This document shows positions 1-50,655 of a DNA stretch of 50,655 bases, piece by piece. Source of the DNA: Vicingaceae bacterium (GTDB lineage Bacteria > Bacteroidota > Bacteroidia > Flavobacteriales_E > Vicingaceae); NCBI GenBank assembly GCA_029251425.1, contig JAQXDJ010000072.1, forward strand, positions 1-50,655, given 5' to 3'. The notes under the pieces are model-generated. The model saw only the letters and a program-made list of their open reading frames with translations. It did no database searches and was not told the origin of the DNA. The position numbers were made by a program, and so were the translations under genes. The number at the start of each line of letters is the position of its first letter. Positions within the stretch are counted from its first letter, which is position 1.

Positions 1-558
1 CCATATTATAGCAGTTGGAATTAAAAAAAATGGAATGAACATTAATTTTGATGCACTTTTATACATTTTATTCATAGTTCTATATCCCATCCACAAACCT
101 AAAAATGAAACAACAGCCATAAGAATAGAACTCACTAGATAAGAACCAAAACTCATAAAATTAAAAATAAACACTAACCTTCCAAAATCCCAATTTGAAG
201 TTCTTTCATAGTAATAATTATATTTTTCTAATGGGTTAAATTCTAGGCCACCTAATCCAGAATATGAAGTAAAAAAGGTAGAGAGCGTTTCTTTTAAATT
301 TATAAACAAATGATTTCTTAGATCTTCTCCAATCTGAAAATAAAGAAATGTATCTCCTTTTTGATAATAATACAATGAGATGATTACAAAAGCAATAGAA
401 CCAACAACTTTAGTAGAAAGTCCGAATAAAAAATAACGATATTCTGGATTACTTTTTATTTTACTTTTTTGATAACGAGCAGCAAAAAAATAAATAATTG
501 CAAGATAAAATAGGCTTAAACCTACATCAAACAATCCTATATTTGGAAGCGTAACCAT
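1..558 (-). CDS. Integral membrane protein of unknown family, C-terminal part cut off by the window edge
   Basis: Not in the supplied track because no stop lies inside the window. My reverse-complement read from the ATG (complement of 556-558) gives MVTLPNIGLFDVGLSLFYLAIIYFFAARYQKSK...FLGLWMGYRTMNKMYK...IPTAIIW. It stays open for all 186 codons to position 1 and has several hydrophobic helices. Confidence 0.5.
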   Translation of the reverse strand, partial: MVTLPNIGLFDVGLSLFYLAIIYFFAARYQKSKIKSNPEYRYFLFGLSTKVVGSIAFVIISLYYYQKGDTFLYFQIGEDLRNHLFINLKETLSTFFTSYSGLGGLEFNPLEKYNYYYERTSNWDFGRLVFIFNFMSFGSYLVSSILMAVVSFLGLWMGYRTMNKMYKSASKLMFIPFFLIPTAIIW

Positions 559-569
559 TAACTAAATTT

Positions 570-1139
570 ATGCAACTTGTTTTCGCAACAAACAACAAAA
601 ATAAAATTAAAGAAATAAACAACCTTATTGGGAATAGTATAGAACTATTAAGTTTAGAAGATATAAATTGTTTAGAGGATATCCCTGAAACTTCAGATAC
701 AATAGCTGGTAACGCATTACAAAAAGCCCAATATGTTTTTGATAAATATGGCTACAACTGTTTTGCTGATGATACTGGATTGGAAATTGAAAGTTTGAAT
801 AATGAACCAGGAATTTATTCCGCTCGTTATGCTGGACCACAAAGAAATTCAAATGACAATATGGATAAAGTTTTAGCCGGATTAAAAAATAAAGAAAATA
901 GAAATGCTCATTTCAAAACAGTTATCGCTTTAATTATTGATGGTAAGGAAACCTTATTTGAAGGGATTGCTAAAGGTGAAATAACAGAATCAAAAAGTGG
1001 GTCGGAAGGTTTTGGTTACGATCCTATTTTTAAACCTCAAGGCTATGAAATTACTTTTTCTGAAATGAATTTAGATGAAAAGAACAAGATTAGCCATCGT
1101 GCCAAGGCAATGAAACAATTAGTTAATTATCTAATGTAA
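570..1139 (+). CDS. rdgB: Non-canonical purine NTP pyrophosphatase (RdgB/HAM1 family)
   Basis: 189 aa. FATNNKNK, DTGLEIE, GFGYDPIF and SHRAKA motifs are typical of dITP/XTP pyrophosphatase. Confidence 0.9.
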   Translation: MQLVFATNNKNKIKEINNLIGNSIELLSLEDINCLEDIPETSDTIAGNALQKAQYVFDKYGYNCFADDTGLEIESLNNEPGIYSARYAGPQRNSNDNMDKVLAGLKNKENRNAHFKTVIALIIDGKETLFEGIAKGEITESKSGSEGFGYDPIFKPQGYEITFSEMNLDEKNKISHRAKAMKQLVNYLM

Positions 1140-1161
1140 AAATTAAACATTGTTACATTAG
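1131..1161. terminator. Possible bidirectional terminator hairpin between convergent rdgB and ddl
   Basis: Perfect 9-bp inverted repeat CTAATGTAA (1131-1139) / TTACATTAG (1153-1161). It is AT-rich with a 13-nt loop and no clean T-run, so the call is weak. Confidence 0.3.
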
Positions 1162-1165
1162 ATAA

Positions 1166-2122
1166 TTAACTAATTGCTCCATTAATAACCTCATTCAACA
1201 TATCTTCTAAAGCTATTCCTTCATGCTCTGCCATTTGAGGGATTAAACTTGCAGCACTCATTCCCGGAACTGTATTAATCTCTATTAGATAAGGTTCATC
1301 ATCTTGTATAATATAATCTGCTCTCGCAATTCCTTTTAAATCTAATAATTCAAAAATTTCTTTAGTTACAGCTTTTACTTTTTTAGTCAATTCATTAGAC
1401 AAATCTGCTGGTGTAATCTCATTAGACTCTCCTTTGTATTTCGCATCAAAATCAAAAAAACCGTTATCAGTAATTATTTCTGTTATTGGTAATGATACAA
1501 TACCTTTCGCACCCTTATAAATTCCATTGGTAACCTCTCTACCACTCATAAAACATTCAATAATTGCTTGTGTTCCATGAGAGAGAGCCAGTTCTATAGC
1601 TTTTTTTAATTCGCTTTCTTTTTCCACTTTTGTAATACCAAAACTACTCCCACCATCATTAGGTTTTACAAAACACGGCAAACCAATTTTTGTAATTATT
1701 TCAGCACTATTGATAACATCTTTTTTTCTAATTAAAACAGCATCTGCCACCTTAATGCCAAAAGTTTTTAAATAACGATTACACGCAAACTTGTTAAATG
1801 TAAGTGTTGCAGCAAAATGACCACAAGTGGTATATGGAACATTTAACATCTCAAAGTAAGCTTGCAACTTTCCATCCTCTCCTGGAGTACCATGAATAAC
1901 AATAAAGGCAATATCAAATTTAGTGTCTCTAAAAGAAAAATCATCTCGGTTCACCTCAACTCTTTCATCTCCAACAAATGCAAACCACCCTTTTTCATCT
2001 ATCCTAACTTTAATTGGATTATATAGTGTTTTATCAATATTTTGAAACACCGTTTCGGCACTTTGCAATGAAATTATTTTTTCATGGCTATATCCTCCTT
2101 CAATTATTGCGACATTTTTCAT
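1166..2122 (-). CDS. ddl: D-alanine--D-alanine ligase
   Basis: 318 aa. HGTPGEDGKLQ motif, ATP-grasp body and C-terminal EINTVPGMS motif. Confidence 0.93.
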   Translation of the reverse strand: MKNVAIIEGGYSHEKIISLQSAETVFQNIDKTLYNPIKVRIDEKGWFAFVGDERVEVNRDDFSFRDTKFDIAFIVIHGTPGEDGKLQAYFEMLNVPYTTCGHFAATLTFNKFACNRYLKTFGIKVADAVLIRKKDVINSAEIITKIGLPCFVKPNDGGSSFGITKVEKESELKKAIELALSHGTQAIIECFMSGREVTNGIYKGAKGIVSLPITEIITDNGFFDFDAKYKGESNEITPADLSNELTKKVKAVTKEIFELLDLKGIARADYIIQDDEPYLIEINTVPGMSAASLIPQMAEHEGIALEDMLNEVINGAIS

Positions 2123-2139
2123 AACGTTATTCTTTTAAT

Positions 2140-2147
2140 CAAATGTA
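2140..2147 (-). promoter_or_regulatory. Candidate Bacteroidota -7 promoter box for ddl
   Basis: The minus strand reads TACATTTG, an exact TAnnTTTG match, 17 nt upstream of the ddl ATG. I found no clear -33 TTTG. Confidence 0.35.
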
Positions 2148-2225
2148 TTTTATAAGCTGCTAAATACTTCTTATCCTTTAAAATAAATATGAATAAACTA
2201 TTGTTTATTACTTTTATCCTCGCAA

Positions 2226-3332
2226 ATGGCCAAACAAAAAATAATAGTTTCTGTTACCAACGATTTATCTACTGATCAAAGAGCAGATAAGATTTGTAAT
2301 ACCTTAACAAATTTAGGTTATGATGTTTTACTTATTGGAAGGTATTATAAAACCAGCCAATTTATTTATCGTAATTACGAAACAAAAAGGTTTAACTTAT
2401 GGTTTAATAAAGGCTTTTTATTCTATGCCAATTATAATATTCGTTTATTTATCTTTTTATTATTTACCGATTCTGCTATTTTATGGAGTAATGATTTAGA
2501 TACCTTACCTTCTAATTACATTATATCTAAATGGAAAAATGTCAAACTAGTTTTTGATAGTCATGAATATTTTACAGAAGTACCCGAACTAATAAACAGA
2601 CCAACTATTCAGAAAATTTGGAAAGGTATTGAAAGAAAAATTCTTCCGAAAATAACACATGTAATAACTGTTAGCCAGTCTATTGTAAATTTATTTGAAA
2701 AAGAGTATAATATAAAAGTCCAACTATTAAGAAATGTTCCTTCGATAAAAAAAGAAATTACTGAGGTTGAAAACATAAAAGTAGCTGGTAAAAAAACAAT
2801 TATCTATCAAGGTGCTATTAATGTAAACAGAGGTATTGAGCAAATGGTTTTAGCCATGTTGCATATAGATGATGCTACTTTATACATTGCTGGATCTGGA
2901 GATATTTCAGAAAAAATTAAAACGCTTATTGTAACAAATGAGTTATCTAAAAAAGTAATAATGTTAGGTAAAATCCCTTTAGAAAAATTACACAGTTATA
3001 CGACTCAAGCTGATTTAGGATTAAGCTTAGAAGAAGATGCTGGCTTAAACTACCGCTTTGCCTTGCCCAACAAACTATTTGATTATATACAAGCTGAAAT
3101 TCCCGTTTTAGTTGCCAATTTACCTGAAATGGAAAAACTGGCAAAACAATACGAAGTTGGCAGTGTCATTGAAAATCATTCTCCAGAGCACATTGCTAAA
3201 AAAATTAAAGGCATGCTAGCTAATCAAGAACAAATTGATACATGGAAAACAAATTGTACAAAAGCTGCTCAAGAATTAAATTGGGAAAAAGAAACTCAGT
3301 TTTTGGAAGACTTTCTTAATGAAAGTAAATAA
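2226..3332 (+). CDS. Glycosyltransferase, GT-B fold (family 4/1-like)
   Basis: 368 aa. The C-terminal half has the GT1/GT4 pattern (IIYQGAI...GLSLEED...LPNKLFDYIQAEIPVL). Confidence 0.75.
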   Translation: MAKQKIIVSVTNDLSTDQRADKICNTLTNLGYDVLLIGRYYKTSQFIYRNYETKRFNLWFNKGFLFYANYNIRLFIFLLFTDSAILWSNDLDTLPSNYIISKWKNVKLVFDSHEYFTEVPELINRPTIQKIWKGIERKILPKITHVITVSQSIVNLFEKEYNIKVQLLRNVPSIKKEITEVENIKVAGKKTIIYQGAINVNRGIEQMVLAMLHIDDATLYIAGSGDISEKIKTLIVTNELSKKVIMLGKIPLEKLHSYTTQADLGLSLEEDAGLNYRFALPNKLFDYIQAEIPVLVANLPEMEKLAKQYEVGSVIENHSPEHIAKKIKGMLANQEQIDTWKTNCTKAAQELNWEKETQFLEDFLNESK

Positions 3333-4192
3333 CCTAGTTTGTAAAAATCGAATCCCTTTAAATTAGAATTTTCTTTTTGAAGCTTTTTTAAAATTTTAAT
3401 CTTATTCCTACTCCAATAAGACAATACAATAGAGCTTAGTCCCATTTTCGATATAAAACGATATCCTTTTACCAACTTAATTGATTCATCAACTTTATGC
3501 TGACTTAACAATTGGCTTAAATTACCTATCCCCTCTTGTGTTTTTTTGATAAAAGTTTCAAAATCTTCTAATCCTATATGACATAATGGATTTTCAATAT
3601 GAATAATCGGAACTCCTTTTTGTTTTAATTCAATTCCAAATAAGGTATCCTCATGTCCATAACCCTTAATGGTTTCATCTAATTTTATTTCTTGATAAAT
3701 GTGTTTTGGAATGCAAAAGTTATTGGTCATAAAATGACTGTAAATTGCTTTTTTTCGTTCTTCAGAATTAATCGTTTCGCGATTTACACCATACCACCAC
3801 CTAAAATATTCTTCATTATTTTTTGGTTGGTTTTTGTCATAATTTCTTCCTCCATAAACAACACTTATTCCATCTATTTTAGCAATATAATTGGAAATAA
3901 ATTTTTGATTATTGGTTTTAGAATCACAATCTAAAAAAAGTAAATTATCATACTTAGCCATTTCTGACATTCGATTTCTAATTTTTGACCGACCAACATT
4001 CTCTGGTAATTCCTCATAAACCACTCCTGCCTCAGATGAAAGCTTTGAATTTTTAGCCTTAAAACTAGCATCAGAAAAATCATCCAAACAAATAATTTCA
4101 AAAGCAATATTACAATCAGAACATTGCCTTGCTAGGTCGGTAACAAAAGGTACCACATTAAAATTATATACTGGAATTAATACTGACAACAT
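3296..4192 (-). CDS. Glycosyltransferase family 2
   Basis: 298 aa. N-terminal LSVLIPVYN and DDFSDD-like (LDDFSD) GT-A motifs, followed by FLDCDS. Confidence 0.75.
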   Translation of the reverse strand: MLSVLIPVYNFNVVPFVTDLARQCSDCNIAFEIICLDDFSDASFKAKNSKLSSEAGVVYEELPENVGRSKIRNRMSEMAKYDNLLFLDCDSKTNNQKFISNYIAKIDGISVVYGGRNYDKNQPKNNEEYFRWWYGVNRETINSEERKKAIYSHFMTNNFCIPKHIYQEIKLDETIKGYGHEDTLFGIELKQKGVPIIHIENPLCHIGLEDFETFIKKTQEGIGNLSQLLSQHKVDESIKLVKGYRFISKMGLSSIVLSYWSRNKIKILKKLQKENSNLKGFDFYKLGYLLSLRKSSKN

Positions 4193-4235
4193 ACTTCGGG
4201 TAAAAATACCGAAAGAAATGAAAGCATTTAAATAA

Positions 4236-5609
4236 TCAAAGTCCTTTTAACCTCTCTTCAGCTTTTACATTATAAAACCCATCGTCTTCACTAATTGTCT
4301 TTAATATTTTTTTTGCTGATGTTTTATCATTCATACTAATTAAGGTTAGCGCTTTATACCAAATCGCCTCTTCATTAAACTCAGTTTCCTTGTTTTTTAA
4401 AACCCTATTAAATTTCTTTATTGCAGAAGCATTCTGACCTAAATGATAAAAACATAAACCAGAATAAAACTGGGCATTTACTTCTTCTGGATGTTTTGCT
4501 AAAATATGATCGAACTCCGAAAGCGCATCTCTGTATTTTTGATTTTTATACAGTTGTATTCCTTGCTCCAATGTTTCTTTATAAGTAATTTCAATAGTAG
4601 CTTCTTCTTTAGCTTTTTCAGCTACTTCTTTATCAAATTTATTGGCATATCCTGCAGAAATTCCACTTAAATCAATAGCCATTTCATTTTCTGAATCGTA
4701 AACTTTCTGGTACTCTTCCAAATAATTTACTGTTTTATAACCATCAATAATTCTAATATTCTGAGGAGTAACAATTCGTTCTTCAACTACACTTCCCAAA
4801 ACATCAGCATAAGCTGGAGCAGATGAAACAGCTCTTGAATTTGAATTCTTCTTACGTTGTTTCGATAAACTCTTATTCTCTCTTTTTTCTGTAATTGATT
4901 CATCTCTCTCCGCAACAACACTTTCAGTCATCGCCATTTTAGTAACAACCGATGGATCTTCTAAAGCATCCTTCAGTTTCACTTCAGCTTCAACAACAAT
5001 TTCTTCTTCCATCTCCACATCTTCAATTTCATCTAAAGAAAAAGCTTCAGCATTTGCAACTATTGGAGATTCTGCCATTTCTTCAACAACAAGATCATCT
5101 TCAATTTCTGCAACTAGTCCTTCTGACATAACATTTTCTGAAATCAATTCTGGAATAACTTCTTTATTATCATTTTCCAACTCAATTCCTGTTAAAAACC
5201 CTTTATTATTTATATTTTCTGTGGTTTGTTTTTCTTTTGCCTGAACCGTTTTATTTAACGCTAAATTCCCATCGTTATTTATAGTCTCATTAAAAAGATT
5301 AAAGGTAAAGTAGGTGCCAAAAACAATTGCTATTAGAGAAGCTGCCACCATTAAATTTCGCATTATTGGAGTTTTATTCACTCCACCACTAACTCGTTTA
5401 TCAATCTGGTTATCAATAGCAAAAAGCATAGAAGAGTTCTGAGTTAGAGCCAACCCTTCATAAGCATCTGTACACAATTCACAATCAAGCATGTGTGTCT
5501 CAGCCTTATGTAACTCTTCCTTCGGTAATTGTTTATTAATATACCTCAGCATAGTTTCTTTTGAGATGCAAGTCGTATTCGAAAATATGTGGTTATGTAA
5601 ATCTTTCAT
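4236..5609 (-). CDS. Membrane anti-sigma factor: N-terminal zinc-finger (HxxxCxxC), one TM helix, acidic linker, C-terminal TPR domain
   Basis: 457 aa. HMLDCELC matches the zf-HC2/ZAS motif. Hydrophobic helix NLMVAASLIAIVFGTYFTFNLF. Long Glu/Asp/Val-rich stretch. TPR-like C-terminus (YKNQKYRDALSEFDHIL...QFYSGLCFYHLGQ). Its start is 8 nt downstream of the ECF sigma gene stop. Confidence 0.7.
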   Translation of the reverse strand: MKDLHNHIFSNTTCISKETMLRYINKQLPKEELHKAETHMLDCELCTDAYEGLALTQNSSMLFAIDNQIDKRVSGGVNKTPIMRNLMVAASLIAIVFGTYFTFNLFNETINNDGNLALNKTVQAKEKQTTENINNKGFLTGIELENDNKEVIPELISENVMSEGLVAEIEDDLVVEEMAESPIVANAEAFSLDEIEDVEMEEEIVVEAEVKLKDALEDPSVVTKMAMTESVVAERDESITEKRENKSLSKQRKKNSNSRAVSSAPAYADVLGSVVEERIVTPQNIRIIDGYKTVNYLEEYQKVYDSENEMAIDLSGISAGYANKFDKEVAEKAKEEATIEITYKETLEQGIQLYKNQKYRDALSEFDHILAKHPEEVNAQFYSGLCFYHLGQNASAIKKFNRVLKNKETEFNEEAIWYKALTLISMNDKTSAKKILKTISEDDGFYNVKAEERLKGL

Positions 5610-5617
5610 TATATTAT

Positions 5618-6199
5618 TTATTCGTCTAACATGATGTTAGCTAAATTTCGTTTTCCATTTTGTATGTAACTTTTTACTTTTTTAATCTCGTACCCTGTAA
5701 TTTCTGCAACTTCGTTATAGCATTTTTCTTTTAAGAAGAAGAGTTCTACACAAACACGCTGTTCTTCTTTTAAACTTAACATAGCTGTTTCTAGCTTAGT
5801 TAACATCACCTCTTTTTCTTCTTTTTCATGAATTGCAAAAGGTGCTGCAAAAGTTTCTTCGTGTTGATAGGTTGCTTCATAGTCGTTTACTCGTTTCAGT
5901 TTTGTTTGTTGCTTCCTCAAAAACATTAAACTATGATTACGTGCCACGCTGTGCAACCAACTTTTAAAATTGGCAATTTCATGCTTTTTCAAATCTTCCA
6001 GCAAGTTTTCAAAAATCTGTATCACAGCATCTTTACTTTCTTCTTCGTTTTTTAAATATTTAAGACAAACTCCATAAACCAAGTGCGAGTATCTTTTATA
6101 TAACTCTCCTACTAACGAACTATCACCAGTTTTTTTATACTTGGCAATTAGCTCATTATCGGTTAATGATTGTATGTTTTTTGTCTTAAATAATCGCAT
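5618..6199 (-). CDS. ECF-type RNA polymerase sigma-70 family factor
   Basis: 193 aa. Region 2 (LVYGVCLKYLKNEEESKDAVQ...FKSWLHSVARN) and a region 4 HTH (CYNEVAEITGYEIKKVKSYIQNGKRNL). Confidence 0.85.
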   Translation of the reverse strand: MRLFKTKNIQSLTDNELIAKYKKTGDSSLVGELYKRYSHLVYGVCLKYLKNEEESKDAVIQIFENLLEDLKKHEIANFKSWLHSVARNHSLMFLRKQQTKLKRVNDYEATYQHEETFAAPFAIHEKEEKEVMLTKLETAMLSLKEEQRVCVELFFLKEKCYNEVAEITGYEIKKVKSYIQNGKRNLANIMLDE

Positions 6200-6212
6200 T
6201 TTACTGCTATCT

Positions 6213-6920
6213 CTATTTAAATTTTTGTGCTAAATCAAAATAACTTTTTGTTTCCACTACAATAACTCCGCCAGTTACATCTCCGTAAGCCGAAGGGATA
6301 CCACTCGTATAAACTTTAGCACTCCCCACTGCTAATCCTGGGATTCCTATCTCTCCTGTGCGAGATTTTACACCATCTGTTATAAATTGTGTAGAAGTTG
6401 GTCTTGCCCCTCTAATCATCACATCTTTTCCATTTGGTGCTAATTGAACTCCAGCTGTTAACCCTGCAATTGCTTTAATTGGATCTATCCTATTAGGGTT
6501 TCTCTGAAAAGATTTTGGGTCAATGTGTTGAACTCCTGGCTCTCCCTTATCTATTAATGGGATTTCATGAATTTTTTCAACAATAGTAAATATATCTAAA
6601 TCTGTTGCTGCAATTTCCATATCAACATTAACATAGGCTATATTTCCTGACGTTACAATTACATCATTAATTTTCATTGGTTTATAACCCATATATGTTG
6701 CGTAAACAGCATGAGTTCCTGAATTTACCGGTTTTATAGTATATTTCCCATTAGCATCTGTTGCAGTTCCTTGCTTTGCTCCTGCAACCTCTATATAAAC
6801 AGTAACCCCTGGTAATGGGCCTGTTTCGTCTTTTATAATTCCTTTTATTTCTCCCAATTGAGCAAAGGAATTACTTGTTATAAATAATGCTATCGATATT
6901 AGTGTAAGTAGTTTTTTCAT
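6213..6920 (-). CDS. Stand-alone CarboxypepD_reg + TonB-dependent-receptor plug domain protein with no beta-barrel
   Basis: 235 aa. Signal peptide, GIIKDETGPLPGVTVYIE (carboxypeptidase regulatory-like fold), then plug-like DVMIRGARPTSTQFITDGV...GGVIVVETK. The ORF stops right after the plug, 13 nt before the sigma gene. Confidence 0.65.
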   Translation of the reverse strand: MKKLLTLISIALFITSNSFAQLGEIKGIIKDETGPLPGVTVYIEVAGAKQGTATDANGKYTIKPVNSGTHAVYATYMGYKPMKINDVIVTSGNIAYVNVDMEIAATDLDIFTIVEKIHEIPLIDKGEPGVQHIDPKSFQRNPNRIDPIKAIAGLTAGVQLAPNGKDVMIRGARPTSTQFITDGVKSRTGEIGIPGLAVGSAKVYTSGIPSAYGDVTGGVIVVETKSYFDLAQKFK

Positions 6921-7130
6921 AAGTTCTAAGTTTTAAATTAAGTGAATTATTATCAATTAAACATGTCTTTTAAAAGAATTCTCACTAACTAGATGCAAAC
7001 ACTTCTAAAATTCCATAAAATTTTTCAATAAAAATTTTATCTATACTTATAATCAACCGTTTATCATTTTCTAGACCAGCCATTTAATTTTTTAATTAAT
7101 TTCGGTGCACTTAACTTTAAAAATAAAAGA

Positions 7131-9185
7131 ATGAATAAAATAAACAAAACACTTTTAAGCCTTACAGCTGTAGCTATTGCTGTCGGGTGTGGAAGTGGAG
7201 AAGAAAACACTCACCAGGAAGAAACTAAGGTAACTACACCGGCTTTTGATATTAGCCAAATTGACTCAACTATTCATCCATGTGAAGATTTTGAACAATA
7301 TGCTGTAGGAAATTGGTTAAAAGACAATCCTGTACCAGAATCGGAAAGCAGATGGGGGAGTTTTAACATTGTACATGATGCTAACGAGATTAAATTAAGA
7401 GCAATTGTTGAAGATGCTGTTAGCGCAAAAGGAGAAAAAGGAACTCCTTTACAGCAAGTTGGCGATTTTTACGCTTCGGCTTTAGATTCAACCACTACAA
7501 ATGAATTAGGTATTACACCTATCCAACCATTATTAGATAAAATTGATGCTGTAACAAACGTTCAGGAATTAGTTGAAACAATGGCAGAAACAAGAAAAAG
7601 AGGTTCTGGCTCAATGTTTTCTGGTTATGTAGGGATTGATTCTAAAAACAGTTCTCAATACATTATGCAGATTTCTCAAGGTGGTTTAGGTTTGCCTGAT
7701 AAATCATATTACACACCTTCTGATGAAAGAGGAGAAAATATTTTTAACGAATATAAAAAGCACATTGCTGCTTTATTTGTTTTAGCAGGGAAAGAACAAG
7801 CAGAAGCTGATGAAATTGCTAATCAAGTTGTAGAAATTGAATCTGAATTGGCTGCCAACTCTATGGATAGAGTTCAAAGAAGAAACCCTGAACTAACTTA
7901 CAATAAGTTAACAGTTGCTGAACTTCAAGAATTATGTGGAGCTATTAATTGGGCTTCATTTTTTGATGTTGCAGAACTAGAAGGTGTTGACAATGTAATT
8001 GTAAGACAAGTAGATTTTATTAAAGCATTAAATGGTTCATTAACTAAGTTTCCAATTGAAAACTGGAAAACTTACATGAAATGGCATTTAATTAATGATA
8101 TGGCTGGAAACCTAAGTGAGGACTTTGAAAAACAAAGCTTTTCTTTTTATTCAACTACTTTAAGAGGAACTAAAGTAATGAAGCCAAGATGGAAAAGAGC
8201 TTTATCTAAATCTAACGGAAACGTTGGAGAGCAAATTGGAAAACTATTTGTTGAAGCACACTTCCCAGAAGAATCTAAACAAAAAGTATTGGATTTAATT
8301 GGAAACATTAATACAGTATTTAAAGAACGTGTTCAAAAATTAGATTGGATGGGTGAAGATACCAAAGCGAAAGCAATGGAAAAATTAAGCAAATTCACTT
8401 ATAAAATTGGTTACCCTGACAAGTGGGAAGATTACAGCTCTGTTGATATTTCAGCTAACACGTTAGCTCAAAATGTAATGAACTTAAATTACTTTGGATA
8501 TCTTAAAAATGTTAAACGTTTAGGTCAACCTATTGATAAAGATGAATGGGGAATGAATCCACAAACAATTAATGCTTATTACAATCCAGTAATGAACGAG
8601 ATTGTTTTCCCTGCTGCAATTTTACAACCTCCATTTTTTAATGCTGATGCAGATGATGCTATTAATTACGGGGGTATTGGAGCTGTTATTGGGCATGAAT
8701 TTTCTCATGGCTTTGATGATCAAGGGTGTAAATATGACGGAGAAGGAAACTTAAACAATTGGTGGACTGAGCAAGACTTAGCTAATTTTGGAGAAAGAAC
8801 AGCTAAGTTAGTTAACCAATTTGATGGTTATGAAGTTGCTGAAGGAAACCATGTAAATGGAAACTTAACTTTAGGTGAAAACATTGCTGATATTGCTGGA
8901 ATTACACTTGCTTACTATGCTTTAGAAAAAGCAATGGAAGGTAAAGAAGATCCAATGATTGATGGGTTTGATTATAACCAACGTTTCTTTTTAAGTTGGG
9001 CGCAAGTATGGCATTCTAATGCTAAAGATGAGTACTTAATTAACCAAGTTAAAACTGATCCACATTCTCCAACTAGATACAGAACTAACGGACCGTTAAC
9101 AAACATGAATGAGTTCCAATCTGCTTTTGGATGTAAAGAAGGTGCAATGATTGCTCCTGACAGTTCAAAAGTTACAATCTGGTAG
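7131..9185 (+). CDS. pepO: M13 family zinc metalloendopeptidase (PepO/neprilysin-like), lipoprotein
   Basis: 684 aa. Lipobox-like AVGCGSG, HEFSHGFD (HExxH), GENIADIAG (ENxADxGG) and C-terminal ...VTIW. Confidence 0.9.
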   Translation: MNKINKTLLSLTAVAIAVGCGSGEENTHQEETKVTTPAFDISQIDSTIHPCEDFEQYAVGNWLKDNPVPESESRWGSFNIVHDANEIKLRAIVEDAVSAKGEKGTPLQQVGDFYASALDSTTTNELGITPIQPLLDKIDAVTNVQELVETMAETRKRGSGSMFSGYVGIDSKNSSQYIMQISQGGLGLPDKSYYTPSDERGENIFNEYKKHIAALFVLAGKEQAEADEIANQVVEIESELAANSMDRVQRRNPELTYNKLTVAELQELCGAINWASFFDVAELEGVDNVIVRQVDFIKALNGSLTKFPIENWKTYMKWHLINDMAGNLSEDFEKQSFSFYSTTLRGTKVMKPRWKRALSKSNGNVGEQIGKLFVEAHFPEESKQKVLDLIGNINTVFKERVQKLDWMGEDTKAKAMEKLSKFTYKIGYPDKWEDYSSVDISANTLAQNVMNLNYFGYLKNVKRLGQPIDKDEWGMNPQTINAYYNPVMNEIVFPAAILQPPFFNADADDAINYGGIGAVIGHEFSHGFDDQGCKYDGEGNLNNWWTEQDLANFGERTAKLVNQFDGYEVAEGNHVNGNLTLGENIADIAGITLAYYALEKAMEGKEDPMIDGFDYNQRFFLSWAQVWHSNAKDEYLINQVKTDPHSPTRYRTNGPLTNMNEFQSAFGCKEGAMIAPDSSKVTIW

Positions 9186-9217
9186 CCGACAATGTCGGTA
9201 GATAATTATTGATAACT

Positions 9218-9248
9218 GATCCCGCATTTATGCGGGATCTTTTTATTT
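9218..9248 (+). terminator. Rho-independent terminator after pepO
   Basis: GATCCCGCA (9218-9226) / TGCGGGATC (9231-9239) hairpin with a 4-nt loop, followed by TTTTTATTT. Confidence 0.75.
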
Positions 9249-9254
9249 GTACAC

Positions 9255-10334
9255 ATGAATCTTAAAGACGAATACAACAAAGCGTTTATTGAAGAATTGA
9301 GCAGAAAACTAAAATTCGTTTCAACCGATTTTGACACGAACTCTTTTAACCAATCTATTATAAACAGTGATTGGGAGCATCGAGAATTAAAAGACAGAAT
9401 GCGTTTTATCACCACAAACATAAATACTCACCTCAACTTTTCATACCCTAAACAAATTAAAATACTAAGTAAAGTTGTTGCAGATTATCGAGGTTTAAAA
9501 GGAATGGTATTTCCTGATTTTGTTCAGGTTTATGGTTTAAATGATTTAAATACTTCATTAAAGGCGATGGAGTTATTTACGCAATACTCTACTGCAGAAT
9601 TTGCAATTCGTCCGTTTATTGAAAAATACCCAAAAGAAACCATGCTACAAATGTTAGCTTGGAGCACGTACAAAAACGAACACCTTAGAAGATTAGCAAG
9701 TGAAGGTTGCAGACCACGATTACCTTGGGCATCACCTTTAAGAAATTTTATTGCTAATCCCAATCCTGCACTGCCAATTTTAGAAAACTTAAAAAATGAT
9801 AGTTCACTTTACGTGAGAAAAAGTGTTGCCAATCATCTTAATGATATCTCTAAAGATCATCCAAACTTAGTTTTAAAGATGACTAAGAGTTGGTATGGAG
9901 AAAAAACACATACCAATTGGATTGTGAAACACGCTTTAAGAACATTGCTTAAAAAAGGAGATAAAAAAGCCTTAGCTATTTTTGGATTAGACAACTCAAA
10001 AAATCTTGAAACAACCAACCTTACACTATCACAAAACAATATAAAAATTGGAGAGTACATCCATTTTGAATTTGATGTACTGAACAACTCCAAAAAAACA
10101 CGAAACATTCGTTTAGAATATAAAATAGCCTTTGTAAAAGCAAATGGAAGTGCTTCTAACAAAGTTTTTCAATTGTCTGAATTTAGTTTGAAAGCGAATA
10201 ACCAAAAACACTTTAAACGCAAGCAGTGGTTTAAGGAACTAACTACAAGAAAACACTACCCTGGAGAACATAAAATTACTTTAGTAATTAATGGTGATGA
10301 GAAAAGTAAAATTGGATTAATACTAAGTAGTTAA
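9255..10334 (+). CDS. DNA alkylation repair protein (HEAT-like repeat AlkC/AlkD/YhaZ family) with a C-terminal beta-sandwich-like domain
   Basis: 359 aa. RRLASEGCRPRLPWASPL and YVRKSVANHLNDISKDHP are the conserved core I recognise from the DNA_alkylation family. The last ~100 aa show an alternating beta-strand pattern. Confidence 0.6.
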   Translation: MNLKDEYNKAFIEELSRKLKFVSTDFDTNSFNQSIINSDWEHRELKDRMRFITTNINTHLNFSYPKQIKILSKVVADYRGLKGMVFPDFVQVYGLNDLNTSLKAMELFTQYSTAEFAIRPFIEKYPKETMLQMLAWSTYKNEHLRRLASEGCRPRLPWASPLRNFIANPNPALPILENLKNDSSLYVRKSVANHLNDISKDHPNLVLKMTKSWYGEKTHTNWIVKHALRTLLKKGDKKALAIFGLDNSKNLETTNLTLSQNNIKIGEYIHFEFDVLNNSKKTRNIRLEYKIAFVKANGSASNKVFQLSEFSLKANNQKHFKRKQWFKELTTRKHYPGEHKITLVINGDEKSKIGLILSS

Positions 10335-10471
10335 ACTTGACTTTCTCATTAAAAAAGGCTACCTTCGTTTAACAACAAGTTTTATATCACATTAAAACGT
10401 GACATAGAACAGCGTTGGCAAACATTCTTCGCTTATTTTCTTTTTTGTATTATTAGTACTTTCGCTAAACC

Positions 10472-12208
10472 TTGAAAAAACTTCTATTCATATTACTCTT
10501 TAGTCCACTACTTGTTATTGGACAATCAAATTACGACTCTCTATTTGTAGAATACTCCAATTCCAAAACTGATACTGGCAAAATGGAACTCGCCTATAAA
10601 TTGGGTGTACATTTTCATTACTTAAACTTAGACTCTGCTCAACACTATTTTGGTAGTATGTTGGCGATAGCCCAAAAAAAAGGAGATTTAAAAAAGGAAT
10701 CGCTTGCCATGTCGAGTTTAGGAATTATTGATTTGGGTAGAGGAGACTTTGAAATGGCCTTGAAAAAAAATTTAAAAAGCCTTGAAATTAGTAGTGGTAT
10801 TAATGATGCTTATGGAGTTGCACGTGCAAATATAAACTTAGGTATTGCAAATATGAATATGGGGCGATATCAAACTTCAATGGGGTATTTTATACAGTCT
10901 GTGAAAATTACAGAAGCTAAACTTTCAAAAAACCCAGAGAATGAAGCCGATTTACTCAGTTTGTCTCGAAGTTATGGTAACATAGGAAACCTGCATGCTT
11001 ATTTAGGAGAAAATGGTTCGGGAGAAGCCTCTAGAGTCGAATATGAAAAAGCCATTGCAATTTTAAAAAAATCTATACCATTAAAAGACAAATTAATTTC
11101 ATCAACTGACCCATCCATGCAATCTGCAGGAGGAAAAGACAAAAGCATCACCTATTCCAATCTTGGTGAGATATATTATTTGTTGCAAGAATATGATAGT
11201 GCGATGAAATATACAGATGCAGCTATGGCGTTGTATAAGGAATTTGATTATCCAACAGGAATCCCTTTTTGTTTATCTAATCTTGGGAAAATAAATGCAG
11301 CAAAAGAGTATTACGGGAAAAGTATAGCCAATTTTAAGGAGGCAATAGAGACATTTGATAAGTTAGGGTTTTCAGCCCAGTTAGGAGAGTCATATGGATC
11401 TCTTGCAAGTGTTTATAGGGATTATGCAAATACCGAAACAACAACTAAAAACAATAAAACTACCTACTTAAAAGAAGCTTTGTTTTTTGGTTTAAAAGGC
11501 TACGCACTATCAATTGAAAATACCTCAGTTTCTACACAAAAAAATATCGCATTAACTTTAAAAGAAATATATGAGATTCTCGGAAATGAAAAAGAAGCTT
11601 TAAAATTCGCCAATATTTACATGGCTGTAAACGACAGTTTATTTTCTAATAATAAAATACGCGCGCTAGAAGATCTAGAGGCAAAATATCAAAACGAGCT
11701 AAACCAAAGTAAACTAGAAAGGCAAACTTTAGAACTCGAAAAAAAGGCATTAATTATTGCAAAAAAAGAAAAAGAAAACATGTTATGGATATGTGCTTTT
11801 ATTGCAATTTTATTATTGGCAGCTATTGTTGTTAGACAAAAATATGCAAAAAGTATTCAAGAAAGAGAAGCTCATATAAATGAAATAAACTTACTTAAAC
11901 AAAGGGTAATGGCTAAAATAATTGCCGAAAAAAGAGCTATAAATGAAGATAGCTTGATTATGCTTGATAAAGCCAAAATTGAAGCTACCATAGATGGAAA
12001 TTTAAATGAAACCGATTGGAAAATTCTAAACTTATGTTATCAAAACCCTGTAATTTCTAATAAAGAGCTGGCAGATCAAGTTTTACGAAGTTTAGATGGA
12101 ACCAGCTCTTCGCTACGAAAAATGTATCGACTATTTGATATACAAGGTGTGAAAAATAAAAAAGTAGCTCTTGTAATGCTCGCCACTAAAATTTCAAATG
12201 ACATATAG
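10472..12208 (+). CDS. Transmembrane one-component regulator: periplasmic TPR array, coiled coil, TM helix, cytoplasmic LuxR/GerE-like HTH
   Basis: 578 aa with a TTG start. Signal peptide, repeated TPR-like units (LGIIDLGRGDFEMAL, LGIANMNMGRYQTSM, LGEIYYLLQEYDSAM, and others). TM helix MLWICAFIAILLLAAIVV. C-terminal WKILNLCYQNPVISNKELADQV...KMYRLFDIQGVKNKKVALVMLA resembles LuxR-type HTH. Confidence 0.6.
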   Translation: MKKLLFILLFSPLLVIGQSNYDSLFVEYSNSKTDTGKMELAYKLGVHFHYLNLDSAQHYFGSMLAIAQKKGDLKKESLAMSSLGIIDLGRGDFEMALKKNLKSLEISSGINDAYGVARANINLGIANMNMGRYQTSMGYFIQSVKITEAKLSKNPENEADLLSLSRSYGNIGNLHAYLGENGSGEASRVEYEKAIAILKKSIPLKDKLISSTDPSMQSAGGKDKSITYSNLGEIYYLLQEYDSAMKYTDAAMALYKEFDYPTGIPFCLSNLGKINAAKEYYGKSIANFKEAIETFDKLGFSAQLGESYGSLASVYRDYANTETTTKNNKTTYLKEALFFGLKGYALSIENTSVSTQKNIALTLKEIYEILGNEKEALKFANIYMAVNDSLFSNNKIRALEDLEAKYQNELNQSKLERQTLELEKKALIIAKKEKENMLWICAFIAILLLAAIVVRQKYAKSIQEREAHINEINLLKQRVMAKIIAEKRAINEDSLIMLDKAKIEATIDGNLNETDWKILNLCYQNPVISNKELADQVLRSLDGTSSSLRKMYRLFDIQGVKNKKVALVMLATKISNDI

Positions 12209-12264
12209 ATTAAGATAATTTTATTCGCAGTTAAACAAGCACATTTTATTCATACTTCCCTAAT

Positions 12265-12290
12265 AGAGCTAATTAAACAGCTCTTTTTTT
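12265..12290 (+). terminator. Rho-independent terminator after the TPR regulator
   Basis: AGAGCT (12265-12270) / AGCTCT (12279-12284) stem followed by a T-run. Confidence 0.55.
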
Positions 12291-12455
12291 GTCTGTTAGA
12301 ATTACAACAGCAACACATAACAATCACACCGTCAGTGGTTTAGTCGTTTTTAGTTTTCACGCCTAGGCGAAAAAAATGTAGAATCACAACTAGGAGTGGT
12401 ACATAATAGAGTTATTGATATCATATTTGTGTTCATAAGGTAATCACTAAAAAAA

Positions 12456-13667
12456 ATGAACATGAAATCAATACTCATAATCGCAATTTCATTTAGTAGC
12501 ATATTTTCATTTGGACAAACAAACTTAATACCTAATCCTGGTTTTGATAATTTTGCATCCTGTCCTACTAACATACATCAAGCTTATTTGCTAGATGATT
12601 GGTTTTATGTGCCTAGCCATTTTGGCACACCAGATTTATATGCAACATGCGGGGCAGCTGTAGTGAGCGTCCCAACTCATACAACTGGAACTCAGAACCC
12701 CCGAAGCGGAACTGCTTATGCTGGGCTTGTGGTCTACCCAAGCTCGTCTAGTCCTAACTACCGAGAATATTTACAAGTAAAGTTAACCTCTCCATTGGTT
12801 GCGGGTGAATCCTATGATGTATCGGCATGGGTTAACTTGAGAGATAATATCCTTAAAACATGTGATGGCTTTGGTTTTCATTTAACGACCTCAATAATTT
12901 CGAACGGTTCCACCTCTAGTGCATTTTCAATTTCTCCTTCTTTAGATAATACGACAACGATAGATAATCAAGCAGACTGGGTTCAAATTGGTGGGGTTTA
13001 TATTGCAACTGGGGGTGAAGAATACCTAACTATTGGTAATTTTAGGGATGACGCCAATACCAATCATAACTTTTTCTTTGGCTCGTCATATATATTTGTA
13101 GAAGATGTTTCTGTTGCTCTTGCTACTCCGCTGCCTGTAAAGTTAACTTATTTTGATGCGAATTGTCAAAATGACAATCCCAAACTATCTTGGGTAACTA
13201 GTTCTGAAATTAACAACGATTATTTTACGATTGAAAAAAGTGATGATGCAGTTAACTTTGAAGCTATAGCAACTGTAGAAGGGAATGGAAACAGTAGTAT
13301 TATAAATAACTACACTTGGACAGATGACTCTCCAATTAATGGAACAATATATTACCGTTTAAAACAAACAGACTTTAATGGAGCTTTTGAATACCTCGGA
13401 ATAAGAACTGTTACTTGTGAGCAAGCTACCGATATTAGTATTTATCCTAATCCGTTTGAAAACAGTTTTACCGTTCAGCTTTCAGACAACACCACTTACC
13501 CAATTACAATAGAAGTAATAGATTACTTGGGGAGAAAAGTGTATGAACAACAAGTGGAGACTACGATTACTGAAATTGAGTTAAACAATCTTCCGGCAGG
13601 AACTTATTTTATCAGAACATTTAACGAAACAACTCAAGTAGTTGAACGAATTGTTAAAACAAAGTAA
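12456..13667 (+). CDS. Secreted protein with T9SS type A C-terminal sorting domain
   Basis: 403 aa. Signal peptide and an N-terminal NLIPNPGFDNFASCP jelly-roll-like domain. Middle LTYFDA...LSWVTSSEINNDYFTIEKSDD...YYRLKQTDFNG module. C-terminal ISIYPNPFENSFTVQ...LPAGTYFIRTFN matches the Por secretion tail. Confidence 0.8.
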   Translation: MNMKSILIIAISFSSIFSFGQTNLIPNPGFDNFASCPTNIHQAYLLDDWFYVPSHFGTPDLYATCGAAVVSVPTHTTGTQNPRSGTAYAGLVVYPSSSSPNYREYLQVKLTSPLVAGESYDVSAWVNLRDNILKTCDGFGFHLTTSIISNGSTSSAFSISPSLDNTTTIDNQADWVQIGGVYIATGGEEYLTIGNFRDDANTNHNFFFGSSYIFVEDVSVALATPLPVKLTYFDANCQNDNPKLSWVTSSEINNDYFTIEKSDDAVNFEAIATVEGNGNSSIINNYTWTDDSPINGTIYYRLKQTDFNGAFEYLGIRTVTCEQATDISIYPNPFENSFTVQLSDNTTYPITIEVIDYLGRKVYEQQVETTITEIELNNLPAGTYFIRTFNETTQVVERIVKTK

Positions 13668-13668
13668 T

Positions 13669-13815
13669 ATGGAAAAAGTCATTAAAACAATTTATACCGC
13701 CTTTTATCAAAAAACAACTGGGATAAGTTATAGGGAGCAGGTAATGGTCACTCTAATCACCATTGGTTTTATGTTGGCCATTATGATTCCATTATTAGGT
13801 CTCTTATTTTTGTAA
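13669..13815 (+). CDS. Possible 48-aa membrane micro-protein
   Basis: Not in the track. The ATG lies 1 nt after the upstream TAA. Translation is MEKVIKTIYTAFYQKTTGISYREQVMVTLITIGFMLAIMIPLLGLLFL, with one clear hydrophobic helix. There is no other support. Confidence 0.25.
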   Translation: MEKVIKTIYTAFYQKTTGISYREQVMVTLITIGFMLAIMIPLLGLLFL

Positions 13816-13983
13816 TAAAATAGGATATATTTTCTTTTAAACCTTATCAGACTATACTAAGAAGAAGATTAAACGATTTGCCAACAGTTTCTATATTTCA
13901 TTATGTTGGTTGATTACTGTACATTTGGTTTCAACAAAACGAAAACATAGAGTTATCGTTAAACGAAATCCTCAAAAAGAACT

Positions 13984-14613
13984 TTAACCATTAATAGCTT
14001 CTACTTCTTTTACCTCTGGAAGCATGCTTTTTAATAAAGATTCTATCCCGCCTTTTAAAGTGGCAGTAGATGAAGGACAACCACTACAAGCTCCTTTTAA
14101 TACTACTTTTACAATACCTGCATCAAAAGAATGAAACTCTATTGCTCCACCATCACTTTCTACTGCTGGCTTAATGTATTCATCTAGAATCTCAACAATT
14201 TTTTTATCAAAATCAGTTAAATCTGCACTTGGAGTTGCAGTTGCTGAATCTCCATCAGAACTTACTGAAATAGCTTCTGGTTCAGCAGTTAAAAATTCAG
14301 CACGAATAATTTCATTTCCTTCAGTGTTCAAAAATTCAGAAATAAAATCTCTCAATTCTATCATTATATCTTGCCACTCAATAGCTTCACTCTTTGTAAT
14401 CGTAACAAAATTACCTGCTATAAACACACCATTTACAAATGGAAAATTGAATAACGCTTCTGCCAAAGGTGAAGGGCTCCCAACACGCTCATTTGCCAAA
14501 ACCTCATAAGATCTATCATTCGTTACTAACCATCTGTTTGCAACAAATTTCATAGTATTAGGGTTCGGAGTCATTTCCGCATACATTGTGTAAGGTGCTA
14601 TATTCTTTTCCAT
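13984..14613 (-). CDS. nfuA: Fe-S cluster biogenesis protein, Nfu/NifU N-terminal domain + NifU C-terminal domain
   Basis: 209 aa. TPNPNTMKF N-terminal scaffold motif and the C-terminal GACSGCPSS CxxC motif. Confidence 0.8.
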   Translation of the reverse strand: MEKNIAPYTMYAEMTPNPNTMKFVANRWLVTNDRSYEVLANERVGSPSPLAEALFNFPFVNGVFIAGNFVTITKSEAIEWQDIMIELRDFISEFLNTEGNEIIRAEFLTAEPEAISVSSDGDSATATPSADLTDFDKKIVEILDEYIKPAVESDGGAIEFHSFDAGIVKVVLKGACSGCPSSTATLKGGIESLLKSMLPEVKEVEAING

Positions 14614-14633
14614 GATATTTCTTTTTTGTAATT

Positions 14634-15626
14634 CTATTCGTTATTAATACTCTTCCATAATAAATCTTTTAACTCCATAAGCCCTTGCTGAGCTACTGAG
14701 GATATAAAAAGATGTGGTAGAGTAGAAATTTCTTTTGATATTTCTACTTTTAACTCATCATCTAACATATCAGATTTTGAGATAGCTAATATTCTATCTT
14801 TATCTAACAATTCAGGATTGAACTGTCTTAATTCATTTAATAATGTTTCGTATTCTTTTGCAATATTATCACTATCTGCTGGCACTAAAAACAATAAAAC
14901 TGAATTACGTTCAATGTGTCTTAAAAAACGTAATCCCAACCCTTTACCTTCGTGTGCCCCTTCAATAATTCCAGGAATATCTGCCATTACAAAAGATTTA
15001 TGATCTCTATAGCCAACAATTCCTAAATTAGGAACTAACGTTGTAAAAGGATAGTTTGCAATTTCTGGCTTAGCAGCAGAAACAACTGATAATAAGGTAG
15101 ATTTTCCGGCATTAGGAAATCCAACCAAACCTACATCAGCTAAAACTTTTAACTCTAGTATTCGCCATGCTTCCTCATAATCTTCACCTGGCTGTGCATA
15201 TCTTGGCGCTTGATTGGTAGAGTTTTTAAAATGGTTATTTCCTAAACCACCTCTTCCACCTTTAGCTAAAATTTGCTGCTCACCATCTTCAGTAATCTCA
15301 AATAAAGTTTCTCCGGTTTCTGCATCTTTAGCAACTGTACCCAATGGCACTTGTATATAAACATCATCTCCTTCTGCACCAGTACTTGTACTTCCGCTTC
15401 CTCCAGCTCCGTGTCCAGCTTTAATATGTCTTTGATGCTTTAAATGTAACAGCGTCCACATTTGAGCATTTCCTTGTATAATAACATGGCCACCTCTTCC
15501 ACCATCACCACCATCAGGACCACCCTGCGCAATGTATTTTTCTCTTCTGAAATGTTTAGAACCTGCTCCTCCTTTACCAGAACGACAGTGTATTTTTACG
15601 TAATCTATAAAATTAGAGCCAGCCAT
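14634..15626 (-). CDS. obg: GTPase Obg/CgtA
   Basis: 330 aa. Gly-rich Obg fold (GGDGGRGG) and G-domain motifs GFPNAGKST and DIPGIIEGA. Confidence 0.95.
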
Positions 15627-15651
15627 TCCTTATCTTAAATGTGAGAATTGC

Positions 15652-16236
15652 TTAAAGAGCAATTTTATGGTTATCGATTGCGTTAGAAAGTCTTTCAAAA
15701 ATATCGCCAATAGATCCTATTCCATCAATTTTTTCAAACTTATTTTGTGCGCTATAAAAGTCGGCAACAACTGCAGTTTGGTTATTGTAAACCTTAATTC
15801 TGTTTGCAATCACTTCCTCATTAGCATCATCAGCTCTTCCGCTATCTTTCCCTCTAAGTAATAATCTTTTAATTAATTCTTCTTCAGAAACAGCCAAAGC
15901 TAACATTACAGATATTGAAGTGTTTTTACCTTGTAAAAATACTTCTAGCGCATTTGCTTGAGGAGTTGTTCTAGGAAAACCGTCAAAAATAAATCCTTCT
16001 GCATTTGGATTCTTATCTACTTCAGACTCTAACATTTTAATTGTTACTTCGTCAGGAACTAAGTTACCACCATCAATATAGGTTTTAGCTAATTTTCCTA
16101 ATTCTGTTTCACCCTTAATATTAGCTCTAAAAATATCTCCAGTAGATAAATGAACTAGATTATATTTACTAACTAACTTCTCTGCTTGTGTTCCTTTTCC
16201 TGCCCCAGGAGGGCCAAACAATACAATGTTTAACAT
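15652..16236 (-). CDS. adk: Adenylate kinase
   Basis: 194 aa. P-loop GPPGAGKGTQ, LSTGDIFR and DGFPRT motifs. Confidence 0.95.
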   Translation of the reverse strand: MLNIVLFGPPGAGKGTQAEKLVSKYNLVHLSTGDIFRANIKGETELGKLAKTYIDGGNLVPDEVTIKMLESEVDKNPNAEGFIFDGFPRTTPQANALEVFLQGKNTSISVMLALAVSEEELIKRLLLRGKDSGRADDANEEVIANRIKVYNNQTAVVADFYSAQNKFEKIDGIGSIGDIFERLSNAIDNHKIAL

Positions 16237-16242
16237 CTTATT

Positions 16243-16797
16243 CTATTCGTTTAATACGTATATTGAACTTAAATTTCTTCCTAATCCATCATAATCTAAA
16301 CCATACCCTAAAACAAATGCGTTTGGAATTTCTAATCCTACATAATCAATCGGGTGATCTTTTTTATAAGCTTCTGGCTTATACAATAAGGTTGCTATTT
16401 TAATACTTTTAGGATTTCCTTTTGAAAGAATCTCATGTAATTTTACAAGTGTATTTCCTGTATCTACAATATCTTCCACAATAATTACATCTCTCCCTTC
16501 TATTGATTCACTTAAACCAATCAGTTCATTAACTTTTCCGGTGGTACTTGTTCCTTCGTATGAAGCTAACTTTACAAATGATACTTTACATTCTAAATCA
16601 ACTGATTTTAATAAATCAGCAAAAAACATAAAAGATCCATTTAATACACCTAAAAAAAGAGGTTCAGAACCTTTATAATCAGCATTGATTTGTATAGCTA
16701 CATTCTTTATTGAGGCTTGAAGATCCTCTTCAGAAATGTATGGTTTAAATGACTTGTCTTTGACTGTAATTATTTCCATATCCATAATTCGTGACAA
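16243..16797 (-). CDS. hpt: Hypoxanthine(-guanine) phosphoribosyltransferase
   Basis: 184 aa. PRPP-binding VIIVEDIVDTGNT and the C-terminal GYGLDY motif. Confidence 0.9.
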   Translation of the reverse strand: MSRIMDMEIITVKDKSFKPYISEEDLQASIKNVAIQINADYKGSEPLFLGVLNGSFMFFADLLKSVDLECKVSFVKLASYEGTSTTGKVNELIGLSESIEGRDVIIVEDIVDTGNTLVKLHEILSKGNPKSIKIATLLYKPEAYKKDHPIDYVGLEIPNAFVLGYGLDYDGLGRNLSSIYVLNE

Positions 16798-16811
16798 ATG
16801 TAATTAATTTA

Positions 16812-17867
16812 TCACCTAAAGGAAGCTCTTTGGAGTGCTTTATTTTGATGAATATATCGAATAGAAAACTCTATTCCGTTTGCTCCACCCGCTGATTTAG
16901 CCAAATCTGAATTGCTATAATCATAAGAAAATCCAATCATGTAATCTGTAAATTCCAAATAGATTTCAGGTATAATTGCATCTCCAACTCTGTAGTGTGC
17001 GCCAAAATAAATTGCAGCCTCTTTAAACATTCCTGAATATTTAGTTTCATGTCCTCTCCTAAATTTCAATAACATTCCTGGAGTAATCTCTTTTGAACTT
17101 GCCTGTGTTGCGTAAAAAACAGAAGGAACAAGAGATAATGGCACAAGCCCTAAGTCAAAAGTTCCAGAAAACTGCGCAACAATTTTCATAGGTAAATTAT
17201 CGGTTGTAAAAGCCAAAAATTCCTGAGCTGGTTCATTTAAATGATAACCTGCTACACCGACATTAAAGCTAGAAACATCTGAACTTAAAAATGATGTACC
17301 TTCAGTTTTAAATTCGTAAAAAACACCTGCTCCTAAATCTAAATATTGTGATGATCTTAACCCGTAAAGTTCGTTTGTTGCTAGCTGTGTATCAAATGCT
17401 AAACCATTATATTGATTACCCCAAGTTAAGGAACTTAAATTAACTGAATTTTGCCCTAATCCTGTTTGAATTCCTAAAGAAAATTTGTGTTGTTCCGAAA
17501 TTGGTAAAATTCCTGACACAGAAATACTTGTTTGTGAAGACCCAAAGTTTGAAGTGCCTGCCACATCATTATAAAAGTTCAACCCTAGCCCTAAATAAGC
17601 TCCTTGATTCCTTCTTCTTCCTTTCTTAAATCTAAGTGGCGCATCAAACGAAGCTGCATAAGTTCTAAAACCTTTACCTATTCCTGTCCATTGTGTTCTG
17701 TAGTTTAAAAATGCTCTAACATTACCTTCAAAAACACCGGTAGCTGCTGGATTAATTAATTGGGGGGTTTGTCCAAATTGAGAAAAATGAACATCTTGAG
17801 CAACTACTTTCATTGAAATAAATCCAACAAAAAGTAATACACTTCCTATTAATTTTATCTCTCGCAT
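16812..17867 (-). CDS. PorP/SprF family type IX secretion system membrane protein
   Basis: 351 aa. Signal peptide then the QDVHFSQFGQTPQLINPAATG signature of PorP/SprF, with a beta-barrel-like alternating pattern. Its start codon overlaps the upstream stop (TAATG). Confidence 0.85.
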   Translation of the reverse strand: MREIKLIGSVLLFVGFISMKVVAQDVHFSQFGQTPQLINPAATGVFEGNVRAFLNYRTQWTGIGKGFRTYAASFDAPLRFKKGRRRNQGAYLGLGLNFYNDVAGTSNFGSSQTSISVSGILPISEQHKFSLGIQTGLGQNSVNLSSLTWGNQYNGLAFDTQLATNELYGLRSSQYLDLGAGVFYEFKTEGTSFLSSDVSSFNVGVAGYHLNEPAQEFLAFTTDNLPMKIVAQFSGTFDLGLVPLSLVPSVFYATQASSKEITPGMLLKFRRGHETKYSGMFKEAAIYFGAHYRVGDAIIPEIYLEFTDYMIGFSYDYSNSDLAKSAGGANGIEFSIRYIHQNKALQRASFR

Positions 17868-20800
17868 TACCTCACTAAAGTTATGTCTCCTGATTTAGAT
17901 TCTGATTCTCCATCAATAAATTCAGCTCTAAGTTTATACATATAAATTCCAGAAACAGCTTTTTTTCCATTATAATTTCCATCCCAACCATTGTCTTTTG
18001 ATGAAGTTGAAAAAACACGTTCTCCCCAACGATTATAAATATCAAAAATTAGAGAGACTATATTGTTCCCATAGACTAATAATACATCATTAGCTCCATC
18101 TTCATTTGGTGAGAAAGCTTCAGGAACTCCTGCAAAATTTGGTATTTCTGGAACATAATTAGCCGTAATAACATCATCAAATGAAGCAACAAAACTTACG
18201 CTAGAGTTTGTATTAGATGGGGTTAATACATGATTGTTTGAAGTCCAATTCTCAAATAAGAAATCACTAATTGGAGTTTCCGTTAAATCGACTGTAGTTC
18301 CTGTTATGTATTTTTTTATAACAGATGTTGTTGTGAAACTATCATAAACAGAATTTGTATCTATATCAATTCTCCCCATAGTTATTGGGCTTACTCTAAA
18401 TTCAATATCAAAAGAATCTATTGGGAGAAAGTGTGCCACAATTGAATCAGCATCATCTATCAACACCTGTACTGTTGGACTATTAGCATTAACAATAAAA
18501 GCAGTATTGTTTGATGACCAATTACTAAACAAATACCCTGATTGTGGTGTCGCAACTAAATCAAGCACAGTGTTCTCTATAACATTTTCTGTATGACTAT
18601 ATGCAGCAGGAGTAACTCCATCTATAGAAATATTTCCACCAACAACTGGGTCAACATTAAATACTACAGCAAAAGTATCAATCTTCTCAAAATGAGCAAT
18701 AATCGTATCTGCAACACCTACTGTAATTGTTACAACAGAATCATTCGGACTAGGAGAAAAAGCAGTGTTATTTGAAGACCAATTTAAAAAAATATGTCCT
18801 GGTTTTGGAACTGGTATTAGTGTTTGCAAACTCGTATTAGGGTAAAACTGAGAATGACTATATACTGTTGGTGTAAACCCATTTATTGAAACATCTCCTC
18901 CCAAAACAGGATCAACATCATAAGTCATTTCAATTGTATCTCCAGACAATACATAATGAGCGACTACACTATCGGTTTGAGTAATCATTAACGAATTACT
19001 CGGGTTAGTAATAGCTGAATCCATCGCATGGTTAAATACTTCCCAATGATCAAATATAAAACCAGGGTTCTCTGATGCAGTAACTAAAATAGAAACCCCT
19101 CCAAAATAATTGCCTGAATAGGAATAGTTTGTTGGTGTTATAGAATTTACCTGTATATCTCCCGCTCCAACAGGAGTAACATTAACCTGCATTGGATAAG
19201 GTCCAGTTAAATTATAACAAGGTCCTAAGCCAGAACTCACACCGGCACATCTAGCATTAATAAAATTCCTCATATCTTGAACATTCTGTTGCCACTGAGT
19301 CATTGTACCTCCCCACCTTGCTATTTGACCAGGCATTTCGGGCGTAATGATATTTACTAAACTATCTAATACAGCAATCATGTTACCACACTCAAAAGTT
19401 GTATTAGAAAGATCAATATATCTAGAAATATAATATTGTTCAAAAACAGGATTATTCATTAAAGCATTTAAAATAACGGTATGACCTTGCCCGCCTGGAT
19501 TTGGCAAATTATCGATATTACATGGATCAGCATTCGGTGATGAACTTGGAATACCTGTATAATTAGTGTAATGATTAAATGTAGCATCCATATCCCATAA
19601 TGAATACCTCCATTTCAACTTACTCCCATTTGTATCTAAACCTCTCCACCAAGAAGTATTCCAGCTCAACATATCCTGATTTAGAATGTATGAGTTCAAC
19701 ACAAAATAATCTACTAAACTTTTCCATTTATATTGACTAGTGACATAGTTAAAGTTAGCTGGTATAGCCATATTATTAGTTTGAATGTAATTTAACAAAG
19801 CATTCCAATCATTTTGAGCATTAGGCGCTCCGTACTTTTGCCAAGTACCACCCCATGTTTTTAAATATTGTATATAATTGGGACTATCTGCAAATTGTTC
19901 ATCCTGTCCATAATAATAATCAAGAAAATCACTATCATCAACTTTTTCCCTTATTTCATAAACCCCCCAATACAATCCATTCATATACAAAATACATGAC
20001 TGATAAGTCCTTTCATCAAGATGTAAATCTCCGTTTTGAGATAATGCCTGCACATAAGGATCTCTAATATGTGCCCCACCAAGTTCCCCAGCATAATTAG
20101 CTCCAGGTGTTCCTTCGAAAGGATAATTATCGCTGGCTCCAGCTTTAAGAATAATTCTTTGAAACTTATCTCTAGTTTTATTTGCAAACAGTTGGTGCTT
20201 TAGAGCATAATTATACCCATACTGATCTTTCATAATAAAATCAACCCCTCTCTGAGGGTAAGCCCACGAGTCATTTCCGTGTTTATCATAATTCCCTGCG
20301 CCTTCAGTTTGCATTACTCCATTCTCATCAAAATATTCAATTGCGCCAGGAAAAGCATCAGTAAACGCATTCGGGTGTGTATCATTTATCAATCCAGATA
20401 TATCATTCCCACAAATAGAAACTACAGGAATACTATGTGAAGAATTTATAAAGTAAGTATTCGTCTCAATAAAGCTAGCAGGGATACTAGTTATGGAGCT
20501 AAAACACCTTGCCCTCAGTACGGTGGTCGCTGCAATATTAATTGGTGTCGAATATACAGGTGATGTGTTATTTGGTTCGGTTCCATCTACCGTATATCTA
20601 ATCGTAATATTTGGATCTGGTGATGAAATTGTTACAGACTGAGTCGAAGCATAAAAGCCAGCTGCAACATTAAAACTAGGGACAGTAGCATACTCTTGTT
20701 GAGCACCTAAATTAGCACTATTTGGAGTTGCGTTGGTAAAAACACTCCATGTTGAAGCACCATTAGTAGTTCTACCTCTCGAATGTAAATGTTGGTTTGG

Positions 20801-21211
20801 AATAATTGTTAAACTATCCAAAACATTAACACCTGCATCAGATAATATTATTTTCTCGTAACGTGTTTGTGTCCACTTAAAGTTAGTATGTATTTGATTT
20901 CCGGCAGCTACAATTCCTCTACCCGAACCAAACACCATTATATAACCACCAGCCGGTATAACTACACTACTTGGAATTTGAAATTTTGTTGGGTTTCCAC
21001 TTTTATCACTTATATAATATCCGTTTAAGTCTATTGCTCCAGTTGTTGTATTATAAAGCTCTACCCAATCTTCGCGTTCACCAAAAGAATCAGAAAAACC
21101 GGCAGCAGTAGAATTAGCACAAGAATATTCATTTATAACAACTTGAGCATCTACATCTTGAATAAACAAAGCAAGTAAAACACTTAAAAAACCCTTATAA
21201 AATCTGCCCAT
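17867..21211 (-). CDS. Large surface protein: lamin-tail domain (LTD) + chitobiase-C-like Ig + CotH kinase-family domain + 4 repeat modules + T9SS type B sorting domain
   Basis: 1114 aa. LTD motif VVINEYS...DWVELYNTTTGAIDLNGYYISD. The CotH-like core spans roughly aa 260-650. C-terminal AFSPNEDGANDVL...IYNRWGERVF...GWDGNYNGKKAVSGIYMYKL matches the gliding-motility/CHU_C type B CTD. Confidence 0.85.
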   Translation of the reverse strand: MGRFYKGFLSVLLALFIQDVDAQVVINEYSCANSTAAGFSDSFGEREDWVELYNTTTGAIDLNGYYISDKSGNPTKFQIPSSVVIPAGGYIMVFGSGRGIVAAGNQIHTNFKWTQTRYEKIILSDAGVNVLDSLTIIPNQHLHSRGRTTNGASTWSVFTNATPNSANLGAQQEYATVPSFNVAAGFYASTQSVTISSPDPNITIRYTVDGTEPNNTSPVYSTPINIAATTVLRARCFSSITSIPASFIETNTYFINSSHSIPVVSICGNDISGLINDTHPNAFTDAFPGAIEYFDENGVMQTEGAGNYDKHGNDSWAYPQRGVDFIMKDQYGYNYALKHQLFANKTRDKFQRIILKAGASDNYPFEGTPGANYAGELGGAHIRDPYVQALSQNGDLHLDERTYQSCILYMNGLYWGVYEIREKVDDSDFLDYYYGQDEQFADSPNYIQYLKTWGGTWQKYGAPNAQNDWNALLNYIQTNNMAIPANFNYVTSQYKWKSLVDYFVLNSYILNQDMLSWNTSWWRGLDTNGSKLKWRYSLWDMDATFNHYTNYTGIPSSSPNADPCNIDNLPNPGGQGHTVILNALMNNPVFEQYYISRYIDLSNTTFECGNMIAVLDSLVNIITPEMPGQIARWGGTMTQWQQNVQDMRNFINARCAGVSSGLGPCYNLTGPYPMQVNVTPVGAGDIQVNSITPTNYSYSGNYFGGVSILVTASENPGFIFDHWEVFNHAMDSAITNPSNSLMITQTDSVVAHYVLSGDTIEMTYDVDPVLGGDVSINGFTPTVYSHSQFYPNTSLQTLIPVPKPGHIFLNWSSNNTAFSPSPNDSVVTITVGVADTIIAHFEKIDTFAVVFNVDPVVGGNISIDGVTPAAYSHTENVIENTVLDLVATPQSGYLFSNWSSNNTAFIVNANSPTVQVLIDDADSIVAHFLPIDSFDIEFRVSPITMGRIDIDTNSVYDSFTTTSVIKKYITGTTVDLTETPISDFLFENWTSNNHVLTPSNTNSSVSFVASFDDVITANYVPEIPNFAGVPEAFSPNEDGANDVLLVYGNNIVSLIFDIYNRWGERVFSTSSKDNGWDGNYNGKKAVSGIYMYKLRAEFIDGESESKSGDITLVR
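18152..19198 (-). repeat. Four tandem ~85-90-aa domain repeats inside the CotH protein
   Basis: Each unit ends in a similar module: GFIFDHWEV...DSVVAHYV, GHIFLNWSSNNTAFSPSPNDSVVTITVGVADTIIAHF, GYLFSNWSSNNTAFIVNANSPTVQVLIDDADSIVAHF, DFLFENWTSNNHVLTPSNTNSSVSFVASFDDVITANYV (aa ~672-1020). Confidence 0.6.
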
Positions 21212-21322
21212 AACTTTAATTTAACGTTAAATATAAGGATAAGGATGCGTAATACTAGACAGAAAAACTACTAATGTCGCCTTTCTTCATTAACGGACAA
21301 TTTGAGGCAATTATCGGTAATC

Positions 21323-21694
21323 CTACTTCTTTCTCTCTAAAACGTAATGCGTAATAATTAGTGACTCTCCTTTTACAGTATAAACATCTACTAACTGAAA
21401 ACCATTTTGTTTTAAATCATTTAATACTAATAAAACAGAATTCATCCCCTCAAAACCCTTTGCAATTAATTCATCATCATTATTCTTCCCTGTATAAACT
21501 GCTATCCTAGCCAAACTAGACTTACCTCCTTCCATTGTCCTAAACTCATCCTCTTTATTTAGCCTAAGTTCTAAAATAATATAATCTCCTTTTTTAGTTT
21601 GAGATTTTAATTTTCCTGGCAAATCGAATTTAACCTGAGCAGTTAATCCAACAGTTAAAAACATTAAAAATCCTATAAATAATACTTTTTTCAT
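21323..21694 (-). CDS. Small secreted hypothetical protein
   Basis: The track ORF runs to 21742. I prefer the internal start MKKVLFIGFLMFLTVGLTAQ (a typical signal peptide), which also removes the overlap with the upstream gene stop at 21709. Confidence 0.5.
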   Translation of the reverse strand: MKKVLFIGFLMFLTVGLTAQVKFDLPGKLKSQTKKGDYIILELRLNKEDEFRTMEGGKSSLARIAVYTGKNNDDELIAKGFEGMNSVLLVLNDLKQNGFQLVDVYTVKGESLIITHYVLERKK

Positions 21695-21708
21695 TTTTTT
21701 TAAATCTA

Positions 21709-22563
21709 TTACTCTATTGGAAAATAAATAGCAGTTTCCCATTTTTTAGGATTAGCTTCAGTTGAAGGATCTGTTAAGTAAATTTCCCATGGAGGACCTG
21801 TTACAACAACCCTATTTTTTCTCATCCATTCATTAATACCAAAATAGGTTTCAGGCAATCGATCATAAGCCCCATAATGGACTGCTGTCACTACATTTGT
21901 TTTTGCTATCTTACTTAAAGAAATTCTTTCATTACCAATCATTACTGAATCGTCAACTGAAATTCCAACCTCTATATCAACCAAGGTATCAGACCAAAAA
22001 TGATAAATAACGATAGGTGGATCAACCACTTCCTGCTCTTTTTCAATTAAAAACTGTTTAATTTCTTCATAAAACTTACCATGCACATTATTCATACTCA
22101 TTTGGCTAATCGTATCTCTTCTTGATAAAAACCAAATATCAGAATCCATCATTCTTTGCTCAACATTAACACCCTGTATTTTAGGAAGTTCTTCAAGAAC
22201 CGTTATTAGACTATCAAATTTATGTTGCAAGTTCAAATCAATTTTTGACTTCTCAAATAACGCATAAAATTTAACAACAGGATTAAAGCCAAATGAAAAT
22301 TTAACATTTGAAACAACTTCTAAACCACCCTCTACCTTACTAATTTCCCAACTTTCACCATCTTCATCAATATCATAACTTGAAATACTTTGATATTTAA
22401 AGGTTTTTAATTGTTTTTCTACAACCGATTTATCTGCGTTAATTACAGCTGTTTTACTCATTATTAATTCGGATGGAAGAAATAATGAAATTATTGCGCC
22501 TAGAATAAAGCACAATACTATAACAAGTGTAAAACGTTTTAAATAATTCAATTTACGTAACAT
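21709..22563 (-). CDS. Membrane-anchored protein with C-terminal GyrI-like (AraC effector-binding/SRPBCC-related) small-molecule-binding domain
   Basis: 284 aa. N-terminal TM helix FTLVIVLCFILGAIISLF. The C-terminal VVTAVHYGAYDRLPETYFGINEWMRKN...PWEIYLTDPS pattern is typical of GyrI-like domains. Confidence 0.55.
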   Translation of the reverse strand: MLRKLNYLKRFTLVIVLCFILGAIISLFLPSELIMSKTAVINADKSVVEKQLKTFKYQSISSYDIDEDGESWEISKVEGGLEVVSNVKFSFGFNPVVKFYALFEKSKIDLNLQHKFDSLITVLEELPKIQGVNVEQRMMDSDIWFLSRRDTISQMSMNNVHGKFYEEIKQFLIEKEQEVVDPPIVIYHFWSDTLVDIEVGISVDDSVMIGNERISLSKIAKTNVVTAVHYGAYDRLPETYFGINEWMRKNRVVVTGPPWEIYLTDPSTEANPKKWETAIYFPIE

Positions 22564-22602
22564 TAAATTTCTTCCTAAAATTAGCGTTTTTTAATCCCTA
22601 TC

Positions 22603-22610
22603 CAAAATTA
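22603..22610 (-). promoter_or_regulatory. Candidate -7 promoter box for 21709-22563
   Basis: The minus strand reads TAATTTTG, an exact TAnnTTTG match, 39 nt upstream of the ATG. No clear -33 element. Confidence 0.3.
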
Positions 22611-22696
22611 AGAGCCAAAAACTGGCCTTCGAATAAAGTTTCAATTATTGCTTTTTTTATATTTTTTGGTATCTTGGGCTTCCGTTTATAAGAAAA

Positions 22697-23719
22697 ATGG
22701 CAAAAGTTAGAGGTAACCTTTACATATTTTTAGTGCTCTTCAGCATTTCTTTTTCAGCATTTGGAAATGATAAAGAAGATGGTAAAACTTCTAACAAAGA
22801 TACTTTATCAGCCTTAGTGATTACTCCAAAAAATCCACTTTATAATAATATTTCAGATTTATCTGGGAATGAAATCATGCAACTTATTGATTCTATTTTA
22901 GAATTAGACGAAATTCCAAAAGGGTTGTTAAACGGGATTAATGATTATGCTGAAAGTAAACTTTTAGAGCATGATTATTATATTTCGCTCACCAATTATT
23001 ATGAAAATTCTGCAATTCCTTCCAACTCAACTTACGGAAAATGGGATACGAAAAGAGTTTCTCCCTATAGTGAAGATATTACAAAAAATGACACTTCATT
23101 AATTTTAACACTTACCGACACACAAAATAATTGCAATTTTGTAGCTCCCATTCAAGACCCTGTTATCACCTCTAATTTTGGATGGAGAAATGGGCGAAAT
23201 CATCATGGCATGGATTTAGACCTTCAGGTTTGGGATCCTGTTGTAGCTTCATTTGATGGTATGGTAAGAATTGCTCTCTTTCATCCTGGCTATGGAAGAG
23301 TTGTAATAATAAGACACTATAATGGTTTAGAAACTTTATACGCGCATTTACATCGATTTAAAGTTAAAACCGGAGATATTGTAGAGGCAGGTCAAGTCAT
23401 TGGACTTGGTGGCAGCTCTGGACAATCATCTGGGAGTCATTTACATTATGAAGTTAGATACAAAGGGAAACCCTTAAACCCAAAACACATTATTTCTTTT
23501 AAAGAAAATGCCCTAATTAGTGACTCTTTAAAGTTAGTTAAACACAAATGGAACTACTCAGCACTACCAATGGGGATAGAATATCATACCATACAAAAAG
23601 GTGACTTTATGTATAAAATTGCTGATACATATGGGATTACTGTTAACGAACTTTGTGAAATAAATGGTATAAGGCGAAACAAAACATTAATTGTTGGCCG
23701 AAAATTAAGAGTTAAGTAA
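22697..23719 (+). CDS. M23 family metallopeptidase with C-terminal LysM domain
   Basis: 340 aa. HHGMDL and GSHLHYEV zinc/catalytic motifs. LysM segment YHTIQKGDFMYKIADTYGITVNELCEINGI. Confidence 0.9.
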   Translation: MAKVRGNLYIFLVLFSISFSAFGNDKEDGKTSNKDTLSALVITPKNPLYNNISDLSGNEIMQLIDSILELDEIPKGLLNGINDYAESKLLEHDYYISLTNYYENSAIPSNSTYGKWDTKRVSPYSEDITKNDTSLILTLTDTQNNCNFVAPIQDPVITSNFGWRNGRNHHGMDLDLQVWDPVVASFDGMVRIALFHPGYGRVVIIRHYNGLETLYAHLHRFKVKTGDIVEAGQVIGLGGSSGQSSGSHLHYEVRYKGKPLNPKHIISFKENALISDSLKLVKHKWNYSALPMGIEYHTIQKGDFMYKIADTYGITVNELCEINGIRRNKTLIVGRKLRVK

Positions 23720-24048
23720 TGCTAAACATCCTCAACTATTCTGATCATCCAACTAGAGTTGGCTATACCGTTTATCGTTTTTTTGAAAAAGAACGAGCAG
23801 ACTATTTTGAAGAATTATTAATAAAAGAGAACGTTTCTTTTGAGTCTTCAATTGAAGAAAGTGGAAACACATTATATTTATTTGGAATTAAAAAAGGTGA
23901 TGCAAAAAAAGCAATGAACGCAAACTACTTGGTTAGTGCAAAATTCAGAAACAAAATAATTCCTAACACTTACTTTCGATGGGGAGTCATTCTTTTTGCA
24001 ATTACAATGATAACTATAGCAGTTATAGGAGCTATTCTTAAAACCTAA
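23719..24048 (+). CDS. Hypothetical tail-anchored membrane protein, translationally coupled to the M23 peptidase gene
   Basis: 109 aa. TAATG stop/start overlap with the upstream gene. Single C-terminal helix WGVILFAITMITIAVIGAIL. Confidence 0.5.
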   Translation: MLNILNYSDHPTRVGYTVYRFFEKERADYFEELLIKENVSFESSIEESGNTLYLFGIKKGDAKKAMNANYLVSAKFRNKIIPNTYFRWGVILFAITMITIAVIGAILKT

Positions 24049-25501
24049 ATCCTAAAGTGAAAGAAATATAATGATCTTTTAAATCTACTGTTGCAAATTC
24101 ACCCTGATCAGCAACTACTGAAGATTCTGCTTTAGAAAACCTTTGCAGATAAGACATATCAAAATAATAGTCTTCCTGCTTTATTCCAAATCCAACAGAG
24201 TATGTTGATGAACTATTATCTACATCAAAATTATTTTTTAACGGATCTCCTTGGTAGCGATAACCTGCTCTTAGTCTAAAAGGGTCCAACCTCCACTCTG
24301 TTCCTACTCTAATATTATGAGTTGATCTAAAATTATTTCGGATACTTCGATTTTCTACAGAAAAATCTGTAGTACCAAAAGCATTGTCTTCTGTTATTCT
24401 TGCCGTAGAATAATCTACAATTTCATAATCTCCATTTACAACACCATGGCTTCCAACAATAACAGCCGCGCTAGTTATAAAACGATAAGGTGTAGTAACC
24501 ATATACTCAAAATTACCTGACGGAGAAATTTCAGTAAGCACTTCTCCCGTTTTATCTTCAGAACTAACCGTTGTTGACCATTGATCCGATAATGAATATA
24601 CTGTTGGAGTATGAAAAGCAGTTCCTAACCTAAACCAGTCAGCAACTTTATAAATCATACCTAGTTTTAAATTCAACCCTGCTCCTGTGGTTTTCACGTA
24701 ATCATTAACCGAAAATGATTTAAACTCAGTAAGTGTATCAGAAGGGTCTGATGTTTCCGTGTAACTCCTATCAAAAACATATCTTACAGATGGCACGCCA
24801 ATCGAAGCCCCCAAATACAGCTTATCTGAATAATTAGAACCTAAAGCAAAATACATCTCTCCAGAGCCACCTCTAGTGTCATAACTTGTAGTTTGAGTAA
24901 TATTATTTGAGTTCTCAAAAACATGATTATACTGTAAAGATCCCGAATCTATAGGGTTTACTATATAAGTTTGATAAGCCAAATTTGATGAGAAAGGAAA
25001 TTCATAAGGGATGTCTTCTTCATATATACCACCGCTAGCATTCAATTCCAAGGTAAATGTATTTAACATAGAGTTATTCGTATTACTCTTTATAGAAATA
25101 CTAGTATTATAATTACTCAACCTATTATATCCTACAGCAAGATTTACCGCTTTCCAATCACCACTCCCTTTAAAATTTCCTGCAATACCAACATTTGAAA
25201 AATGAAAATTTAGCTTACCATCACTAACACTATTTCCATTTTTATTACTTTCTGAATAATTATAATGAAACGCTGGTGTAAACGAAAAATCTGAACTTTT
25301 GTAAACCCCTAGTCCTCCAGGATTAGTACTTATTGCAGATAAGTTTGCACCAAGCGCCCCAAAGGAACCTCCCATTGCGTTAAACCTTGCATCACCATAA
25401 TGATCAAGCTGAGAATACCTCAACACATCAAACTCATCTTGAGCAAACCCTTCGTTTGCAACAAAAACAATTCCCAAAACAAATAATAGTAAATACTTCA
25501 T
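24038..25501 (-). CDS. Outer-membrane beta-barrel protein, FadL/Toluene_X/PorV-like (family assignment tentative)
   Basis: 487 aa. Signal peptide MKYLLLFVLGIVFVANEGFAQ, N-terminal RYSQLDHYGDARFNAMGGSFGALGAN segment, amphipathic beta-strand pattern throughout, and a C-terminal ISFTLGFRF aromatic beta-signal. Confidence 0.6.
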   Translation of the reverse strand: MKYLLLFVLGIVFVANEGFAQDEFDVLRYSQLDHYGDARFNAMGGSFGALGANLSAISTNPGGLGVYKSSDFSFTPAFHYNYSESNKNGNSVSDGKLNFHFSNVGIAGNFKGSGDWKAVNLAVGYNRLSNYNTSISIKSNTNNSMLNTFTLELNASGGIYEEDIPYEFPFSSNLAYQTYIVNPIDSGSLQYNHVFENSNNITQTTSYDTRGGSGEMYFALGSNYSDKLYLGASIGVPSVRYVFDRSYTETSDPSDTLTEFKSFSVNDYVKTTGAGLNLKLGMIYKVADWFRLGTAFHTPTVYSLSDQWSTTVSSEDKTGEVLTEISPSGNFEYMVTTPYRFITSAAVIVGSHGVVNGDYEIVDYSTARITEDNAFGTTDFSVENRSIRNNFRSTHNIRVGTEWRLDPFRLRAGYRYQGDPLKNNFDVDNSSSTYSVGFGIKQEDYYFDMSYLQRFSKAESSVVADQGEFATVDLKDHYISFTLGFRF

Positions 25502-25523
25502 CTTTTCTTTTGCTTTTAATTAT

Positions 25524-26933
25524 CTATCGTCTTCTCCCTCCAGATGAAGATCTACTTCCGCTACTTCTTGATCCGCTACTTGGCCTACTCGTAGGTCTGC
25601 TAGCAGGACGAGTTCTTGTTGAGCTATTGCTCCTATTATAACTTCCACTAGGTCGGCTATAATTAGAACGTGTATTACTTTTTGGTTTAGTATAAGTGCT
25701 CTTCGGACGAGTAGTTGCTGTTCTTGTTCTAGAGTTATTATACGTGCTCCTTGGTTTTGTTGTTGAACTTGGCCTTGTAGTCGGGCGAGTTGTTCTAGTT
25801 GTAGTCGTTTTTGGACGAGTATAAGAATTTGTACGAGTAGTCCTAGTCGATTTTGTTGGATAAGAATTACTTCTAGTAGTTCTTGTTGGACTAGTACTCC
25901 CATTTGTTGTTCTAGTATTAGGGTATGTACTCCTTGTTGTAGGCCTAACTCCTCCAGTCCTAGTTGTATTTCTAGGATTAGAATACCCATTATTTCGAGT
26001 CGTTTCTCTTACCCCACCACTTCTAGTTGTATTTCTAGTGTTTGAATATCCTGAATTTCTAGTAGATCTTACCCCTCCGGTTCTTGTTGTACCATTAGAA
26101 TTATGATTTCTTACAGCCGCTTCATATTTCTGACCAAAAGATTTATGACCGCTAGTACTTTTTCTTCCTCCTCTAGTTCCATAACCTGAATAACTTGAAC
26201 TACGTCCTCTCTTACCATAATAATAACTATTTCTATCACGACTATTATAATAATTAGAAGCATATACATTCTGATTACCATAACCACCAAACCCATTTTG
26301 ATAATAAGCAGAAACATGGTTTCCATATACTCCGTGGTATCCAAAATTATAACCAGTTCCACAATAACCATAGTTCCCTGTATAGCCCCAGCCCCAATTC
26401 CATCCTAAAGACCACCCTCCATAATAAGACCATCCTATATTCCACCCTGAATAGTTTGGTCTCCACCAGTTGTAACTGGTATAAATACTTGTACCATAGT
26501 TGTAAGGGTTCTGATCATACCAATAATAGTTAGTATAACAATCATCATAATATCCAGCATTTACAGTTCCCCTTCTAAATCTTTTTATTCTTGAAGCGTA
26601 TTCATAATCATAATATTCGTTTTCGTAATCATAATTATCTCCATTATAATAGTTGTTTGTAATCTGAACATTTCCAAACTCATCTTCATAATAAGTAGTA
26701 CTATCTGATATACCCATTCTATTATTATATTCGGCTTCTTTCTCCTTTGCCCTACTATCTCTATAATAATCTGTTGCTGTAGAATACTCATCTTCAGACA
26801 AAACCTCCTCAGAAGTTCTATCAATTTCAAAATTTTTCTTTTTTGATGATGGATAAAAATCATCTTGTGCAGTAATATTTCCTGCAAGCCCTAAAAAGGC
26901 AATAAATAGTGTTATCTGGTTAATTCGTTTCAT
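25524..26933 (-). CDS. Secreted extreme low-complexity protein: acidic Tyr-rich head, aromatic/Gly/Asn core, basic Thr/Arg/Ser/Pro tail
   Basis: 469 aa. Signal peptide MKRINQITLFIAFLGLAGNITAQ and a strong SD (AAGGAGG) 7 nt upstream. This is the longest frame and the only one with a start context. Shorter ORFs in other frames are composition shadows. Confidence 0.7.
   Translation of the reverse strand: MKRINQITLFIAFLGLAGNITAQDDFYPSSKKKNFEIDRTSEEVLSEDEYSTATDYYRDSRAKEKEAEYNNRMGISDSTTYYEDEFGNVQITNNYYNGDNYDYENEYYDYEYASRIKRFRRGTVNAGYYDDCYTNYYWYDQNPYNYGTSIYTSYNWWRPNYSGWNIGWSYYGGWSLGWNWGWGYTGNYGYCGTGYNFGYHGVYGNHVSAYYQNGFGGYGNQNVYASNYYNSRDRNSYYYGKRGRSSSYSGYGTRGGRKSTSGHKSFGQKYEAAVRNHNSNGTTRTGGVRSTRNSGYSNTRNTTRSGGVRETTRNNGYSNPRNTTRTGGVRPTTRSTYPNTRTTNGSTSPTRTTRSNSYPTKSTRTTRTNSYTRPKTTTTRTTRPTTRPSSTTKPRSTYNNSRTRTATTRPKSTYTKPKSNTRSNYSRPSGSYNRSNSSTRTRPASRPTSRPSSGSRSSGSRSSSGGRRR
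25905..26087 (-). repeat. Three tandem 60-63-nt (20-21-aa) repeats inside the low-complexity gene
   Basis: Protein units are TRTGGVRSTRNSGYSNTRNT / TRSGGVRETTRNNGYSNPRNT / TRTGGVRPTTRSTYPNTRTT. On the plus strand the core CTAGTTGTATTTCTAG recurs exactly 63 nt apart (25960 and 26023), with a diverged third copy near 26083. More degenerate T/R/S/P periodicity continues to the stop. Confidence 0.65.
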
Positions 26934-26940
26934 AATATAT

Positions 26941-26947
26941 CCTCCTT
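26941..26947 (-). promoter_or_regulatory. Canonical Shine-Dalgarno sequence for the low-complexity gene
   Basis: The minus strand reads AAGGAGG-ATATATT-ATG (7-nt spacer). No comparable SD precedes any other start codon I inspected in this window. Confidence 0.55.
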
Positions 26948-26983
26948 AATTTTCTTTGTTAATGAAATGTTAAAAGTCATCTT

Positions 26984-27013
26984 CATATTTAAACATCCAA
27001 TTACTGTGCCAAA
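26984..27013 (-). promoter_or_regulatory. Near-consensus Bacteroidota promoter for the low-complexity gene
   Basis: The minus strand reads TTTG (27013-27010), an 18-nt spacer, then TAAATATG (26991-26984). That is one mismatch to TAnnTTTG. It lies in the 94-nt gap after the upstream small gene. Confidence 0.35.
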
Positions 27014-27027
27014 ATCACAACCCTACA

Positions 27028-27384
27028 TTAATGCCAAAAAGCAGCAATTAAAAACATTGTGTTTACAAACACATCTACTACTAATTCTGCTGTACCAGAA
27101 TTCCAAAAAACATTTCTCTTTCTGTTTTGGGAAATTGGCTCTTCATTATAAACTTCATCTCCATAATGAGTATTAAAATCGGTTGGCTCATTTAATTCCC
27201 TTATTTCATTTAAACGATTATAATCTTCTTCTGTTAGGTAGGTTTCAACAATAACACTATCAGCTTTAGAGAACTTTCTTTCCTTTTTTAAATTATCTTT
27301 TTCAAAATCAGATTGAGAAAAAACTTGACCAGCCGAAAAAAGAAGGAAAAGAAAGGGGAGTAAATATATTTTAATAGATTTCAT
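27028..27384 (-). CDS. Small secreted/anchored hypothetical protein
   Basis: 118 aa. Signal peptide IYLLPFLFLLFSAGQVFSQ, acidic Tyr-containing middle (TEEDYNRLNE...HYGDEVYNEEP) and C-terminal hydrophobic helix ELVVDVFVNTMFLIAAFW. Confidence 0.5.
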   Translation of the reverse strand: MKSIKIYLLPFLFLLFSAGQVFSQSDFEKDNLKKERKFSKADSVIVETYLTEEDYNRLNEIRELNEPTDFNTHYGDEVYNEEPISQNRKRNVFWNSGTAELVVDVFVNTMFLIAAFWH

Positions 27385-27401
27385 GTTACCTTAGTTTTAA
27401 T

Positions 27402-27409
27402 TAAATTTG
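27402..27409 (+). promoter_or_regulatory. Candidate -7 promoter box for proS
   Basis: TAAATTTG is an exact TAnnTTTG match, 62 nt upstream of the proS ATG. The -33 position reads TTTC rather than TTTG. Confidence 0.35.
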
Positions 27410-27471
27410 CTTTCTTAAAATTATTGATTCTTTGCTTTTAATCAAGCAATAATTATACCTAAAAAACGAAA

Positions 27472-28950
27472 ATGGCTAAAAATTTCACATCAAGAGAAAA
27501 AGATTACTCACAATGGTACAATGAATTAGTTGTAAAAGCTGATTTAGCAGATCATTCAGCAGTAAGAGGTTGTATGGTAATTAAACCTTATGGCTATGCT
27601 AGTTGGGAAAAAATGCAAGCACAACTAGATAAAATGTTTAAGGAAACAGGTCATCAAAATGCTTACTTCCCTTTGTTTGTTCCGAAAAGCTTGTTTGAAG
27701 CAGAAGAAAAAAATGCAGAAGGTTTTGCCAAAGAATGTGCTGTAGTTACACATTACAGATTAAAAACCGACCCTGAAAACCCTGCAAAATTAATTGTTGA
27801 TCCAAATGCTAAATTAGAAGAAGAACTAATTGTTAGACCAACATCTGAAGCAATTATTTGGAACACTTACAAAGGATGGATTCAATCATACAGAGATTTA
27901 CCAATACTGGTTAACCAATGGGCAAATGTTGTTAGATGGGAAATGAGAACTCGTTTATTTTTAAGAACAGCAGAGTTTTTATGGCAAGAAGGGCATACAG
28001 CACACGCTACGAAAACTGAAGCAATTGAAGAGACCGAAAAAATGCTAGATGTTTATGCTGAATTTGCAGAAACATATATGGCTATGCCTGTTCTAAAAGG
28101 AATTAAAACTGCAAGCGAAAGATTTGCTGGAGCTGACGAAACTTATTGTATTGAAGCTTTAATGCAAGACGGGAAAGCACTACAGGCAGGAACCTCGCAC
28201 TTTTTAGGACAAAATTTTGCCAAAGCTTTTGATGTAAAATATGCCACTAAAGAAGGTAAACAAGAACATGTTTGGGCAACTTCTTGGGGAGTTTCTACCA
28301 GGTTAATGGGTGGTTTAATAATGACTCACTCTGATGATGATGGTTTGGTGCTACCTCCAAACTTAGCTCCTATACAAGTTGCTATTGTTCCTATTTATAA
28401 AGGAGAAGAACAATTGGCTCAAATCTCTGAACAAGTTGCTGTTATAAAAACTGAACTAGAAGCTAAAGGAATTTCTGTGAAGTATGATGATAGAGATACA
28501 CACAAACCAGGATTTAAATTTGCTGAATACGAATTTAAAGGTGTTCCTGTTAGATTGGCTATCGGACCAAGAGACATGGAAAACGGCACTATTGAAGTCG
28601 CAAGAAGGGATACTAAAGAAAAAGAAATTTTACAGCAACAAGATATTGCAGGGAAGATTGAACATTTATTAGAAAATATTCAAAACAATTTATTTCAAAA
28701 AGCAATAGATTTTAGAGAAGATCTAACTAATAAAGCTGATAATTGGGAAGAATTTAAAAACCTTATTGAAAATAAAACTGGATTTGTTGAAGCACACTGG
28801 GACGGAACTGCTGAAACAGAAGAGAAAATTAAGCAAGAAACTAAAGCTACGATCCGTTGTATTCCTCTAAACAATAAATTGGAAGAAGGAAAATGTGTTT
28901 ATTCAGGAAATCCATCTACACAACGCGTAGTTTTTGCCAAATCATACTAA
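27472..28950 (+). CDS. proS: Proline--tRNA ligase (archaeal/eukaryote-like class II type)
   Basis: 492 aa. N-terminal [14 protein letters not shown], class II motifs ([26 protein letters not shown]), a C-terminal zinc-binding-type domain, and it ends ...FAKSY. Confidence 0.95.
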
Positions 28951-28960
28951 CACACTTATT

Positions 28961-29644
28961 ATGGAAAATGCTAAAGATCTAATTATAGAAACGCTAAAAA
29001 CAAAAGCTTCTCTAAAGCAAGATGTTTTTAAGAAAACAAGAGACGTTTTTAAACTTTTTAAGATAGAAGCCGAAAAACTTGTAGAAGAGCTTAAAACTGA
29101 AATGGAACAAATTGATGAAAGAGTTATCATTGATTTTAGAGATAAAGGTGACTACGAGTTTCATATAAAATTTGGTGGAGATATTTTAGTTTTCTTTATG
29201 CATACTAATGTTTTTGATTTTGACAAAAACCACCCTATCTGGAAAACATCCTATTTAAAAGAGGATGAATTAAAAGCTTATTGCGGTTTAATTAACGTTT
29301 ACAATTTCTTAGCAGATTCATTCAAGTACAACCGATTAAACGACCTTGGCTATTTAGTTGCCAGATTCTTTCTAAACAAAGAAGACCATTACTTTGTTGA
29401 AGGAAAAAGACAGCTTGGTTTTTTATATAATGACTTTATAAATGAAACAATTAACAACGATAAAATCAGAAATATTATAGAATCTTCAATGTTATATTCT
29501 ATGGATTTTGATTTACTAACGCCAAGTTACGAAACCATGCAAAACGTTAGTGTACATGAAGTTAACGAAGTAACAAGTGCTATGAGTATAAAAACAGGCA
29601 AACGACTTGGATTTAAATTTGAAGCAGATAATGATATTATATAA
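28961..29644 (+). CDS. Conserved hypothetical protein
   Basis: The track ORF starts at 28934 and overlaps the proS end. The MENAKDL start at 28961 avoids that overlap. It is a soluble, helical-looking protein and I recognise no family. Confidence 0.5.
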   Translation: MENAKDLIIETLKTKASLKQDVFKKTRDVFKLFKIEAEKLVEELKTEMEQIDERVIIDFRDKGDYEFHIKFGGDILVFFMHTNVFDFDKNHPIWKTSYLKEDELKAYCGLINVYNFLADSFKYNRLNDLGYLVARFFLNKEDHYFVEGKRQLGFLYNDFINETINNDKIRNIIESSMLYSMDFDLLTPSYETMQNVSVHEVNEVTSAMSIKTGKRLGFKFEADNDII

Positions 29645-29661
29645 TAATTTTTTTAAAATTG

Positions 29662-29692
29662 TTTGGTAGATTCTAAAATATAGGTACATTTG
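29662..29692 (+). promoter_or_regulatory. Consensus Bacteroidota sigma-A promoter driving tRNA-Glu
   Basis: TTTG (29662-29665), a 19-nt spacer, then TACATTTG (29685-29692). This matches the -33 TTTG / -7 TAnnTTTG geometry exactly and lies about 30 nt upstream of the tRNA 5' end. Confidence 0.65.
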
Positions 29693-29721
29693 CAAACCTT
29701 AAATGAAAAACATTTCATTTT

Positions 29722-29793
29722 GGCCCGTTCGTCTAGGGGTTAGGACGTCTGGTTTTCATCCAGGAAACAGGGGTTCGATTCCCCTACGGGCTG
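29722..29793 (+). tRNA. tRNA-Glu (anticodon UUC)
   Basis: Manual cloverleaf. Acceptor GGCCCGT/ACGGGCT (one G-U pair). D-arm GTCTAGGGGTTAGGAC closely resembles E. coli tRNA-Glu. Anticodon stem TCTGG/CCAGG with loop TTTTCAT (TTC). T-arm AGGGG-TTCGATT-CCCCT. The CCA is not encoded. Confidence 0.92.
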
Positions 29794-29803
29794 CACAAAA
29801 AAA

Positions 29804-29829
29804 CCACTTCAAATTGAAGTGGTTTTTTT
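29804..29829 (+). terminator. Rho-independent terminator after tRNA-Glu
   Basis: CCACTTC (29804-29810) / GAAGTGG (29816-29822) stem with a 5-nt loop and a 7-T run. It is preceded by an A-run, so it could act in both directions. Confidence 0.75.
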
Positions 29830-29878
29830 ATGCCCAATATATTTTTAATTTTACCTTTTAAAGAATAGATCTTTAATT

Positions 29879-31009
29879 ATGAAAGAAGAAAACAAATTAC
29901 TTGAAGTTGGAAAAGTTTTTTTTAAACTTGGATGCTTTGCTTTTGGTGGACCTGCAGCACACATTGCAATGATGGAAGAAGAGGTTGTAAATAAAAGAAA
30001 GTGGATGAAAAGAGAACACTATCTTGATTTAATTGGTGCAACCAATCTTATTCCAGGACCAAACTCCACTGAAATGACAATGCATTGCGGACACGAAAGA
30101 GCGGGTTCTAAAGGTTTATTTGTTGCTGGTATAGCATTTATATTTCCTGCAATAATTATTACAGGATTATTAGGTTTTTTATATGTAGAATACGGACAAC
30201 TTCCCGAAATAGCTCCTTTTGTATTTGGAATTAAACCTGCAGTATTAGCAATAATTGCTTCTGCTGTTATAAAACTAGGTAAAAAAGCACTAAAAAGTTG
30301 GGAACTCGGCATACTCGGTGCTGCAGTTTTAGGTTTAAGTATTTTTGGTGTCAACGAAGTATTAGCATTATTAGGCGCAGGTATAGTCGGTGCAATTATA
30401 TTCTACTTTAAAAGTAAAATAACAAACAAAACAAAATCTATTATTCCTTTTTTCTTACTTCAAGTACCTACCAATGTAATTGTTAAACTAACAAGTTTAA
30501 AAGTGTTTTTAACTTTCTTAAAGGTTGGAGCAATTTTATACGGAAGTGGTTATGTCCTTTTTGCTTACCTTGACGCTGAACTAGTTGAAACTGGATTAAT
30601 GACAAGGCAAGCTTTACTCGATGCAATTGCTGTTGGTCAGTTTACTCCTGGACCAGTATTATCTACTGCTACATTTATTGGATACCAGCTTACAGGGTTT
30701 TGGGGTGCAATAGCTGCTTCAGCAGGAATTTTTCTACCTTCATTTCTTTTTGTACTACTGCTTAATCCACTTATTCCTAAAATGAGAAAATCAAAATTCT
30801 TAAGTTATTTTTTAGATTCTGTAAATGTAGCTGCAGTGGCAATTATGGCTGGAGTACTTTATATAATGAGTATTGAAACAATAACAGATTGGAGAGCAAT
30901 AATTATCGCTTTAATAAGTACTATTATAACATTTGGATTTAAAAAAGTAAGCGTAATGTGGGTGATTACTGGAGGCGCTATTCTTGGATATTTGCTTCAC
31001 CTTATCTAA
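29879..31009 (+). CDS. chrA: Chromate ion transporter (CHR/ChrA family), two-domain form
   Basis: 376 aa. N-terminal FGGPAAHIAMMEEEVV...KWM and second-half GQFTPGPVLSTATFIGY motifs, with about 10-12 TM helices. Confidence 0.8.
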   Translation: MKEENKLLEVGKVFFKLGCFAFGGPAAHIAMMEEEVVNKRKWMKREHYLDLIGATNLIPGPNSTEMTMHCGHERAGSKGLFVAGIAFIFPAIIITGLLGFLYVEYGQLPEIAPFVFGIKPAVLAIIASAVIKLGKKALKSWELGILGAAVLGLSIFGVNEVLALLGAGIVGAIIFYFKSKITNKTKSIIPFFLLQVPTNVIVKLTSLKVFLTFLKVGAILYGSGYVLFAYLDAELVETGLMTRQALLDAIAVGQFTPGPVLSTATFIGYQLTGFWGAIAASAGIFLPSFLFVLLLNPLIPKMRKSKFLSYFLDSVNVAAVAIMAGVLYIMSIETITDWRAIIIALISTIITFGFKKVSVMWVITGGAILGYLLHLI

Positions 31010-31100
31010 CTTAAGTTCTATTATTCTTCACAACAAACAAACACTTCTTTTATTAACTTTGGTAACATAATAATAGCTACAATTTAATTAAGAGAAAAGT

Positions 31101-32117
31101 TTGCAGCCAAAATCAAACATTCCCAAAAACATAACTGACCAATTTGGTAGAACACACAATTACCTTAGAATTTCGTTAACTGAGCGTTGTAATTTAAGAT
31201 GTTTTTACTGCATGCCAGAAGAAGGCATTAAGCTCTCCGAAAAAGAAAATGTATTAACACACGAAGAAATTATTGTTTTAGCAAAAGAGTTTGTTTCTTT
31301 GGGTGTAAACAAAATTAGATTAACCGGTGGTGAACCTTTAATCAAAAAAAACATTGAGAAAATAATCAGAGAGCTTAGCGCTCTACCAATATCATTAGGA
31401 ATAACTACCAACGGAATATTATTGGATAAATACATTGATTTATTTAAAGAGTGTGGCATTAAAGACATCAACATTAGTTTAGACACTCTTGATAAAGAGA
31501 AGTTTGAGTTAATGACTCGTAGAGATTATTACGATAGAGTAATGAGTAACATCTACCAATGTATTTTAGCTGGTTTTAATGTCAAAATTAATGCAGTTTT
31601 AATAAAAGGTACTAACGATAATGAAATTATTGATTTTATAGAGTTTACCAAAGATAAAAATGTGTCTTTTCGTTTTATAGAGTTTATGCCATTTGATGGT
31701 AATAAATGGGATACTTCTAAAGTAGTAAGTTTAAATGCTATTTTAGAAAAAGTTAATAAACACTATATTAAAAGCGATATCATTAAATTAGAAGATAAGA
31801 AAAATGATACGACTAAGAATTATAGAATTAAAGGGTACAAAGGATCTTTTGGAGTAATTAGTACGGTTTCTAATCCTTTTTGTGATAGCTGTAACAGAAT
31901 ACGCTTAACTGCAAATGGAAGAATTAAAAACTGTTTATTTTCTGAAACAGAAGCTAATTTATTAGATCCGCTGAGAGCAGGAGAGGATATTGTTCCTCAT
32001 ATTTTAAAAGCTATTTATCCTAAGATGAAATCTAGGGGAGGAATGGTTTCTAATGAAGATTTTTTTGACAAAGAAAAAAACACAAAGAATAGAGCAATGA
32101 TAAGTATAGGCGGATGA
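31101..32117 (+). CDS. moaA: GTP 3',8-cyclase (radical SAM)
   Basis: 338 aa with a TTG start. YLRISLTERCNLRCFYCMP CxxxCxxC cluster and the C-terminal CDSCNRIRLTANG second cluster. Confidence 0.9.
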   Translation: MQPKSNIPKNITDQFGRTHNYLRISLTERCNLRCFYCMPEEGIKLSEKENVLTHEEIIVLAKEFVSLGVNKIRLTGGEPLIKKNIEKIIRELSALPISLGITTNGILLDKYIDLFKECGIKDINISLDTLDKEKFELMTRRDYYDRVMSNIYQCILAGFNVKINAVLIKGTNDNEIIDFIEFTKDKNVSFRFIEFMPFDGNKWDTSKVVSLNAILEKVNKHYIKSDIIKLEDKKNDTTKNYRIKGYKGSFGVISTVSNPFCDSCNRIRLTANGRIKNCLFSETEANLLDPLRAGEDIVPHILKAIYPKMKSRGGMVSNEDFFDKEKNTKNRAMISIGG

Positions 32118-33295
32118 TATCAGTAGAAGAAGCAAAAACCCTTGTAAACCAAAATGTATTTCCACTAAACCAAGTAGAAATTAATGTTGATGATGCTTTA
32201 GATTTTTATTTAGCTCAGAATATAATAGCACCGATTTCAGTCCCTTCATTTAACCAATCGGCAATGGATGGTTACGCTTTTTCCTTTGGAAATATTAATA
32301 ACCAATTGCCAATAGTTGAAGAAATTGCCGCAGGAGATACTCGAATAGTTGAAGTTAAACCTACCCAAGCTGTAAGAATATTTACAGGATCTAATGTTCC
32401 CAACTCTTGTGACACGGTTGTAATTCAAGAGTTAACCGAAGTTGTTGATGGGAAATTAATCATAAAAGATGAGGGCTTAAAACTAGGAGGAAATATTCGT
32501 TTTAAAGGTTCTCAAATAAAAAAAGGAAGTATTGCTTTAGAAAAAGGAACAAAAATTAATTCAGCAACAGTTGGCTTCTTATCCACTTTAGGAATTACAA
32601 AAGTTAACGTTTACAAATCTCCAAGAGTAACGATTATTGCTACTGGGGATGAATTAGTTAAGCCTGGAAAGAAATTAGAAGTGGGGCAGATTTATGAATC
32701 GAACACTTTTATGCTAAACGCAGCTTTAAATAAAATGAACATCAATCCAACAATTGTTTTGATTGAAGACAATAAAGCAGCTACTCAAAAAGCTGTTTCA
32801 GATGCTCTAGCAAATAATGAGTTATTAATTCTATCAGGAGGAATTTCTGTTGGAGATTACGATTTTGTAAAAGAAGCTTTAGAACTTAATGGAGTAAAAA
32901 AAAAATTTTATAAAGTAAAACAAAAGCCCGGAAAGCCATTGTATTTTGGAAAAACTGATACTAGCTATATTTTTGCATTACCAGGTAATCCTGGAGCAGC
33001 TTTAACTTGTTTTTATCAATATGTTCGTGTTGCAATCGACAAAATGAAAGGTTCACAAGATGCTGGTTTATCTAAATTAAACTTACCAATAGATAGAGAA
33101 TTAATAAAAAAAGAAGGGAGAGCTGTTTTTTATAAAGCACACACTAATTTTAAGTCTGTATCAATATTAGAAGGGCAAGGTTCTGACATTTTAAAATCTT
33201 TTGCCTTAGCCAACTGCTTTGTTTATGTAAAACCAGATGTAACTTTAATTAATAAAAATGAACTTGTAGAAGTACAATTAATTGAAGATGTCTAA
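32114..33295 (+). CDS. moeA: Molybdopterin molybdenumtransferase
   Basis: 393 aa. SAMDGYA, ATGDEL, LSGGISVGDYD and LPGNPGAA motifs. 4-nt overlap with moaA. Confidence 0.9.
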   Translation: MISVEEAKTLVNQNVFPLNQVEINVDDALDFYLAQNIIAPISVPSFNQSAMDGYAFSFGNINNQLPIVEEIAAGDTRIVEVKPTQAVRIFTGSNVPNSCDTVVIQELTEVVDGKLIIKDEGLKLGGNIRFKGSQIKKGSIALEKGTKINSATVGFLSTLGITKVNVYKSPRVTIIATGDELVKPGKKLEVGQIYESNTFMLNAALNKMNINPTIVLIEDNKAATQKAVSDALANNELLILSGGISVGDYDFVKEALELNGVKKKFYKVKQKPGKPLYFGKTDTSYIFALPGNPGAALTCFYQYVRVAIDKMKGSQDAGLSKLNLPIDRELIKKEGRAVFYKAHTNFKSVSILEGQGSDILKSFALANCFVYVKPDVTLINKNELVEVQLIEDV

Positions 33296-33836
33296 AACTG
33301 GAATCATATTAGCTGGAGGGAAAAGTTCTCGAATGAATCAAGATAAAGGCTTGATGATGCTGAATGAAAAACCAATGATTCAATACGTTATTGAAGTTCT
33401 AAAAACAATTGTAGATGAAATTATAATTATTTCGAACAATCCTGAATATAAACAATTTGGCTATCCCGTCTATTCAGATTTAATTAAAGACAAAGGGCCT
33501 TTAGCAGGAATTTATACAAGTTTATATTATTCTCAATCTGAAACAAATATTATTTTAAGTTGTGACACCCCCCATATTAGTTCTGAATTAATTTCATTTC
33601 TACTTTCATCACATCAAAATCATCAAATTACAATTCCAGAAAAAGAAAATCAAACACATCAATTAATTGGCGTGTTTTCTAAATCTTGCGAAACGAATTT
33701 TGCGCTTTCCATAGAAAAAAGTCAATTAAAATTAATCGATGCGTTCAAAAACTTAAATTTGAATATTGTTGATGCAAATCGATTTGACGCACATGTTTTT
33801 AAAAATATAAATACACCAAGTGACCTTAACAATTAA
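33282..33836 (+). CDS. mobA: Molybdenum cofactor guanylyltransferase
   Basis: 184 aa. N-terminal GIILAGGKSSRMNQDK, GPLAGI and SCDTP motifs. Confidence 0.8.
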   Translation: MKMSKTGIILAGGKSSRMNQDKGLMMLNEKPMIQYVIEVLKTIVDEIIIISNNPEYKQFGYPVYSDLIKDKGPLAGIYTSLYYSQSETNIILSCDTPHISSELISFLLSSHQNHQITIPEKENQTHQLIGVFSKSCETNFALSIEKSQLKLIDAFKNLNLNIVDANRFDAHVFKNINTPSDLNN

Positions 33837-34056
33837 ATATTTTGGAATGACTGCTGAAGGTTCTGGGAAAACTGAAGAATCAGTTCATTCTAATTATTCA
33901 TCAATTGCTGAGTTAAAAAAAGATATCATCAATAAACATCCTAAACTAGAAAAAATAAACTTTAAGATAGCGGCAAATCAAACCATTGTTAATGAAGATT
34001 ATTTATTGTCTGGAGATGAAGAAATAGCCTTGTTACCACCATTTGCAGGAGGATGA
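33820..34056 (+). CDS. moaD: Molybdopterin synthase sulfur-carrier subunit
   Basis: 78 aa. Ubiquitin-like size, and it ends in the diagnostic ...LPPFAGG. Confidence 0.8.
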   Translation: MTLTIKYFGMTAEGSGKTEESVHSNYSSIAELKKDIINKHPKLEKINFKIAANQTIVNEDYLLSGDEEIALLPPFAGG

Positions 34057-35156
34057 ATTTAACAGATCAAGAAAAAAATAGATACAGCAGACACATCTCT
34101 CTTAAAGAGGTCGGATTATCTGGGCAAGAAAAATTAAAAGCTGCCAAAGTGTTAATTATTGGCGCTGGTGGTCTGGGCTGCCCTGCACTACAATATTTAA
34201 CAGCGGCAGGTATTGGAACTATTGGTATTATTGATTTTGATACAGTTGATGAAACCAATTTACAACGTCAGATTTTGTTTACTGTAAATGATATCGGAAC
34301 TAATAAAGCCACTGCTGCAAAAAAGCGCTTAATTCAATTAAATCCTAACGTAAATTTTAACGTTTACACCGATAAGTTAACAACAAAAAATGCCTTATCA
34401 CTTTTTAATAATTATGATGTTATAGTTGATGGAACCGATAATTTTTCTACTCGTTACTTAATTAATGATGCAAGTGTCATTACCAACAAACCACTAGCAT
34501 ATGGTGCTATTTATAAATTTGAAGGACAAGTAACTGTTTTCAATCATAACAATGGACCAAGTTATAGGTGTTTGTTTCCTGAACCTCCAAAAGCAGGAAG
34601 CGTACCCAATTGTTCTGACATTGGTGTTATTGGAGTTTTACCAGGCTTAATAGGTACCCAACAAGCTAACGAAGTTTTAAAACTGATTTTAGAAATAGGA
34701 AATCCTCTTTCTGGAAAATTGCTCACATACAATGCTTTAGACAATTCATCTTTAACATTAAATGTGCCCAGATCTGAAGAAGAAATAGAAAAAATAAAAA
34801 GTGATAATTTTAGTTTTGAAACAATGGATTATGACTTTTTTTGCGGTCTATTAAAACAAGAAAAAATGAAAGAAATATCAATAGAGGACTTAAAAAAATG
34901 GTATGAAGAGTCGAAAGATTTTCAAGTAATTGACGTAAGAGCAGACTGGGAACTACCTAGAATTAATAAAGAAAATGTAGTGGTAATTCCGTTAGACGAA
35001 TTACAAAATGGTATTCCTAAAATATCTAAATCAAAAGATGTTGTAGTTATTTGTCAGCATGGTGTGAGGAGCAAGTTTGCAATTGAAGCATTAGAGCGAG
35101 AATACAACTTTACAAATTTAATTGACCTCTCAGAAGGGGCAGCAAATTGGAAATAA
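34053..35156 (+). CDS. moeB: Molybdopterin-synthase adenylyltransferase (ThiF/MoeB fold) fused to a C-terminal rhodanese domain
   Basis: 367 aa. RYSRHI, GAGGLGCP and the CxxC pair region. The C-terminal rhodanese has the active-site loop CQHGVRS. Confidence 0.85.
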   Translation: MNLTDQEKNRYSRHISLKEVGLSGQEKLKAAKVLIIGAGGLGCPALQYLTAAGIGTIGIIDFDTVDETNLQRQILFTVNDIGTNKATAAKKRLIQLNPNVNFNVYTDKLTTKNALSLFNNYDVIVDGTDNFSTRYLINDASVITNKPLAYGAIYKFEGQVTVFNHNNGPSYRCLFPEPPKAGSVPNCSDIGVIGVLPGLIGTQQANEVLKLILEIGNPLSGKLLTYNALDNSSLTLNVPRSEEEIEKIKSDNFSFETMDYDFFCGLLKQEKMKEISIEDLKKWYEESKDFQVIDVRADWELPRINKENVVVIPLDELQNGIPKISKSKDVVVICQHGVRSKFAIEALEREYNFTNLIDLSEGAANWK

Positions 35157-35599
35157 TGAGCGAAAAGAAAATAAAAAACTCCTTAGTGGAAGGACCAATT
35201 ACACCCGAAAAGATTGCTAAATCAATTGCTCACCACCAAGTAAAAACAAACATTGGTGCACACGATATTTTTTTAGGTCAAGTAAGGGCTGATGAAATTG
35301 AAGGTAAACAAGTTGTTGGCATTGATTATTCCGCTTATGCTGAAATGGCTAATAAAGTTTTTGATGAAATTAGAGAAGAAGCTTTTTCTAAATTTGATTT
35401 AACGTGCGGACACATATATCACAGCACAGGAATTGTTAAAACAGGAGAATTGTGTTTATTTGTTTTCACATCATCTAAACATAGACAGATGACTTTTGAT
35501 GCTACTCGATTTATAACCGAAGCAATAAAAGAAAGAGTCCCTGTTTTTGGCAAAGAATTATTTGAAGATGGCAAACATGTTTGGAAGGTTAATAAATAA
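35147..35599 (+). CDS. moaE: Molybdopterin synthase catalytic subunit
   Basis: 150 aa. GAHDIFLGQVR...YSAY...SSKHR...PVFGKE pattern of MoaE. Confidence 0.85.
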   Translation: MEIMSEKKIKNSLVEGPITPEKIAKSIAHHQVKTNIGAHDIFLGQVRADEIEGKQVVGIDYSAYAEMANKVFDEIREEAFSKFDLTCGHIYHSTGIVKTGELCLFVFTSSKHRQMTFDATRFITEAIKERVPVFGKELFEDGKHVWKVNK

Positions 35600-35604
35600 T
35601 TGAA

Positions 35605-36513
35605 ATGGTAGATATCACAGCAAAAGTAAACACACTCAGAATAGCAACAGCACAAGCAGTTGTAGTAGTAAGCAAACAAGAAACGATAGATGCAATAAAA
35701 AATGGAACTGTTCCTAAAGGAGATGTTTTTGCCATGAGTAAGGCTGTTGGATTGCTAGGTGTAAAGCAAACAGCTAACATTTTAGCTGATTGTCATCCAA
35801 TGCCAATTGAATATACAGGAATTGATTACCAAATAAATGGATTAGAAATTACAGTTACCATGACTGTAAAAACCATTTACAAAACTGGCGTTGAAGTTGA
35901 AGCTATGCACGGAGCAAGTGTAGTTGCACTAAACATGTATGACATGTTAAAACCGGTTGATAAAGGAATTGAAATTCACAACATTAAATTAATAGAAAAA
36001 AAAGGTGGGAAATCTGACTTTAAAGATCGCTTTAGAACTGATTTAAAAGCTGCTGTAGTTGTCTGTTCTGACACAATTTCTGCTGGACAAAAAGAAGATA
36101 AAGCAGGAAAAGCCATTATTAAGAAATTAGAAGAAAGCGGAGTTGAAATAATGGACTACATTATTATTCCTGATGAAGTTGACGAAATACAAGCAAAGGC
36201 TTTATCCTACACAGAACAAGGAGCTAATATGGTCGTCTTTACTGGTGGAACAGGTTTATCAAGCAGAGATGTAACTCCCGAAGCATTAAAACCTTTAATT
36301 GATAGAGAAATTCCAGGAATTGAAGAAGCAATTAGAAGTTACGGTCAAGACAGAACACCTTATTCCATGTTAAGTAGAAGTATTGTTGGAGTAAAAGGAG
36401 AAACGTTACTAATTGGTTTACCAGGATCAACCAATGGAGCTAAAGAAAGTATGGATGCTATTTTTCCAGCAGTTTTACACGTTTTTAGAGTTTTGAAAAA
36501 CGCTAAACATTAA
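35605..36513 (+). CDS. moaC: Bifunctional cyclic pyranopterin monophosphate synthase MoaC fused to a MoaB/MogA domain
   Basis: 302 aa. The N-terminal half has KGDVF...CHPMP...KTGVEVEAMHGASVVALNMYDMLK...KGGKSD (MoaC). The C-terminal half has VVCSDT...FTGGTGLSSRDVTPEA...LPGSTNGA (MogA/MoaB). Confidence 0.85.
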   Translation: MVDITAKVNTLRIATAQAVVVVSKQETIDAIKNGTVPKGDVFAMSKAVGLLGVKQTANILADCHPMPIEYTGIDYQINGLEITVTMTVKTIYKTGVEVEAMHGASVVALNMYDMLKPVDKGIEIHNIKLIEKKGGKSDFKDRFRTDLKAAVVVCSDTISAGQKEDKAGKAIIKKLEESGVEIMDYIIIPDEVDEIQAKALSYTEQGANMVVFTGGTGLSSRDVTPEALKPLIDREIPGIEEAIRSYGQDRTPYSMLSRSIVGVKGETLLIGLPGSTNGAKESMDAIFPAVLHVFRVLKNAKH

Positions 36514-36521
36514 TTAAAAAA

Positions 36522-37520
36522 TTAATCGCTATGCTCTCTACCTTTAATTTTAGAGGTTCTATAGCTCTTATCTAATTCCAAGTTTTCTTTTTCTAACTTT
36601 TTAGAAGGACCTTTTTCCAGTAATTCATTCAAGTCTGGCTGCCCAGCATTAACCCAAGCAGTATACCAATAGCTACCAACGGTAATTATAGAACTTGTTA
36701 ATCTTCGCTCAACCATTCCGTTCATCATATCATGATATGCAGAGGAGTATTCTTCAGAATATGTTTTAACCAAACTTGCCCCTCTATTTTCGTGTGAATA
36801 TTTTTGATCTGATGGAAATTCACCATTTAACTTTCGTTCAAAATCCAATACAGAATCTAATGCTCCAAAGCTTTCTTTAACAGTTTTCCATTCATCTTCC
36901 AATATATTATCTACATACTCAGCTCTTCCCACAAAAAAGTCATAGTCTTTTGCTTTCAGTTCTGGTAAACGAGATTCCCAAAAACCGTGAATTCCTCTCT
37001 GACCTGTTAACTGTCCATTATAGTTTTCTGTTGTATGCAATGGCACATGAGAATCTCCAATATAGTGTCCTAAATCTGCAGAAACACTTAAAATTCGATC
37101 TACATCTTTGGCTTCAAATGCCTTAGTTAAGCGGATAACCATTCTATTTACATGCCAAGGCACAATGCCATAAGCCTCTAAAGTATCCTCAGTAAACTTA
37201 TCTACTGCATCATACCATTTTTTTGGAACTACTTTAAAAGGATCTTCACCTGAATGTACATAATGATCAATATCTATGTAATGTCTCGGAGCTTCTCCTT
37301 CTACAGCGTACCTTCTTTTATCTGGATCTACAGCATGCTCTGTTATGTATTCAATGTTCTTCTTATAGAACTTTATCATTTCAGGTGGCAAAGTAAAAAC
37401 TGCCATTCGGTTTATTTTTTTATGACCGAAAAAACCCCAAGATGTAGCTGTTTCTTGAAAAAAAGATACAGCAAAAACGATAAGTACTAAGCTTAAAATA
37501 TATTTAGATATAAATTTCAA
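36522..37520 (-). CDS. Zinc-dependent phospholipase C / S1-P1 nuclease superfamily protein
   Basis: 332 aa. Signal/anchor sequence, then SWGFFGHKKINRMAV, DPDKRRY, PRHYIDIDHY and HVPLHTTENYNGQ His/Asp-rich metal-ligand motifs. Confidence 0.55.
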   Translation of the reverse strand: MKFISKYILSLVLIVFAVSFFQETATSWGFFGHKKINRMAVFTLPPEMIKFYKKNIEYITEHAVDPDKRRYAVEGEAPRHYIDIDHYVHSGEDPFKVVPKKWYDAVDKFTEDTLEAYGIVPWHVNRMVIRLTKAFEAKDVDRILSVSADLGHYIGDSHVPLHTTENYNGQLTGQRGIHGFWESRLPELKAKDYDFFVGRAEYVDNILEDEWKTVKESFGALDSVLDFERKLNGEFPSDQKYSHENRGASLVKTYSEEYSSAYHDMMNGMVERRLTSSIITVGSYWYTAWVNAGQPDLNELLEKGPSKKLEKENLELDKSYRTSKIKGREHSD

Positions 37521-37521
37521 A

Positions 37522-38265
37522 TTATGATTTATTACTTACTATAATATCTCCTTCCAATACCGGAACAATATCTGTTTGATCTAAAGATAAGCAATAAATA
37601 ACATCCTCTTCCATATTTAAACGGCTCAATCTTTTTCTATGAGATGAATTTCCTAAGAACCCATACATATCATCTTTCGCAGCATCATACATATTCATTG
37701 CTGCAATTGTAGAATCTGAAATATTTTGAAATCTTAAATTTTGAGTTATTTTTTGAGCTACAGCTCCAGCAAACAAAGTATCTTCTAAATTGAAACGATC
37801 TTTCCAGCCTGCACAAAAAAGTAAAACGTCTTTATCAGCTTTCTCTATATATTCGCAAACCGCAGTTAAATTAGCAAATGATCCAATAACAACATTAGCA
37901 GCAGATTTAGCAACATCAACTGCTTTAGTTCCATTTGTAGTTGTTAAAACAATTGTTTCCCCTTTAAATTTACCATCTTTAAATCCTAATGGTGAGTTTC
38001 CAAAATCAAACCCATCTACAACTTCAGCGTTTCGCTCAGCACCAACTTTATATCCTTCTGATTTATATTTGATAGCCTCTTCTAAATTAGCCACAGGAAT
38101 TAGTCCTTTTATACCACTTTCGAAAGCGGCACAAATTGCAGAAGTTGCTCTAAAAACATCTATAACTACAACTGTACAATCTGTACTTTCAAAATATGCT
38201 GGAAAAAGTGCTGGAGATAGAACTACCTCAACTTTTTTTGTATTTCCTGAAGATTCTTCACTCAT
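37522..38265 (-). CDS. comB: 2-phosphosulfolactate phosphatase family protein (ComB-like)
   Basis: 247 aa. VVVIDVFRATS, TTNGT and the C-terminal pattern are typical of the ComB family. Confidence 0.7.
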   Translation of the reverse strand: MSEESSGNTKKVEVVLSPALFPAYFESTDCTVVVIDVFRATSAICAAFESGIKGLIPVANLEEAIKYKSEGYKVGAERNAEVVDGFDFGNSPLGFKDGKFKGETIVLTTTNGTKAVDVAKSAANVVIGSFANLTAVCEYIEKADKDVLLFCAGWKDRFNLEDTLFAGAVAQKITQNLRFQNISDSTIAAMNMYDAAKDDMYGFLGNSSHRKRLSRLNMEEDVIYCLSLDQTDIVPVLEGDIIVSNKS

Positions 38266-38268
38266 ATC

Positions 38269-39363
38269 CTATCCTTTATAAAATGGCATTTTTACCACCT
38301 GTGCTTTAATTCTTTTATTTCTAATTGCAATGTATATTTCAGAATCAACTTTTGAGTTTTCTTTTGTAACATAGCCCATCCCAATAGCTTTTCCTAAAGA
38401 AGGTGCCATTGTTCCTGACGTTACAATTCCAATATTATTTCCATCAGCATCAACAATTTCGTAATCATGACGAGGAATACCTCTTTCCAACAATTCAAAT
38501 CCAACTAGTTTTTTAGTTACACCTGCTTCTTTTTGAGCTTTTAAATTATCAGAATTTACAAAATCCTTAGTAAATTTTGTAATCCAACCTAATCCTGCTT
38601 CTAACGGTGAAGTTGTATCATTTATATCATTTCCATACAAACAGAAACCCATCTCTAACCGCAATGTATCTCTTGCGGCTAATCCTGCCATTTTCATATC
38701 AACTGCTTTTCCAGCTTCTTGAATAGCGTTCCATACTGCTTCAGCATCTTTGTTTTCAAAATACACTTCAAAACCTCCAGCTCCAGTATAACCTGTAGAT
38801 GAAATGATTACATTATCAACTCCAGCAAACACACCTCTTTGTACAGTATAGTAAACCATATCTAAATCCATATTAGTTAATGGCTGCAACATTTTTTGTG
38901 CATTTGGCCCTTGTACAGCTAGCAATGAAATATTACTCGATTTATCAACTATAGAAACATTTGAAGTGTTATGCTTATTTACCCACGCCCAATCCTTATC
39001 TAAATTAGCTCCATTTACAACTAGCATATATTCCTCTTCACCTAACATGTAAACTAATAAATCATCTACAATTCCACCTTCATTGTTTGGAAAACAAGAG
39101 TATTGCACTTTTCCAACAGATAATTTTGAAGCATCGTTAGAAGTTATTCTCTGAATTAAATCCAAAGCACCTTCTCCTGTCACCATAAATTCTCCCATGT
39201 GTGAAACATCAAAAACACCAACATTATCTCTAACATTTAAATGCTCATCTGTTAAACCAGTATATTGCAAAGGCATATTAAAACCAGCAAATTCAACCAT
39301 CTTAGCACCTAAATCAATGTGCTTTTGTTTTAATGCTATATCTTTTATTTCTATTGTTTCCAT
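38269..39363 (-). CDS. gcvT: Glycine cleavage system aminomethyltransferase T
   Basis: [31 protein letters not shown] and the rest are typical of GcvT. The track extends to a TTG at 39384. I prefer ATG 39363 (METIEIK...) because a TAnnTTTG box sits at 39382-39389. Confidence 0.9.
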
Positions 39364-39381
39364 ATTTTTTATTTTATCTTG

Positions 39382-39389
39382 CAAATGTA
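39382..39389 (-). promoter_or_regulatory. Candidate -7 promoter box for gcvT
   Basis: The minus strand reads TACATTTG (exact TAnnTTTG, the same octamer as the ddl and tRNA-Glu boxes), 18 nt upstream of ATG 39363. It lies in the short gap after the sugar-transferase gene. Confidence 0.4.
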
Positions 39390-39404
39390 TTAAATAAGAA
39401 GAAG

Positions 39405-40763
39405 TTATTTATGATCTTTAAACATCCCAAACATAGTATAGAATACTATTTTCATATCTAAATATAAAGACCAGTTGTTTACATAAAAACGGTCAAGCCT
39501 AACCCTATTTGTCAGTAAATAAGAATCGTCAATTTCTCCACGATAGCCTTTAACTTGAGCTAACCCTGTAATTCCTGGTTTTATTGCATGTCTATTCATA
39601 AAGTTGCCGATAAGTTGGCTATATTCTTCAGTATGTTTAAGCATGTGTGGACGAGGTCCAACAACACTCATATCTCCTAAAAATACATTTATAAATTGAG
39701 GGAATTCATCTAAACTCGACCTTCTAAGAAAATGCCCAACTTTAGTAATTCTTTTATCCCCTTTTGTTGCCTGAACTTTATCTGAATCCTTATTTACAGT
39801 CATACTTCTAAATTTCCAGCAATTAAATTCTTTATTACCTAACCCAGTTCTTTTTTGTTTAAAAAACACTGGACCCTTTGATGTAAACTTAATTATGATT
39901 GCTAGTATTGGAAATAACCAACTCAAAACTGCTATCATAATAAACGATGAAAACAATACATCAAAAGACCTTTTTAAGAGTGTATTATAAGGATCATCCA
40001 AAGGTGTTAAAGGTATATTTAAAACTGTTGTATGGCTAATATTTCTAGCTTCAATAACTTTGGAACTAACTCTTTGCCAGTCTAAAACTAACCTTAACCT
40101 AATAAAGTTGTTATCACAATAGTTTGACAAGTCTTCCATCAAAGATTCGTCAATTAATGATATCTTAATGTAAAGTTCAGTAATTGGTGTTGAACTTCTC
40201 AACTCTTCTAATTTTTTAATTAAATTTTGAGTATCCGATATCTCTTCTATTTGCTGATAATCATCATCAATAATACTTTCTAATAGTGAAGATTTTACAT
40301 CTGAAATTGAAAAGCCTTTACCAACAATTACTACAAGATTCTTTTTTATCCGTTTAGCGATGTAAGCTTTATAAACAAGATTGGTTAATAATCGTCCAAC
40401 AGTCATTAAAACTGCAAATCCAATAAAAGTGTATAATAAAAATAATCTCGAATAAAATGTTTTGATTAACCCATTAAGTCCAATTGTTATTAATAACTGG
40501 AGCAGAACAACCAACAAAACTCGAAGAAAATACCTTCTTCTACTTGCAAATAAATATGTACTATAAATTTTTTGAGAATGTGATAACACTACCCAAGACA
40601 GGTTAATAACAATAAGTAAGGTTAGATATTTGCTTTCTAAAAAACTGTGCTCCTCAACTTCTCTAAACCGTAAGAATTCAGCTATAAAAAATGCAACATT
40701 AAGAGTTATTAAATCGATAAATCGATAATATAGTCCCAAAAAATATTTGTGATTTTTATCCAC
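39405..40763 (-). CDS. Polyprenyl-phosphate glycosyl-1-phosphate transferase (WbaP/bacterial sugar transferase family), the initiating enzyme
   Basis: 452 aa with a GTG start. Four N-terminal TM helices. C-terminal KRSFDVLFS...[12 protein letters not shown]...FRSM...[22 protein letters not shown]. Confidence 0.85.
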
Positions 40764-40784
40764 CGTAACACTAAGTTAATCTTA

Positions 40785-41873
40785 TTATTTTGCTAATTTA
40801 ACAAATAAGTTCTCGTAGTCGTCAATAATTTTATCCCAAGTATAAAGTGTTTCTATCTTTTCAAGATTTTTAGAAACATATTCATTCCGAAATTGATTTT
40901 TATCCTCTAAAAATAATTGGCTAGCTTCTTTACTATTAATAAAGTAAAAAGCTTCTGTTTCTAATATACTTCTATTAAACACATTATTGTGAGCAGCAAT
41001 TAAAGCTCCTGAAGACATTGCCTCCAAAAGAGAAGGATTGGTACCTCCAACTGAGTGTCCGTGAAAATATAAATTAGCATAAAATCTTAAATTATTTAAG
41101 ATCTCAATATCATAAATACCTCCCAAAAACTGAATATTCTTATTGTGTTGAAATTTACTGACTAAGTATTTACCGAACTCATTTGTTGTTTTACCCACAA
41201 CCAAAAAAGGTTCTTCACTTCCGCTTTGATGATAACCATCTAATATCGTTTCAATATTATTTTCGGGTTCCATTCGAGCAATTAACATGTGATATTTATG
41301 CTCTTGGATATTATAATCATTTAAAACTGTTTTATTTGGAGCATTAAAAACATGAGCTCCATAAGGAATATAGGTAGATTCAACATTAAAATTTGTTTTT
41401 AAATGCTGTTGAATCCCTACAGAATCTGACACCAAATGATTACTAGTATTTATCGCCCATTTTTCTGCTTTCTTTAAAAAATATTGAACCTTTTTTGAAA
41501 ACTTACTCCTCATCCACTCTAACCCATCCATATTAGTAATAACAATAGGTTTTTTAGGTAATAAACTTCCCCATATTGAGCTACTCGTATATCCCAGTTG
41601 CAACAGAATGTCAAAATTTTTTTTTCTTGAATCGAGGATACAATTTAAGTCATAAATAAACTGACCAGCTGTCCCCATCTTATCTTCCATATCCTTACAA
41701 TGAACGATATTAACACCTTTCCAAATGTTTTCTTGATAAGGATGAAGATGTGAGTTATAAACCCACACTTCGTGTCCTCTATTAACTAAGCCTAAAGATA
41801 AATATTCCGCAAATTGCTCAAACCCTCCATAATGATTGGGAATACCCCTCGTTCCAATTATTGCTATTTTCAT
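40785..41873 (-). CDS. Glycosyltransferase family 1 with DUF1972-type N-terminus
   Basis: 362 aa. MKIAIIGTRGIPNHYGGFEQFAEYLS is the DUF1972 signature. C-terminal GT1 motif GGTNPSLLEAMSSG. Confidence 0.75.
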   Translation of the reverse strand: MKIAIIGTRGIPNHYGGFEQFAEYLSLGLVNRGHEVWVYNSHLHPYQENIWKGVNIVHCKDMEDKMGTAGQFIYDLNCILDSRKKNFDILLQLGYTSSSIWGSLLPKKPIVITNMDGLEWMRSKFSKKVQYFLKKAEKWAINTSNHLVSDSVGIQQHLKTNFNVESTYIPYGAHVFNAPNKTVLNDYNIQEHKYHMLIARMEPENNIETILDGYHQSGSEEPFLVVGKTTNEFGKYLVSKFQHNKNIQFLGGIYDIEILNNLRFYANLYFHGHSVGGTNPSLLEAMSSGALIAAHNNVFNRSILETEAFYFINSKEASQLFLEDKNQFRNEYVSKNLEKIETLYTWDKIIDDYENLFVKLAK

Positions 41874-41913
41874 AAAGCTTGCTTATTTATATATTTCACT
41901 TTCCAGTTTCTCA

Positions 41914-43692
41914 TTATAAAATATCTATCTCTTTATCTTCTTGACCTCTTCCATCTATAAAACTTGGCTTTACCAAAAACAATAAGACAGTTGTGAAAAA
42001 ATAAATCCCTAAAACACGCTGAAAAACAGATTCTGTTAACATTGCAAACGTGAACATAATTACCATAATAAGCAGCATTTTGTTCTTATTTTTTATGGCT
42101 TTATAAAACCCAAAAACAACTATCATCAACAATGCCAAAACCCCTATTAATCCAGCTCTCATAAATATATTAATGAATTGATTGTGTGTTGAAAAGCGCT
42201 GATACTTACCCAATCCTCGTTTTACCAAATTCAATTTCAATAAATCATCCGTTGCTTTTCCGACTCCTTTACCAAAAACAAATTCAGGTATCGTTTCGAT
42301 AACATTAATACTCTCTTGCCAAAGCAATAAACGTAAAGTTAGTCCATTTACCCTCGGATCATTATTATCGACTATTACCTGCTCTTTGATTACACTTAAG
42401 TCATCTATATTTAAAATTTCATTAAACCTTTTTTGCACTGGAGGAAAGAAAGCCATAGCCGCTAAACCAATAACCATAACAGAAGCAGCTTTCAAGTTTT
42501 TAACCACTAAACTAACGTATATTATAAATGTTAAAGTTATCACCAACTTTGAACCTGCGAGAATTAAAAAAAAGAACAGAACACCTTGCATTATATATTT
42601 GTACTTCTTTTCTAGTTTAGAATAAAGGGAAATATAAAAAATCGAAAAAGAAGCTAGATAAGAATAGTAAACAGGATGAGTAAATTTAGCAAACTCATCA
42701 AAAGAAAAATAGCTAATATTCTTAAAAACGACTGCATCCACTATAGAGGTTAAGAACATTATTACTCCAAGAAAAATAGCCGAAACAGGAAAGTAAACAA
42801 GTGCCTTAGATTTTCTTATACAAGATATATATATTGGCAAAACTAACAACGGCAAATACGTTTCTGTAGGTTTTAAATTAAGATAACTTTGCTCTGAAAT
42901 AAACAAATTATTTAACAGCAATACAAAAAAGCAAGCTATAAAAACGAGATTAAATTTTTCAGCTATAAACTGTCTTAAATTAAAGTTTTTGATAACCAAC
43001 AACAATGATAAAATAAGTGATATATTAAAAACTGGATGAGGAAGGAAAATAGAGCATATAAATAATATAACACTTAACTCAGGAAGGCTTAAAAACTTGA
43101 TTTCCTGTAAATTAACAAAACTATTGAAAAGAAAAAACAGTATAATTAGCACTATAAAAACACTCAAACTAGCAAATGATAAAAACTCTACATCTGTATC
43201 GTACAGATAATGTTGAGGGGTTTCTAAATAACCATTTGGAGTATTTACAGCTATTTCAAGTACTCCTGTTTCACTTGTTAAAATATGCAAGTTATCTCGA
43301 CTCATTAAAGTGTTCAGTTCAACATTAAACTGATTGCCTTTATTCTCTAAAATAATGTTTTCAACCTTTATTTTTTCAATCTCTTTTTCAAAATACAACC
43401 TAATTTTTCTTGGTTCTGTTGCATCTTCCAGCTCGAAAACTATATCATTCGATTCAGGTGAAATTTTAGCATAATATGGAATTGAAAAATCAAAACCTAC
43501 ACCATTATTTTTCATTACATAAAGAATCGGAGAAGCTTCTTCGTAAGACTTATCCATTCTTAAAATTACTTTCTCAACCTTATCTTCTTTCCAAACAAAC
43601 TTAGAATACATATACCCAATCGAAAAGGAAAAAAATCCGATTAAAACAAATATGAACAATATTTTCTTTTGCAGATTATTCATTATTTGCAT
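41914..43692 (-). CDS. O-antigen ligase/polymerase-like (Wzy_C) membrane protein with an extra ~165-aa N-terminal extracytoplasmic domain
   Basis: 592 aa. One TM helix, then a soluble beta-rich segment (aa ~35-175), then about 10 TM helices and the STHNQFINIFMRAGLIGVLAL motif typical of the O-antigen ligase family. Confidence 0.6.
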   Translation of the reverse strand: MQIMNNLQKKILFIFVLIGFFSFSIGYMYSKFVWKEDKVEKVILRMDKSYEEASPILYVMKNNGVGFDFSIPYYAKISPESNDIVFELEDATEPRKIRLYFEKEIEKIKVENIILENKGNQFNVELNTLMSRDNLHILTSETGVLEIAVNTPNGYLETPQHYLYDTDVEFLSFASLSVFIVLIILFFLFNSFVNLQEIKFLSLPELSVILFICSIFLPHPVFNISLILSLLLVIKNFNLRQFIAEKFNLVFIACFFVLLLNNLFISEQSYLNLKPTETYLPLLVLPIYISCIRKSKALVYFPVSAIFLGVIMFLTSIVDAVVFKNISYFSFDEFAKFTHPVYYSYLASFSIFYISLYSKLEKKYKYIMQGVLFFFLILAGSKLVITLTFIIYVSLVVKNLKAASVMVIGLAAMAFFPPVQKRFNEILNIDDLSVIKEQVIVDNNDPRVNGLTLRLLLWQESINVIETIPEFVFGKGVGKATDDLLKLNLVKRGLGKYQRFSTHNQFINIFMRAGLIGVLALLMIVVFGFYKAIKNKNKMLLIMVIMFTFAMLTESVFQRVLGIYFFTTVLLFLVKPSFIDGRGQEDKEIDIL

Positions 43693-44773
43693 TAATCAAT
43701 TGATAAAAATTATTAGCAATGTTATTCCAATTGTATCGACTATTTAATTCTGTATTAAGCACAGAACAATCAATATTTTTAGTTAAAATATCACTTAACT
43801 TCTCCGTTAATTCCTCAATATTTTTTGGCGAAAACGATAGAGATTCAGGGAAGTTAAAATCCTGCATTGCGGTTGCATTCGAACACAACACTTTTTTATT
43901 CATTGCTAATGCTTCTAATGGTGGAATACCAAACCCTTCAGCAAAAGAAGGGAACACAAACAACTCACAATCTTGATAAAAACATTTCAATTCATCATAA
44001 GGAATTCCTTCTAACCATAAAACGTTTTCGGTAAACTCTTTCTGAAATTTTTGCTTGTAGTTTTCTAATTCTTCTGAAACTATATCTTCAACACCAATAA
44101 AAACCAATTTATATCCTTGCTCCCACAGTTTGAGTTCTGTATAAGCTTTCAATAATGCTATATGATTTTTTCGAGGTTCTACTCTACTAACATAAAGAAT
44201 GTACTTTCCTAATTTATATCTCTTTAAAATTGAACCTTTATTGTTACACACAAAATCATCTGAAACAGCATTTGGCGTTACATAAATCTCTTTTAAAGGT
44301 AAATTATAAAATTGTGATATCTTTTCTTTAGAATACTCCGAAACAGTTAAAAGTACATCAGCTTTTTTTGCCGAAATCTTAAAAAGAAAGCCATTAATCA
44401 ACCTATATTTTAAAGGAAAATATTTTTTAAATCGATTTTCTTTAAACAATATATCGTGGGTAGTAATTATTGTTTTACAGTTTTTAATGAATGGAGAAAT
44501 ATATTGATAATGTGCAAAATCAATTTTATTTGCTTTTATAATTTTTGGTAGATCAACAAGTAACCTATAATATTTATTTGATGATTTATATTGTATATAA
44601 TGAACATTTGAATGCTTTCCAAATTCTTTTTCTAAATTTTCAACATCATTGGCAACAAAAAAGAATTCCCAATCCTTAGCAACAGGAATTAAAGCTTCAT
44701 ATAACCCTTTCAAGTAGGTTCGAGTTCCTTGAAATTTATCATCAAATATATGTGCGTCTATTAATATTTTCAT
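43676..44773 (-). CDS. Glycosyltransferase family 1/4
   Basis: 365 aa. YVSRVEPRKN and FPSFAEGFGIPPLEALAM (EX7E region) motifs. Confidence 0.8.
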   Translation of the reverse strand: MKILIDAHIFDDKFQGTRTYLKGLYEALIPVAKDWEFFFVANDVENLEKEFGKHSNVHYIQYKSSNKYYRLLVDLPKIIKANKIDFAHYQYISPFIKNCKTIITTHDILFKENRFKKYFPLKYRLINGFLFKISAKKADVLLTVSEYSKEKISQFYNLPLKEIYVTPNAVSDDFVCNNKGSILKRYKLGKYILYVSRVEPRKNHIALLKAYTELKLWEQGYKLVFIGVEDIVSEELENYKQKFQKEFTENVLWLEGIPYDELKCFYQDCELFVFPSFAEGFGIPPLEALAMNKKVLCSNATAMQDFNFPESLSFSPKNIEELTEKLSDILTKNIDCSVLNTELNSRYNWNNIANNFYQLINANNE

Positions 44774-46008
44774 TCAACTTCTTTTTTGTTAGACGTTATT
44801 ATTGGTGACAAAGCTATTTTTAGTTGTTTATCAAATCTTGGAGAAAATGCCAAAACCCAATAACAATAATACATAACACTAGAACTATAACTACCTGTAA
44901 ATTGATAAATGAATATAAACCAAAAAATTAAAGACCGAAAATTAGAGCGGTAAACCTTAGTTACTCTAAACATAATCACCTGAAACAGTAAAACCAAAGT
45001 CAATCCAAAAAACCCAAACATGGTTGTAATTTCAGTTAAAATATTAGGCAATCCAAACTTTGTAGCTGGATCGTGAGTGTATTGATAAAAATCTCGAATA
45101 ATACTGTCTCCAATTATCCTAATTTGTCCCCATCCAATTCCAAATATATAATCTTGGTTCTTAGCGAGCATCCTCATAGTTAGTATCCAAGGATCGAAAA
45201 TTCTACCATTTCCAGAATTATCATTACCAGCAATAATATCTCCTAATCGGATGAAAACAGGATTATTAGGTGTTATTATAAATGCTCCAACAAATAAAAC
45301 TGAAACCAACCCAATGGTTAATAATATTAGGAATCTACTATTTTGGTCAAGAATGTTTTTTGCTCTCAAAAAATAGACAATGAACATACTTATAAAAATC
45401 ACACTTAATGTTCCAAAAGAGAAAGAGATAATTAAAGACAAAACGATAATAGATATTCTCAAAAAATCAACTCTCTTATCTCTACTTATTGATTGTGTCA
45501 AATAAAAAAATAATGGGATTGTAAATAACATTGAATAATATGAAGGCTCTGGCGTAAAAATTCTGAACCTTGGAATAACCCCAACAGAAGCCGAAACCTT
45601 TGATACCTCAAACATTAAATCTTTATTTCCTGCAAAAAGAAATGCCACACCAATAATTAGTAAGATGAGATTAACATAAACTCCTATATCAAAAGCCTGT
45701 TTTAACACATGATTTTTATAATTGACGATGTGATAAAATGCTACAACTTGAGTAAAAACAAGACAATGAAGCACATAGGACCTTCCGTAATAAAACCAAA
45801 CCATCTGGTCATTGAAGAGGTGAGTAAATGCATAAAATAAACTAAGTATTAAAAACCCTATAAAAGCAGCGCGATACTTTAAACCAAATTTAATAAAAAA
45901 GAAAGGTGCGAATATTGCCGTATACTGAAGTCCATGAGGTAAGCCAACCTCATTAAAAAAAATAAAGATGATAATTACTATAGCAGCAATATTCAATCTC
46001 CATTTCAT
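44770..46008 (-). CDS. Polytopic membrane protein, probable O-antigen/EPS polymerase (Wzy-like)
   Basis: 412 aa with about 10-11 TM helices and one larger loop (aa ~250-320). It sits among GT genes beside a Wzx-like gene. There is no strong sequence motif, so the call rests on context. Confidence 0.4.
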   Translation of the reverse strand: MKWRLNIAAIVIIIFIFFNEVGLPHGLQYTAIFAPFFFIKFGLKYRAAFIGFLILSLFYAFTHLFNDQMVWFYYGRSYVLHCLVFTQVVAFYHIVNYKNHVLKQAFDIGVYVNLILLIIGVAFLFAGNKDLMFEVSKVSASVGVIPRFRIFTPEPSYYSMLFTIPLFFYLTQSISRDKRVDFLRISIIVLSLIISFSFGTLSVIFISMFIVYFLRAKNILDQNSRFLILLTIGLVSVLFVGAFIITPNNPVFIRLGDIIAGNDNSGNGRIFDPWILTMRMLAKNQDYIFGIGWGQIRIIGDSIIRDFYQYTHDPATKFGLPNILTEITTMFGFFGLTLVLLFQVIMFRVTKVYRSNFRSLIFWFIFIYQFTGSYSSSVMYYCYWVLAFSPRFDKQLKIALSPIITSNKKEVE

Positions 46009-47366
46009 TATACTGAAGTAATGGTATTTACTGCCTTAACTAATTTTTCAATATTAGCATCTTCCATACATGCTGGATTAGAATTATAATCACTTATTAT
46101 TCCTTCAAAACTATTTCCATGAATCCAATTCGTATAGTTCTGGTCAGTTGTCTCAGAATATTCAACAGAATTAATCAACGTTTTTAATGATGTCTCAGGC
46201 TTACGCAATTCATCATAATTAATGTGCTTACACAAAGATAAACCATTAAAAAATATTGGAATAAATGTAAATGTTGGTGTATCCATTAAAGCAGCTTCAT
46301 AAGCAACAGTTCCAGAAATTGTAAAAACTGCTTTTGCCTTTTTTACTAATTGGTAAGAATCTGATTTATAGTCGATGAATTTAACTTGGTTAAAAGCACT
46401 TATTTTTTTATAAAAATCTAATTTTCGATCACCTATTGCATTAGAATGTTCTTTTACTAAAAGAAGTGTGTTTTCAGGTAATATTCTCCAAATGTTTTTG
46501 ATGATTTCTATCTGATTTTCATAATACCTCCCTGTATTATCAATAGATGCTTCAGGTTGTTTATGCAAAGTAAAAAGAACAAAATCTTTATCTGCAACAT
46601 CTGTTACCGTTAACTCTTTTACAAAAGCGTGGTATTTTTTCTTATTGATGTAATAAGAAAAGAACCCTTTAAAAGCTCTATATAAGCTATCTGGTTTTGT
46701 TGGGTCGTGCGCTTCTTTAATACGCTCACTAAAAAAATATTTTCCTTTTTTTACAAAATAAGAAAGCTTAGACTTTTTATCTAAGATGGTATTATTAAGT
46801 GCTAAATACTCTGGCTTTTTAGCTTTTAAAAGCTGGTGTTGTTCATATTCAAAACCTTCACCTCTATAAATTTGAATAGTCGATTGAAATTCATCCTTAA
46901 AAAAAGCAAATTTCCCACTAGGCATACGAACAGTATGTGGCGACAAAAACTGACAGCCTAACTCACTATTCAAACTACTTACACGGTGCGCAAGTAATTC
47001 ATGTGCCCAGGTTTGTTCTCCAAAAATGAAATCAATATTATTCTTGGAAATAAAATCATAATAAATCCCACTCAGATTAGAAAGGTATGTTTGTCCCCAG
47101 CTCTCATTTTTTAAAACTCTATCCCCATACCACATTTCATTCAATTTATATGGTGACGTATCAAAATTGCCTTTCTTGTTCGCTAAAACAAAATCTTTAT
47201 CAATCAGTAAAATTGTTTTTTCAGGGTATCGTTCTGCTAAGTTTTGATACAGCGTTCGGTTAACAGTAATCCAAAAAATATTTGCATCAGTAAGCTTATC
47301 TGCAACTTTTGCAAAAAGCAGTGTTTTTTCATAATTTGCTACAAAGCATAGGTTCTTTTTACTCAT
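46008..47366 (-). CDS. Soluble polysaccharide-biosynthesis transferase, capsule-synthesis (KpsS/KpsC, Capsule_synth)-like; family assignment tentative
   Basis: 452 aa. FTLHKQPEASID and LLVKEHSNAIG...AVFTISGTVAYEAALMDTPTF resemble the LH.QPE / GT-B C-terminal pattern of capsule biosynthesis proteins. Confidence 0.4.
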   Translation of the reverse strand: MSKKNLCFVANYEKTLLFAKVADKLTDANIFWITVNRTLYQNLAERYPEKTILLIDKDFVLANKKGNFDTSPYKLNEMWYGDRVLKNESWGQTYLSNLSGIYYDFISKNNIDFIFGEQTWAHELLAHRVSSLNSELGCQFLSPHTVRMPSGKFAFFKDEFQSTIQIYRGEGFEYEQHQLLKAKKPEYLALNNTILDKKSKLSYFVKKGKYFFSERIKEAHDPTKPDSLYRAFKGFFSYYINKKKYHAFVKELTVTDVADKDFVLFTLHKQPEASIDNTGRYYENQIEIIKNIWRILPENTLLLVKEHSNAIGDRKLDFYKKISAFNQVKFIDYKSDSYQLVKKAKAVFTISGTVAYEAALMDTPTFTFIPIFFNGLSLCKHINYDELRKPETSLKTLINSVEYSETTDQNYTNWIHGNSFEGIISDYNSNPACMEDANIEKLVKAVNTITSV

Positions 47367-48025
47367 TTTACTTTATAAATATTATGTGTAGAATAAACCC
47401 CTTTTTCAGTAATTGACTTATATACTACAGAGCCAGGTCCAACTGTAGCACCATCTACAACTTTAACACTTTTAGTAAAGATACATTTAGAACCAATAAA
47501 TATATCATTACCAAATTCAACTGCTCCAACCAACATTGTTCTATCTGTCTCAAAACCATGCGTCCAAATTTCAGCTCCAAACCCTCCAAAAACAACATTG
47601 TCACCAATAATAATAGATCGTACTACATCAAAAAAGTTACCTCTATTTACCGCAGTATCTTTACCTAAAACCACATTCTGTTCTTTAAAATCGAACCCTT
47701 CAACTCCAACTTCCTCCGGAGAACCAGCAATAAAATTTCGATCAAAAATTCGCGATCTTTCCCCTAATCTAAGAGTATGTAAATTTTTCACTCTATTAAA
47801 TTTATTAATGCTTGATGATGCATCCATCTCAATATGATCAGCTTTAATATAGTTGAATCGACCAATAGTAGCGTTAGAAATTTTTACATTTTTACTATTA
47901 ATGACATTGAAACAACCAATCTTACTTTTATAATCTATTTTATAACTAAGAAGAATATTGTATAGAAAAATCCTAAGCACATTAAAAGGGGTAATTGATA
48001 TTAAAAATGATACGATATTTTTCAT
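47363..48025 (-). CDS. Left-handed beta-helix (hexapeptide-repeat) acyltransferase-like protein
   Basis: 220 aa. N-terminal hydrophobic helix, then imperfect hexapeptide repeats (IGDNVVFGGFGAEIW, FGNDIFIGSKCIF, VVDGATVGPGSVV). Confidence 0.55.
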   Translation of the reverse strand: MKNIVSFLISITPFNVLRIFLYNILLSYKIDYKSKIGCFNVINSKNVKISNATIGRFNYIKADHIEMDASSSINKFNRVKNLHTLRLGERSRIFDRNFIAGSPEEVGVEGFDFKEQNVVLGKDTAVNRGNFFDVVRSIIIGDNVVFGGFGAEIWTHGFETDRTMLVGAVEFGNDIFIGSKCIFTKSVKVVDGATVGPGSVVYKSITEKGVYSTHNIYKVK

Positions 48026-48036
48026 TTTCTCTTAAT

Positions 48037-48552
48037 TTATTTCGACAATATTCTGGTTGGCGATTGAACTACAATAGATTTTTCAGGTAAAGATTTTGAC
48101 ACAACAGCTCCTGCACCAACAATACTTCCTTTACCAATTGTTACTCCTCCCAAAATTATCGCATTTGCTCCAATCCAAACCTCATCTTCAATAACTATTG
48201 GCATTGCTTTATGCTTGTATGGAACATTTTTGTTTTTAAACTCTAAACCGGCTGACTCTATCAATACATTTTTAGAAACAACTACATTCGATCCAATTTT
48301 TATTCCACCATATCCACCAAGTGTAGAATGAGGTCCAATTCTGGTAGAGTTTCCTATACTTATATTTTCTGGATACTTTATTTCTACAGTATAAGGACAA
48401 GAGCAACCACTCCCTGCATTTTTAATTAATGCTCTGAAACGGATTGCACCAACTACAGGAGCTAGTGAAGAGCGTATTTTCATACATAGCTTTACAAAGA
48501 AAAATAAAATTCCAAAAAAATATTTTATTATTGGAGCATTGTATATTGCCAT
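48037..48552 (-). CDS. Hexapeptide-repeat O-acetyltransferase (WbbJ/maltose acetyltransferase-like)
   Basis: 171 aa. IGNSTRIGPHSTL, IGSNVVVSKNVLI and EVWIGANAIILGGVTIGKGSIVGAGAVV. Confidence 0.75.
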   Translation of the reverse strand: MAIYNAPIIKYFFGILFFFVKLCMKIRSSLAPVVGAIRFRALIKNAGSGCSCPYTVEIKYPENISIGNSTRIGPHSTLGGYGGIKIGSNVVVSKNVLIESAGLEFKNKNVPYKHKAMPIVIEDEVWIGANAIILGGVTIGKGSIVGAGAVVSKSLPEKSIVVQSPTRILSK

Positions 48553-48553
48553 C

Positions 48554-49426
48554 TTATTTTATTAATAATCGGTTTACGTATTTGTTGTAATTCCCTTCAA
48601 TTTTTTGTGGGATATAACTCTCAACGCCAACTTCATTAATCGAATATTGAACTTGTAAAATTAATCGTTTACCTTTTTTTGGCAGTAAGCCTTTATGAAT
48701 ACCATATGTATCAACAAAAAAGGCTTCTCCTTTTTTTCCTGTAAAATACTTTATCTTATCCTTACCATAAGTTTCTTCAATCTCAGCATCAGAAAAACGT
48801 CTAATCTTTGTGAATTGATCATCTTTAGATGAAGACTCAACATAAACATGTGGCCCATTTTCCATTTCAACATCTGTCAAATAGAAAAACAGTTTTATAA
48901 ACTTATAATCATCTACATCTCTATGGAAAAATTGAGCCTGTTCTGCAGCTTCTTTTTCTCCAAACGACCACCATGCATTAATATTACTTATAGTTGGTAT
49001 TGAACCTAAAAACTCTTGAGCAAAAGCTAAAACTTTAGGGTCATTTGCAATCTCTACAACTTCTTTAATCCCTACTAAATCTTCTCTCTTATAATTAGCA
49101 ACCTGCGTTAAAGGAGAAACTTCACTGACTTTAAAACGTTTCAATTCCGATCTATATGGATCAAAACATTCTAACTTATTCAATTCATTAACTAATTTTT
49201 CTACCTTTTCATTATTAAGAAGCACACCTAACTTAGTATATCCTAAATTATTTACTTCATCAAGGTTTGGTAATTTCTCTAAAATTGAAGCTCCAGAAAA
49301 TTCAGTTTTACCAATTTTGTTAGCCTGTCTTTTTGCAATTCTTTCCCTATTCACATTTTTGTAAACACGCCTTTGCAAATAGAATTTTCGAAGTCTTTTA
49401 TTTAATATCTTTTTTAACTTACTCAT
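48554..49426 (-). CDS. Fe(II)/2-oxoglutarate-dependent dioxygenase, PhyH-like
   Basis: 290 aa. FFHRDVDD (HxD), then GPHVYVESS, and a distal GIHKG His. The spacing fits the PhyH-type facial triad. Confidence 0.6.
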   Translation of the reverse strand: MSKLKKILNKRLRKFYLQRRVYKNVNRERIAKRQANKIGKTEFSGASILEKLPNLDEVNNLGYTKLGVLLNNEKVEKLVNELNKLECFDPYRSELKRFKVSEVSPLTQVANYKREDLVGIKEVVEIANDPKVLAFAQEFLGSIPTISNINAWWSFGEKEAAEQAQFFHRDVDDYKFIKLFFYLTDVEMENGPHVYVESSSKDDQFTKIRRFSDAEIEETYGKDKIKYFTGKKGEAFFVDTYGIHKGLLPKKGKRLILQVQYSINEVGVESYIPQKIEGNYNKYVNRLLIK

Positions 49427-49429
49427 TTT

Positions 49430-50655
49430 TCAGACCAATTTATACTTCCTTTTTTTAAGAATTATAATACTTATTAGCAGTGTAATTAATGTGCTTACAA
49501 ACATTGCTAAAGTTATCCTTACTATATAGTCGTATGGCAATAGATTAAATATAGTTATAAAGATGATTCCGTTAATAATAGCCAAGTACATTTTGATCGT
49601 ATTTTTATTCTCTCTGCTATAGTATACTTCAAAATAAGAGTATACACACCAAAGAAAAGTGTATCCTACAATCAAACTAATATTTAACAATAAAAATCCA
49701 ACCTCATAACTATTACCAAATATATAGAAGTACCCAACTACAACTATAGCAACAGCTATAACTGCCGAAAACAATAAAGCTAAATACTTGAATAGAATAC
49801 TTTTTTTGATGGACAAGACATCTCCCTTCACAAAAATATCTTTCATTAAAAAGCCTAAAATAGCACTATGGGTTAATTGAATAAGCATACTAAATCGTTG
49901 AGATAATGATAATAACACCCCATTATCTACACTCATATTTTCTATCGCATTTATCTTCCCATAATTTGCAATATACATAAGTATAAAAACCTGTATAATA
50001 TTTGGCCATGAAAACAATATTGACTTCTTAATTAACCCTAATTTAGAAAATGGTTTATAGGTTTTAACCCAATTACTCAAAACTCTAACAAGTACTTTAA
50101 AAAAGTAGAATACACAAAAAATAATTTGACCAATAAAAATAAACCATAAGTTAAATTCTAGCCCTAAAAAGAAGAAGACAAGCAAAAATGATAGAGAAAT
50201 AAAATTTGCAGAAAGGGTAACAAACAAAGCTTTCTGAGGTTTATTAACCAACCTATAATAAGATGTTAGAAAGGTAAATGTTAGAATAAAAATTGATCGG
50301 GAAACAACATAAATTATGTATTTTTCGAATGGAAAAACAAAATAATGAATCAAAATTAAAAACAGTCCTAAAAAAAATACACTTAAATAAATAATATGAA
50401 ATAGCTTTATTACATCAGCTATTACCTTTCTAAAACTATCTGTATTTCGATAAGCATAAAAGAAATAACCTGAAAGACCTAGATCTAAAAAAGGGACAAT
50501 AACAACTACTAAAGAATATATATACTCAATATTCACATAAACTGATTTATCTTTAAATAAAGACAAAACAATTAATGGCAACAAAAAAATCACCATTTTA
50601 TCGAAATAACTTAATCCGATAAAACTGAATAATTTTTTATTATTCTTTAGTATAG
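49430..50655 (-). CDS. Polysaccharide flippase (Wzx/polysaccharide biosynthesis protein family), N-terminus probably beyond the window
   Basis: The track starts at ATG 50596, but the frame stays open to the window end (...ILKNNKKLFSFIGLSYFDK-MVIF...). It has at least 10 TM helices, and the position and topology fit Wzx. Confidence 0.55.
   Translation of the reverse strand, partial: ILKNNKKLFSFIGLSYFDKMVIFLLPLIVLSLFKDKSVYVNIEYIYSLVVVIVPFLDLGLSGYFFYAYRNTDSFRKVIADVIKLFHIIYLSVFFLGLFLILIHYFVFPFEKYIIYVVSRSIFILTFTFLTSYYRLVNKPQKALFVTLSANFISLSFLLVFFFLGLEFNLWFIFIGQIIFCVFYFFKVLVRVLSNWVKTYKPFSKLGLIKKSILFSWPNIIQVFILMYIANYGKINAIENMSVDNGVLLSLSQRFSMLIQLTHSAILGFLMKDIFVKGDVLSIKKSILFKYLALLFSAVIAVAIVVVGYFYIFGNSYEVGFLLLNISLIVGYTFLWCVYSYFEVYYSRENKNTIKMYLAIINGIIFITIFNLLPYDYIVRITLAMFVSTLITLLISIIILKKRKYKLV

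Follow-up and report, generated by a model that had tools for sequence, protein, structure and literature searches.

Gene content and conservation of the locus

In the window, i.e., the whole stretch of 50,655 nucleotides of Vicingaceae bacterium DNA that was analysed (GCA_029251425.1 JAQXDJ010000072.1), ORF calls place three genes on the minus strand: an ORF of 118 aa (27384-27028), a gene for a low-complexity (LC) protein of 469 aa (25524..26933), and a gene for an outer-membrane barrel of 487 aa with a predicted FadL fold (24038..25501). The gap is 94 nt between the 118-aa gene and the LC gene and 22 nt between the LC and barrel genes, and the 3' end of the barrel gene overlaps a convergent 109-aa ORF (23719-24048) by 11 nt. 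On the other side, a divergent intergenic region of 87 nt (27385..27471) separates the 118-aa gene from proS, encoding proline--tRNA ligase on the plus strand (27472..28950; TIGR00408, 541 bits). Our ORF check of genes, strand, coordinates, gaps, overlap and divergent proS agrees throughout with an earlier interpretation of this DNA (the sequence-only reading). A Bacteroidota-type -7 box, TAAATTTG, is located at 27402-27409 on the plus strand, 63 nt upstream of proS; the window as a whole shows no enrichment of the motif. A search for a terminator-like site in the gap between the LC and barrel genes returned none.

In order to assess the conservation of this layout, we considered a locus of a related genome informative if it had both proS and the barrel gene with enough flank (n=75). 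In all 75 such loci, from other species, proS is followed divergently by the LC gene and the barrel gene, with an orthologous LC ORF of 359-638 aa between proS and barrel. The order is conserved in Flavobacteriales, Bacteroidales, Marinilabiliales, Lentimicrobiaceae, Weeksellaceae, Chryseobacterium and Acidiluteibacter. Median spacing in the relatives' loci is 37.5 nt from LC gene to barrel gene and 95.5 nt to the divergent proS, whose identity across all loci is 68-90%. As an internal control, the flanking M23 peptidase and 109-aa ORF are kept within Vicingaceae only. The linkage of the LC gene to the barrel gene is far from chance, and the module proposed earlier, which would depend on such co-conservation, clearly has it. 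The two genes are a phylum-wide envelope module of Bacteroidota, the third gene seen here being lineage-specific; proS is conserved context, without evidence of a functional part in the module.

The low-complexity protein and its truncated paralogue

Cleavage of the signal peptide before Q leaves the LC protein with the mature N-terminus QDDFY; the window lineage has no lipobox. Its overall composition is T 14, S 13, Y 12, R 11, G 10 and N 10%. It has no relative in Pfam, NCBIfam or PDB, with no match to Pfam BamH, and all of its homologues are named 'hypothetical protein'. Domain searches gave neither a type A nor a type B T9SS C-terminal domain, the protein lacks a peptidoglycan-binding domain, and neither tandem nor imperfect repeats were found at the DNA or protein level. 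The signal peptide and the missing T9SS domain had been recognised by the sequence-only reading; its picture of an almost entirely low-complexity protein needs amending, as the protein is not featureless and two of its blocks are conserved phylum-wide.

Four parts can be distinguished, all encoded on the minus strand. Residues 23-92 (26658..26867) hold the first two, the DDFY motif and a Tyr-containing acidic segment (net charge -9); almost every orthologue has a DDxY close to its N-terminus, either directly following the signal peptidase I (SPI) cleavage site or some 10-15 residues past the lipid Cys. Residues 93-262 (26148..26657) form a conserved aromatic core (Y 22%, G 17%, N 13%, W 5%) with the pattern YYDYEYASRIKRF...GYYDDCYTNYYWY..NPY.YGTSIY..YNWW, followed by a G/W/N/Y-rich stretch and then YYNSRDRNSYYYGKRG. 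Its invariant columns in 40 sequences are Y112, R118, F119, Y128, Y133, T134, N135, Y139, G147, N230, S236 and R242, and the same core blocks are present in both Bacteroidales and Flavobacteriales orthologues. Residues 263-469 (25527..26147; net charge +43) make up a disordered, polycationic tail rich in Thr, Ser, Arg and Pro, whose last residues are SSGGRRR. The tails of orthologues measure 181 aa at the median and have net charges of +15 to +41, about 1% D/E, about 5% hydrophobic residues and nearly always G-G-R-R-like C-termini, such that composition is conserved and sequence is not. As ligands of the basic tail, LPS, DNA and polyphosphate are just as conceivable as peptidoglycan. AlphaFold2 predicted helix 54-73 as the sole confident element of the protein, with pLDDT below 50 throughout the core, no beta-solenoid or other fold, and no folded signalling domain.

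About half of the lineages have the LC protein as a lipoprotein; in the others it is processed by signal peptidase I. The lipobox has been lost in Vicingaceae, L040, L077 and L067, with DDxY kept at the new N-terminus. Export of lipoproteins to the surface follows a rule of at least two acidic residues at positions +1 to +6 after the lipid Cys (PMC12578637); the LC lipoprotein forms have none at these positions in 34 of 34 scored cases. Because its lipoprotein forms lack the surface-export signal, the LC protein is predicted to face the periplasm. Judging from this sequence rule and from the prediction of the TamL authors described below, a location under the outer membrane is more likely than a secreted fibre.

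The 118-aa protein has the parts ascribed to it before, namely a signal peptide, an acidic Tyr segment and a hydrophobic helix at the C-terminus, whose last residues are FWH; a basic stretch precedes the helix. Its gene occurs in 35 Vicingaceae-type loci and is absent elsewhere. An HMM of these small proteins matches LC N-termini (E 1e-10 to 1e-16), and 28 of the 35 begin with the LC-like Q[DN][DE][FI]Y, the window copy having drifted to QSDFE. These matches identify the 118-aa protein as a truncated copy of the LC N-terminus that is specific to Vicingaceae, and not as the independent module component previously assumed.

Fold and conservation of the barrel

The barrel protein has a signal peptide, the mature N-terminus QDEFDVLRYS and the C-terminus TLGFRF. 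It matches Pfam Toluene_X (PF03349) with 29.9 bits at a cut-off of 29.7. When its AlphaFold2 model (pLDDT 74) was used in Foldseek, the best matches were BamG structures from three species (9hiv_F, 9n2d_B and 9hjm_F; E 8e-18 to 4e-14, TM 0.53-0.66, 13-14% identity), then FadL and TodX (TM about 0.5-0.6, 9-12% identity), for an overall range of TM 0.5-0.66 and 9-14% identity. By its model, the barrel has the FadL fold. At the sequence level, a profile of the barrel family found no PDB chain, including those of BamG, PorV and FadL, even at E<=1. No PorV structure is among the 26 FadL-fold Foldseek matches, and PorV_fam gives 30.5 bits, its cut-off being 90. Of the earlier description as FadL/Toluene_X/PorV-like, the first two terms therefore hold and the PorV likeness is not specific. 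The family has 2885 representative clusters at E<=1e-30 and is large and separate from BamG, PorV and canonical FadL; the barrel is an orthologue of neither BamG nor PorV.

Residues 21-66 (25304..25441, minus strand; QDEFDVLRYS...GDARFNAMGGSFGALG...STNPGG) comprise the mature N-terminus and the hatch segment. Conservation was calculated in ten-residue blocks over 68 orthologues of 34-78% identity. The hatch region is the best-conserved part, blocks 21-30 and 41-50 scoring 0.90 and 0.88 compared to 0.4-0.7 elsewhere, and the invariant columns are concentrated in residues 21-66. AlphaFold2 confidence is low at the hatch (pLDDT 34-44). Its GxARxxAMGG...NPG signature recalls the FadL hatch with its NPA motif. 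In FadL-fold barrels the N-terminal hatch plugs the lumen, and those with 14 strands are monomeric and hatch-plugged. No such barrel is known as a secretor of polypeptides.

Function of the pair and comparison with known systems

By gene order and annotation, Fjoh_4940 and Fjoh_4941 of F. johnsoniae are the likely counterparts of the LC/barrel pair. They adjoin proS (Fjoh_4939) in the same order as in the window, lipoprotein gene then barrel gene; Fjoh_4940 is an SPII lipoprotein classed as 'periplasm-facing lipoprotein', unlike the window LC protein, in which the lipid anchor is lost, and Fjoh_4941 is an SPI Toluene_X barrel (PMC12045153). Outer-membrane fractions gave 46 peptides of Fjoh_4940 and 19 of Fjoh_4941 (BamG, 45), and TamL depletion raises the two 2.6-fold and 5.6-fold, respectively (PMC12045153). 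The TamL authors regarded Fjoh_4941 as a FadL homologue induced upon disturbed outer-membrane lipid homeostasis and noted that the proximity of the two genes 'might indicate a functional link' (PMC12045153).

The explanation that we tentatively prefer, while holding it to be somewhat short of probable, is a periplasm-facing LC protein docked on a FadL-fold barrel and serving envelope maintenance. The LC protein would remain at the periplasmic face of the outer membrane, where its N-terminal motif and aromatic core would dock onto the barrel and provide most of the attachment, as conservation suggests. The lipid anchor would be auxiliary, which would explain its loss on several occasions. The extended cationic tail may reach into the periplasm and contact anionic envelope material, for example peptidoglycan or the inner-membrane surface. 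Such a complex would act as a tether, spacer or stress-responsive scaffold, may couple to FadL-type passage of a hydrophobic molecule, and would export no fibre. The 118-aa protein would reuse the LC docking segment on a hydrophobic C-terminal helix.

Instead, the barrel could foremost conduct a small hydrophobic molecule, be it a fatty acid or a lipid specific to Bacteroidota, in the manner of a true FadL channel, with the LC protein receiving, buffering or regulating the cargo in the periplasm. The Toluene_X match, the fold and the reading of Fjoh_4941 by the TamL authors are in line with this; a retained hatch with an NPG motif is what a real channel for small molecules would have, in which case the LC protein could be no more than an accessory, and its aromatic-rich core could bind hydrophobic ligands. 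We nevertheless consider this unlikely, given that identity to FadL is only 9-11%, that the closest structural matches, BamG proteins, do not transport, and that no FadL transporter is known with a disordered partner of charge +15 to +41. No fad, beta-oxidation or other fatty-acid or hydrocarbon catabolism genes were seen beside the pair in 80 loci. Uptake neighbours of this kind had been named by the sequence-only reading as evidence against its own proposal.

That proposal took curli and Fap as its models: the LC protein would form a fibre, adhesive, functional amyloid or polyanion-binding coat at the cell surface, with the barrel as its exporter or anchor. The tight co-conservation of the two genes would suit it, as would the Gly/Asn/Tyr/Trp-rich core, which compositionally recalls amyloid or prion-like domains; Bacteroidota FadL-family barrels do hold surface proteins (PorV, SprF, BamG-BamH), and an LC protein without a T9SS domain would need another route. 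However, the uniformly missing export signal, the periplasm-facing class of Fjoh_4940, the lack of imperfect repeats and of a predicted beta-solenoid, and the conservation of a hatch that plugs the lumen in FadL-fold barrels do not support it, and we regard it as improbable.

An RcsF-like arrangement, in which a disordered LC lipoprotein is threaded through or alongside the barrel to sense or bind LPS with its exposed part and to signal in the periplasm with the rest, is to be doubted to the same degree. As an analogy it would account for the pairing of a dedicated barrel gene with one for a lipoprotein whose disordered regions are long and charged, and for the induction of the F. johnsoniae pair by outer-membrane stress, and FadL-fold barrels open laterally, a polypeptide segment passing through the opening in BamG. 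Against it, the LC protein has no folded signalling domain, no signalling genes were seen beside the pair, the lumen is presumably occupied by the hatch, and about half of the lineages manage without a lipid anchor.

A role as accessory of a known machine, i.e., a BamG/BamH-like BAM unit or a PorV/PorQ-like T9SS shuttle, is very improbable despite the top Foldseek matches, the very conserved N-terminus common to BamG and the barrel, and the Pfam BamH gene that one relative (L081) has at a distance of about 4 kb from the pair, since the profile and PorV_fam searches and the absence of a BamH match speak against it, F. johnsoniae has its own BamG (Fjoh_1412) and BamG2/BamH2 (Fjoh_1686/1685) elsewhere, and a subunit of this kind is absent from the main text of the F. 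johnsoniae BAM paper, as Fjoh_4940/4941 are from its supplementary files.

The preferred reading, a periplasm-facing LC protein docked on the barrel, can be compared to known systems as follows. BamG, a BAM subunit of FadL fold (Fjoh_1412, Bt4367; PDB 9N2D, 9HIV, 9HJM), resembles the barrel in being Bacteroidota-wide and in having a lipoprotein partner, BamH, the BamG2 and BamH2 genes being adjacent (PMC12578637) as in our pair. It differs in length (390-406 aa vs 487 aa) and in its locus in F. johnsoniae; the LC protein differs from BamH in being disordered and lacking the surface-export signal. E. coli FadL and Pseudomonas TodX share the 14-strand-type fold and the hatch-like segment with an NPG motif, but a disordered polycationic protein and proS accompany the window barrel's family in every locus, and no lipid catabolism neighbours were seen. 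Curli (CsgA/CsgG) and Fap (FapC/FapF) likewise encode a Gly/Asn/aromatic-rich low-complexity protein beside an outer-membrane protein; no homology to Csg or Fap proteins was found, nor had any been claimed, and in contrast to the CsgG and FapF secretion channels the barrel is modelled as a FadL-fold monomer, putatively hatch-plugged. The genome does use T9SS, as had been noted, with a Por_Secre_tail protein (12456-13667), a CHU_C protein (17867-21211) and a PorP/SprF gene (16812-17867). PorV, PorQ and PorP/SprF are Bacteroidota FadL-family barrels that serve as protein-binding platforms for T9SS cargo or partners, a use specific to this phylum; the LC protein has neither type of C-terminal domain. 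The uncharacterised LC/barrel pair is found across the phylum Bacteroidota, where FadL-family barrels bind partner proteins (PorV, PorQ, PorP/SprF, BamG-BamH), and in the window itself the PorP/SprF gene adjoins a gene for type-B CTD cargo, the same adjacency of barrel and partner.

Conservation of the gene pair beside proS

The module consists of three minus-strand ORFs, namely a 118-aa gene (27384-27028), the gene of a 469-aa low-complexity (LC) protein (26933-25524) and the gene of a 487-aa outer-membrane barrel (25501-24038), with gaps of 94 nt between the first two and 22 nt between the LC gene and the barrel gene. On one side, the proline--tRNA ligase gene proS (27472-28950, plus strand; TIGR00408, 541 bits) is divergent from the 118-aa gene, with 87 nt between them. 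On the other side, the barrel gene shares 11 nt with a convergent 109-aa ORF (23719-24048, plus strand). Our ORF calls therefore agree with the sequence-only reading in coordinates, gaps, convergent overlap and divergent proS. A terminator scan of the minus strand found none between the module genes, promoter sites of the sigma-70 type occurred at chance level only, and the Bacteroidota -7 motif TAnnTTTG was not enriched in the window and did not occur on the minus strand of the three intergenic gaps. Judging from the sequence, co-transcription of the module genes is likely. In all three proteins, cleavage is predicted before a Gln, and acidic and aromatic residues come next: SQ|SDFE in the 118-aa protein (AQ|DDFY in its relatives), AQ|DDFY in the LC protein and AQ|DEFD in the barrel (gene 5' ends at 27319-27384, 26865-26933 and 25439-25501, respectively, minus strand). 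A Gln after the signal-peptidase-I cleavage site fits the Bacteroidetes Q-rule.

In order to assess co-conservation, we retained the best 80 loci of the 342 relatives returned by one scan with one genome per GTDB species. The closest database relatives belong to Vicingaceae (order Flavobacteriales). A single large ORF (359-638 aa) was located between proS and the barrel gene, on the strand of the latter, in all 75 of the retained loci holding both (74 identified by script, and L063 confirmed by eye). The median gap was 37.5 nt between the LC gene and the barrel gene and 95.5 nt between the proS start and the first gene. These loci span Flavobacteriales, Bacteroidales, Marinilabiliales, Lentimicrobiaceae, one Chryseobacterium and the isolate Acidiluteibacter ferrifornacis. 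The M23/LysM peptidase gene and the 109-aa ORF on the other side of the barrel gene were kept beside it only within Vicingaceae among the same 80 loci, and thus serve as an internal control for the background decay of synteny. The sequence-only reading had made co-conservation of the barrel and LC genes its main test, and co-conservation was clearly found, since the LC gene stood between proS and the barrel gene in every locus holding both. The barrel and LC genes form a pair that is tightly linked, next to proS, and deeply conserved; it is distinct from the Bacteroidota BAM subunits BamG/H, from PorV and from canonical FadL. When a Bacteroidales barrel served as query in order to reach named model organisms, the homologues returned were all from metagenome-assembled genomes.

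Several observations concern the surroundings of the pair. In one Bacteroidales locus (L081; ENA ERZ21831069), the ORF calls divide the LC gene into two that overlap (334 and 315 aa), probably owing to a frameshift in low-complexity sequence. The same locus holds a gene matching Pfam BamH (PF14092; 11670-12980, minus strand) about 4 kb downstream of the proS/LC/barrel cluster, a proximity that may be coincidental. In the window, the plus-strand stretch convergent with the barrel gene (22697-24048) encodes a 340-aa peptidase of the M23 type, which has LysM as its C-terminal domain, and then the 109-aa protein, which has a hydrophobic segment at its C-terminus and whose start codon overlaps the peptidase stop codon. 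A 236-aa ORF (28934-29644, plus strand) lies directly 3' of proS and overlaps its end if a TTG start is used; it has no match in Pfam or NCBIfam, is kept downstream of proS at 40-82% identity in most Flavobacteriales-type loci and is missing from many Bacteroidales loci. Alternative-frame ORFs of 84-156 aa also occur within the LC gene (25520-25990, 26111-26371 and 26585-26887 on the minus strand, 25387-25641 on the plus strand). Their translations are Leu/Ile/Val/Gln-rich nonsense, likewise at orthologous loci, and they are by-products of biased codon composition rather than genes.

Family and fold of the barrel

The barrel passes the gathering score of Pfam Toluene_X (PF03349) at the borderline, with 29.9 bits against 29.7; its orthologues from other orders score 22-25 bits, under the cut-off, and many database relatives carry a precomputed PF03349 match. 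An AlphaFold2 model with 15 relatives as input (mean pLDDT 74) is a long-stranded beta-barrel, and Foldseek matched it to 26 PDB chains of FadL, TodX, CymD and BamG (E 1e-8 to 8e-18, TM 0.5-0.66, TM (target) 0.54-0.66, identity 9-14%). BamG ranked first (B. thetaiotaomicron 9hiv_F, E 8e-18; F. johnsoniae 9n2d_B; P. gingivalis 9hjm_F), followed by E. coli FadL, TodX and CymD; beyond the 26 chains there were unrelated barrels at TM of about 0.2. The proposal from sequence that the barrel resembles FadL and Toluene_X proteins is thus borne out by both the Pfam score and the model. Its further suggestion of a PorV-like protein found no specific support, since NCBIfam PorV_fam (NF033709) gave 30.5 bits against a cut-off of 90, over residues 381-455 only; no PorV chain was among the 26 matches.

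In a sequence search of the PDB, a profile of the barrel family built from 15 sequences retrieved none of the chains at E<=1, and the N-terminal segment alone had no match there either. Because the three BamG chains are among those that the profile did not find, the barrel is not a BamG orthologue. The structural alignments show only 13-14% identity to BamG, and in F. johnsoniae BamG is Fjoh_1412 and BamG2/BamH2 are Fjoh_1686/1685, as opposed to Fjoh_4940/4941 for the proS-linked pair. In the paper on F. johnsoniae BAM, the main text mentions no subunit of this kind, and the supplementary files do not contain the tags Fjoh_4940/4941. We also considered PorF (PG0534) as the identity of the barrel and found no support for it in the literature.

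Searched exhaustively, a set of 1.84 billion representative proteins, clustered at 50% identity, yielded 2885 barrel representatives at E<=1e-30, nearly all of full length (470-520 aa). Within the known FadL superfamily, the barrel represents a large subfamily that is new. Conservation among 68 orthologues (34-78% identity) peaks at the mature N-terminus QDEFDxLRYS and the following AMGGxFGALG...NPG segment, and the N-terminus of BamG has likewise been noted as conserved. In the window, the segment is present as GDARFNAMGGSFGALG...STNPGG, where AlphaFold2 is unreliable (pLDDT 34-44). We take this N-terminal segment to correspond to the FadL hatch, which in barrels of the FadL type carries an NPA-type motif and plugs the lumen; these barrels also have a lateral opening.

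The low-complexity partner and the 118-aa protein

The LC protein has no relative in Pfam, NCBIfam or the PDB, and the same was found for its Bacteroidales and Flavobacteriales orthologues; the database name of its homologues is always 'hypothetical protein', and the family is undescribed. Its architecture is common to the phylum, consisting of a signal peptide, a DDxY(Y) motif, an acidic Tyr-containing stretch (net charge -9 in the window), an aromatic core and a cationic tail. The core starts with YYDYEYASRIRRF..GYYDxYYTNxYWYxYNPYxYGxSIY..YxWW and continues through a Gly/Trp/Asn/Tyr-rich stretch of variable length, YYNSYDxNSxYYGxRG and often FGxKYE; it holds the motif YDYEYASRIRRF, and in the window its composition is 22% Tyr, 17% Gly, 13% Asn and 5% Trp. 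The tail is made of Ser/Thr/Pro/Asn/Arg/Lys with almost no acidic or hydrophobic residues and nearly always has a G-G-R-R-like C-terminus. Its net charge is +43 in the window, and orthologues have a median of +25 (range +15 to +41) and a median tail length of 181 aa. When the N-terminal 279 residues were modelled by AlphaFold2, with 40 homologues as input, the mean pLDDT came to 48 and residues 105-262 were all below 50. No autonomous fold can be predicted for the core, although its sequence is conserved. The sequence-only reading also rightly held that the protein has no T9SS C-terminal domain (CTD) in a genome that uses T9SS. Neither the LC protein nor its orthologues matched Por_Secre_tail / TIGR04183 or CHU_C, and both types were detected elsewhere in the window, in a type-A CTD protein (12456-13667) and a CHU_C protein (17867-21211). 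The latter is a 1114-aa CotH protein on the minus strand, which combines CotH kinase, LTD, CHB_HEX_C and InlB B-repeat domains with CHU_C as a T9SS signal of type B. The gene directly downstream, overlapping by 1 nt, encodes a PorP/SprF barrel (16812-17867, minus strand), and the two genes are a canonical pair of type-B cargo with anchor barrel.

About half of the LC orthologues are lipoproteins, roughly 36 having a lipobox Cys. The rule for surface lipoproteins of Bacteroidota is at least two acidic residues after the Cys (PMC12578637); in all 34 scored LC lipoproteins, positions +1 to +6 held none. The LC protein of the window has no lipobox, and the lipobox was lost at about 38 loci, among them all Vicingaceae, L040, L067 and L077. 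In the lipobox-free proteins, the DDxY motif lies directly at the signal-peptidase-I cleavage site, after Gln. Repeated loss of the lipid anchor with retention of the motif suggests that the LC protein is retained by protein-protein contacts, and not by its lipid.

The 118-aa gene was found at 35 Vicingaceae-type loci only (best 80 of 342 relatives). In 28 of these 35, the mature protein starts with LC-like Q[DN][DE][FI]Y, the motif having drifted to QSDFE in the window and its closest relatives. An HMM of the 118-aa-type proteins matches LC proteins within their first 130 residues (E 1e-10 to 1e-16, the signal peptide contributing to the score), and pairwise alignments cover 60-95 residues. 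Given these starts and matches, the 118-aa gene is a truncated duplicate of the 5' part of the LC gene, to which a basic stretch has been added, along with a hydrophobic C-terminal helix that ends in FWH or FWQ. We rejected its origin as a piece split off a longer ancestral LC gene, since the LC protein of the window already aligns with the long forms from its own N-terminus.

Role of the pair and comparison with known systems

In the supplement of the TamL paper (PMC12045153), Fjoh_4939 is proline--tRNA ligase, Fjoh_4940 is an SPII 'periplasm-facing lipoprotein' with no domain and no assigned function, and Fjoh_4941 is an SPI integral beta-barrel of the OMPP1/FadL/TodX family. As the order of these adjacent genes is that of the window, Fjoh_4940 and Fjoh_4941 are, by gene order, presumably orthologues of the LC gene and the barrel gene. 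Mean peptide numbers in outer-membrane fractions were 46 for Fjoh_4940, 19 for Fjoh_4941 and 45 for BamG; depletion of TamL raised Fjoh_4940 2.6-fold and Fjoh_4941 5.6-fold, and Fjoh_4941 dropped to 0.4-fold in vesicles (PMC12045153). The authors of that paper stated that the proximity of the two genes 'might indicate a functional link', and nothing more. No other paper mentions Fjoh_4940/4941, and literature searches for a pair of a characterised disordered lipoprotein and a FadL-like barrel yielded only this passing remark.

The mechanism that we tentatively prefer, which as a whole we consider possible and somewhat short of probable, is as follows. The LC partner would stay on the periplasmic side of the outer membrane, where the N-terminal motif and the aromatic core, both conserved, would dock it on the barrel. 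The long polycationic tail would extend to anionic envelope material, and the pair would serve envelope maintenance. A different role, in which the barrel is a true hydrophobic-molecule channel and the LC protein its accessory, seems to us unlikely. We regard as improbable the surface fibre or coat, exported or anchored by the barrel, that the sequence-only reading proposed by analogy with curli and Fap. That analogy is weak, since the LC protein has no repeats and no predicted solenoid, the barrel has a monomeric and presumably plugged fold, and the predicted orientation of the partner is towards the periplasm. The subunits CsgA and FapC have imperfect repeats that form a beta-solenoid, whereas the LC gene has no tandem repeats in its DNA, self-BLASTP found no internal repeats in the protein, and no Curlin or Fap match was found in Pfam. 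There is also little probability, in our judgement, that the LC chain is threaded in an RcsF-like sensor. A long shot of another kind is that the LC partner may be threaded through or alongside the barrel via a lateral opening, like the N-tail of BamG, with its tail or core decorating the cell surface. If true, this would be a new route of exposure for a polypeptide, independent of T9SS and lipoprotein export, and would imply a surface coat or LPS-binding layer across essentially all Bacteroidota. That the pair is an accessory of BAM or T9SS is very improbable.

The pair is a good candidate for an unrecognised core envelope component. It has the hallmarks of one, since it has a housekeeping neighbour in every relative examined and a large barrel family with thousands of 50%-identity clusters, and since its presumptive F. 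johnsoniae orthologues have BamG-comparable peptide numbers and respond to outer-membrane stress. The outer membrane of Bacteroidota is built unlike that of E. coli, and some of its core machinery, including BAM with BamG/H, TamL and LolB-like proteins, was defined only in 2025-2026. Among bacterial envelope proteins, the LC partner stands out as an essentially disordered chain with a Tyr/Trp/Gly/Asn core and a strongly cationic tail, outside all described families. The role of the pair could reveal how Bacteroidota connect or space the outer membrane and the cell wall, and also a task of FadL-fold barrels that is new. The pair does not clearly contradict current ideas; that such a barrel has a protein partner of its own is a known theme in Bacteroidota, and the F. 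johnsoniae pair had already been noticed in passing.

Follow-up and report, generated by a model that had tools for sequence, protein, structure and literature searches.

The gene at positions 25524-26933 (minus strand) of the window, by which we mean the whole analysed stretch of 50,655 nucleotides from a Vicingaceae bacterium, is a member of a genuine, conserved and uncharacterised gene family of Bacteroidota that is encoded beside a FadL-type outer-membrane barrel. The reading favoured here, which is tentative and has a little less than an even chance, is that its product acts as the dedicated partner subunit of the barrel in a two-gene outer-membrane module, the function itself being what we infer from the sequences.

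The target ORF has an ATG start, encodes 469 aa and ends with the stop codon at 25524-25526. The exported product is rich in Thr (65 residues), Ser (62), Tyr (55), Arg (53), Gly (49) and Asn (48) and sparse in Leu (five), Met (two) and Cys (two). All of the features described below lie on the minus strand. As read from the sequence, a signal peptide covers residues 1-22 (26868-26933; MKRINQITLFIAFLGLAGNITA, followed by QDD), with a predicted signal peptidase I cut between Ala and Gln that would leave the mature N-terminus QDDFYPSS. Gln at position +1 agrees with the ‘Q-rule’ of Bacteroidetes. The AQDD at this junction was invariant in the close clade. The claim of an earlier interpretation of the letters alone (the sequence-only reading) that the protein is real and exported is upheld.

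Three zones follow, and the sequence-only reading, which gave no strand, had described them correctly as acidic and Tyr-rich, W/Y/G/N-rich and basic; their pI values were 4.1, 9.2 and 12.0, respectively. The head (residues 23-112; 26598-26867), delimited by composition, AF2 and alignment, has nine Lys or Arg and 24 Asp or Glu residues and is 20 % aromatic. It contains a DDFY motif near its N-terminus (26853-26864), a D-S-T glyco-sequon (26697-26705) and, in the AF2 model, a predicted helix (residues 54-73) and hairpin (80-92). The core (residues 113-243; 26205-26597), recognized from invariant columns and shuffle z scores, is 31 % aromatic, 9 % aliphatic and 31 % Gly plus Asn; it is flanked by the motifs YYDYEYASRIKRF (26577-26615), which starts inside the head, and YYNSRDRNSYYYGKR (26208-26252). 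The Thr/Arg/Ser/Pro-rich tail (residues 244-469, 226 aa; 25527-26204) has 49 Lys or Arg but only two acidic residues, E271 and E309, and consists to 67 % of S, T, P, N, G and Q. From TRTGGVRS (residue 283) onwards E309 is the single acidic residue, exactly as had been noticed before. The tail holds a short helix that is conserved, FGQKYE (26121-26138), and a 21-aa unit of the form GGVR..T(T)RN.GYSN.RNTTR that occurs three times (25893-26078); it ends in GGRRR (25527-25541). Despite the three-copy protein repeat, no DNA tandem repeats were detected in the tail by TRF. A charge-hydropathy estimate put head, core and tail all on the ‘disordered’ side of the boundary. Three overlapping ORFs on the same strand (25520-25990, 26111-26371 and 26585-26887) were rejected as frame artefacts of low-complexity sequence.

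Searches returned 88 homologues of the target, 441 clusters at 50 % identity and 218 species-level genome matches, with taxonomic labels that are MAG-derived for the most part. The ORF was intact in 79 of 80 related loci and the order of residues in the core was strongly conserved (z = 15-43 against shuffles), so that the earlier claim of a real coding gene stands. The grounds named beforehand for refuting the earlier interpretation included a reading frame broken in relatives and homologues with an assigned function. The first was contradicted by the intact frames, and the second did not arise because every homologue bears the database name ‘hypothetical’. Pfam gave no match for the target at E ≤ 0.1 or for 61 homologues at E ≤ 0.01, and NCBIfam gave none either; among the Pfam models without a match in these sequences was the WXXGXW/YXWGXW repeat (PF12779), a type to which the sequence-only reading had loosely likened the core. 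A PDB profile search with the target produced only low-complexity, Ser-rich false matches (e.g. mL77 and Abl interactor 2). A search for an orthologue in a model organism, made with a Bacteroidales homologue, retrieved only ‘hypothetical proteins’ from MAGs, and a literature search found no paper on the family, the BAM papers cited below serving as context only.

The strongest functional lead was the conserved operon with a downstream FadL-family barrel, which the sequence-only reading had missed. In the window the partner gene (24038-25501, minus strand) starts 22 nt past the stop codon of the target and encodes a 487-aa outer-membrane barrel of the FadL/OmpP1/TodX family, identified by Pfam, profile search, AF2 and Foldseek. 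The order proS (divergent), target and FadL-like barrel was found in all 77 loci in which both genes were recovered; target and barrel were co-oriented, with gaps of mostly 12-60 nt (around 30 nt). A gut-type Bacteroidales cluster and the cultured Plebeiibacterium marinum (WP_301198021.1) had this order as well, and Vicingus serpentipes is another cultured carrier. Further neighbours are an M23 peptidase and small ORFs. The barrel matched Pfam Toluene_X (PF03349) at 2.6e-7 with 29.9 bits (cutoff 29.7), as did eight of 15 orthologues (best 1.3e-14), and a profile search found TbuX (3bry) at 5.5e-7. Its AF2 model (pLDDT 80.8, pTM 0.77) was of low confidence in the hatch region (residues 21-66). 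Foldseek placed BamG at the top (9hiv_F, 9n2d_B and 9hjm_F), followed by FadL and TodX, with E values of 1e-17 to 1e-10 and TM scores of about 0.5-0.65. The partner is thus a FadL-family, 14-strand barrel with an N-terminal hatch, and in our own reading its N-terminus appears to align with the FadL hatch with approximately four extra residues.

A point against a partner role is that a FadL barrel whose N-terminus is canonical normally transports hydrophobic molecules by itself. Alternatively, the target might be a periplasmic substrate handler for a genuine FadL-type transporter that imports or exports a hydrophobic or aromatic compound or a lipid, with the Trp/Tyr domain binding this substrate at the periplasmic exit or membrane interface and the tail passing it on across the periplasm, an explanation that we regard as unlikely but as the best of the alternatives. 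It would fit the toluene channel TbuX as the closest sequence relative of known structure, the hatch-like N-terminus, a barrel fold equally close to FadL/TodX and to BamG, and a core predicted to lie at the membrane interface. However, no known FadL system requires a partner of this kind, the aromatic/Gly/Asn domain has no predicted pocket and matches none of the folds known to bind lipids or aromatic compounds, and the conserved neighbourhood contained no catabolic or lipid-metabolism genes.

Conservation differed markedly between the zones. An alignment of 19 relatives contained 58 invariant columns, including Trp and Tyr positions of the core, and compared with composition-preserving shuffles the core scored z = 15-43 in distant homologues, even at around 30 % overall identity. 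The order of residues in the head was conserved in the close clade only (z around 30, vs 1-4 in distant homologues), although a (D/E)(D/E)xY motif of the N-terminus was family-wide. Motifs conserved by position were (D/E)(D/E)xYY, DDYYDYEYxxRIRRF, YYDxYYTNxYWY..PYxYG, YYNSYDxNSYYYGxR and FGxKYE. The tail, in contrast, scored z = 21.6 in the closest relative (L001) and only 0.3-8 beyond it, and retained, apart from an Arg-rich C-terminus, nothing but its composition: hydrophilic, Pro/Ser/Thr-rich and net-basic. Its length varied from 155 to 298 aa whilst the order head, core, tail was retained, the pattern that the sequence-only reading had proposed looking for. The C-terminal residue was Arg in 126 of 138 homologues, within an Arg-rich terminus of the form G-G-x-R-R/K-(P)-R. 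The core had diverged less than the partner barrel (mean distance 0.44 vs 0.56). A mirror-tree analysis gave a core-barrel distance correlation of 0.91, or 0.71 with proS controlled, which is weak support for the pairing as similar rate regimes of envelope proteins may alone produce such a signal.

AF2, supplied with an alignment of 61 sequences, predicted no fold for the target (mean pLDDT 49.9, pTM 0.24), with pLDDT of around 35 in the core and 45 in the tail; Foldseek found no match with this model, a run that is meaningless on a foldless model. The tail is low-complexity and almost certainly disordered, judging from the model and from its composition-only conservation, in line with what had been claimed for it. 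The core is predicted to lack an independent fold. Its residues 151-190 gave Wimley-White interfacial energies of −7.5 to −9.8 kcal/mol per 19-residue window, a strongly favourable partitioning, and aromatic i,i+2 spacing, the signature of amphipathic β-strands, was not enriched in it (z = −0.6).

Most of the distant homologues were lipoproteins, with a lipobox Cys at the signal-peptide position. Amongst the 71 homologues flagged for a lipobox, a few of them falsely, 69 had no acidic residue at positions +1 to +6 and two had one. Since at least two acidic residues after the lipobox Cys mark surface lipoproteins of Bacteroidota (PMC12578637), these 69 would by the published rule be without the surface-export signal. 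The window protein itself, like others of its clade, has no lipobox but a signal peptidase I site (A|QDD), and does not have the features of a surface lipoprotein (a lipobox with at least two acidic residues). These sequence features suggest that the target is retained at the inner, periplasmic face of the outer membrane, although the rule that equates a missing export signal with a periplasmic location is empirical and the barrel itself could export the target. Attachment to the membrane in the window's clade, where there is no lipid anchor, is assumed.

The sequence-only reading had viewed the target as a secreted block polyampholyte that self-coacervates or adheres, whether as a surface glue, by binding eDNA, LPS or polyphosphate, or as a scaffold for mineral or matrix. 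Several observations on the window protein agree with this, namely the sharp pI steps between its blocks, its disorder-type composition by charge and hydropathy and the near absence of structure in its AF2 model, and mussel-foot-like KP..Y.KP repeats were seen in the tails of relatives. At the level of the family the coacervate or adhesive reading is not supported, and we consider it improbable. A prion-like or phase-separating domain would be expected to drift in order; the tail does so once the closest relative is set aside, but the core does not, being conserved by position rather than by composition, with invariant Trp and Tyr, and having changed more slowly than the barrel. The idea of the core as a prion-like sticker region was accordingly rejected. 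Neither do the oppositely charged blocks amount to a common grammar, as net charge across the family ranged from −1 to −24 in the head and from +1 to +48 in the tail. Tails of distant clades were Pro-rich polyampholytes (25 positive and 18 negative residues in one example), and the strong contrast of acidic head and basic tail is, from these sequences, an elaboration confined to the window's clade. That the family generally serves as surface glue is unlikely because 69 of the 71 lipobox homologues lack the acidic export signal, and the obligatory pairing with a FadL-type barrel would be left unexplained.

Still less probable is a secreted fibre or functional amyloid comparable with curli or Fap, in which the core would be exported unfolded through the barrel or with its help and would assemble outside the cell. 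The core is indeed N/G/Y-rich with GW..GW and GYN.GYWN-type repeats, no fold was predicted for the monomer, and the gene adjoins that of an outer-membrane barrel. Against this, the protein has a lipoprotein anchor without export signal in most lineages, the core is largely unique, ordered sequence with no array detected by TRF, and it lacks aromatic i,i+2 alternation; polypeptides are not known to pass through a hatch-bearing FadL barrel of 14 strands, no nucleator or chaperone genes were located nearby and no CsgA or Fap family match was obtained in Pfam or NCBIfam. A T9SS cargo with a cognate PorP/SprF-like anchor barrel is hardly credible: the organism has a T9SS, since the same window carries a CotH/CHU_C protein and PorP/SprF pair of similar layout (16812-21211, minus strand), but neither type-A nor type-B C-terminal sorting domains (Por_Secre_tail, CHU_C) were found in the target or 61 homologues by a domain search that detected them in other window proteins, and the barrel is not PorP/SprF, with PorV_fam sub-threshold at 30.5 bits (cutoff 90).

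In the favoured reading, a barrel-associated partner subunit, the core is probably a barrel- or membrane-docking domain, continued by a basic tail that is long and flexible. Docking would involve the N-terminal motif together with the aromatic core, and its site would be the barrel, the membrane interface or both. Order would be gained only upon docking, so that a sequence for which no fold is predicted could still be strongly conserved. The tail, in extended form, could reach into the periplasm as a flexible tether, with the terminal Arg cluster contacting an anionic partner such as peptidoglycan or a lipid or protein of the inner membrane; in this way the module might link the envelope to a FadL-type channel or anchor. 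What we infer here for the tail and the Arg terminus is pure conjecture.

A separate module character for the N-terminus is suggested by a 118-aa ORF upstream of the target (27028-27384), which was found in close relatives only. It encodes a signal peptide and a mature N-terminus homologous to the head of the target, followed by a C-terminal hydrophobic helix (hhalign against the target family: probability 97.7 %, E = 1.6e-12, 55 columns). This ORF duplicates the N-terminal module alone, which suggests that the module has a function of its own.

The leader of the target contains a Shine-Dalgarno sequence, AAGGAGGA (26940-26947; GGAGG, 7 nt, ATG), as the sequence-only reading had pointed out. 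GGAGG with a spacer of 5-9 nt (nearly always 7) preceded an in-frame start in 35 of 79 related genes, compared with one of 248 other ORFs in those loci. Ribosomes of this lineage normally ignore Shine-Dalgarno sites. In the window's clade a Shine-Dalgarno sequence that is conserved seems to gate translation of the target. Upstream of it lies a leader motif, TTAACATTTCATTAACAA (26956-26973), that recurs in many close relatives. The promoter-like elements claimed earlier found no backing: a sigma-70 scan gave 15 sites where 14.4 were expected, using a consensus that is unfit for Bacteroidota. Rfam models matched just one element of the window, a tRNA, and gave no match to the leader of the target.

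The pair occurs in many lineages beside a housekeeping gene, and no annotation, domain family, structure or literature was found for it. Its core challenges the division between conserved sequences that fold and low-complexity sequences that drift, being predicted as unstructured yet more conserved than the barrel. A solved complex could show how barrel and partner, or protein and membrane, recognise each other in a way not seen before, and could give a function to a third class of Bacteroidota FadL paralogues, whilst the conserved Shine-Dalgarno sequence offers a natural reporter for Shine-Dalgarno-dependent translation by otherwise blind ribosomes. A more far-reaching proposal, speculative and considerably less likely than the partner role alone, is an unrecognised Bacteroidota module in which a non-globular core of approximately 130 aa becomes structured only on the barrel or interface and is joined to a cationic tether with an invariant Arg motif, making up a new kind of barrel accessory distinct from BamGH, PorV and PorP. 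Its synthesis in the Vicingaceae-like clade would be under the control of a conserved, strong Shine-Dalgarno site; with rpsU as the first natural client of bS21-free ‘specialised’ ribosomes, it would be the second.

Several known systems resemble the pair in part. The barrel shares Toluene_X, the TbuX profile match and the FadL/TodX superposition with the FadL/TodX/TbuX channels, but these work alone and no obligatory co-encoded, aromatic-rich partner is known for any of them. The layout of an exported protein followed by its own 14-strand-type barrel is also that of type-B T9SS cargo with PorP/SprF (e.g. SprB-SprF), from which the pair differs in the lack of a sorting domain in the target and in a barrel outside the PorP/SprF family. 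Long unstructured or Pro-rich segments span the periplasm or a barrel in Lpp, LpoB, RcsF and TonB. The target family would seem to resemble them in the outer-membrane lipid anchor of most homologues, the extended Pro/Ser/Thr segment and the conserved basic C-terminus; they have no sequence kinship to it, however, and none has an aromatic W/Y/G/N domain. TonB, unlike the target, is anchored in the inner membrane, and Lpp ends in a peptidoglycan-cross-linked Lys whereas the target family ends in Arg. A cross-linked tether of the Braun lipoprotein type was rejected on this C-terminal residue and on the missing lipobox of the window protein.

The closest parallels come from the Bacteroidota BAM complex, an unexpected machinery that contains a FadL-like subunit (PMC12578637, PMC12611786). 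Extracellular loop 3 of Bacteroidota BamA is Tyr/Gly/Asn-rich and invisible in structures (PMC12578637); the likeness to the core is one of composition, with no homology claimed, and the loop is a 38-residue segment within a barrel on the extracellular side. BamG, itself a FadL-type barrel, grips the conserved N-terminus of the lipoprotein BamH, and the genes of BamG2 and BamH2 lie in one operon (PMC12578637, PMC12611786). The window barrel was rejected as an orthologue of BtBamG, FjBamG or PgBamG, with no PDB sequence match to the BamG chains by single or profile search, 13-15 % identity in the structural alignment and, in our own reading of the sequence, no counterpart of BamG's N-terminal extension of 10-12 residues. 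BamH reaches the surface as a lipoprotein by way of an acidic export signal, and it is folded, with a CBM-like domain; no such signal or predicted fold belongs to the target, its AF2 and Foldseek results showing no CBM-like two-domain structure, and it carries a 200-aa disordered tail instead. Both systems nevertheless consist of a FadL-family, 14-strand barrel and a dedicated partner, a lipoprotein in BamG-BamH, and as there, the N-termini of the target and of its barrel are strongly conserved.

The target gene (25524–26933, minus strand; ATG start, 469 aa) encodes an exported protein of extreme composition, in which T65, S62, Y55, R53, G49 and N48 contrast with L5, M2 and C2. A signal peptide (residues 1–22) precedes an acidic, Tyr-rich head (residues 23–112; 24 D+E versus 9 K+R, pI 4.1), a core (residues 113–243; 31 % aromatic, 31 % Gly+Asn, 9 % aliphatic) and a tail (residues 244–469) with two D+E, 49 K+R and a pI of 12.0. 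These counts bear out the three zones described in the sequence-only reading, and also its single acidic residue in the basic tail, as E309 stands alone from residue 283 to the C-terminus. Three successive diverged 21-aa units, GGVRSTRNSGYSNTRNTTRS, GGVRETTRNNGYSNPRNTTRT and GGVRPTTRSTYPNTRTT..., were visible in the tail (25893–26078, minus strand), with no tandem repeat detectable in the DNA. ORFs of 84–156 aa overlapping the gene in other frames (25520–25990, 26111–26371 and 26585–26887 on the minus strand, 25387–25641 on the plus strand) translate to Leu/Ile/Val/Gln-rich nonsense and were rejected as low-complexity coding artefacts.

A word-indexed search recovered 88 homologues, each named 'hypothetical', whilst exhaustive phmmer with residues 23–290 as query gave 441 clusters at 50 % identity (E ≤ 1e-3), including 174 at E ≤ 1e-10. 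Scanning one genome per GTDB species gave at least 218 species-level matches, a lower bound given the two search patterns used. The 80 loci kept were labelled Vicingaceae, other Flavobacteriales, Bacteroidales, Sphingobacteriaceae, Chitinophaga and others, but these labels derive mostly from MAGs and are taken with caution. The nearest genome relative was a Flavobacteriales MAG (locus L001, 64 % identity), with Vicingus in the same clade. The full-length ORF was intact in 79 of the 80 loci, in agreement with the earlier view that this is a real coding gene. No Pfam or NCBIfam family matched any homologue scanned, no relative was found in the PDB and no paper was found on the family, which is uncharacterised.

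Among 19 relatives, 58 columns were invariant, nearly all within the first 270 residues, and eight conserved motifs were recognized (QDDFYPS; YSTATDYY; ITNNYY; EYYDYEY.SRI.RF; YYD.CYTNYYWY; WW.P; NYYNS.D.NSYYYG.R; FG.KYE). Each zone was aligned with the same zone of 13 homologues, using 200 composition-preserving shuffles as the null. The core scored z = 15–43, even against the remotest homologues, which are lipoproteins; the head scored z ~30 within the close clade and 1–4 outside it, and the tail 0.3–8, except for L001 (z = 21.6). Judged by these alignments, the aromatic core is kept position by position and the tail only in character. Across 62 homologues the net charge varied widely, from −1 to −24 for the head and from +1 to +48 for the tail (155–298 aa long), so that the block polyampholyte is an exaggeration peculiar to the window's clade. 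The tail is Thr/Arg-rich in the window but Lys/Pro/Tyr/Ser-rich (..KP.TYSKP..) in relatives, indicating fast turnover of its composition. Its universal traits are a hydrophilic, Pro/Ser/Thr/Asn-rich character and a terminus of the form (S/G)n-G-R-R/K-(P)-R; among 138 homologues the C-terminal residue was Arg in 126, and at least two K/R occurred within the last four residues in 93 %.

Export signals differed across the family: proteins of the window's clade carry A|QDDFY, a signal peptidase I site, and most of the distant homologues have a lipobox Cys in its place. In 69 of the 71 lipobox-flagged homologues, a few of which are false positives from the signal peptidase I-type clade, no acidic residue was present at +1 to +6. 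Since surface-exposed lipoproteins are marked by at least two acidic residues in this stretch (PMC12578637), the lipobox homologues should by this published rule remain at the outer membrane facing the periplasm. Most of them carry a (D/E)(D/E)xY motif 9–13 residues (median 11) past the lipid Cys, and in the window's clade it lies directly at the mature N-terminus. Upstream, an ORF of 118 aa (27028–27384, minus strand), found in close relatives only, begins with a signal peptide and mature N-terminal stretch (Q[DN]DFY..., Y.TE.DY) that share homology with the first ~57 residues of the target (hhalign probability 97.7 %, E = 1.6e-12); its C-terminal end is a hydrophobic helix (...NTVFIIAAFWH). 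The ORF resembles an incomplete copy of the target head, and this repetition suggests an independent function for the N-terminal module.

AF2 modelling of the target from a 61-sequence alignment gave a mean pLDDT of 49.9 (~35 across the core) and a pTM of 0.24, the sole predicted elements being short helices (54–73, 109–117 and 266–277) and a hairpin (80–92); Foldseek found no match to this model. The Wimley–White interfacial energy reached −7.5 to −9.8 kcal/mol per 19-residue window over residues 151–190, and was strongly positive in head and tail.

The sequence-only reading overlooked the gene downstream, which encodes a 487-aa outer-membrane barrel of the FadL/OmpP1/TodX family (24038–25501, minus strand) and starts 22 nt past the target stop codon. 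Pfam Toluene_X matched it with a score at the cutoff and a profile search found TbuX. The best structural matches of its AF2 model (pLDDT 80.8, pTM 0.77) were the BamG subunits of BAM complexes from B. thetaiotaomicron, F. johnsoniae and P. gingivalis, with E. coli FadL and TodX ranking next. Identification as BamG was rejected: identity was 13–15 % and no sequence-level match was found, so that the barrel is a separate FadL paralogue. The order proS (divergent), target, barrel held in every one of the 77 loci that yielded both genes, mostly with gaps of 12–60 nt, and extended to a gut-type Bacteroidales cluster of 516 member sequences and to cultured Plebeiibacterium marinum. Pairwise distances of core and barrel were correlated (r = 0.91; 0.71 controlling for proS), against 0.26 for core and proS given the barrel, and divergence was lower in the core (0.44) than in the barrel (0.56); support for core–barrel co-evolution from these sequence comparisons is weak. 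It is near-certain that the two genes form an outer-membrane module, in which a FadL-type barrel is paired with an exported partner whose aromatic domain is conserved by position and whose basic, disordered tail varies.

Further neighbours were noted. Converging on the barrel gene are a 109-aa membrane ORF and an M23 peptidase that carries a LysM domain (22697–24048, plus strand), an arrangement conserved in the close clade only and a possible, putative link to peptidoglycan. A 236-aa ORF without Pfam or NCBIfam match (28934–29644, plus strand) overlaps the end of proS and adjoins it in most related loci, across orders, at 45–82 % identity; it seems to encode a cytoplasmic protein, so far uncharacterised, with a link to proS.

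The Shine–Dalgarno (SD) site claimed earlier was found as AAGGAGGA (26940–26947, minus strand; GGAGG, 7 nt, ATG), whilst the accompanying 'promoter-like elements' proved to occur at chance frequency. The 12 AGGAGG sites in the window are also at chance level, but only the target's stands 8–13 nt before a start codon. A second one (34047–34055, plus strand) has no spacer to the ATG of a 367-aa ORF (34053–35156) and probably stands there by chance, unless the ORF truly starts at another codon. Of 79 related genes, 35, including those of two Bacteroidales loci, have GGAGG 5–9 nt (almost always 7 nt) ahead of the in-frame start codon, as against only one of 248 other ORFs in the related loci. The SD-bearing loci are L001–L023, L025, L029–L032, L037, L042–L044, L054 and L059, and the 118-aa ORF co-occurs with the SD. 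Upstream of the SD, many close relatives share the leader motif TTAACATTTCATTAACAA (26956–26973, minus strand), in which TTAACA occurs twice at a distance of 11 nt, and the SD-less clade (L024–L040) has a different, A-rich leader. Rfam found nothing in the leader of the target gene, the only Rfam or ARAGORN match in the window being a tRNA-Glu (anticodon TTC; 29722–29794, plus strand). Ribosomes of Bacteroidia are reported to keep the anti-SD sequestered and to be 'blind' to SD sequences; rpsU is described as almost the sole strong-SD gene of Flavobacteriales, translated preferentially by bS21-lacking ribosomes (PMC9976891, PMC13000453, PMC7797042). Conservation of an SD in such a lineage hints, by analogy, at rpsU-like translational control of the target, which may be translated by bS21-free ribosomes.

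A tentative model, put at somewhat under an even chance, is that the target stays periplasmic and that its N-terminal motif and core dock on the barrel, the inner-leaflet interface or both, folding only there. The extended tail would then serve as a tether, reaching an anionic partner with its Arg-rich end, a role that is a guess. That the target instead handles substrate for a genuine FadL transporter is unlikely, and this reading overlaps with the docking model. The disordered, self-coacervating or adhesive protein first proposed agrees with the charge blocks of the window protein, but positional conservation of the core, charges that vary across the family, homologues without surface-export signal and the barrel partner all make it quite doubtful. 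An exported amyloid or fibre subunit is improbable given the lipid anchor, the non-repetitive core, the hatch in the barrel and the lack of accessory genes, and a T9SS cargo is scarcely credible, as the target did not pass the sorting-domain test.

The organism does have a T9SS, as shown by a 1114-aa CotH protein in which CotH kinase and lamin-tail domains are joined by a CHU_C domain (type-B T9SS sorting) and which a PorP/SprF barrel immediately follows (16812–21211, minus strand). This is a textbook cargo with its own barrel, whereas the target is without any sorting domain. Elsewhere in the window, a 403-aa protein (12456–13667, plus strand) has a C-terminal Por_Secre_tail (type-A T9SS sorting domain) as its sole Pfam match, the remainder belonging to no family. 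The closest precedent for the docking model is BamG–BamH, a pair in which the lipoprotein is gripped at its conserved N-terminus by a FadL-type barrel; their paralogues BamG2 and BamH2 lie in one operon (PMC12578637, PMC12611786). The target differs from BamH in being without surface-export signal and without fold. A barrel with a dedicated partner is a known kind of system, represented here by an uncharacterised family, and the module is of genuine interest to work on the Bacteroidota envelope.
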